Part shown: piece by piece, positions 1-16,481 of the stretch
How positions within the stretch are numbered: position 1 is the stretch's first letter
Layout of the letters: the number at the start of each line of letters is the position of its first letter
Source: a virus
Taxonomy: Duplodnaviria > Heunggongvirae > Uroviricota > Caudoviricetes
Virus record (IMG/VR): IMGVR_UViG_2563366825_000024
DNA: 16,481 nt
Strand: one strand, 5' to 3'
The notes under the pieces: generated by a model
Seen by the model: only the letters and a program-made list of their open reading frames with translations
What the model was told of the DNA's origin: nothing
Databases searched by the model: none
Program-made: the position numbers and the translations under genes

Positions 1-8907: not shown

Positions 8908-8963
8908 ATCGGCTGAACCTCAGCAACCAGTTGACGGGGACTTTCGTCCCCGTCGCGGTTTTC

Positions 8964-9104
8964 CTACTGCTTACACTGTAAGAACGCCGCAAACTCCGCT
9001 CCCCACAAATTCAGCCGGAACTCACACAACGAGCCGTGTAACATCCAGATGGTGAAGATTACCGTCATACAAATTGTGACGGTGATGAGCGATTTTTGCG
9101 ACAT
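8964..9104 (-). CDS. Hok/Gef-family-like type I toxin, 46 aa small membrane protein (MSQKSLITVTICMTVIFTIWMLHGSLCEFRLNLWGAEFAAFLQCKQ)
   Basis: Not in the ORF track (below its size cutoff). ATG at 9102-9104 with AGGAGG (plus 9113-9118) 8 nt upstream; stop TAG at 8964-8966. N-terminal hydrophobic helix, then SLCE-x-R ... E-x-AAF-L-x-CK, which matches my recollection of the Hok/HokA/PndA pattern. Confidence 0.6.
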   Translation of the reverse strand: MSQKSLITVTICMTVIFTIWMLHGSLCEFRLNLWGAEFAAFLQCKQ

Positions 9105-9288
9105 AGCGCTTGCCTCCTGAGTGGAGAGGCGCTAACCTTCTACTTGCTTAAGGTATGATGGTTAGGGCCTCGGGTTAAACAAAATGTTTGACTCGGGGCC
9201 TTTCCACATCAGGCCTTCAGGTTCTCCCTCCAGCCATCAGCCGAAAGGCACCCGCGCATAATCTACGATTTTTGCCCTGCACGGGCAA

Positions 9289-9314
9289 CAAAAAACCCGC
9301 CATCACAGCGGGTT
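9289..9314 (-). terminator. Putative intrinsic terminator downstream of the Ail/Lom-like gene
   Basis: On the minus strand: AACCCGC-TGTGATG-GCGGGTT followed by TTTTTTG, about 23 nt after the TGA at 9337-9339. Confidence 0.5.
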
Positions 9315-9336
9315 ATGACATGTTGTCGGGTATTAC

Positions 9337-10074
9337 TCAGAATTTCAGGCCAATGCCTGCAAATAAACCATCAGTTTTCCAGTCGCCAGAGCCTGAGCTT
9401 TCATAAGTGACGTCCATAGTAACACTTTCATTGAAGTTAAATTGCGCGCCGACAGACCATGCAATAGACGTTTTTTTGGTGCTGTTACTTTCAGAAAAAC
9501 TACCGGCACCATGATTAAGATTGTCGTTAATTTTCAAGTCAGTGGTGACTTTTGCAACCCCCATGCCAGCCATTGCATACACACTGAGGTATTCGTTAAA
9601 CCGCCACGAAGGACCGGATAGTAGACTCCAGTAATTAGCCCTGATATCAGTTCTCGCTGAAGCTGCCGGGTTTTTTACCTCTCGTGATGGATCGGAAGGC
9701 TTAACATCAATAAATGCCTGCGCATTAGTCATGGAGCGCGCCCATGTAAAAGAGGCTATAACACCCAGTTCATCAGTTATCTCGTAACGATACCTGATGC
9801 TCATCCCCAGGGGGCTTTTGGCTGTGCCGTCATGCCCCCGGGCAATAGCATTTTCGTATTCAGCTGATGAATTAAAATGGTTTACGTTTACAACATTCCT
9901 GAACGTATCCCGGTTATAAACACCCGCGTCTCTAACAAAATCCTTCAGCCCGGGGAAGCGTATGTGTGCAAACCCGAGAGATACCGTACTATCGCCTGAT
10001 GCTGCATTTACCTGTGCAGTTAAGCAACTCATCACCAGAACTGCACACGCAAAAAATTTCATGATACTTTTCAT
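9337..10074 (-). CDS. Outer-membrane beta-barrel protein, Ail/Lom/PagC/OmpX-like (245 aa, longer than typical members)
   Basis: N-terminal signal peptide ending AQVNA-AS. Internal IRYRYE resembles the family signature; C-terminus GIGLKF ends in Phe as is typical for OMPs. True ATG at 10072-10074, second in-frame ATG 4 codons later. AT-rich. Confidence 0.65.
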   Translation of the reverse strand: MKSIMKFFACAVLVMSCLTAQVNAASGDSTVSLGFAHIRFPGLKDFVRDAGVYNRDTFRNVVNVNHFNSSAEYENAIARGHDGTAKSPLGMSIRYRYEITDELGVIASFTWARSMTNAQAFIDVKPSDPSREVKNPAASARTDIRANYWSLLSGPSWRFNEYLSVYAMAGMGVAKVTTDLKINDNLNHGAGSFSESNSTKKTSIAWSVGAQFNFNESVTMDVTYESSGSGDWKTDGLFAGIGLKF

Positions 10075-10153
10075 TTTAAGTATTTCTCTGAATTAAAGGA
10101 TGCGATGTCTGAAAGGAACGCTTTCGTTTTACACTATTAAAGTTTTTCTTACG

Positions 10154-10780
10154 CTAATCATATATTGAGGAATTAATAACCAGAACTTTATCTATATACG
10201 GCTTCCGAATATCCCATGTTGCACGACCGGAATAATGCTCACAGGAATATATTTTATTTCCTGTAGCCCCCGTTGATGTGGTGTAAATCGGTCGGTCATA
10301 AGGTGTACGCTGCCAGTTATAATACCCAACCAGTGCAGGCATAATTGCGCATGGATATCCAAGATCCTTCTCAAACTTGATATCAACTGGTATTAACTTC
10401 GCGTCAAGCAGCATCATTTCGCCATGGTAAATCATCTCACCCGACGGGTTATACATGGCAATACCATACTCAGAAGGTTGAGTAACCATATTCGCAAAAG
10501 CATAAACAGTCGTAACACCAGGATTCGTTCCCCTGACAATTTGATGAAGCCTTAAGGCATGATATCCATCAATCTGTTCATGTGTGTACATGACATCGGC
10601 CTTTTTCTCTGTTCTGATAAAGAAAAAACAACTTTTTCCTGACGGGATTGATGTTTTAAAAAAAGCCTTCTCAGTCGCCGGAATAGTTCCCTTATTGATC
10701 AGACACTGAGGCGTAAACCCCGGGCTTATCCACAAGCTGCCATCTGGTTTCGTAATGCTTAAACCATACATACAACTCAC
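10154..10780 (-). CDS. Hypothetical protein (208 aa from GTG 10780; 205 aa from first ATG at 10771)
   Basis: Track start is GTG, overlapping the TGA of the upstream 68-aa ORF. First ATG (10769-10771) has GGGGGTGA 5-6 nt upstream. Cys/Tyr-containing, no recognisable signal peptide or family. AT-rich. Confidence 0.5.
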   Translation of the reverse strand: MSCMYGLSITKPDGSLWISPGFTPQCLINKGTIPATEKAFFKTSIPSGKSCFFFIRTEKKADVMYTHEQIDGYHALRLHQIVRGTNPGVTTVYAFANMVTQPSEYGIAMYNPSGEMIYHGEMMLLDAKLIPVDIKFEKDLGYPCAIMPALVGYYNWQRTPYDRPIYTTSTGATGNKIYSCEHYSGRATWDIRKPYIDKVLVINSSIYD

Positions 10781-10959
10781 CCCCAGAATGTATAAATATA
10801 TGACCCCATCCCCTGCTCAAGATTCGACCACGTCACCGTATTGCCATTAATGGTTATCTTCGGTACTTTCCGGTCCTTAAATACATTATTCCACGGAAAT
10901 AATGAACAGACTGCCTGCAATGTTTTCCCTTCTGGTTTATTCGTATACGTTTTTGATCC

Positions 10960-10983
<24 letters not shown>
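10777..10983 (-). CDS. 68-aa ORF, possibly the 3' remnant of a gene interrupted by the adjacent IS3-family element
   Basis: ATG at 10981-10983 lies at the IS boundary. The same frame stays open upstream into the IS-derived sequence, so the native N-terminus may have been displaced. Stop overlaps the start of the 208-aa ORF. Confidence 0.4.
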
Positions 10984-13119
<2,136 letters not shown>

Positions 13120-14055
13120 ACAGCGTATTTTGCACAGGAGTCGCTGAAAAATACGCGTTAATCGAACAATGGCGACAACAATTTCCCATTGAAGCGATGT
13201 GTCAGGTATTTGGTGTATCCAGGAGCGGTTATTACAACTGGGTACAGCATGAACCCTCAGACAGAAAACAAAGTGATGAGCGGCTAAAACTGGAGATTAA
13301 GGTGGCACATATCCGCACTCGCGAAACATATGGAACCCGGCGGCTCCAGACGGAGCTGGCAGAGAATGGCATCATCGTTGGTCGTGACCAACTGGCACGT
13401 CTTCGTAAGGAGCTAAGGCTACGCTGTAAGCAGAAACGCAAGTTCAGAGCGACTACGAACTCGAACCACAATCTGCCAGTTGCGCCAAATCTGCTGAACC
13501 AGACGTTCGCTCCTACAGCACCAAATCAGGTCTGGGTGGCGGACCTGACGTATGTTGCCACACAGGAGGGATGGTTGTACCTCGCTGGCATCAAAGATGT
13601 TTATACGTGCGAAATTGTCGGCTACGCCATGGGAGAGCGCATGACAAAAGAGCTGACAGGTAAAGCCCTGTTTATGGCGCTCAGGAGCCAGCGCCCACCT
13701 GCCGGGCTAATCCACCACTCTGATCGAGGTTCACAGTACTGCGCATACGATTACCGGGTCATACAGGAGCAGTTTGGTCTGAAAACATCAATGTCGCGTA
13801 AAGGTAACTGTTACGACAACGCTCCGATGGAAAGCTTCTGGGGAACGCTGAAAAATGAGAGCCTGAGCCACTATCGTTTTAATAACCGGGATGAAGCCAT
13901 CTCAGTAATACGGGAATACATTGAGATTTTCTACAATCGTCAGCGTCGTCACTCTCGTCTGGGGAATATCTCCCCGGCAGCCTTCAGGGAAAAATATCAT
14001 CAGATGGCTGCTTAAAAAAAGAACAAATGGTAGTGTCCGCTATTGCCAGTACACC
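13120..14055 (+). mobile_element. Second, different IS3-family element, 5'-truncated (orfA replaced by IS30); right end approximate
   Basis: OrfB frame is open from the IS30 junction (NSVFCTGVAEKYALIEQWRQQFPIEAMCQVFGVSRSGYYNW...) to TAA at 14013-14015. DDE motifs HHSDRGSQYCA and GNCYDNAPMESFW. Sequence is distinct from the left-hand IS3-family copy. Confidence 0.7.
13197..14015 (+). pseudogene. IS3-family transposase OrfB segment (272 aa from internal ATG), no orfA present
   Basis: Track ORF. The upstream in-frame region lacks the OrfA frame and frameshift window, so a normal OrfAB transposase cannot be made. Confidence 0.7.
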
Positions 14056-15730
14056 TCAGAACCCCGTTCTCCAGCGGAGTGATTTTCACTCCTTTATCTG
14101 AAATATCAACATCCGGCAGCTCACCGGCAAGAGCCATTGCGTTAACTTCTTCCAGACGAGATGCAAGAAGCGTCATACGGGCCTGAAGATATGCATGGCA
14201 ATCAGTCTGCACAGCCAGTTGTAACTGGTCATTTTGTCGGGATTTATCAAATTCAGTGACCGGGATAAGATAATCATCAAAATTTCTGTAACGACGCGAC
14301 CCTTTTACCCAAATATCTCCGGAACGTAACGCCCCCTTGAGTTCATTCAGTACACAAAACTCATAGTATTTTCGATTGATGCCTGAAGGCGTTAATACCA
14401 GTTTTCGCCAGCTTTCAGGAATAAATGCTGTTGGCGCTGTAGGCGGAACGTTACGAAGCTGCTTACGGTATATTTCCCTTATAGTATCCAGTGCATCGCT
14501 GAGCGGCTGCGCCGCAGGTGTCGCTACAAACTGCAATGCTGACAACATTCGTGGAGCGTATTTTCGAAGTGTGCTGTATTTTTCGGTGATCAGGTGAAGA
14601 GGATCGAAATTACCTTTACGGGACAGCAACTGTGTTTCTTCCAGGCTGTTGACGAACTCCTGCCTGGGAATAACATCTTCTATCGCGGCCCAGGGATCTT
14701 CACCTGACTTTCTGGCATGCAGTAGCGCCTGACCGACAGTAACATATTGTCTTAACTTGCTCTGGATAAGTTTGCCTGTTAACTGAAGCCTCTCGGCTTG
14801 TGTGCGTTTTGCCTGGCTGAACAGACCGCCCATAATGCGTTCGTGTAGCTCGATAACTTCATCAGTCAATGTTGCTCTGGCTTCCTGAATGACACAAACC
14901 AGCGTAGCGTAACGTCTGATATCGGTGAATTTTGCCAGATCTCTGCTGCTCATTTTTCGGCCCTCACGCGCCAGTTTGAGTAATTTGTTCTGGTGAACGG
15001 AAAGCTCAATACCATCAGGTAATTCCAGCGCGGTGATAGAATTAAGTCGATCGATATGTTGCAGCACGTTTTTACCGTTAATTTTACCGGGAGGCTGAAG
15101 TAGCCACGCAAGTCGGGAAGGTTGTTCCCCTTCTGATATGAGCAGGCTGTCGAGTGCAGATCTATGCTGCTTTCCCAGTTGTGTCGTAAGTGCCGAAAAA
15201 ACAGATCTGTCAGCAAGTGTGACGGCTTCGGCAAGCGTCCGTTCGATCACATCAACCGACGGGAAAATAACATTATTGTTATGTAGCCAACTGAGCATTT
15301 CCTCCGCCAGAGTAAATCCTTTATCTGTTCGCATGGCATAGGAATGCAGATGCCGAATGCAGTCTTTTTGCAGAGTTCGGCTGAACGGAGATAATTTCAG
15401 GTAGCGATAAAGTTCAGCCAGATGCTCCCAGCGGGTTTGCTCTCTGGCTGCATATTCATGCCATAAATCGGGCTGAAGCTTCAGTCTTGAAGCAATTCTG
15501 GATACAACGCCACAGTGGGGAACATTATTTTTGTCCGGAACAAATCCAGGCCCACGCAGGTAACAGAGTAATACCGCAAAGCCCAGGCGATTAGCTGGAC
15601 GCCGGTGCTTATTAATGAGAGCAATATCTTTATCACAAAGAAAACACATTCTGGTCAGAATAATTTCATCATCTGGTATAACCAGCAGGCGAGCTTGCTC
15701 TTCACTACTCAGTATTTGTCGCCGTGGCAT
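14012..15730 (-). pseudogene. tnpA: Tn3-family transposase TnpA, N-terminal about 556 aa only; C-terminal catalytic region removed at the IS3-family junction
   Basis: Starts MPRRQILSSEEQARLLVIPDDE...ANRLGFAVLLCYLR, resembling Tn21/Tn3-family TnpA N-termini from memory. TnpA-like sequence stops near ...KITPLENG; the last 16 codons and the stop are encoded by the IS end sequence. Confidence 0.75.
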
Positions 15731-15890
15731 GAATGCTTCCCTCGTGTAAAGTTTTCATATGTTATGGATTTGTTGTGACCGAAAACGACCGGTTTCGGAC
15801 ATTGTTAAACAGATATATCCGAAAGTCAGCGAAATTACTTTCGGACATGCATTATAATATGTACACCTATTTCGTACAGAAGATCTCACT
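15731..15890. promoter_or_regulatory. res-like resolution site and divergent promoter region between tnpA and tnpR
   Basis: TTTCGGACAT occurs twice (15793-15802 and 15839-15848). Perfect 9-bp inverted repeat TCCGAAAGT/ACTTTCGGA (15818-15826 and 15837-15845) with 10-bp spacer; imperfect pair GACCGAAAAC/GTTTCGGAC around 15777-15800. Consensus-like TATAAT at 15853-15858, 33 nt upstream of the tnpR ATG. Confidence 0.6.
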
Positions 15891-16481
15891 ATGTCTCGAA
15901 TTTTTGCCTATTGTCGGGTTTCCACTCTGGAACAGACGACCGAAAATCAACGTCGGGAAATCGAAAGCGCGGGTTTTAACGTCAGACCCCAACGAATAAT
16001 CGAAGAACAAATTAGTGGCTCAGTAGCAACCAGTGAACGTCCTAGTTTTAACCGGTTGCTTGATCGTCTGGAAAGTGGCGATGTATTGATAGTCACAAAA
16101 CTGGATCGCCTCGGTCGTAATGCAATGGATATCAGGAAAACAGTGGAGCAACTGACCGAATCTGGCATCAGGGTGCATTGCCTGGCATTAGGTGGTGTTG
16201 ATCTGACCAGTCCGGCAGGAAAAATGACAATGCAAGTGATTTCAGCGGTCGCTGAATTTGAACGAGATCTTTTACTTGAACGAACTTATTCAGGGATAGC
16301 AAGAGCACGGGATGCAGGAAAACGTTTTGGTCGCCCACCGGTATTAAATGAAGAACAAAAACAGAAGGTACTCGAACGCATTAAGTCTGGGGCAAGTATA
16401 AGTGCTATTGCCAGGGAATTCCGAACCACACGGCAAACAATTCTGAGAGTTAGAGCGAAACAGCAAACTGTTACTGTATAG
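15891..16481 (+). CDS. tnpR: Serine recombinase, resolvase/invertase family (196 aa), probable transposon resolvase
   Basis: ATG at 15891, stop at 16479-16481. N-terminal catalytic motif YCRVSTLEQ, then LDRLGR and AEFER; C-terminal helix-turn-helix-like tail. Divergent from a Tn3-family tnpA across a res-like site. Confidence 0.8.

Follow-up and report, generated by a model that had tools for sequence, protein, structure and literature searches.

The locus described here is very likely a functional, antisense-regulated toxin-antitoxin cassette of the type I hok/sok kind, carried on a Shiga-toxin (Stx) prophage. It lies in a window of 16,481 nucleotides (the whole stretch of DNA that was analysed), on the minus strand of which a 46-aa open reading frame is a real gene of the Hok/Gef family, under purifying selection and nearest to HokA. 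The surrounding hok/sok-type cassette, 9288..8899, is conserved as a unit across differing genomic contexts. The toxin gene itself is already known, as RefSeq, PHROGs and a survey of Hok homologues all have it and its peptide is reported among the toxic constructs.

The original prediction had described a 46-aa minus-strand ORF preceded by AGGAGG with an 8-nt spacer and encoding a hydrophobic N-terminal helix followed by SLCEFR...GAEFAAFLQCK. The ORF listing and the coordinates agree with this description.

8964..9104, minus strand: hok coding sequence, ATG start, 46 aa plus stop, peptide MSQKSLITVTICMTVIFTIWMLHGSLCEFRLNLWGAEFAAFLQCKQ
9118..9113, minus strand: hok Shine-Dalgarno (SD) sequence AGGAGG, 8-nt spacer CAAGCGCT before the ATG at 9104

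Short ORFs are common around hok, with 20 of at least 20 aa overlapping the 1.2 kb at 8500..9700 in the ORF listing, and the existence of a 46-aa ORF alone therefore proves nothing. The ORF goes beyond chance because of its match to the Pfam family HOK_GEF (PF01848; 33.2 bits against a gathering cut-off of 22, E 4e-8, Hok residues 8-44 on profile positions 6-42 of 42), its full-length match to PHROG 251, 'MokW-like host killing' (85.8 bits, E 2.8e-24), and the way in which it has diverged: compared to the copy in phage 933W, the coding sequence has 7 synonymous and 0 non-synonymous differences (dN/dS 0), and compared to more distant copies dN/dS is 0.18-0.40. The Hok/Gef HMM search that had been proposed as a check thus came out in favour of the family. 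The peptide also has the Hok/Gef build, with 46 aa, one N-terminal hydrophobic helix (residues 6-22, LITVTICMTVIFTIWML, Kyte-Doolittle mean 2.32) and a polar C-terminal part that contains L26-C27-E28 and E37; it carries C44 as well. A protein search gave 56 relatives, found in E. coli, Shigella and Salmonella; almost all have 46 aa, and those with a source name are called 'Hok/Gef family protein'. Their alignment shows no change at M1, Q3, C27, A39 and F41 and very little in the GSLCE and AEFAAFLQCK blocks. The seven positions conserved in >80% of Hok proteins in the survey (M1, C16, T18, L30, C31, E32 and E41; bioRxiv 10.1101/2025.08.07.668861) all have counterparts here by manual mapping (M1, C12, T14, L26, C27, E28 and E37).

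The best named match is HokA of E. coli K-12 (b4455), with 45% identity over 47 residues in BLASTP, compared to 37% identity to HokW of phage 933W. With HokA the peptide has in common the M.QK start, the TWM/IWM end of the helix, SLCE, AAFL.CK and both cysteines, so that the Hok/HokA pattern named in the original prediction is found again in the alignment. However, HokA has 50 aa compared to 46 aa in the window Hok, at hokA a mokA leader is annotated, in K-12 as a pseudogene, whereas the window locus is without mok, and the survey puts HokA and the window Hok in separate 60%-identity clusters, 93 and 72, respectively. The best NCBIfam match, the HokA equivalog NF007290, scores 38.4 bits and does not reach its cut-off of 89, and the Hok-family subfamily model, with 22.7 bits, does not reach its cut-off of 73. 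The score under the HokA equivalog cut-off therefore places the peptide in a divergent HokA-like branch, not as a HokA orthologue.

The first part of the window, 1..10982, is 100% identical to an annotated E. coli chromosome segment, where the annotated order is a giant LPD38 protein, hypothetical genes, a 'bacteriocin', a Hok/Gef family protein and Ail/Lom. The hok cassette belongs to a 933W-like Shiga-toxin prophage, in which it is an accessory gene ('moron') flanked by lom and by the next accessory gene; the terminator of lom forms its upstream edge.

9337..10074, upstream of the hok cassette: lom ORF, Pfam Ail_Lom 102.7 bits
9294..9314, minus strand: intrinsic terminator of lom, AACCCGCTGTGATGGCGGGTT then TTTTTGTT (terminator scan)

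The 551-nt hok locus is present in 1551 of the 5426 complete E. coli genomes and in 198 phage records, mostly of Stx2a-converting phages. It is 99.8% identical in O157, O26, O103 and O145 STEC, where the ORF is WP_000078907.1 in RefSeq, and this protein is named "Hok/Gef family protein" and annotated by RefSeq/PGAP in many E. coli genomes. The reference record of phage 933W encodes the identical 46-aa Hok at 45660..45800 (1661..1801 of our locus L002), inside a gap at 45428..45856 that carries no annotation. The identical Hok is likewise unannotated in the record of the Sakai prophage Sp5, at 1292619..1292759 (22620..22760 of L092), between ECs_1236 (lom) and ECs_1237. The claim of the original prediction that the gene is unannotated therefore stands for these two reference records and fails beyond them, since RefSeq, PHROGs and the survey have it. 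Both records also carry hokW/mokW/sokW at another site, and there are therefore two Hok loci per phage. No defence-system model of PADLOC matched Hok or its neighbours.

Some other features of the window were observed along with the cassette. The prophage ends abruptly, and the remaining 10983..16481 contains IS30, IS600, a Tn3-family/DUF4158 transposase fragment and a recombinase, and is 99.9-100% identical to E. coli plasmids. In a 68-aa ORF at 10777..10983 on the minus strand, the match to PHROG 557 'outer membrane protein' begins only at profile position 25, and the ORF therefore appears to be cut by the junction at ~10982. An 83-aa ORF at 7046..7297 on the minus strand, called 'bacteriocin' in RefSeq and having in Pfam only sub-threshold matches to Gly-zipper and class IIc bacteriocin families, is another small membrane-type protein in the accessory gene block of hok.

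The identical peptide is 72_1589 of the 'high abundance' cluster 72 in the survey (Escalera-Maurer et al., bioRxiv 10.1101/2025.08.07.668861; 2026 preprint), which reports that hok is enriched in prophages. In the same work the 72_1589 coding sequence was cloned under an arabinose promoter as pAZ3::72_1589 (LRP157), the constructs consisting of the coding sequence only behind a fixed SD, and 42 of the 45 tested homologues were toxic (bioRxiv 10.1101/2025.08.07.668861). The three constructs named as non-toxic do not include 72_1589, and the toxicity on induced expression that the original prediction had proposed as a check can thus be read from that work. The survey analysed the coding sequence only and set mok, Sok and mRNA structure aside (bioRxiv 10.1101/2025.08.07.668861), and the RNA-level anatomy of the cassette is therefore not in it. 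Our literature search found no RNA-level description of this particular locus. In the supplements of the survey the 5' end of the mRNA had no ungapped match, in a file that is a gapped alignment and in which a match could be missed.

The anatomy of the cassette was read from a comparative set in which prophage and genome contigs together gave 46 distinct copies of the locus. The set was supplied mainly by the scan of viral contigs; the scan of genome contigs contributed 7 loci only, three of them under implausible organism names. These three, filed as Xanthomonas pisi, a Planococcaceae MAG and Vagococcus sp. (L005, L006 and L008), carry the cassette at 76-100% protein identity, and such copies of an enterobacterial prophage cassette are probably assembly contamination. 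When cassette copies in unrelated flanks are compared, the common sequence extends only from the -35 box TTGCCC (9288..9283) to GGCACCC (8905..8899), and homology ends within a few bases of either element. The elements between these limits that belong to hok are the following.

9260..9288, minus strand: predicted hok promoter, -35 TTGCCC 9288..9283, 17-nt spacer, -10 TAGATT 9265..9260; predicted +1 G at 9253
8899..9253, minus strand: predicted core of the hok mRNA (355 nt), bounded by 5' GGGUGCC and 3' GGCACCC
9253..9247, minus strand: tac-like 5' element GGGUGCC, paired with 8905..8899 in 99.4% of alignment cells
8899..8917, minus strand: fbi-like 3' element, UUCAGCCGA (8917..8909) and GGCACCC (8905..8899)
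9205..9195, minus strand: ucb-like element GGAAAGGCCCC, with which the mRNA 5' end can pair locally instead
8933..8955, minus strand: G+C-rich conserved hairpin directly 3' of the hok stop, without a U-tract on this strand

The promoter form TTGNNN-17-TA.A.T is kept in homologous cassettes with unrelated flanks, and the same layout is found at hokW. A simple consensus promoter scan listed neither this promoter nor that of the Sok-like RNA described below (each has 8 of 12 consensus matches), and the two promoter predictions are therefore founded on conservation and on the collinear layout of hokW/sokW.

Folding of the minus strand of 8880..9253 gave a minimum free energy (MFE) of -159.2 kcal/mol (z = -5.7) with the two ends paired, and the 5' and 3' ends close in the MFE structures of 45 of the 46 distinct homologues. 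Around the tac/fbi core lies an 8-bp helix of UCGGCUGA with UCAGCCGA (alignment columns 10-17 with 358-365), and the 15 core and flanking pairs are paired in 93.6% of cells, compared to 23-48% with slid 3' partners. The 7-bp core is invariant and therefore has no covariation support; the support comes from its conservation and from the flanking helix, which shows wobble and a few compensatory double changes. The RNAalifold consensus favours a local hairpin at the 5' end (columns 1-14 with 47-60), and when the 3' 40 nt were deleted in silico, the 5' end refolded onto the ucb-like element in 44 of the 46 homologues. In the hairpin 3' of the stop, RNAalifold pairs columns 316-324 with 331-339, and compensatory changes occur at two of these pairs, one with AU/GC in 27/19 rows and the other with CG/AU/GC in 19/19/6 rows. 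Rfam at gathering thresholds had no match in the whole window, and a permissive search placed the sok family RF01794 at 9093..9253 on the minus strand with 42.1 bits (E 5.3e-8), compared to a gathering score of 59. Some variant cassettes keep the Hok ORF intact and have a damaged 5' end: in L028 (~2364..2706) the promoter and tac region are swapped for unrelated sequence, and L063 and L064, with hok at 2501..2641, have GGACACC as tac, a sequence unable to pair with GGCACCC, together with a divergent Sok hairpin. These three may be decaying copies.

The original prediction had also pointed to an antisense RNA on the plus strand, and the in silico evidence favours such a gene, with a conserved promoter, an antisense-favoured hairpin and collinearity with sokW.

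9110..9138, plus strand: predicted Sok-like promoter, -35 TTGCCT 9110..9115, 17-nt spacer, -10 TAACCT 9133..9138
~9145..9203, plus strand: predicted Sok-like antisense RNA, ~59 nt, a ~20-nt single-stranded 5' tail and a hairpin
9166..9200, both strands: shared hairpin, the Sok target region in the hok leader and the terminator stem-loop in the Sok-like RNA

All 46 homologues have TAACCT as their -10 box, and the -35 box has the form TTGNNN in 45 and is TTTACT in one; on the opposite strand, the hok SD overlaps this -35 box. TTGCCT-17-TAACCT is also found upstream of the annotated sokW of 933W, as read by eye from the hokW sequence, and the ends given for the Sok-like RNA are those of the annotated sokW (933W 58664..58734) transferred through the alignment. 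The shared hairpin has -21.5 to -28.3 kcal/mol on the antisense strand compared to -11.6 to -18.3 kcal/mol on the sense strand, and it is more stable on the antisense strand in 27 of 27 sequence variants, because the antisense G.U pairs, about three in number, are C.A mismatches on the mRNA strand. As far as the modelled folds go, a strand difference of this kind would be expected from selection on an antisense RNA. The Sok-like antisense RNA is thus a prediction, made on a Sok-type promoter and an antisense-favoured hairpin that are both present in the sequence.

In three respects the cassette departs from the textbook arrangement, namely in mok, in the exposure of the hok SD and in the terminator. 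In plasmid R1, translation of mok up to the hok SD is mandatory for translation of hok (PMC9841398). In the window and in 27 other distinct homologues we found no ORF across the hok ATG that could serve as mok, even with CTG starts allowed, and the remaining 18 homologues have inconsistent ORFs there. The same procedure recovers mokW, which served as a positive control, and in the alignment with hokW a 14-nt gap falls exactly at the mokW ATG. An open frame of ~70 codons was considered as a mok equivalent and rejected, as it occurs in 14 of the 46 variants and is closed in the window. Another candidate was a uORF opened by a nearly invariant ATG at mRNA nt 45 and starting MWKGPE... (MWKGPESNILFNPRP; 9209..9162 on the minus strand, nt 45-92). 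It was rejected as a conserved leader peptide, since it ranges between 8 and 30 codons in length and is lacking in the two most distant copies, those of Citrobacter and S. diarizonae; it probably arises as a side effect of the conserved RNA fold.

If mok is absent, translation of hok must therefore start directly at the strong hok SD. In the models this SD is mostly paired with an upstream CCUCU, with an unpaired probability of ~0.2 (~80% paired) in each modelled state. A switch in its exposure was sought in 14 homologues: the full-length RNA had an unpaired probability of 0.20, the truncated RNA one of 0.27 and the RNA with a blocked Sok target one of 0.22; the modelled trend runs in the right direction and is too small to claim a switch.

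Downstream of the cassette, the terminator scan of the minus strand was empty from 8899 to 8506. In relatives outside the Stx phages an intrinsic terminator follows 20-25 nt past GGCACCC, whereas the Stx-phage version runs into the next gene.

8506..8907, minus strand: 133-aa ORF, PHROG 610, no Pfam match; the RefSeq start, ATG 8907, overlaps fbi
8435..8454, minus strand: first intrinsic terminator downstream of hok, after the 133-aa ORF; likely end of the hok-ORF133 transcript

Without a terminator after fbi, the hok transcript therefore probably reads into the 133-aa gene. As the PHROG 610 match begins only at residue 9 of this ORF and ATG 8883 has a better SD (GGTGAGAG) before it, this ATG is probably the true start of the gene, and with that start the ORF is annotated 8 codons too long and its probable SD lies 6 nt after fbi.

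Among the closest known systems is hokW-mokW-sokW of 933W and Sakai Sp5, which is carried by the same phage type as the window cassette. The two leaders have in common the -10 box, the GGGUGC start, its AAAGCCCC partner, AGGTTAGC, AGGCAAG and the 3' GCACCC, and the predicted Sok-like RNA of the window is collinear in position with the annotated sokW, with identical promoter hexamers. They differ in their toxins, as the low identity between Hok and HokW indicates, and in their site, as the window cassette adjoins lom in the late/accessory region whereas hokW lies near the attR core beside Ant and Ea22-like genes. Moreover, mokW is an in-frame upstream extension of hokW, and its start region is missing in the window cassette. 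The 5' tails of the Sok RNAs differ between the two loci, and cross-regulation therefore seems unlikely, judged by sequence. In Sp5, hokW-sokW has type I toxin-antitoxin behaviour that depends on RNase III and Hfq (Takada et al., PMC8621323), and its deletion halves phage release, hokW-sokW being reported to help lysis at induction (PMC8621323). In Takada et al. (PMC8621323) we came across no reference to another hok locus.

With hok/mok/sok (parB) of R1 the cassette has in common the logic of a Hok toxin, a cis-antisense RNA (a predicted one in the window) directed against the leader, a tac/fbi closure and an alternative 5' hairpin; in the R1 hok mRNA, tac/fbi closes the 5' and 3' ends and tac/ucb forms the alternative hairpin (PMC9841398). 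Unlike R1, the window cassette is without mok and, in its Stx-phage version, without a terminator after fbi, it is located on a prophage and not on a plasmid, and its folds are computed ones.

Sequence and folding, by analogy with the R1 model summarised in PMC9841398, suggest how the cassette may work. A constitutive promoter would give a hok mRNA starting near 9253, in which the 5' GGGUGCC would pair with the 3' GGCACCC and hold the full-length RNA in a closed, inert form. Once the 3' end was lost, the 5' end would refold onto GGAAAGGCCCC, and the Sok-like RNA of ~59 nt (plus strand, ~9145..9203) would pair with the leader and hold Hok off, most likely via RNase III cleavage and decay of the Sok-hok duplex. 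If Sok fell, at loss of the prophage or at induction, Hok would enter the inner membrane, the membrane potential would collapse and the cell would die. By analogy, the physiological role of the cassette could be retention of the prophage, or an aid to lysis at induction as reported for hokW-sokW; addiction and phage exclusion, which the original prediction named for such toxins, would be further candidate roles.

A different possibility is that the locus is a silent relic, in which the ORF is intact and toxic when forced and the native locus never makes Hok, since the R1-type mok has been lost. The lack of an ORF across the hok start in the window and 27 other homologues, the 14-nt gap at the mokW ATG and an SD that stays largely paired in all modelled states would all fit such a relic, and the toxicity in the preprint, obtained with the coding sequence only behind a fixed SD, is compatible with it. 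In addition, the K-12 chromosomal hok loci are reported, in work cited by that preprint (bioRxiv 10.1101/2025.08.07.668861), to be unable to mediate post-segregational killing. However, the coding sequence is under purifying selection, as its 7 synonymous and 0 non-synonymous differences from 933W indicate, the strong SD is in place with its 8-nt spacer, and the Sok -10 box, the hairpin asymmetry and the tac/fbi pairing are retained in E. coli, Salmonella, E. albertii and Citrobacter. A cassette free of toxin would not need an intact antitoxin promoter together with intact toxin residues, and we consider the relic unlikely.

Considerably less probable still is a reading in which the conserved fold serves above all as a 5' leader or regulator of the phage genes downstream, from the 133-aa ORF onwards, with the Hok ORF in a secondary place. 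The missing terminator between hok and the 133-aa ORF, and the position of fbi 6 nt before the probable SD of that ORF, point this way, but where the same cassette is followed by unrelated sequence it carries its own terminator there, and the peptide is under selection within an architecture that matches hok/sok in its entirety. As for a chance short ORF with an accidental likeness to Hok, the abundance of short ORFs in the region is what speaks for it; the Pfam score above the gathering cut-off, the PHROG match, the 56 homologues annotated as Hok/Gef, the synonymous-only divergence and the conserved RNA elements refute it. We thus retain the antisense-regulated hok/sok-type cassette as the preferred interpretation.

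Within this interpretation we also put forward, speculatively and with more doubt than confidence, that the clade represents a mok-independent form of hok/sok. In such a form hok would be translated directly from its own SD, and Sok would act via duplex decay or via a refolding that our models do not capture. The Stx-phage cassette would have lost its terminator, so that hok and the PHROG 610 gene would form one transcript with the 5'-3' closure at the ribosome-binding site of the latter, and the cassette would be a second Hok system in Sp5 and 933W. If this were true, the second system may be partly redundant with hokW-sokW and may blunt the effect of the hokW-sokW deletion, in which phage release was halved.

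For a genome scan the finding is a routine one, as the toxin family is known, RefSeq and PHROGs already name it and the peptide has been tested at the bench. The missing mok, terminator and reference annotation are modest, testable footnotes and not a new system. Nevertheless, the reference records of 933W and Sp5 omit the gene, and hokW-sokW of Sp5 has been studied as if it was the sole Hok system. The presence of two Hok loci is relevant when prophage stability, induced lysis and Stx phage release are measured, and the apparent absence of mok in a conserved and selected clade is a small, testable challenge to the mok requirement derived from R1.

Follow-up and report, generated by a model that had tools for sequence, protein, structure and literature searches.

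A Hok Module in the Late Region of a Stx-Converting Prophage

The viral DNA stretch of 16,481 nucleotides analyzed here, hereafter the window, encodes on its minus strand a Hok-like protein of 46 aa, given in the list of open reading frames (ORFs) as MSQKSLITVTICMTVIFTIWMLHGSLCEFRLNLWGAEFAAFLQCKQ. This protein matched the Pfam family HOK_GEF (PF01848) with 33.2 bits (E-value of 4e-8), above the curated cut-off of 22, and phrog_251 with an E-value of 2.8e-24. The toxin gene itself was already known because it is annotated by PGAP and by PHROGs-based pipelines, which label it "Hok/Gef family protein" and "MokW-like host killing," respectively. The supplements of the Sakai RIBOseq small-gene paper were also searched and held no match to the 46-aa Hok.

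Up to position ~10976, the window corresponds to the late/moron region of a 933W-like Stx-converting phage, where a lom-like outer-membrane protein gene (9337-10074), the lom terminator (9314-9294), the hok module, and a phrog_610 gene succeed one another on the minus strand. The prophage segment is interrupted at ~10976 by insertion sequences, and the rest of the window is made of nested insertion sequences and a Tn3-family fragment. By searching complete Escherichia coli genomes, we found the module (396 bp) in 1750 of 5426 (32%), with up to 9 copies per genome; it is also present in 198 phage records. It occupies four genomic contexts: between lom and L0129 in Stx phages (lom-hok-L0129), at the end of P2-like prophages (ogr-hok-terminator), between J and a tail-fibre gene in lambdoid prophages, and adjoining ykgO. 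Similarity across these contexts extends from just 5' of the -35 box of the hok promoter to a few bases past GGCACCC, and the module is therefore a mobile unit of ~390 bp. The clade of 46-aa Hok proteins is also represented in Shigella, Salmonella, E. albertii, and Citrobacter. A search of genome contigs returned 7 loci, 3 of which lay in records titled Xanthomonas, Planococcaceae, and Vagococcus and were taken to be contamination. The module is unannotated both in 933W, where it lies at 45.5-45.9 kb between lom and L0129, and in VT2-Sakai (Sp5), in which Hok is identical and the module 93% identical. One copy (L034), which has lost the promoter and tac, is truly decayed.

Elements of the hok mRNA

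By combining sequence alignments with RNA folding, we assigned the following elements, all on the minus strand and listed from 5' to 3' with the basis of each assignment in brackets:

9283-9288, minus strand: -35 box of the hok promoter, TTGCCC (sequence; TTGCC[CG] is retained in relatives of the four genomic contexts)
9260-9265, minus strand: -10 box of the hok promoter, TAGATT, after a 17-nt spacer and 6 nt ahead of G9253 (aligned with the R1 hok, hokB, and hokC promoters; relatives retain TAnnnT)
9253, minus strand: predicted start of the hok mRNA, G (alignment with R1 hok, hokB, and hokC, and folding)
9105-9253, minus strand: hok mRNA leader (5' UTR), 149 nt (Rfam RF01794 match)
9247-9253, minus strand: tac element, GGGUGCC, 5' end of the mRNA (folds; partner fbi at full length, 9195-9207 after truncation)
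9195-9207, minus strand: ucb-like box (GUGGAAAGGCCCC), partner of tac after truncation (folds; nearly invariant)
9146-9207, minus strand: Sok target, the stretch of leader that the predicted antisense RNA would bind (complement of the Sok-like RNA)
9123-9133, minus strand: dcb/anti-SD box (AGCGCCUCUCC), common to two mutually exclusive helices (folds)
9113-9118, minus strand: hok Shine-Dalgarno (SD) sequence, AGGAGG, 8 nt ahead of the AUG (sequence; predicted opening energy is state-dependent)
8964-9104, minus strand: hok-like toxin gene, 46 aa (ORF list; Pfam HOK_GEF, phrog_251, and dN/dS)
8932-8955, minus strand: 3' stem-loop, at which the active, truncated mRNA is predicted to end (aligned with the stem that terminates truncated R1 hok mRNA)
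8917-8930, minus strand: 3'-UTR box that, at full length, pairs with 9140-9154 in the loop region of the Sok target (fold, compensatory changes)
8899-8905, minus strand: fbi element, GGCACCC, complementary to tac (folds)

The leader match came from a permissive Rfam scan, in which RF01794 aligned over its full model (1-157) with 9093-9253 on the minus strand (42.1 bits, E-value of 4e-8 in 601 bases), the gathering score of 59 not being reached; at gathering thresholds, a scan of the whole window gave no match. Although named "sok," RF01794 models the hok mRNA leader and stops at the hok AUG. Other weak matches of the permissive scan (Trp_leader, mir-675, Hrs1, and others) were set aside as due to chance or to the lom terminator.

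The 361-nt hok mRNA is predicted to fold at -158.5 kcal/mol (z = -7.2). Its minimum-energy fold pairs GGGUGCC (9253-9247) with GGCACCC (8905-8899), and 9154-9140, the 3' part of the Sok target, with the 3' UTR. Folding of the leader, put forward in a preliminary description of this stretch as a way to look for fbi/tac-like pairing, thus predicts a tac-fbi helix together with the alternative helices described below. Two inverted repeats pointed out in the same description do exist. TTAAACA (9175-9181) and TGTTTGA (9185-9191) form the top of a hairpin that spans 9164-9202. CCGTCA (9062-9067) and TGACGG (9077-9082) lie within the hok coding sequence, outside 9105-9290, and behave as an mRNA hairpin with compensatory changes in relatives.

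The sequence beyond fbi differs among contexts. P2-type relatives have a strong terminator ~25 nt past fbi; no terminator directly follows fbi in the window or in any Stx-phage copy, the next terminator-like site in the window being at 8454-8435. In Stx-phage copies, fbi is followed by the leader of the next gene (phrog_610), whose true start is probably ATG 8883 because the phrog_610 alignment begins at residue 9. Such a start would place fbi within the ribosome-binding region of that gene. In an 822-nt read-through transcript, the tac-fbi helix was lost from the minimum-energy fold, which is one predicted fold.

Conservation of the Folds and of the Locus

When 54 distinct sequences were compared, the full-length fold had 92.1% of the alignment cells paired, against 36-43% with slid partners, although such overall figures are biased toward the fold because related sequences were compared with a structure taken from the window itself. 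The information in this test comes from the compensatory pairs; 24 pairs were altered on both sides, against 10.4 +/- 1.8 in shuffles. The tac element was paired with fbi in 98.9% of the cells, and the 3' stem-loop was paired in 100%, with compensatory changes in 4 of its 9 pairs. In the helix joining 9154-9140 to 8930-8917, three pairs swap GC for AU or UA for CG in relatives; clean GC-AU swaps are found both in the 3' stem-loop and in this long-range helix between the Sok-target loop and the 3' UTR. The truncated fold had 92.8% of its cells paired, and its alternative helices, tac with the ucb-like box (9195-9207) and the SD/dcb helix, were paired in 99.7% and 89.7% of the cells, respectively. 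With tac, ucb, GAGGC, and dcb hardly varying, these helices rest on complementarity and not on covariation.

The leader is 72-89% identical in relatives, that is, at least as conserved as the coding sequence. For hok itself, the median dN/dS over 278 pairs was 0.22, and comparison with the 933W copy gave dN = 0 and dS = 0.30. Judged from these substitution patterns, the locus is not decayed and is maintained by purifying selection.

A Sok-Like Antisense Gene Opposite the Leader

The preliminary description expected a Sok-type antisense RNA from the opposite strand, and we found there a conserved candidate promoter followed by a hairpin:

9110-9115, plus strand: -35 box of the Sok-like promoter, TTGCCT, lying over the hok SD on the opposite strand (K-12 sokB layout; hexamer identical to that of 933W sokW)
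9133-9138, plus strand: -10 box of the Sok-like promoter, TAACCT (unchanged in 53 of 54 relatives; same hexamer as the -10 box of sokW)
9146-9207, plus strand: predicted Sok-like antisense RNA of ~60 nt, with an 18-nt 5' tail, the hairpin 9164-9202, and a UUUCC tail (fold and homology)

The promoter reads TTGCCT-N17-TAACCT-N7-G, with a predicted start at G9146, compared with TTGCCG-N17-TAAGAT-N7-G in K-12 sokB, and the arrangement TTGNNN-17/18-TAACCT-7 is retained in 53 of 54 distinct relatives. Its -10 box matches 3 of the 6 consensus bases. A simple consensus scan of 8800-9400 returned no plus-strand promoter, and the Sok-like promoter was recognized by homology only; it is thus understandable that no convincing promoter had been seen by eye. 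The GGUUAG strand that carries the -10 box is invariant whereas its partner in the mRNA varies (AU in 38 and GU in 16 sequences at column 103), which suggests a constraint beyond RNA pairing.

The ends of the Sok-like RNA were deduced from SokB, SokC, and SokW. For a plus-strand RNA of 63 nt, the folding energy is -30.5 kcal/mol (z = -6.3), compared with -16.4 for its complement; the hairpin alone reaches -23.2 kcal/mol, against -13.3 on the mRNA strand, with the same direction in 54/54 sequences. This hairpin has 16-18 bp and includes, in every variant, 2-4 G.U pairs on the plus strand, which become A.C mismatches on the opposite strand. Because of these G.U pairs and of the gain of ~10 kcal/mol, selection for folding appears to act on the plus strand. 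Only three U residues come after the hairpin. The 5' tail, which is the most variable part of the RNA in relatives, has its complement in the loop of the target hairpin as folded in the truncated mRNA. From the sequence, a sok-type antisense gene thus lies opposite the hok leader, and its conserved promoter and hairpin specify a predicted Sok-like RNA of ~60 nt that is classical in layout. The suggestion that the regulator diverges from classical Sok is not borne out, both promoter hexamers being those of sokW.

Absence of mok

Translational coupling through mok is a textbook feature of hok/sok systems. At the present locus, all three frames of the leader are stopped, by TAA at 9150-9148, TAG at 9142-9140, and TAG at 9134-9132. 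The last of these is the in-frame TAG noticed previously, which lies 10 codons, and not 11, upstream of the hok ATG. A second frame had also been reported to run ~26 codons into the toxin ORF; it is indeed open from 9147 to 9022, reaching ~27 codons into hok, and contains no ATG, GTG, TTG, CTG, or AUH 5' of the hok ATG. The leader nevertheless retains the counterpart of the mok SD:

9167-9171, minus strand: GAGGC, equivalent to the mok Shine-Dalgarno sequence of canonical loci, with no start codon after it (aligned to the GAGG ahead of the mok ATG in R1, hokB, and hokC)

The whole 46-aa clade retains this GAGGC, which in the truncated fold pairs with GCCUC (9126-9130). None of 50 distinct leaders has an ATG, GTG, or TTG after it. 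No ORF enters hok in 28 of the 50, and in the remainder, such ORFs differ in frame and in start (-130, -103, -76, -46). As a positive control, the same script recovered in R1, hokB, and hokC an ATG at -57/-58, 8-9 nt behind GAGG, reading into hok. No leader ORF with its own SD, beginning ~58 nt upstream and reading into or over the hok start, is thus found in the window. In the window, no reading frame is able to bring ribosomes from the leader into hok. Judged from these leaders, mok is absent from the locus, as had been suspected, and its absence is a fixed trait of the whole 46-aa Hok clade.

A Predicted Structural Switch at the hok Ribosome-Binding Site

We computed opening energies, that is, the ensemble cost (in kcal/mol) of opening positions -15 to +4 of the start codon, for the full-length mRNA, for the truncated mRNA, and for the truncated mRNA with its Sok target masked. 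The values are thermodynamic predictions on related sequences, and the Sok-bound state was modeled solely by forbidding pairing of the Sok target:

hok of the 46-aa clade (54 sequences): full length 12.3 +/- 1.4; truncated 7.1 +/- 1.2; truncated with Sok target masked 11.9 +/- 1.9
R1 hok: full length 17.5; truncated 16.1; Sok-masked 16.5
R1 mok: full length 12.8; truncated 8.0; target masked
hokB: full length 16.8; truncated 15.2; Sok-masked 16.8
mokB: full length 14.6; truncated 3.5; target masked
hokW: full length 10.3; truncated 8.1; Sok-masked 7.8
mokW: full length 14.9; truncated 8.1; target masked

In 54/54 clade sequences, the truncated form was the cheapest to open, and the three-state pattern of hok was seen in 0/3 canonical controls; in these (R1, hokB, and hokW), it is the mok site that switches, whereas the hok site does not. 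The predicted folds account for the pattern as follows. At full length, CUCUCC pairs with the hok SD in a hairpin closed by AGCGC:GCGCU beside the AUG, the dcb/anti-SD box pairing with the SD and with 9105-9109, and 14/14 sequence variants form this SD-sequestering hairpin (-10.3 to -14.8 kcal/mol). In the truncated fold, GAGGC..CUAACC captures GGUUAG..GCCUC, leaving 3 pairs at the hok SD. When the Sok target is masked, the SD hairpin reforms, and the dcb/anti-SD box resumes the pairing that it has in the full-length fold.

These predictions suggest a scenario in which the full-length mRNA would be locked by the tac-fbi helix and by pairing between the leader and the 3' UTR, so that neither the Sok target nor the hok ribosome-binding site would be exposed; the hok site would be held in the CUCUCC/GGAGG hairpin with its AGCGC:GCGCU closure beside the AUG. 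Removal of the 3' end would allow tac to pair with the ucb-like box; GAGGC..CUAACC would then take the GGUUAG..GCCUC box, freeing the hok SD from its anti-SD strand, and hok would be translated directly from its own strong SD. The Sok-like RNA, by binding 9146-9207, would draw GAGGC..CUAACC into a duplex, leaving the anti-SD box free to close the hok ribosome-binding site again, and the duplex formed with the leader would be a likely substrate of RNase III. The hok ribosome-binding site may thus have assumed the switch role that the mok ribosome-binding site holds in R1, and the Sok-like RNA may act directly on hok translation besides triggering duplex decay. According to these folds, translation of the toxin is probably controlled directly through RNA structure in this mok-less variant.

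Taking the locus as a whole, we consider it reasonably likely that 8899-9288 is an intact type I toxin-antitoxin module of the hok/sok kind, belonging to a distinct, prophage-borne clade, which has every RNA element of such systems but mok and in which the hok ribosome-binding site is gated directly. A fuller version of this reading is doubtful, and we propose it tentatively: the three-state control of the mok-less clade (locked, open when truncated, and closed again by the antisense RNA) would have moved onto the hok ribosome-binding site, with one anti-SD/dcb box alternating between partners, and since Stx-phage copies lack a terminator and place fbi where ribosomes would bind for the next gene, Hok could be unlocked when this downstream cistron is processed or translated, and not by simple 3' trimming. 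If true, such unlocking would tie killing to the state of the prophage.

Comparison with Known Systems

The closest reference is the hok/mok/sok (parB) locus of R1, whose mechanism we compared as summarized in PMC9841398. Both loci encode a Hok/Gef toxin from a promoter at the same aligned position and share a 5' tac, a 3'-UTR fbi, boxes of the ucb and dcb types, and a 3' stem-loop, which in the window locus is the predicted end of the truncated mRNA. In both, the Sok promoter separates the target from the start of hok, its -35 box overlapping the hok SD, and the loop of the target hairpin is matched by a complementary Sok 5' tail. They differ in that R1 has mok, whereas the window locus keeps GAGG without a start codon and with closed frames. 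Moreover, R1 Hok is 52 aa long instead of 46, and R1 has between dcb and the hok SD an inner hairpin that is deleted in the window locus. Finally, the hok ribosome-binding site of R1 is predicted to be closed (16-17.5 kcal/mol), whereas that of the window locus is predicted to open on truncation. The hokB/mokB/sokB and hokC/mokC/sokC loci of K-12 likewise agree with the present one in leader alignment, GAGG box, and the layout of the Sok promoter, as well as in the length and hairpin of the antisense RNA, but their mok begins 57-58 nt ahead of hok, and the ribosome-binding site of hokB is predicted to be closed in all states.

The hokW/mokW/sokW locus is carried by the same phages, 933W and VT2-Sakai (Sakai prophage 5), which hold both loci. 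It shares with the present locus the overall plan of the hok mRNA and the promoter hexamers of its antisense gene (TTGCCT and TAACCT). It is a separate locus, ~13 kb away, whose toxin has 51 aa; in 933W, all three of its genes are annotated (58.4-58.7 kb), mokW being in frame. We rejected identity with hokW, as its protein (MKQQKAM...) and leader are different and the hokW leader pattern does not occur in the window. The 5' tails of SokW and of the Sok-like RNA are unrelated, and cross-talk between the two is therefore unlikely. Takada et al. (2021, PMC8621323) detected SokW RNA and found antitoxin activity relieved when the sokW promoter was mutated.

A functional analogy, which does not amount to membership, can be drawn with the aapA/IsoA systems, whose toxin family, sequences, and organism are unrelated to those of the window locus. 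There, a 5'-3' interaction locks the toxin mRNA as long as it is full length, a translatable form that exposes its own SD arises by 3' processing, and the antisense RNA binds the processed form, the duplex going to RNase III; there is no leader ORF. These type I systems of Helicobacter pylori are mentioned in PMC9841398.

Alternative Explanations

The same module and Sok-like RNA could function with the antisense RNA acting only through RNase III decay of the truncated mRNA and with no closure of the ribosome-binding site, hok being translated, in the absence of mok, from its own SD whenever the truncated mRNA survives. The Sok duplex of R1 is degraded by RNase III (PMC9841398), the activity of SokW is partly RNase III-dependent (PMC8621323), and a perfect duplex of ~62 bp is expected at the window locus. 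In addition, masking the Sok target does not close the hokW ribosome-binding site, and decay alone can therefore suffice in a relative. We nevertheless regard decay as the sole route as rather unlikely because closure on masking is predicted in 54/54 clade sequences and in 0/3 canonical controls, and the anti-SD hairpin is retained in 14/14 variants. The two mechanisms are compatible, and decay may still be the main route.

Alternatively, a cryptic leader ORF, either from AUG 9209 to UAA 9164-9162 or from a non-canonical start, could replace mok in coupling translation, the structure being opened by the ribosomes. AUG 9209 is retained in 53/54 relatives and preceded by AAGG, and its frame enters hok in 7/54. 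However, this frame varies from 1 to 79 codons among relatives because the indels of the hairpin loop are not multiples of three, and in the window, it has 15 codons and stops 58 nt short of the hok AUG. We therefore rejected it as a conserved frame. Conservation of AUG 9209 is explained by RNA pairing because the AUG lies within the ucb-like box, and AAGG is helical in both folds; the frames that do reach the hok start have no near-cognate start 5' of hok. Such coupling is thus improbable. Still less credible, to the point of being very improbable, is a decaying or unregulated toxin gene whose plus-strand "promoter" and hairpin would be functionless leftovers, an outcome that the preliminary description had contemplated as a degenerate locus. 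The missing mok, the RF01794 score under the gathering threshold, the lack of a terminator after fbi in the window context, the interruption of the surrounding prophage by insertion sequences at ~10976, and the existence of a truly decayed copy could all be read in this way. Against it, the dN/dS of 0.22 points to purifying selection, every hok mRNA element other than mok is present, the leader is as conserved as the coding sequence, several helices display compensatory changes, and the module is found intact in 32% of complete E. coli genomes and in four contexts unrelated to one another; moreover, unregulated Hok with a strong SD would be lethal.

Implications for hok/sok Systems

As far as the searched literature shows, the Sok-like RNA and the absence of mok at this locus are apparently undescribed: in the openly accessible literature, we found no account of the locus, of its Sok-like RNA, or of a mok-less hok. 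The hok/sok papers that we consulted describe mok as part of the system, and recent work continues to regard Mok as essential (PMC9841398); mok goes unmentioned in the T1TAdb paper, and a recent preprint cataloguing Hok proteins states that Mok and Sok were not analysed (10.1101/2025.08.07.668861). The coupling ORF would prove dispensable if a common and conserved clade does without mok, and such a clade would offer a natural system in which to ask what mok adds. There is also a gap in annotation, the Sok-like RNA falling below the Rfam threshold and being unannotated in all the records that we inspected. Finally, the present locus is a second hok in 933W and Sakai prophage 5, beside hokW/sokW, and the published phenotype may be confounded, since the phenotypes of delta-hokW-sokW mutants of Sp5, for example, a halved phage release, were measured with the other Hok present.

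Two hok loci in 933W and Sakai prophage 5

Both 933W and Sakai prophage 5 (Sp5, VT2-Sakai) carry two hok loci per phage, namely the annotated and already studied hokW/mokW/sokW and an unannotated hok adjacent to lom, the outer-membrane protein gene that adjoins the hok module in Stx phages. The loci concerned are the following:

933W, 45.5-45.9 kb: unannotated hok locus beside lom (L002)
933W, 58.4-58.7 kb: annotated hokW/mokW/sokW (L098)
VT2-Sakai, 44.5-44.9 kb: unannotated hok locus beside lom (L099)

This means that the second, lom-adjacent hok was still present when the published phenotypes of Sp5 delta-hokW-sokW were measured.

Leader, downstream gene, and terminators

Although named "sok antitoxin", the Rfam model RF01794 matches the sense strand of hok (9093-9253, minus strand), with the AUG of hok as the end point of the match, so that what it represents is the hok mRNA leader and not the Sok RNA strand. 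On the other side of the module, the downstream 133-aa ORF has its annotated start at ATG 8907 (minus strand), as it does in RefSeq. Because the phrog_610 alignment begins at residue 9 of this ORF, the true start is probably located 8 codons later, at ATG 8883 (minus strand), in which case the fbi element of the hok mRNA (GGCACCC, 8899-8905) would fall in the 5' UTR and ribosome-binding region of the downstream gene rather than in its coding sequence.

No intrinsic terminator lies 3' of the hok module in the phage context of the window (8800-8960, minus strand), and the nearest later terminator-like site on this strand lies at 8435-8454, beyond the 133-aa ORF. In contrast, L004 and L005, two P2-type relatives (copies located at the end of P2-like prophages), have a strong terminator approximately 25 nt past fbi. 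The hok 3' stem-loop (8932-8955) also resembles a terminator on the plus strand, with CGGTTTTCCT following the stem, and read in this way it could stop transcription coming from the opposite direction.

Unusual copies among relatives

In L034 (IMG/VR contig 2529293141_000015), the toxin gene and the Sok-like gene are retained, but unrelated sequence at approximately 525-600 of the locus has taken the place of the hok promoter, of tac, and of the beginning of the leader; unlike the window, this is a truly decayed copy. Three genome contigs (L011, L012, and L014), whose assembly titles are Xanthomonas pisi, Planococcaceae MAG, and Vagococcus sp., contain a module nearly identical to the E. coli/Salmonella version, and we take these placements to be contamination or mis-binning.

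Ends of the window

The 933W-like phage segment is truncated by a nest of mobile elements (10976-16481), composed of:

10991-11737, minus strand: IS3-family ORF
11961-13112, plus strand: IS30 transposase
13197-14015, plus strand: second IS3-family ORF
14012-15730, minus strand: N-terminal fragment of a Tn3-family transposase (DUF4158)
15891-16481, plus strand: resolvase

The phage/IS junction was not found intact in any single record of the E. coli and plasmid collections. At the left end, positions 1-5700 (minus strand) fall within a giant LPD38-domain gene, which is missing from the ORF list of the window because it extends past the left end; in the relative NC_013353.1 this gene measures approximately 8.3 kb.

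Follow-up and report, generated by a model that had tools for sequence, protein, structure and literature searches.

Several described outer-membrane proteins are related to the product of the gene analyzed here. Yersinia Ail (PDB 3qra/3qrc) and Escherichia coli OmpX (1qj8/1qj9) share an eight-strand topology with protruding loops and are encoded by chromosomal genes, in contrast to lom, which is a prophage gene. Salmonella Rck and PagC belong to the same Pfam family, as does the barrel protein Lom of phage lambda (NP_040601.1; PDB 9wso chain C). In two papers (PMC3486847, PMC3430580), adhesion and serum resistance are cited for Ail, Rck and lambda Lom; binding of host factors for such purposes is the classical function of the family and is also assumed in the Stx-phage literature. 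The nearest relatives are the Lom proteins of Stx phages. For phi24B, the 244-residue orthologue showed similar expression in stable lysogens and in induced cells (PMC3342100). Lom peptides were also found in phi24B virion preparations, where the authors classed them as contaminants; their detection indicates that the protein is made. Finally, a cryo-EM preprint of 2026 proposes that gp55 and gp54 of phi24B form a needle-tip receptor-binding complex for BamA (bioRxiv 10.64898/2026.04.10.717836).

The gene studied here lies in a stretch of tailed-phage DNA of 16,481 nucleotides, referred to below as the window. We assign it, with a probability of about 0.88, as the lom gene of a short-tailed, Stx-phage-like prophage (Sepvirinae, phi24B/933W-type) encoding a loop-extended Ail/OmpX-like barrel. 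The features of the window are listed in the table.

Features of the window around lom (positions count from the first nucleotide of the window; aa, amino acids)
Feature	Position	Strand	Remarks
lom CDS	9337..10074	minus	ATG-to-stop ORF, 738 bp, 245 aa; GC 45.5%, GC3 43%; predicted precursor of an Ail/Lom-family eight-stranded outer-membrane beta-barrel
Signal peptide codons, residues 1-24	10003..10074	minus	predicted cleavage between VNA and AS, from sequence inspection
Extended extracellular loop L1, residues 40-88	9811..9957	minus	alignments with lambda Lom and OmpX; AlphaFold2
Predicted amphipathic helix in L1, residues 42-67	9874-9951	minus	AlphaFold2
Extended L2 hairpin, about residues 114-147	9634..9735	minus	alignments; AlphaFold2 strands 103-126 and 138-158
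AT-rich spacer upstream of lom	10075..10153	minus	79 nt, 31.6% GC; presumed own regulatory region
Intrinsic-terminator-like hairpin AACCCGCTGTGATGGCGGGTT and T-run	9286..9314	minus	22 nt past the lom stop; consensus scan
205-aa gene, phi24B gp54-like	10154..10771	minus	PHROG 425 'membrane associated protein'; GC 41.6%
93-aa gene, 3' remnant of 68 codons, phi24B gp55-like	10777..10982	minus	PHROG 557; GC 43.7%
Hok/Gef toxin ORF, 46 aa	8964-9104	minus	Pfam HOK_GEF, E 4e-8
sok-like RNA	9093-9253	minus	Rfam RF01794, 42 bits, below the gathering score of 59; E 1e-7
420-aa ORF, intact	5773-7035	minus	
Part of a giant (about 2800 aa) LPD5/LPD38-domain protein	1-5689	minus	typical of Stx2-type phages
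IS3-family transposase	10991-11737	minus	
IS30	11961-13112	plus	
IS600	13197-14015	plus	
Truncated Tn3-type transposase with DUF4158	14012-15730	minus	
Recombinase start	15891-		

Pfam PF06316 (Ail_Lom) matched the lom product with 102.7 bits for a cutoff of 23 (E 2.9e-29); family models, whose failure the earlier note had named as a sign against its reading, do recognize the protein. This local alignment covers residues 90-245 (profile positions 50-199) and leaves out the N-terminal 89 residues. OMP_b-brl, from the same Pfam clan, scored 54.4 bits. PHROG 108, 'Lom outer membrane protein', aligned over the full length, residues 1-245 to profile positions 1-199 (E 8.2e-71). Among NCBIfam models the best match was the Rck equivalog NF011777 (88.9 bits for a cutoff of 258, E 3e-25), and the OmpX equivalog NF006917 reached 56.1 bits for a cutoff of 176. 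Judged by these scores, the protein is a family relative of Rck and OmpX and no orthologue of either. Since both scores fall far under their cutoffs, function is not transferable from those proteins by orthology.

The gene is already known. Positions 9000-10900 of the window are 100% identical in DNA to several complete E. coli chromosomes, and the same 738-bp CDS is found in E. coli prophages as RefSeq WP_001539074.1, 'Ail/Lom family outer membrane beta-barrel protein'. Matches were present in 441 of 5426 complete E. coli genomes. Moreover, 21 phage records contain a Lom with 99.6% identity to the product; 19 of them are from Stx2a-converting phages and the other two from Escherichia phage Lyz12581Vzw (Sepvirinae), whose copy YP_009907860.1 carries the annotation 'Lom outer membrane protein'. 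Lom of phi24B (vB_EcoP-24B) and of the 933W-type has the same length (244-245 aa), the same neighbours (93-aa gene, 205-aa gene and hok) and the same terminator. The gene itself does not differ from these; only the prophage of the window is truncated by an insertion sequence inside the 93-aa gene. Thus, the window holds a correctly annotated and widespread Lom orthologue, and no new category is called for.

The N-terminus, MKSIMKFFACAVLVMSCLTAQVNA/ASGDS (the slash marks the predicted cleavage), continues as MKSIMKFFACAVLVMSCLTAQVNA/ASGDSTVSLGFAH and has, by inspection, a Lys-containing n-region, a hydrophobic core and V-N-A at positions -3/-1. In an alignment of 18 homologues, residues M1, A24 and G27 show no or almost no variation; AlphaFold2 modelled residues 1-26 as a helix of low confidence. 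The motif IRYRYE is found at residues 93-98, and the C-terminus reads GIGLKF. Inspection thus identifies both a Sec signal and a C-terminal Phe beta-signal, in columns that are invariant in the homologues. The traits on which the earlier note had built its assignment (signal peptide, IRYRYE, C-terminal Phe and a length of 245 aa) are all present in the ORF, and the proposed Ail/Lom-family barrel agrees with PF06316, with PHROG 108 and with the AlphaFold2 and Foldseek results given below.

The length of 245 aa might be an annotation artefact, produced by a false upstream start, a fusion or a frameshift on an ordinary Lom of about 200 aa. The start of the Pfam alignment at residue 90 is what could be expected in such a case, but the other observations point the opposite way. 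Indeed, the signal peptide begins at residue 1 and is directly followed by the conserved beta-1 motif GDSTVSLGFAH, the PHROG profile aligns from the first residue, and every alignment places the insertion after beta-1 and before the YRYE strand. The start column is common to 20 of 20 intact long-type copies, all of 243-245 aa. Finally, L1 has a dN/dS of 0.30, which points to a translated segment under purifying selection. An artefact therefore has practically no chance of being the explanation, and the N-terminal mis-start that the earlier note had considered can be dismissed, along with a fusion or a pseudogene, on the basis of the signal peptide, the start column, the alignments and the full-length PHROG match.

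A structural model was calculated with AlphaFold2 from an 18-sequence alignment (pLDDT 83.6, pTM 0.75). It consists of a signal helix, a strand at residues 29-39, a helix at 42-67, a strand at 73-98 and six more long strands, giving eight strands in total, the second of which is kinked at residues 82-88. The lom product is thus predicted to fold as an Ail/OmpX-like barrel of eight antiparallel strands, joined by four loops on the extracellular side and three turns on the periplasmic side; a topology prediction had been suggested by the earlier note. The best structural matches were Ail and OmpX, with TM-scores of 0.81-0.85 when normalised to the target; the top Foldseek matches in the PDB were Ail 3qrc (0.85) and OmpX 1qj9 (0.84). 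Both proteins were also matched at the sequence level (E 4e-14 and 1.6e-9). Their mature forms count 148-157 residues, compared with about 221 for the protein of the window. A Foldseek search of the BFVD viral models returned generic beta-barrels only (TM about 0.4) and no full-length Lom-like match.

The additional length could be placed by alignment with Lom, Ail and OmpX, where the earlier note had expected it, namely in extracellular loops. The membrane boundaries of these loops are estimates counted from the periplasmic turns. Relative to lambda Lom (206 aa, NC_001416), the protein has about 32 more residues in L1, between strand 1 and the YRYE strand, and about 12 more in L2, and its L3 is about 6 residues shorter; together these changes account for the 39-residue difference. 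Relative to Y. pestis Ail and to OmpX, the protein gains about 37-47 residues in L1 and about 10-20 in L2 and in L3, its L2 exceeding that of OmpX by about 20. Lambda Lom and the protein of the window are only about 30% identical, and the phage tail type and receptor module differ as well; the two proteins share KYRYE, YE(G/S)SGSGDW(R/K)TDG and a C-terminal KF. A literature search on PDB 9wso, the entry holding lambda Lom, returned nothing relevant.

The L1 insertion is conserved and probably helical. In the model, blocks of the L1 helix have pLDDT values of 93, 86 and 67, with 86-93 over residues 41-60, and a second AlphaFold2 model, of a homologue with 44% identity, again placed a helix at residues 41-66. 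Its hydrophobic moment is 0.47, compared with 0.22 +/- 0.11 in shuffled sequences, and the most amphipathic 18-residue segment of the mature protein begins at residue 42. No helix of Ail or OmpX aligned in their L1. With residues 40-90 as query, phmmer had no match at E<=10 anywhere among the PDB sequences, and the Pfam search detected no additional domain in the L1 insert.

We also examined how common such a long loop is. The earlier note had called the protein oversized, which holds in comparison with OmpX (171 aa), lambda Lom (206 aa) and the Pfam model (199 positions) but not within its own lineage, where 243-245 aa is the rule. Indeed, among 80 phage-contig loci of IMG/VR, the intact long-type copies kept uniformly to this range, so the size is normal for the subfamily. 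Full-length close homologues all measured 239-275 aa, mostly 240-247, and about 20 further clusters of 208-250 aa sharing the GLKxxV... L1 insert were found in a library of 50%-identity representatives. Relatives outside this set were searched for in genomes with a 10-sequence alignment. In 17 loci from GTDB species representatives, the long L1 was restricted to Arsenophonus nasoniae and Ca. Phlomobacter; the relatives sampled from Xenorhabdus, Photorhabdus, Proteus, Yersinia and Pectobacterium had a short L1. On these 17 loci, the idea of a long L1 common across the Enterobacterales is rejected, and the long L1 is a minority form of the Ail/Lom family.

The two types differ in their gene neighbourhood. 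In the phage-contig sample, the short-type Lom (199 aa) had a lambda-J match upstream in 56 of 58 loci and Stf downstream in most, whereas the long-type genes with enough upstream flank all came after the 93/205-aa pair. A simple equation of long L1 with short-tailed phages held in the intact IMG/VR loci with upstream flank, but it was broken by three E. coli prophage loci (L164:1-5274, L165 and L166). The lambda-J-like trunk of these loci corresponds to J residues 610-969 only. Behind it come homologues of the 93-aa gene and of the 205-aa gene, then a long-type Lom of 243 aa, then Stf/Tfa genes. Since the long type here stands behind a lambda-J-like trunk, its link is to the 93/205-aa pair. 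This arrangement suggests that the 93/205-aa/lom block replaces, as a unit, the C-terminal receptor-binding domain of J together with the short Lom. Lambda lom and the lom type of the window are alike in that they follow immediately on the receptor-binding determinant of the central tail fibre and are expressed in lysogens, in the second case to judge from the phi24B orthologue.

Other variants of the long type were seen. In three loci (L167:5161-6744, L168 and L169), two long-type lom genes of 244 aa and 247 aa, with products 60% and 45% identical to the protein of the window, stand in tandem after a 93/206-aa pair, and a Fic/PhdYeFM pair comes next. In L006:6969-7667, the 5' end of a long-type lom, encoding the signal peptide and first strand, has been swapped for unrelated sequence; that prophage gave no matches to the upstream 93/205-aa genes, and its lom is apparently a further truncated copy. 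An 857-bp contig (NZ_JPLE01000227.1, L084) of a Xanthomonas pisi assembly contains a piece of lom with 97% identity to the protein of the window, most likely as E. coli or phage contamination.

The low GC content of the region does not set lom apart. Its composition is distinct from that of the phage genes flanking it on the left, which have 50-56% GC, so the earlier note was right to call it AT-rich, though only moderately; the lowest GC values are those of the spacer and of the 205-aa gene. In a complete phage, the low-GC tract starts exactly at the 93-aa gene, and the tail fibre upstream has 50% GC. The three-gene low-GC block also occurs in two other backbones, those of L164-166 and of the tandem loci L167-169, with 36-47% GC compared with 47-61% in the adjoining phage genes. 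Because the tract spans the two upstream tail-tip genes as well, it is no sign that lom was inserted separately. The cargo that the earlier note had thought to be separately acquired is a three-gene module including two proposed tail-needle receptor-binding proteins, which are probable tail-tip proteins, and is no stand-alone lom insertion.

In complete phages, the gene order is tail fibre/needle, 93-aa gene (annotated there as 'outer membrane protein'), 205-aa gene, lom, hok/gef, four small genes and the giant LPD5/LPD38 protein, and positions 1-10982 of the window keep this order. Within the same positions, the otherwise identical prophage of NZ_CM129862 is one base shorter, and its version of the 420-aa ORF is annotated as frameshifted.

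The layout around lom resembles that of a lysogenic-conversion gene (the earlier note had spoken of moron genes), with an AT-rich spacer upstream and a hairpin with a T-run after the stop. The terminator core, ACCCGCTGTGATGGCGGGTTTTTT, is invariant in six divergent lom alleles; the spacer varies in both length and sequence between alleles. A consensus scan of the 79-nt spacer detected no sigma-70 consensus, and we infer its promoter function from the induction-independent expression of the phi24B orthologue (PMC3342100). Right behind the lom terminator, the Hok/Gef ORF and the sok-like RNA just upstream of it look like a type I toxin-antitoxin locus. A Hok/Gef-type locus is conserved in all related prophages.

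The copy of lom in the window survives in a prophage remnant. Homology to the prophage stops at position 10982, where an IS3-family element (junction 10982/10983) cuts the 93-aa gene. From this point, 0.9 kb upstream of lom, insertion sequences are piled up and all tail genes are missing; lom is intact. The right-hand part of the window (10983-16481) had its best matches in E. coli plasmids. The prophage/IS junction was spanned by none of the complete E. coli genomes and plasmids searched.

The window was compared with five related prophages (L007, L010, L012, L013 and L017). Together, lom and the spacer form an island of divergence at about 9337-10182, with DNA identity of 0.59-0.80, compared with mostly 0.85-1.00 in the flanks. 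Identity drops where the 205-aa gene stops and recovers shortly beyond the lom stop. Some alleles are mosaics; that of L010, for instance, has a divergent 5' half and a middle part 97-98% identical. The alleles also reassort relative to their neighbours: a 100%-identical tail fibre was found with Lom proteins of 100% and of 64% identity, and where Lom drops to 64% the neighbouring genes are 87-100% identical. A difference in lom between otherwise near-identical Stx2a phages is mentioned in passing in PMC8456039.

Selection was assessed on 13 distinct lom alleles by the pairwise Nei-Gojobori method, with estimated region borders. Apart from the L1 value given above, dN/dS was 0.12 for barrel codons, 0.18 for L2 and 0.12 for L3, and dS was about 0.65-0.8 over the lom regions. 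No positive selection on the loops was found among these alleles by this method. The lom alleles are thus old, shuffled by recombination and under purifying selection, with no fast positive selection.

From these features and from family knowledge, a working scheme can be proposed. The Sec system would export the precursor, which would be cleaved after Ala24, and BAM would insert the protein through its C-terminal ...GIGLKF signal. The predicted Ail/OmpX-like barrel would then carry an unusually large surface above the membrane, formed by L1 with its amphipathic helix of about 26 residues and by the long L2 hairpin. With its AT-rich spacer and intrinsic terminator, lom would constitute a small unit of its own, and its product is probably made in lysogens irrespective of induction, to judge from the phi24B orthologue, which is a different allele. 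Any effect would be exerted through the exposed loops.

By analogy with Ail, Rck and lambda Lom, the role that ranks as most likely is the binding of host factors, serving adhesion and/or complement evasion, and we put it forward tentatively. For lambda Lom, the adhesion evidence reportedly comes from a single 1997 study, known to us through papers citing it. At the other extreme, Lom might not be a surface protein of the lysogen but a genuine minor component of the virion, carried on outer-membrane fragments or at the tail tip, as its gene position at the end of the tail module could suggest. This is very improbable. An integral outer-membrane protein, of a kind that co-purifies with vesicles, is what the Sec signal, the beta-signal and the membrane-spanning barrel suggest; the phi24B authors themselves regarded the virion-associated peptides as contamination, and the phi24B orthologue is expressed without induction (PMC3342100).

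The explanation ranked a close second after host-factor binding, which we consider possible but somewhat unlikely, is that Lom in the outer membrane of lysogens or lysing cells lowers the adsorption of phages of the same type. It could do so as superinfection exclusion or by sparing the progeny a dead-end adsorption, for example by masking the receptor or by interfering with the receptor-binding proteins of the needle tip. Over-expressed lambda Lom does protect strongly against lambda-vir and not against T7, but the effect required over-expression, lambda lysogens with native levels being unprotected (bioRxiv 10.1101/2025.02.28.640651). The location of lom right behind a receptor-binding determinant, be it J for the short type or the 93/205-aa pair for the long type, is consistent with such a block, particularly as the long type keeps its place behind the pair even in the lambda-J-type tail context of L164-166. 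The low GC shared by the three genes in three different backbones and the proposal that the pair is the BamA-recognising tip of phi24B point in the same direction. However, adjacent genes are inherited together even when no functional link exists, lom alleles reassort freely relative to tail-fibre and 93/205-aa alleles, and an intact lom is retained here although the tail genes are lost; all this weakens the explanation. Decidedly less likely than a general adsorption block is that the long-L1 Lom serves the gp55/gp54-type receptor-binding module of the needle tip as its specific partner in the outer membrane, with the three genes forming one mobile low-GC cassette and the L1 helix acting as a homotypic adsorption block.

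Altogether, lom stands out within otherwise near-identical Stx prophages as a hotspot of allelic diversity that is old and has sharp boundaries. The long L1 insertion defines a subclass of Lom that is so far without experimental characterization and that, in E. coli phages, travels with two genes suspected to encode the BamA-recognising tip of Stx phages. Should Lom be the partner of that tip, the cassette would move between podovirus-type and lambda-J-type tails, the L1 helix might for example shield BamA or capture the tip proteins, and an arms race played out on the cell surface would account for the deep diversity of lom alleles.

Follow-up and report, generated by a model that had tools for sequence, protein, structure and literature searches.

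Organization of the locus

We analyzed a 16,481 nt stretch of DNA from the IMG/VR virus record IMGVR_UViG_2563366825_000024 (referred to as the window in this text) with a focus on two adjacent ORFs on its minus strand. The ORF listing gives them as a 68-aa ORF with an ATG start (10777-10983) and a 208-aa ORF with a GTG start (10154-10780). A first-pass annotation had described both as AT-rich, and their G+C contents of 0.435 (68-aa ORF) and 0.416 (208-aa ORF) are indeed lower than the 0.533 of the phage-derived positions 1-9000. It had also correctly placed them on the strand of an Ail/Lom-like gene and directly upstream of it. The locus contains the following features:

9337..10074, minus: Ail/Lom-family outer-membrane protein gene, next downstream (Pfam Ail_Lom, 2.9e-29)
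10154..10771, minus: putative receptor-binding protein gene, intact, 205 aa, all-beta 'hand-like'; orthologue of Sp5 ORF73 (ECs1235) / phi24B gp54; phrog_425
10777..10784, minus: GGGGGTGA, a Shine-Dalgarno-like run within the end of the upstream ORF, read from the sequence
10777..10982, minus: 3' remnant of the small beta-sandwich partner gene; orthologue of Sp5 ORF72 (ECs1234) / phi24B gp55; phrog_557
10983..10983, minus: junction base, the terminal A of the IS end (phage homology to 10982, IS-block homology from 10983)
10983..11737, minus: IS3-family terminus, intact (plus strand TGTAGTGGTCAAGTAATATTGGCCACGG...) and orfB remnant (NF033516, Pfam rve and HTH_21)
11961-13112, plus: IS30 transposase gene, complete (IS30 copy about 11900-13120)
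13197-14015, plus: IS600, partial
14012-15730, minus: Tn3-family transposase gene, partial
15891 onward: resolvase gene

Downstream of the pair and on the same strand, the Ail/Lom gene is followed by hok/gef and by ORFs of 133, 218, 150, 83 and 420 aa. Beyond the 420-aa ORF, a giant ORF exits the window at its left end. An Rfam scan of the whole window at the gathering thresholds gave zero matches, and no promoter-like or terminator-like sites scored above chance between 9900 and 11300.

A known gene pair of Shiga toxin phages

The two genes are homologues of ORF72/ORF73 of Sp5 and gp55/gp54 of phi24B, that is, of short-tailed phages of the Shiga toxin (Stx) type. They are members of a family that is already known and has recently been discussed, and the copy in the window is a degenerate one. 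In intact relatives, a gene of 92-93 aa is followed by one of 205 aa, and the two are separate genes, as in the first of two readings offered by the first-pass annotation, a coupled gene pair. Both were found in about 280 phage records and, at a coverage of at least 80%, in 412 of the 5426 complete E. coli genomes.

The late region of Sp5 comprises ORF70 to ORF74, with ORF71 encoding the needle, ORF72 (ECs1234) a protein of 92 aa and ORF73 (ECs1235) a protein of 205 aa. In phi24B, the needle is gp56, while gp55/gp54 are listed as vb_24B_41/vb_24B_42 (YP_009168169.1/YP_009168170.1). The published primers for the Sp5 deletions spell MEY...FWG* for ORF72 and MYG...YD* for ORF73 (PMC5155283), which are the termini of the proteins described here. 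The 205-aa protein of the window shares 195 of 205 residues (95.1%) with phi24B gp54 and is 100% identical to that of PhiR5_2; for the 68-aa fragment, identity to the full-length proteins of 92-93 aa ranges from 91 to 97%. The first-pass annotation had recognized no family, and scans of both proteins against Pfam and NCBIfam likewise returned none. PHROGs, however, contains both: the small protein matches phrog_557 ('outer membrane protein') at 7e-34 in its full-length form and at 1.9e-22 as the fragment (profile positions 25-92 of 100), and the larger protein matches phrog_425 ('membrane associated protein', category 'moron, auxiliary metabolic gene and host takeover') at 1.5e-79.

In intact loci, the pair comes directly after a gene of 541-567 aa and a gene for a 422-aa 'phage tail tip fiber protein' (the needle), and is followed by lom and Hok. 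The downstream half of this order is kept in the window (205-aa gene, lom, hok, 133 aa, 218 aa and so on), and the spacer between the two genes is short as in Sp5 and phi24B. In the upstream half, by contrast, an IS mosaic stands in place of the needle gene and the 5' part of the small gene; the further upstream tail genes (nozzle and fibre) and the head genes are absent as well. The downstream neighbor in Sp5 (ORF74) and phi24B is also lom, which is genomic context and lies outside the tail-tip pair.

The insertion sequence junction

A megablast query with positions 10100-11000 against the complete E. coli genomes retrieved 415 records from 414 of the 5426 genomes. In every match listed, phage homology stops at query base 883, which corresponds to window position 10982. 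From 10983 onward, the sequence is homologous to a block of a partial IS3-family element, IS30 and a partial IS600 that occurs elsewhere in E. coli chromosomes and plasmids. In an alignment with two intact prophages, the native ...ATA TTT TTC CTG GAC AGG... is changed to ...CAC TAC ATG GAC AGG... in the window. The ATG of the 68-aa ORF is thus chimeric, with its A (10983) derived from the IS terminus and its TG (10982-10981) from the native Leu26 codon CTG. This agrees with the earlier observation that the ORF begins exactly at the boundary of an IS3-family element: its start codon straddles the 10982/10983 junction. The frame also stays open into IS-derived sequence, as had been noted, for 23 codons up to a TGA at 11055, and this extension holds no start codon. 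Nothing resembling a Shine-Dalgarno sequence precedes the chimeric ATG. With such an ATG and no Shine-Dalgarno sequence, the 68-aa ORF is best seen as an artefact created by the junction.

The IS end on the plus strand is TGTAGTGGTCAAG..., a terminus of the TG...CA type; read from 10983 on the same strand it is TGTAGTGG..., and TG...CA termini are found together with an orfB of the DDE (rve) type. The orfB remnant encodes 248 aa (10991-11737, minus strand) and matches NF033516 transpos_IS3 at 8.8e-80 over profile positions 137-368 of 369 and Pfam rve at 6.1e-27; HTH_21 was matched, too. The element is incomplete, with its 5' part gone and the IS30 copy lying beyond. In another locus (L003), the same IS block is annotated as 'IS3 family transposase, incomplete, missing N-terminus'.

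From uninterrupted homologues we could reconstruct the gene as it was before the insertion. It had been suggested that the IS removed the 5' part of a larger gene; the IS3-family end does truncate the ORF, but the gene has 93 codons and lost 25 of them. What is kept are codons 26-93 (codon 26 as its last two bases) and the stop codon. The native TTG start, the GGAGG Shine-Dalgarno sequence and the 25 N-terminal codons, which are the most conserved ones, are gone, and a complete small gene (92-93 codons, TTG behind GGAGG) is absent from the window. The small gene is thus a stand-alone gene in its relatives, but a truncated one here. Most of the invariant positions (Y4, G5, Y9, V16-G18, L20-P22, F24 and F25) lie within the 25 lost residues, so the truncated protein is likely non-functional.

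The junction itself was spanned by none of the complete E. coli genomes or PLSDB plasmids. The exact 68-aa product is recorded in one contig only (KE136671.1, 122.6 kb, assembly GCA_000407805.1), where the IS mosaic runs on into resolvase, Phd/Fic, GFO_IDH_MocA and EamA genes. A 99.8-kb plasmid of E. coli with a 100% match to window positions 11899-16481 carries these genes as well. Because no complete E. coli genome or PLSDB plasmid has the junction, it is a rearrangement that is rare and specific to this strain, or possibly a join made at the IS during scaffolding.

Start of the second gene

The overlap of the upstream TGA (10779-10777) with the GTG of the 208-aa ORF (10780-10778), described in the first-pass annotation, is literally present as a GTGA. 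The second gene, however, most likely starts at the ATG at 10771, and the stop/start overlap is probably not the real arrangement. Several comparisons speak against the overlap as a conserved feature. The RefSeq annotation of the relatives gives the 205-aa form, and M-(Y/F/H)-G at the position of this ATG opens nearly all aligned full-length homologues. The run GGGGGTGA (10784-10777), which contains the TGA of the upstream ORF, lies 5 nt before the ATG. In Sp5, as judged from the published deletion primers (PMC5155283), the upstream gene ends in a TAA and the GTG close by is not in frame. With these comparisons, the ATG at 10771 is almost certainly the real start. The spacer between the two genes measures 2-11 nt in the relatives examined. 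What is conserved is therefore a spacer of a few nucleotides, with the ribosome-binding site located within the last codons of the preceding gene, an arrangement compatible with coupled expression.

Occurrence in other phages and single-chain fusions

The two genes move as one cassette, and related pairs were also found in unrelated phages outside the Stx group. Warwickvirus tonn carries one (gp66/gp67) that is convergent with a gpJ-like gene and whose larger protein is 44.7% identical; dozens of its relatives in the Drexlerviridae share this arrangement, among them the BASEL phage FritzSarasin (Bas04). In the Nonagvirus phages BRET, JenP1 and JenP2, the pair lies between a gpJ-like gene and the lateral fibre genes; in BRET it is convergent, not co-directional, with gpJ. 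The FhuA-dependent Dhillonvirus JLBYU60 encodes a gpJ-like gp24, gp25 (100 aa) and gp26 (224 aa), followed by a cor-like exclusion gene on the opposite strand. Its gp26 aligns with the 205-aa family over the full length (hhalign probability 96.8%, E 2.3e-10). JLBYU60 and the Warwickvirus phages carry the same gpJ-adjacent cassette, a protein of about 92-100 aa followed by one of 204-224 aa, although they are siphoviruses and the C-terminal third of the larger protein diverges from the Stx type. Within the 205-aa family, the C-terminal third of the Stx/BRET type differs from that of the Warwickvirus type.

The location next to a gpJ-like central fibre gene thus holds in the intact relatives and in distant homologues, while in the window the gpJ-like gene is missing. 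In small siphoviruses, the position downstream of gpJ has been defined as the 'bona fide RBP locus' by Maffei et al. (PMC8594841). In the 108-kb phage Cyrano, on the other hand, the pair is located among accessory genes and adjoins no tail gene.

An exhaustive profile search yielded 115 representative clusters. In about 10 of them, with lengths of 309-325 aa, the hand-like domain begins at about residue 100 and is preceded by an N-terminal stretch of 100 residues with homology to the small protein (hhalign 96.2%, E 2.3e-9). For one such fusion (P0090), the gene immediately upstream is gpJ-like and encodes 2872 aa, and the next one downstream is a Peptidase_S74 fibre gene. Tail-fibre-type genes also lie downstream of the fusions P0091 and P0125, whose upstream genes are cut or unannotated. 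The question of fusion raised earlier thus has two answers: the two frames are fused in these distant relatives and remain separate genes in the lineage of the window. Because single-chain fusions of both modules occur, one of them directly after a gpJ-like gene, the two ORFs are parts of one functional unit despite being separate genes here.

We also noticed a recurring YG(F/I/L)x(I/M)..N..G motif, which had prompted the idea that a single repeated module underlies the small protein and each half of the 205-aa protein. Profile comparisons did not support this idea (hhalign 0.1-39%).

Predicted fold and export signals

An AlphaFold2 model of the 205-aa protein, built with an alignment of 28 sequences, is all-beta (pLDDT 91.3, pTM 0.86) and uncertain only in the first ~20 residues. 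Sequence searches of the PDB gave nothing for either protein or for the 28-sequence profile of the 205-aa family. The model, however, shares its fold with the solved receptor-binding protein (RBP) of the Dhillonvirus Oekolampad (Bas18), at only 10% identity. The structure of this RBP was solved on LptDE (PDB 9RPT; PMC12685063). The two proteins differ in several respects: the Oekolampad RBP is larger (about 254-309 aa) and targets LptD, while the proposed receptor of the 205-aa protein is BamA; the companion of the former is a periplasmic exclusion lipoprotein (Rtp45 type), that of the latter the small beta-sandwich protein. [quoted passage not shown]

Neither protein of the pair contains a signal peptide, a lipobox or a hydrophobic or transmembrane segment. 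Their maximal KD19 value is 0.83, compared to 1.87 for the signal peptide of Lom. A role in superinfection exclusion like that of cor, Llp or Rtp45 was considered and rejected, as those are exported lipoproteins and both proteins lack a lipobox and a signal peptide.

Function of the gene pair

Several published results bear on the function of the pair. Using AlphaFold-Multimer, Matusiak et al. (PMC12309495) placed a small Ig-like and a 'hand-like' protein of phi24B at the end of the central spike and proposed the latter as the undetected binder of BamA. A cryo-EM and proteomics preprint on phi24B (bioRxiv 10.64898/2026.04.10.717836) describes gp56 as a flexible central needle and reports gp54 at low abundance in CsCl-purified virions, while gp55 was undetected. 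Extra density at the needle tip had about the size of a gp54/gp55 heterodimer; no assignment was made, and according to the authors it is still to be confirmed which protein is the RBP. Finally, podophages with a 95.6% identical protein were neutralised by purified BamA (PMC12502783).

The genetics of Sp5 point in another direction. Mondal et al. (PMC5155283) made clean in-frame deletions of ORF72 and ORF73, and these were neither among the nine Sp5 mutants that failed to form plaques on and lysogenise K-12 nor among the impaired ones. These data count against ORF73 as the BamA binder, because a sole BamA binder should be essential.

[quoted passage not shown] In an intact phage, the late transcript encodes in a row the trimeric gpJ-like needle, the beta-sandwich protein of 92-93 aa and the hand-like protein of 205 aa. 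The latter two would assemble as a complex on the needle's C-terminal beta-prism, with the hand-like protein acting as the adhesin that contacts an outer-membrane receptor (BamA in the case of Stx phages). This would parallel the separately encoded RBPs on the gpJ tip of small siphoviruses. In the window, the small gene is joined at its codon 26 to the IS3-family element, and a plasmid-like IS mosaic takes the place of all that lay farther upstream. Because the small gene is beheaded and the needle for the intact 205-aa product is gone, the pair in the window is almost certainly non-functional.

Both proteins are probably located at the needle tip, and gp54 probably binds BamA. Since both assignments are in tension with the Sp5 genetics, a role as an accessory adhesin or in assembly has to be weighed. 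As non-structural assembly factors, the two proteins would act as chaperones that help the needle or the lateral fibres to fold or trimerise and would make no contact with the host. The genes do lie right after the needle gene, the usual place of a fibre chaperone, they are non-essential in Sp5 like some chaperones, and gp55 was undetected and gp54 scarce in virions; Matusiak et al. (PMC12309495) also mention a possible structural or chaperone-like role. However, neither protein resembles Caudo_TAP or other chaperone families, and the sole strong structural relative is an RBP caught on its receptor. The gp54 peptides in CsCl-purified virions and the extra density at the needle tip also argue against a non-structural role, as do the lineages that fuse both modules at an RBP-like position downstream of gpJ; one such locus (L011) has a separate Caudo_TAP gene as well. 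Hence we regard an assembly role as rather unlikely.

The pair could also sit on the needle tip as a second adhesin that binds a receptor other than BamA or aids adsorption to particular hosts, with BamA being recognized by the needle prism or the lateral fibre gp61/ORF67. Such a role would reconcile the RBP-like fold and the presence in virions with the viable Sp5 deletions on K-12, and a C-terminal third that varies between the Stx/BRET and Warwickvirus types is what one would expect of a specificity region. The phi24B authors, however, deem the lateral-fibre tip and the smooth needle prism unlikely binders of BamA (bioRxiv 10.64898/2026.04.10.717836), and no alternative receptor is known. 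This explanation appears improbable to us.

The first-pass annotation had considered the two ORFs candidate moron or virulence cargo. As lysogenic-conversion genes, they would encode accessory envelope or virulence factors expressed together with Lom to the benefit of the lysogen. Their low G+C content (0.42-0.44 versus 0.53 in the neighborhood) and their position directly upstream of lom and hok would fit, as would the phrog_425 category, the two PHROG labels that refer to membranes, the dispensability of ORF72/ORF73 for Sp5 propagation (PMC5155283) and the accessory surroundings of the pair in Cyrano. Yet the low G+C content is equally expected of a horizontally exchanged receptor-binding cassette, and the pair has no promoter or terminator of its own above chance. 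Both proteins lack export signals such as the signal peptide of Lom, and published estimates of their membrane affinity are low as well (PMC12309495). In addition, the pair is kept next to gpJ in strictly virulent Drexlerviridae and Queuovirinae, the fold matches a phage RBP, and gp54 is found in virions. We therefore regard the cargo interpretation as unsupported and quite improbable.

The second reading of the first-pass annotation, in which the 68-aa and 208-aa frames are halves of one ancestral coding sequence split by a frameshift, can practically be dismissed for this lineage: the frames do abut with the GTGA overlap, the modules are fused in distant relatives and one database entry (P0013) reads through the boundary, but the boundary region aligns identically with that of the intact relatives, the same boundary separates two genes in all 412 E. 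coli genomes and the phage records, including the functional phi24B, 933W-type phages and Sp5, and P0013 is a single-member cluster with several frameshifts.

Implications for Stx phages

The two seemingly unknown ORFs are a known, widespread pair of Stx phage genes. Rather than virulence cargo, the locus represents a decayed fragment of a prophage to which IS debris of the plasmid type has been joined. The tail-tip adhesin reading favored here gains independent support from the fold match to an LptD-binding RBP and from the gpJ-adjacent fusions. It concerns a protein, gp54/ORF73, that is the current candidate for BamA recognition by the medically important short-tailed Stx phages, although the Sp5 deletions do not fit.

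We tentatively suggest, as an idea that may well prove wrong, that the hand-like proteins of phrog_425 (gp54, JLBYU60 gp26) and the LptD-binding RBP of Oekolampad constitute a single structural superfamily, that of monomeric adhesins at the tail tip. In a 2026 preprint, the RBP families associated with FhuA and with LptD are considered unrelated. The idea is independent of the truncated copy in the window. If it is true, the Stx phage member would plug the BamA barrel, much as the Oekolampad RBP traps open LptD. A gp54 that plugs BamA could then be used to capture BamA conformations and may offer a lead against the spread of Stx phages. The window itself matters little in this respect; the wider interest lies in the role of the family in BamA recognition.

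Apparent phage-plasmid junction and composite IS block

The phage fragment is directly adjoined by a patchwork of truncated mobile elements, which is followed by plasmid backbone genes.

Window 10984-16481 (locus L008, 1-10000): mosaic of an IS3-family orfB remnant, a complete IS30, a partial IS600, a partial Tn3 tnpA and a resolvase gene

Plasmid NZ_CP060062.1 is 100% identical to window 11899-16481. Given this match and the backbone genes beyond the mosaic, the source contig KE136671.1 (122.6 kb) therefore links the late region of a Stx-type phage with plasmid DNA. Either phage and plasmid have genuinely recombined here, or the two were joined at an IS during scaffolding.

Part of the mosaic recurs elsewhere. 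Other chromosomes and plasmids of E. coli also carry the block at window 10983-14058 (3001-6076 in the E. coli locus L003), with about 99.7% identity. It consists of a partial IS3-family element and a partial IS600 arranged head to head around IS30. Its flanks differ between sites, and the copy in strain MINF_7C adjoins yeeU. The block seems to move or recombine as one unit.

Downstream genes

Two further features lie on the phage side of the junction.

Window 8964-9104, minus: Hok/Gef-family toxin gene (46 aa), flanked by lom and a 133-aa ORF
Window 1 to ~5700 (L008 15296 onward), minus: giant ORF with LPD5, LPD1, MuF_C and LPD38 domains

Sp5-type prophages carry a Hok/Gef gene in the same place, between lom and the 133-aa ORF. 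An Rfam scan of the whole window at gathering thresholds detected no RNA family, Sok-like or otherwise. The giant ORF is cut by the left end of the window and continues beyond it. Its homologues are Sp5 ORF80 and phi24B gp47, the latter proposed to be a capsid-packaged ejection protein (phi24B preprint, bioRxiv 10.64898/2026.04.10.717836).

Small protein and 205-aa protein

A few database proteins, among them P0013 and P0025, which are homologous to window 10692-10983, are frameshift products of the locus encoding the two proteins. P0025 runs from the small gene into an alternative frame, which corresponds to the 42-aa ORF of window 10692-10820. P0013 continues across the gene boundary via ...GVSCMYGL.... 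Both have the look of pseudogene variants or of sequencing errors rather than of natural fusions.

The motif YG(F/I/L)x(I/M)(Y)N..G is present at the start of the small protein (EYGFAIYNRNN; intact prophage locus L001, 6678-6959, protein level) and at the start of the 205-aa protein (MYGLSITKPDG; window 10154-10771), which carries a second copy at residue 101 (EYGIAMYNPSG). A module repeat behind this shared motif is unsupported, as profile comparisons with hhalign gave probabilities of at most 39%.

Alleles in other phages

Alleles were also found in the Nonagvirus phages BRET (L007 4717-5615), JenP1 and JenP2 and in the ~108-kb phages Cyrano (L006 4717-5615), CMS-2020a and PhiR41_1. In Cyrano, no tail gene adjoins the gene pair. 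The C-terminal region of the BRET/Cyrano-group allele is closer to the Stx-phage type (~60% identity) than to the Warwickvirus type. If this region is receptor-specific, BRET, JenP1, JenP2 and the Cyrano-group phages might have the same receptor as Stx phages.

Follow-up and report, generated by a model that had tools for sequence, protein, structure and literature searches.

The right-hand part of the 16,481-nucleotide stretch analysed here (the window) carries a transposase gene and a recombinase gene that diverge from a short, repeat-rich intergenic region, which raises the question whether these are parts of a working recombination system or the leftovers of a transposon. The first-pass annotation had read the region as a Tn3-family remnant with a truncated tnpA, a divergent resolvase gene and a res site, and this core reading held in all the tests that we ran, with every element recovered in its place (Table 1). 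At a probability of roughly 78%, we consider the region to represent two thirds, on the tnpR side, of a cryptic 3.8-kb Tn2501-type transposon that was inactivated by insertion sequences, its resolution module being most likely neutral debris. In kind, this is ordinary plasmid debris of an already known transposon type and not a new system; its significance beyond annotation is small, and nothing in it is unexpected for the Tn3 family.

Table 1 Features of the transposon remnant and of the insertion sequences adjoining it, in window coordinates.
Feature	Position	Strand	Description
IS30	11899-13117		abuts the IS600 remainder at 13117/13118
IS600 (IS3 family), right 941 bp	13118-14058	+	99.8% identity to IS600 annotated in pSTEC17_183-b
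IS600 orfB	13197-14015	+	rve/HTH_21 domains
Fused ORF, 572 aa	14012-15730	-	TnpA residues 1-557 plus 15 IS600-end residues, then stop
Tn3-family tnpA, 5' 1672 nt	14059-15730	-	codons 1-557 of 994
res, 103 bp	15776-15878		in the 160-bp tnpA-tnpR divergent intergenic region; six TGTCCGAAA-type half-sites
res site I, proposed crossover site	15776-15801		TGACCGAAAACG-AC-CGGTTTCGGACA, 12-2-12 inverted repeat
res site II, accessory	15816-15847		TATCCGAAA-N14-TTTCGGACA, 9-14-9
TATAAT, likely tnpR -10	15853-15858	+	between sites II and III, sharing two bases with the start of site III
res site III (predicted), accessory	15857-15878		adjoins tnpR; two direct half-site-like motifs 13 bp apart
tnpR, small serine recombinase (resolvase), 196 aa	15891-16481	+	Pfam Resolvase (E 6e-38) and HTH_7
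Right terminal IR, inner 6 bp	16476-16481		remaining ~46 bp past the window end

By profile, the left-hand gene encodes a large DDE transposase of the Tn3 type (~1000 aa): the 572-aa fused ORF aligns with positions 2-538 of 954 of the NCBIfam model transpos_Tn3 (E 7e-162, above the cutoff), and its sole Pfam domain is DUF4158. Compared residue by residue, its TnpA portion equals the full-length, 994-aa homologue of pMOO-32 up to residue 557, apart from K310T and W356R; in that homologue the domain DDE_Tnp_Tn3 occupies residues 579-966. The gene is thus truly truncated in the window, to the N-terminal half that had been proposed, which retains the DNA-binding part and lacks the DDE catalytic domain, and this copy cannot transpose, in line with the earlier statement that the element can no longer move itself.

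The parent element is preserved in pMOO-32 as a transposon of 3,815 bp with the order IR-tnpA-res-tnpR-IR, 52-nt arms at 94% identity and a 5-bp TATAG duplication, and thus with an internal res and its cognate resolvase, as in the Tn3 family. The name ISEc63 was considered for its identity and rejected, as it denotes the transposase of gamma-delta on plasmid F. Tn2501 is said to have been described by Michiels & Cornelis (1984, 1987, 1989) as a cryptic class II transposon within Tn951, and since the original was reportedly about 6.3 kb long, the E. coli element, at 3,815 bp, may be not Tn2501 itself but a shorter relative. The label used here rests on the name given to a same-size element, since the intact transposon of 3,815 bp found at CP012499/CP012500 has been called Tn2501 (PMC7175801); both accessions are among the window search matches, at 97.6% identity.

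With Tn21 and gamma-delta as the two reference elements compared, transposase and inverted repeats point to the Tn21 subgroup: the TnpA is 55.8% identical to that of Tn21 over 985 aa and only 29% identical to that of gamma-delta, and the IR is closely similar to that of Tn21 (GGGGTC...GAAAACGGAAAATA...CACGCTAAG). Furthermore, IS5075, which targets Tn21-type IRs, is inserted inside the IR of one relative (L007). The gene order differs from that of Tn21, Tn501 and Tn1721, which are co-linear (tnpR-tnpA, with res upstream of tnpR) as is typical of the subgroup, whereas here the two genes diverge; gene order is not strictly defining, however, because divergent members such as TnSod9 are known (PMC7157771). 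In addition, the Tn21 resolvase is 33.9% identical to the TnpR of the window, and Tn21 half-sites are of the TGTCAGG type, unlike TGTCCGAAA. Tn2501 shares the Tn3-like arrangement, in which res separates the divergent tnpA and tnpR, together with a Tn21-like transposase and IRs. Compared with Tn2501, Tn2502 and Tn2503, the window copy is a remnant without cargo, its tnpA interrupted by IS600 and its left IR gone. Relatives whose nucleotide identity is 74-81% bear cargo of the ars, chr or lac-adjacent kind, like Tn2502, Tn2503 and Tn951 (PMC3316555).

The insertion sequences record how the transposon was broken. The IS600 copy of the window is without its left 323 bp and is 99.8-99.9% identical to annotated IS600 copies; this near-identity and the orfAB-type transposase place it in the IS3 family, as does the 3-bp duplication (GAA) seen around IS600 in the sister plasmid L001 by comparison with the uninterrupted L002. 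The right terminus of IS600, reading ...CAGTACACCTCA, forms the junction with tnpA at 14058/14059. The sister plasmids carry IS600 as a simple insertion, beyond which the tnpA 3' half follows; neither this half nor the left IR was found in the window. Of the earlier view that the DDE half had been replaced at a junction with an IS3-family element, the junction therefore stands, whereas replacement in a single step does not, since IS600 is a simple insertion and IS30 came later. We propose that IS600 inserted first, at tnpA codon 557/558, and that a later IS30-associated rearrangement took away the left part of IS600, the tnpA 3' half and the left IR. The IS30 copy is without a target duplication in the window, and the window itself is a mosaic; no record covered at least 80% of it (whole window) among plasmids or of positions 9000-16481 among E. 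coli genomes. Together, these assignments fix the boundaries and the proposed history of a nested mobile-element scar, from a Tn2501-like element through IS600 to IS30.

Tn3-family transposons characteristically have terminal inverted repeats of about 38 bp (GGGG...TAAG) and a 5-bp target duplication. At the opposite end, the window stops after the innermost 6 bp of the right IR, and a full transposon IR was not found within it. In the sister plasmids L001 and L003 the IR directly follows the tnpR stop codon; in the intact relative L002, which has 52-nt IR arms with TATAG on both sides, an arm (10418-10469) overlaps the tnpR stop (10421-10423), and in L001 both IRs are present with 5-bp flanks that do not match. 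For Tn2502, an arsenic-carrying Tn2501 relative like Tn2503, complementation of a defective tnpA in trans has been described (PMC3316555). The corresponding suggestion for the window copy, mobilisation in trans, found no support, and with at most one IR nearby it would not be expected.

The intergenic repeats match a res architecture. In the canonical Tn3-family layout site III adjoins tnpR and site I adjoins tnpA (PMC7157771, PMC12217951), and the three conserved subsites found here within 103 bp take the same arrangement, their order I-II-III and the 43 bp (about 4 turns) between the centres of sites I and II being within the published rules (PMC7157771; PMC12217951). Paired inverted half-sites of the TTTCGGACA type upstream of the resolvase gene, including a perfect 9-bp inverted repeat, had been noted before and are indeed there; site III was absent from that first reading and is added by our analysis. 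The 9-bp repeat, TCCGAAAGT (15818-15826) and ACTTTCGGA (15837-15845), lies inside site II, TTTCGGACAT occurs at 15793-15802 and 15839-15848, and the central dinucleotide AC of site I is at 15788-15789. With at most one mismatch, TGTCCGAAA is found five times in 15776-15878 against three times in the other ~16.4 kb (both strands). The fixed, gamma-delta-style 28-bp pattern CCGAAA-N10-TTTCGG gave no match, because the spacings are 8 and 14 here, and we used the variable-gap pattern CCGAAA-N4-30-TTTCGK in its place. It occurs at two places in the window, both in res (4 matches over both strands versus 0.15 expected, with 0 of 200 shuffles reaching 4), and its search revealed no second dimer site elsewhere within the window.

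Site III is a predicted resolvase-binding site composed of ATATGTACA (15857-15865) and TTTCGTACA (15870-15878), the former being degenerate in the window lineage, with three mismatches to the 9-mer, where relatives have ATTCGGACA. The assignment could be wrong, because direct repeats depart from the inverted layout of site III in Tn3. An inverted left half-site in 15848-15860 was considered and rejected, since these positions are not conserved among relatives, and the direct-repeat reading is therefore preferred.

A phylogenetic footprint of 12 sequences (the window and 11 relatives, from Escherichia to Vibrio) showed that the three subsites are conserved across the relatives and the spacers, including that between sites I and II, are not. 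The half-sites of site I are kept in all 11 relatives around a variable centre (AC, GT or TT), and in site II both the half-sites and a central AGYGAAATT are conserved. The consensus TATAAT that had been described as overlapping the repeats is present and shares two bases with site III; of the 11 related loci, 8 retain TTATAAT, two have TTATGAT and one has TTGTAAT. A scan of 15650-15950 for sigma-70 consensus promoters and terminators passed nothing and gave no full -35/-10 pair, so that the role of TATAAT in a tnpR promoter is putative.

Tn3 and gamma-delta (Tn1000) show the same divergent layout, three subsites in the same order and promoter elements inside res (PMC7157771), and the half-site TTTCGGAC is common to the res of the window and the right half of gamma-delta site I. 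The dimensions differ: site I measures 26 bp (12-2-12) with an AC centre here and 28 bp with an AT-rich TTATAA centre in Tn3/gamma-delta, site II 32 bp against 34 bp, and the distance between them 43 bp against about 53 bp, and the apparent direct repeat of site III is likewise unlike theirs. By its description, the res of SGI1, a different element, is similar to the one found here: it has three boxes, the centre of boxI is AC, and the symmetry of boxIII is weak (PMC12217951). Our analysis thereby proposes, at the level of sequence, where the three res subsites and the crossover site lie in this transposon lineage, a point that automated annotation leaves blank.

The recombinase gene is as long as its counterparts in intact elements, and its product has the hallmarks of small serine recombinases, namely the Ser nucleophile, the conserved Arg residues and a C-terminal HTH; R9, S11, R73 and R76 are all present in a comparison with 120 homologues. 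The resolvase, which had been called intact and divergent, is so in the sense that its ORF is open and full-length and the catalytic residues are kept, though it carries G52S, and A47T, compared with the TnpR of the intact element. Its best match among solved structures is the Gin invertase (105 bits, 3e-29, against 89 bits and 4e-24 for gamma-delta resolvase), a difference that is not decisive because TnpR sits in IR-bounded Tn3-family elements and accessory sites are present. A subfamily of transposon resolvases near the invertases is known from ISXc5, judging by a title cited in PMC12217951, and TnpR resembles it as so described.

With three subsites and an open tnpR, the surviving resolution module appears structurally complete. 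It is not under evident selection. In pG8 sister plasmids a 504-bp deletion (15495-15998) has removed res and the 5' end of tnpR, with flanks 99.8-100% identical to the window, and since res is deleted there the module looks dispensable. Moreover, 2034 PLSDB records hold fragments of the element, tnpA-only pieces included, and only 186 of them hold at least 80% of it.

That the module is not just neutral but a dead relic, recombination-incompetent through G52S (with or without A47T) and/or through the degenerate half-site of site III, is unlikely. Position 52 is the glycine of a conserved R-P-G motif ("drpgl" in the Gin alignment) and is G in 115 of 120 homologues, the five with S being the closest ones (four of them at 99% identity), so that G52S could impair the recombinase; the three mismatches in site III point in the same direction, and the loss of res from a sister plasmid indicates that there is no purifying selection. 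Against this, the four catalytic residues are unchanged, A47T is found in five more distant homologues as well, and an identical site III is present in the pMOO-32 copy, which is intact, flanked by a duplication and presumably transposed and resolved in the normal way. In the serine recombinase Sin, the position equivalent to G52 is occupied by a residue other than glycine.

The converse, that res and tnpR were domesticated and kept by selection as a plasmid multimer or cointegrate resolution system after transposition was lost, we regard as improbable. The tnpR ORF is still open despite the destroyed tnpA, orphan res-tnpR modules occur on large F-type, IncHI1B and other plasmids, and a Tn3-like resolution system removes multimers in SGI1 (PMC12217951). 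A probe for the tnpA-res-tnpR junction was covered to at least 80% in 336 of 1499 plasmid records, most matches being partial, and among the matches listed many partial ones begin inside res and continue into tnpR. However, the pG8 plasmids have lost res and the 5' end of tnpR, tnpA-only fragments are abundant, so that fragmentation looks random, the window lineage carries G52S at a conserved glycine, and the module lies in an accessory region within a nest of IS elements, away from replication and partition genes.

Very improbable is a third reading, in which the remnant is not inert and truncated TnpA, TnpR and res form a plasmid-borne interference and resolution unit. If it were true, the promoter-proximal, N-terminal 557 residues of TnpA, which keep the DNA-binding part and lack the catalytic domain, would bind to the IRs of any Tn2501-like element that came in and work in a dominant-negative or immunity-like way, and TnpR would resolve cointegrates or multimers via the surviving res.

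In a last reading, TnpR would be a Hin/Gin-type DNA invertase acting on a crossover site to control an invertible segment, instead of a transposon resolvase. Besides the Gin match, this draws on the 26-bp, 12-2-12 layout of site I, which is typical of hix/gix sites, on databases of which some label TnpR homologues "DNA invertase" or "PinR", and on a report that the Tn2501 resolvase also acts on res sites in inverted orientation (Michiels & Cornelis 1989, by its title as cited in PMC12217951). We reject it as almost certainly wrong: in place of two inverted 26-bp sites free of accessory sites, the window holds a single site I, no second dimer site and two accessory sites, the gene is always found with these two extra conserved predicted binding sites, intact copies have tnpR beside tnpA in IR-bounded, duplication-flanked Tn3-family transposons, and TnpR is about as close to the gamma-delta (34%) and Tn21 resolvases (~34%) as these are to each other (31%).

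Under the reading as neutral transposon debris, a surviving res can still matter to its replicon. By analogy with Tn3, gamma-delta and Tn21, TnpR dimers would bind the three subsites, two directly repeated res copies would synapse via sites II and III, and Ser11 would cleave at the central dinucleotide of site I before strand exchange; bound at sites II and III, on either side of the conserved TATAAT, TnpR should also autorepress tnpR. If it is active today, the module could bring about cointegrate resolution, deletions or inversions once a second matching res entered the replicon. The res is therefore a potential recombination hotspot and a possible target for res-hunting transposons, and would be a partner for resolvase-mediated deletions, inversions and module swaps if a related element entered the plasmid. 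This bears on how the reshuffling of accessory regions in E. coli plasmids can be traced. Breaks of homology at two orphan loci (L004 and L005) fit a natural crossover at site I, which they place within its left half or centre, at no defined dinucleotide: in both, homology is lost inside the left half of site I and the left half-site is a different one. On the right-hand side of site I, L004 matches the window at 98.3% identity and L005 matches L007 at 98.5% over 4.3 kb; on the left-hand side, the members of each pair are unrelated.

Our analysis confirmed the observation of the first-pass annotation, a Tn3-family remnant with truncated tnpA, tnpR and res, and supported its interpretation with four corrections. 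The product of the truncated tnpA ORF matched positions 2-538 of the 954-position NCBIfam Tn3-family transposase model (E 7e-162), and N-terminal DUF4158 was its only Pfam domain. Uninterrupted tnpA, found in pMOO-32 and others, encodes a TnpA of 994 aa with DDE_Tnp_Tn3 at residues 579-966. The window TnpA equals the pMOO-32 protein up to residue 557, apart from K310T and W356R, and then runs through 15 codons of IS600 origin to a stop, with the tnpA/IS600 boundary at 14058/14059. Hence the truncation is as described, residues 1-557 being kept and the DDE region gone. A plasmid megablast recovered all of 14012-16481, at 99.9% identity, from several E. coli plasmids, including pSTEC17_183-b and pED1a, with an annotated IS600 as its left neighbour; the IS600-interrupted copy thus occurs in several sequenced plasmids.

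Features of the remnant, its res region and the adjoining insertion elements
Feature	Position or length	Strand	Description	Basis
IS30	11899-13117		383-aa transposase at 11961-13112; inserted into IS600	
IS3-family transposase	13197-14015	+	orfB-type integrase-core part	domain search
Truncated tnpA ORF	14012-15730	-	572 aa	ORF listing, domain searches
Candidate res site I	15776-15801		TGACCGAAAACG-AC-CGGTTTCGGACA; 12-2-12 inverted repeat, arms conserved	alignment
Site I-II spacer	14 bp		unconserved	alignment
Candidate res site II	15816-15847		9-14-9; arms and centre AGYGAAATT conserved	alignment
TTATAAT	between sites II and III		conserved	alignment
Candidate res site III	15857-15878		two direct half-site-like motifs, 13 bp apart	alignment
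tnpR	15891-16481	+	196 aa; Resolvase and HTH_7	ORF listing, domain search

The loss of the DDE half had correctly been placed at an IS3-family junction, the element being IS600, but it took two steps, not one. In pSTEC17_183-b the tnpA 3' half was found on the far side of IS600 together with a 3-bp GAA duplication, which makes simple insertion of IS600 the first event. The window copy of IS600 is broken by IS30 at 13117/13118. In pG8 the same IS30 is simply inserted and flanked by a 2-bp AC duplication, whereas in the window it lacks this duplication and its left flank is unrelated. The missing duplication and the fragment of another IS3-family element as left flank indicate IS30-associated recombination or deletion. 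This flank (10983-11898) is a piece of another IS3-family element with an rve/HTH_21 ORF at 10991-11737 (-), and the 10983-14058 block is also present in some E. coli chromosomes (H47, H48). A search of the whole window found no left part of IS600, no tnpA 3' half and no transposon IR; because the left IR is missing, the proposed mobilisation in trans is unsupported for this copy. The IS600-interrupted element of pSTEC17_183-b (NZ_CP075654.1) has both IRs. Its 5-bp flanks are unequal (TTACT, 12213-12217; ATAAA, 17297-17301), so it lies there without a simple target duplication, which suggests an earlier rearrangement, e.g., intramolecular transposition or inter-copy exchange.

The intact relative in pMOO-32 measures 3,815 bp, is flanked on both sides by a 5-bp TATAG duplication and contains tnpA, the intergenic region, tnpR and nothing else; its IRs have 52-nt arms, 94% complementary, beginning GGGGTCCGCTTGGAAAACGG...CACGCTAAGAC. 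The tnpR stop codon, with which the window ends exactly, overlaps the inner end of the right IR, so that the window takes in only 6 bp of this IR; in sister plasmids the right IR directly follows this stop. Full-length TnpA shares 55.8% identity with the Tn21 transposase and only 29% with that of gamma-delta, the IR closely resembles the Tn21 IR, and TnpR is ~34% identical to each of the two resolvases. Judged by these comparisons, the parent element pairs a transposase like that of Tn21 with a divergent gene order like that of Tn3. In the Klebsiella relative pKpN06-SIL (NZ_CP012994.1; ~325-1690 of its locus), IS5075 lies within the tnpA-side IR, parting it into GGGGTCCGCTTGGAAAACGGAA and TTATCCCACGCTAAGAC; targeting of Tn21-type IRs is a known behaviour of IS5075. 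The element type is already in the literature, as a "likely intact 3,815 bp transposon" at CP012499/CP012500 (matches H15/H16 of our plasmid megablast) was named Tn2501 in a pSFO157 plasmid comparison (PMC7175801). Relatives with 74-81% identity at the nucleotide level have oxidative-stress, chromate or arsenic genes as cargo downstream of tnpR, or are lacI-lacZ-adjacent, in agreement with the cargo or position reported for Tn2502/Tn2503 and Tn951/Tn2501 (PMC3316555).

With at most one mismatch on either strand, the 9-mer TGTCCGAAA occurs five times in 15776-15878 compared with three times in the other ~16.4 kb. The palindromic pattern CCGAAA-N(4-30)-TTTCGK is found at two places in the window, 15779-15798 and 15819-15844 (4 strand-matches against 0.15 expected; 0/200 shuffles reached 4), and the perfect 9-bp inverted repeat and TATAAT noted earlier are present. 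When the window was aligned with 11 related loci from Escherichia, Klebsiella, Enterobacter, Yersinia, Rouxiella, Pantoea, Erwinia and Vibrio, a clear footprint emerged over the intergenic region, with centre-to-centre spacings of 43 bp (site I-II) and 36 bp (site II-III). The candidate subsite order fits the published Tn3-family res rules, i.e., site III by tnpR, site I by tnpA, about four helical turns between sites I and II, and promoter elements inside res (PMC7157771, PMC12217951). The half-sites and a Tn3-family layout thus stand, while a third subsite had been left unlisted. Its motifs read ATTCGGACA...TTTCGTACG in relatives, whereas the E. coli 3.8-kb lineage has a degenerate first motif (ATATGTACA). 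Gamma-delta site I of plasmid F likewise has TTTCGGAC as its right half. Across the aligned loci the central dinucleotide of site I (15788-15789) varies between AC, GT and TT: the E. coli 3.8-kb lineage has AC, the Klebsiella, Yersinia, Rouxiella and Erwinia relatives have GT, and loci L006, L011 and L013 have TT. If it is the cleavage overlap, these lineages would be incompatible with one another in exchange by resolvase. For SGI1, an AC centre is documented along with a boxIII of weak symmetry (PMC12217951).

Two orphan res-tnpR loci, in pCys-1 and pCAV1043-97, were each compared with a tnpA-bearing counterpart. Rightwards from site I, pCys-1 is 98.3% identical to the window and pCAV1043-97 is 98.5% identical to pKpN06-SIL over 4.3 kb, and in both cases the left side is unrelated; the left half-site differs yet is recognisable (TGTCCGAAATCG and CGTCCGAAACCG versus TGACCGAAA(A/C)CG). 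Such breaks are what resolvase would be expected to leave on recombining different res sites at site I, and their position in both loci supports a crossover at site I, though with a precision of only about 10 bp. The pCys-1 locus (NZ_CP041299.1, ~3909-4761) holds an ~853-bp unit, IR - 62 bp - res - tnpR - IR without tnpA, whose diverged left IR (GGGGTCAGTTTGGAATTCGGAAAATAAACCATGTTAAGAC) adjoins an IS110-family element and whose right IR is of the window type; it could be a non-autonomous "resolvase cassette" made by site I crossover. The same breakpoint recurs in other E. coli plasmids (H66, H67, H119). In a K. pneumoniae IncFIB/HI1B plasmid (L006, NZ_CP034124.1, 998-4100), an annotated Tn3-family tnpA points at res and its stop (…GCCTGA) abuts site I, an order (tnpA> res tnpR>) unlike both the Tn3 and Tn21 arrangements. 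The Pantoea plasmid L011 (NZ_CP143411.1) shares this left flank, with tnpA unannotated in L011 and tnpR unannotated in both records, and ~800 Klebsiella plasmid records match the L006/L011 type.

Among solved structures, TnpR matched Gin invertase best (3e-29), followed by gamma-delta (4e-24) and Tn3 resolvase (1.7e-23). Site I likewise resembles hix/gix sites, for which a 26-bp 12-2-12 layout is typical. An invertase was nevertheless rejected: tnpR lies beside tnpA inside IR-bounded, duplication-flanked Tn3-family elements and is accompanied by two additional conserved candidate binding sites, a second inverted site was absent from the window, and ISXc5, as cited in PMC12217951, already provides a resolvase subfamily near the invertases, which together favour a transposon resolvase. 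Since the title of Michiels & Cornelis 1989 (cited in PMC12217951, PMC3316555) reports Tn2501 resolvase acting on direct and inverted res, and in vivo inversions by Tn3-family TnpR are discussed (PMC13367494), the suggested "resolution or inversion" by the remaining module is reasonable in principle.

The resolvase had been called intact, and the tnpR ORF is indeed full length with R9, S11, R73 and R76 conserved; the possibly relevant substitution G52S qualifies this. It is one of two differences from the intact pMOO-32 copy, the other being A47T. Position 52 is G in 115/120 homologues and S in five (four 99% and one 92% identical to window TnpR), and A47T is found in five more distant homologues as well; among the best 120 cluster representatives listed, the top identity was 99% and none reached 100%. 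The resolution module is probably still competent. The G8 and G6/7 strains have plasmids that match the window at 99.8-100% identity, for pG8 over 11899-16481, on both sides of a clean 504-bp deletion (window 15495-15998; NZ_CP060058.1, pG8 unnamed1, locus 12596). Lost with it are the tnpA 5' end, the entire res and 108 nt from the start of tnpR. In PLSDB, 2034 records hold some fragment of the element and just 186 contain 80% or more of its length, tnpA-only and res-tnpR-only pieces both being present. Given this res deletion, G52S and the mixed fragments, the remnant reads as neutral debris and not as a domesticated function. After the deletion, pG8 retains an N-terminally truncated recombinase ORF of 160 aa.

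No record in the searched collections spans the entire window, which, judged by its matches, is therefore a mosaic. Its left two thirds (1-10982) are ~90-92% identical to the best plasmid matches, in segments carrying LPD38-domain, Ail/Lom, bacteriocin and Hok/Gef genes.
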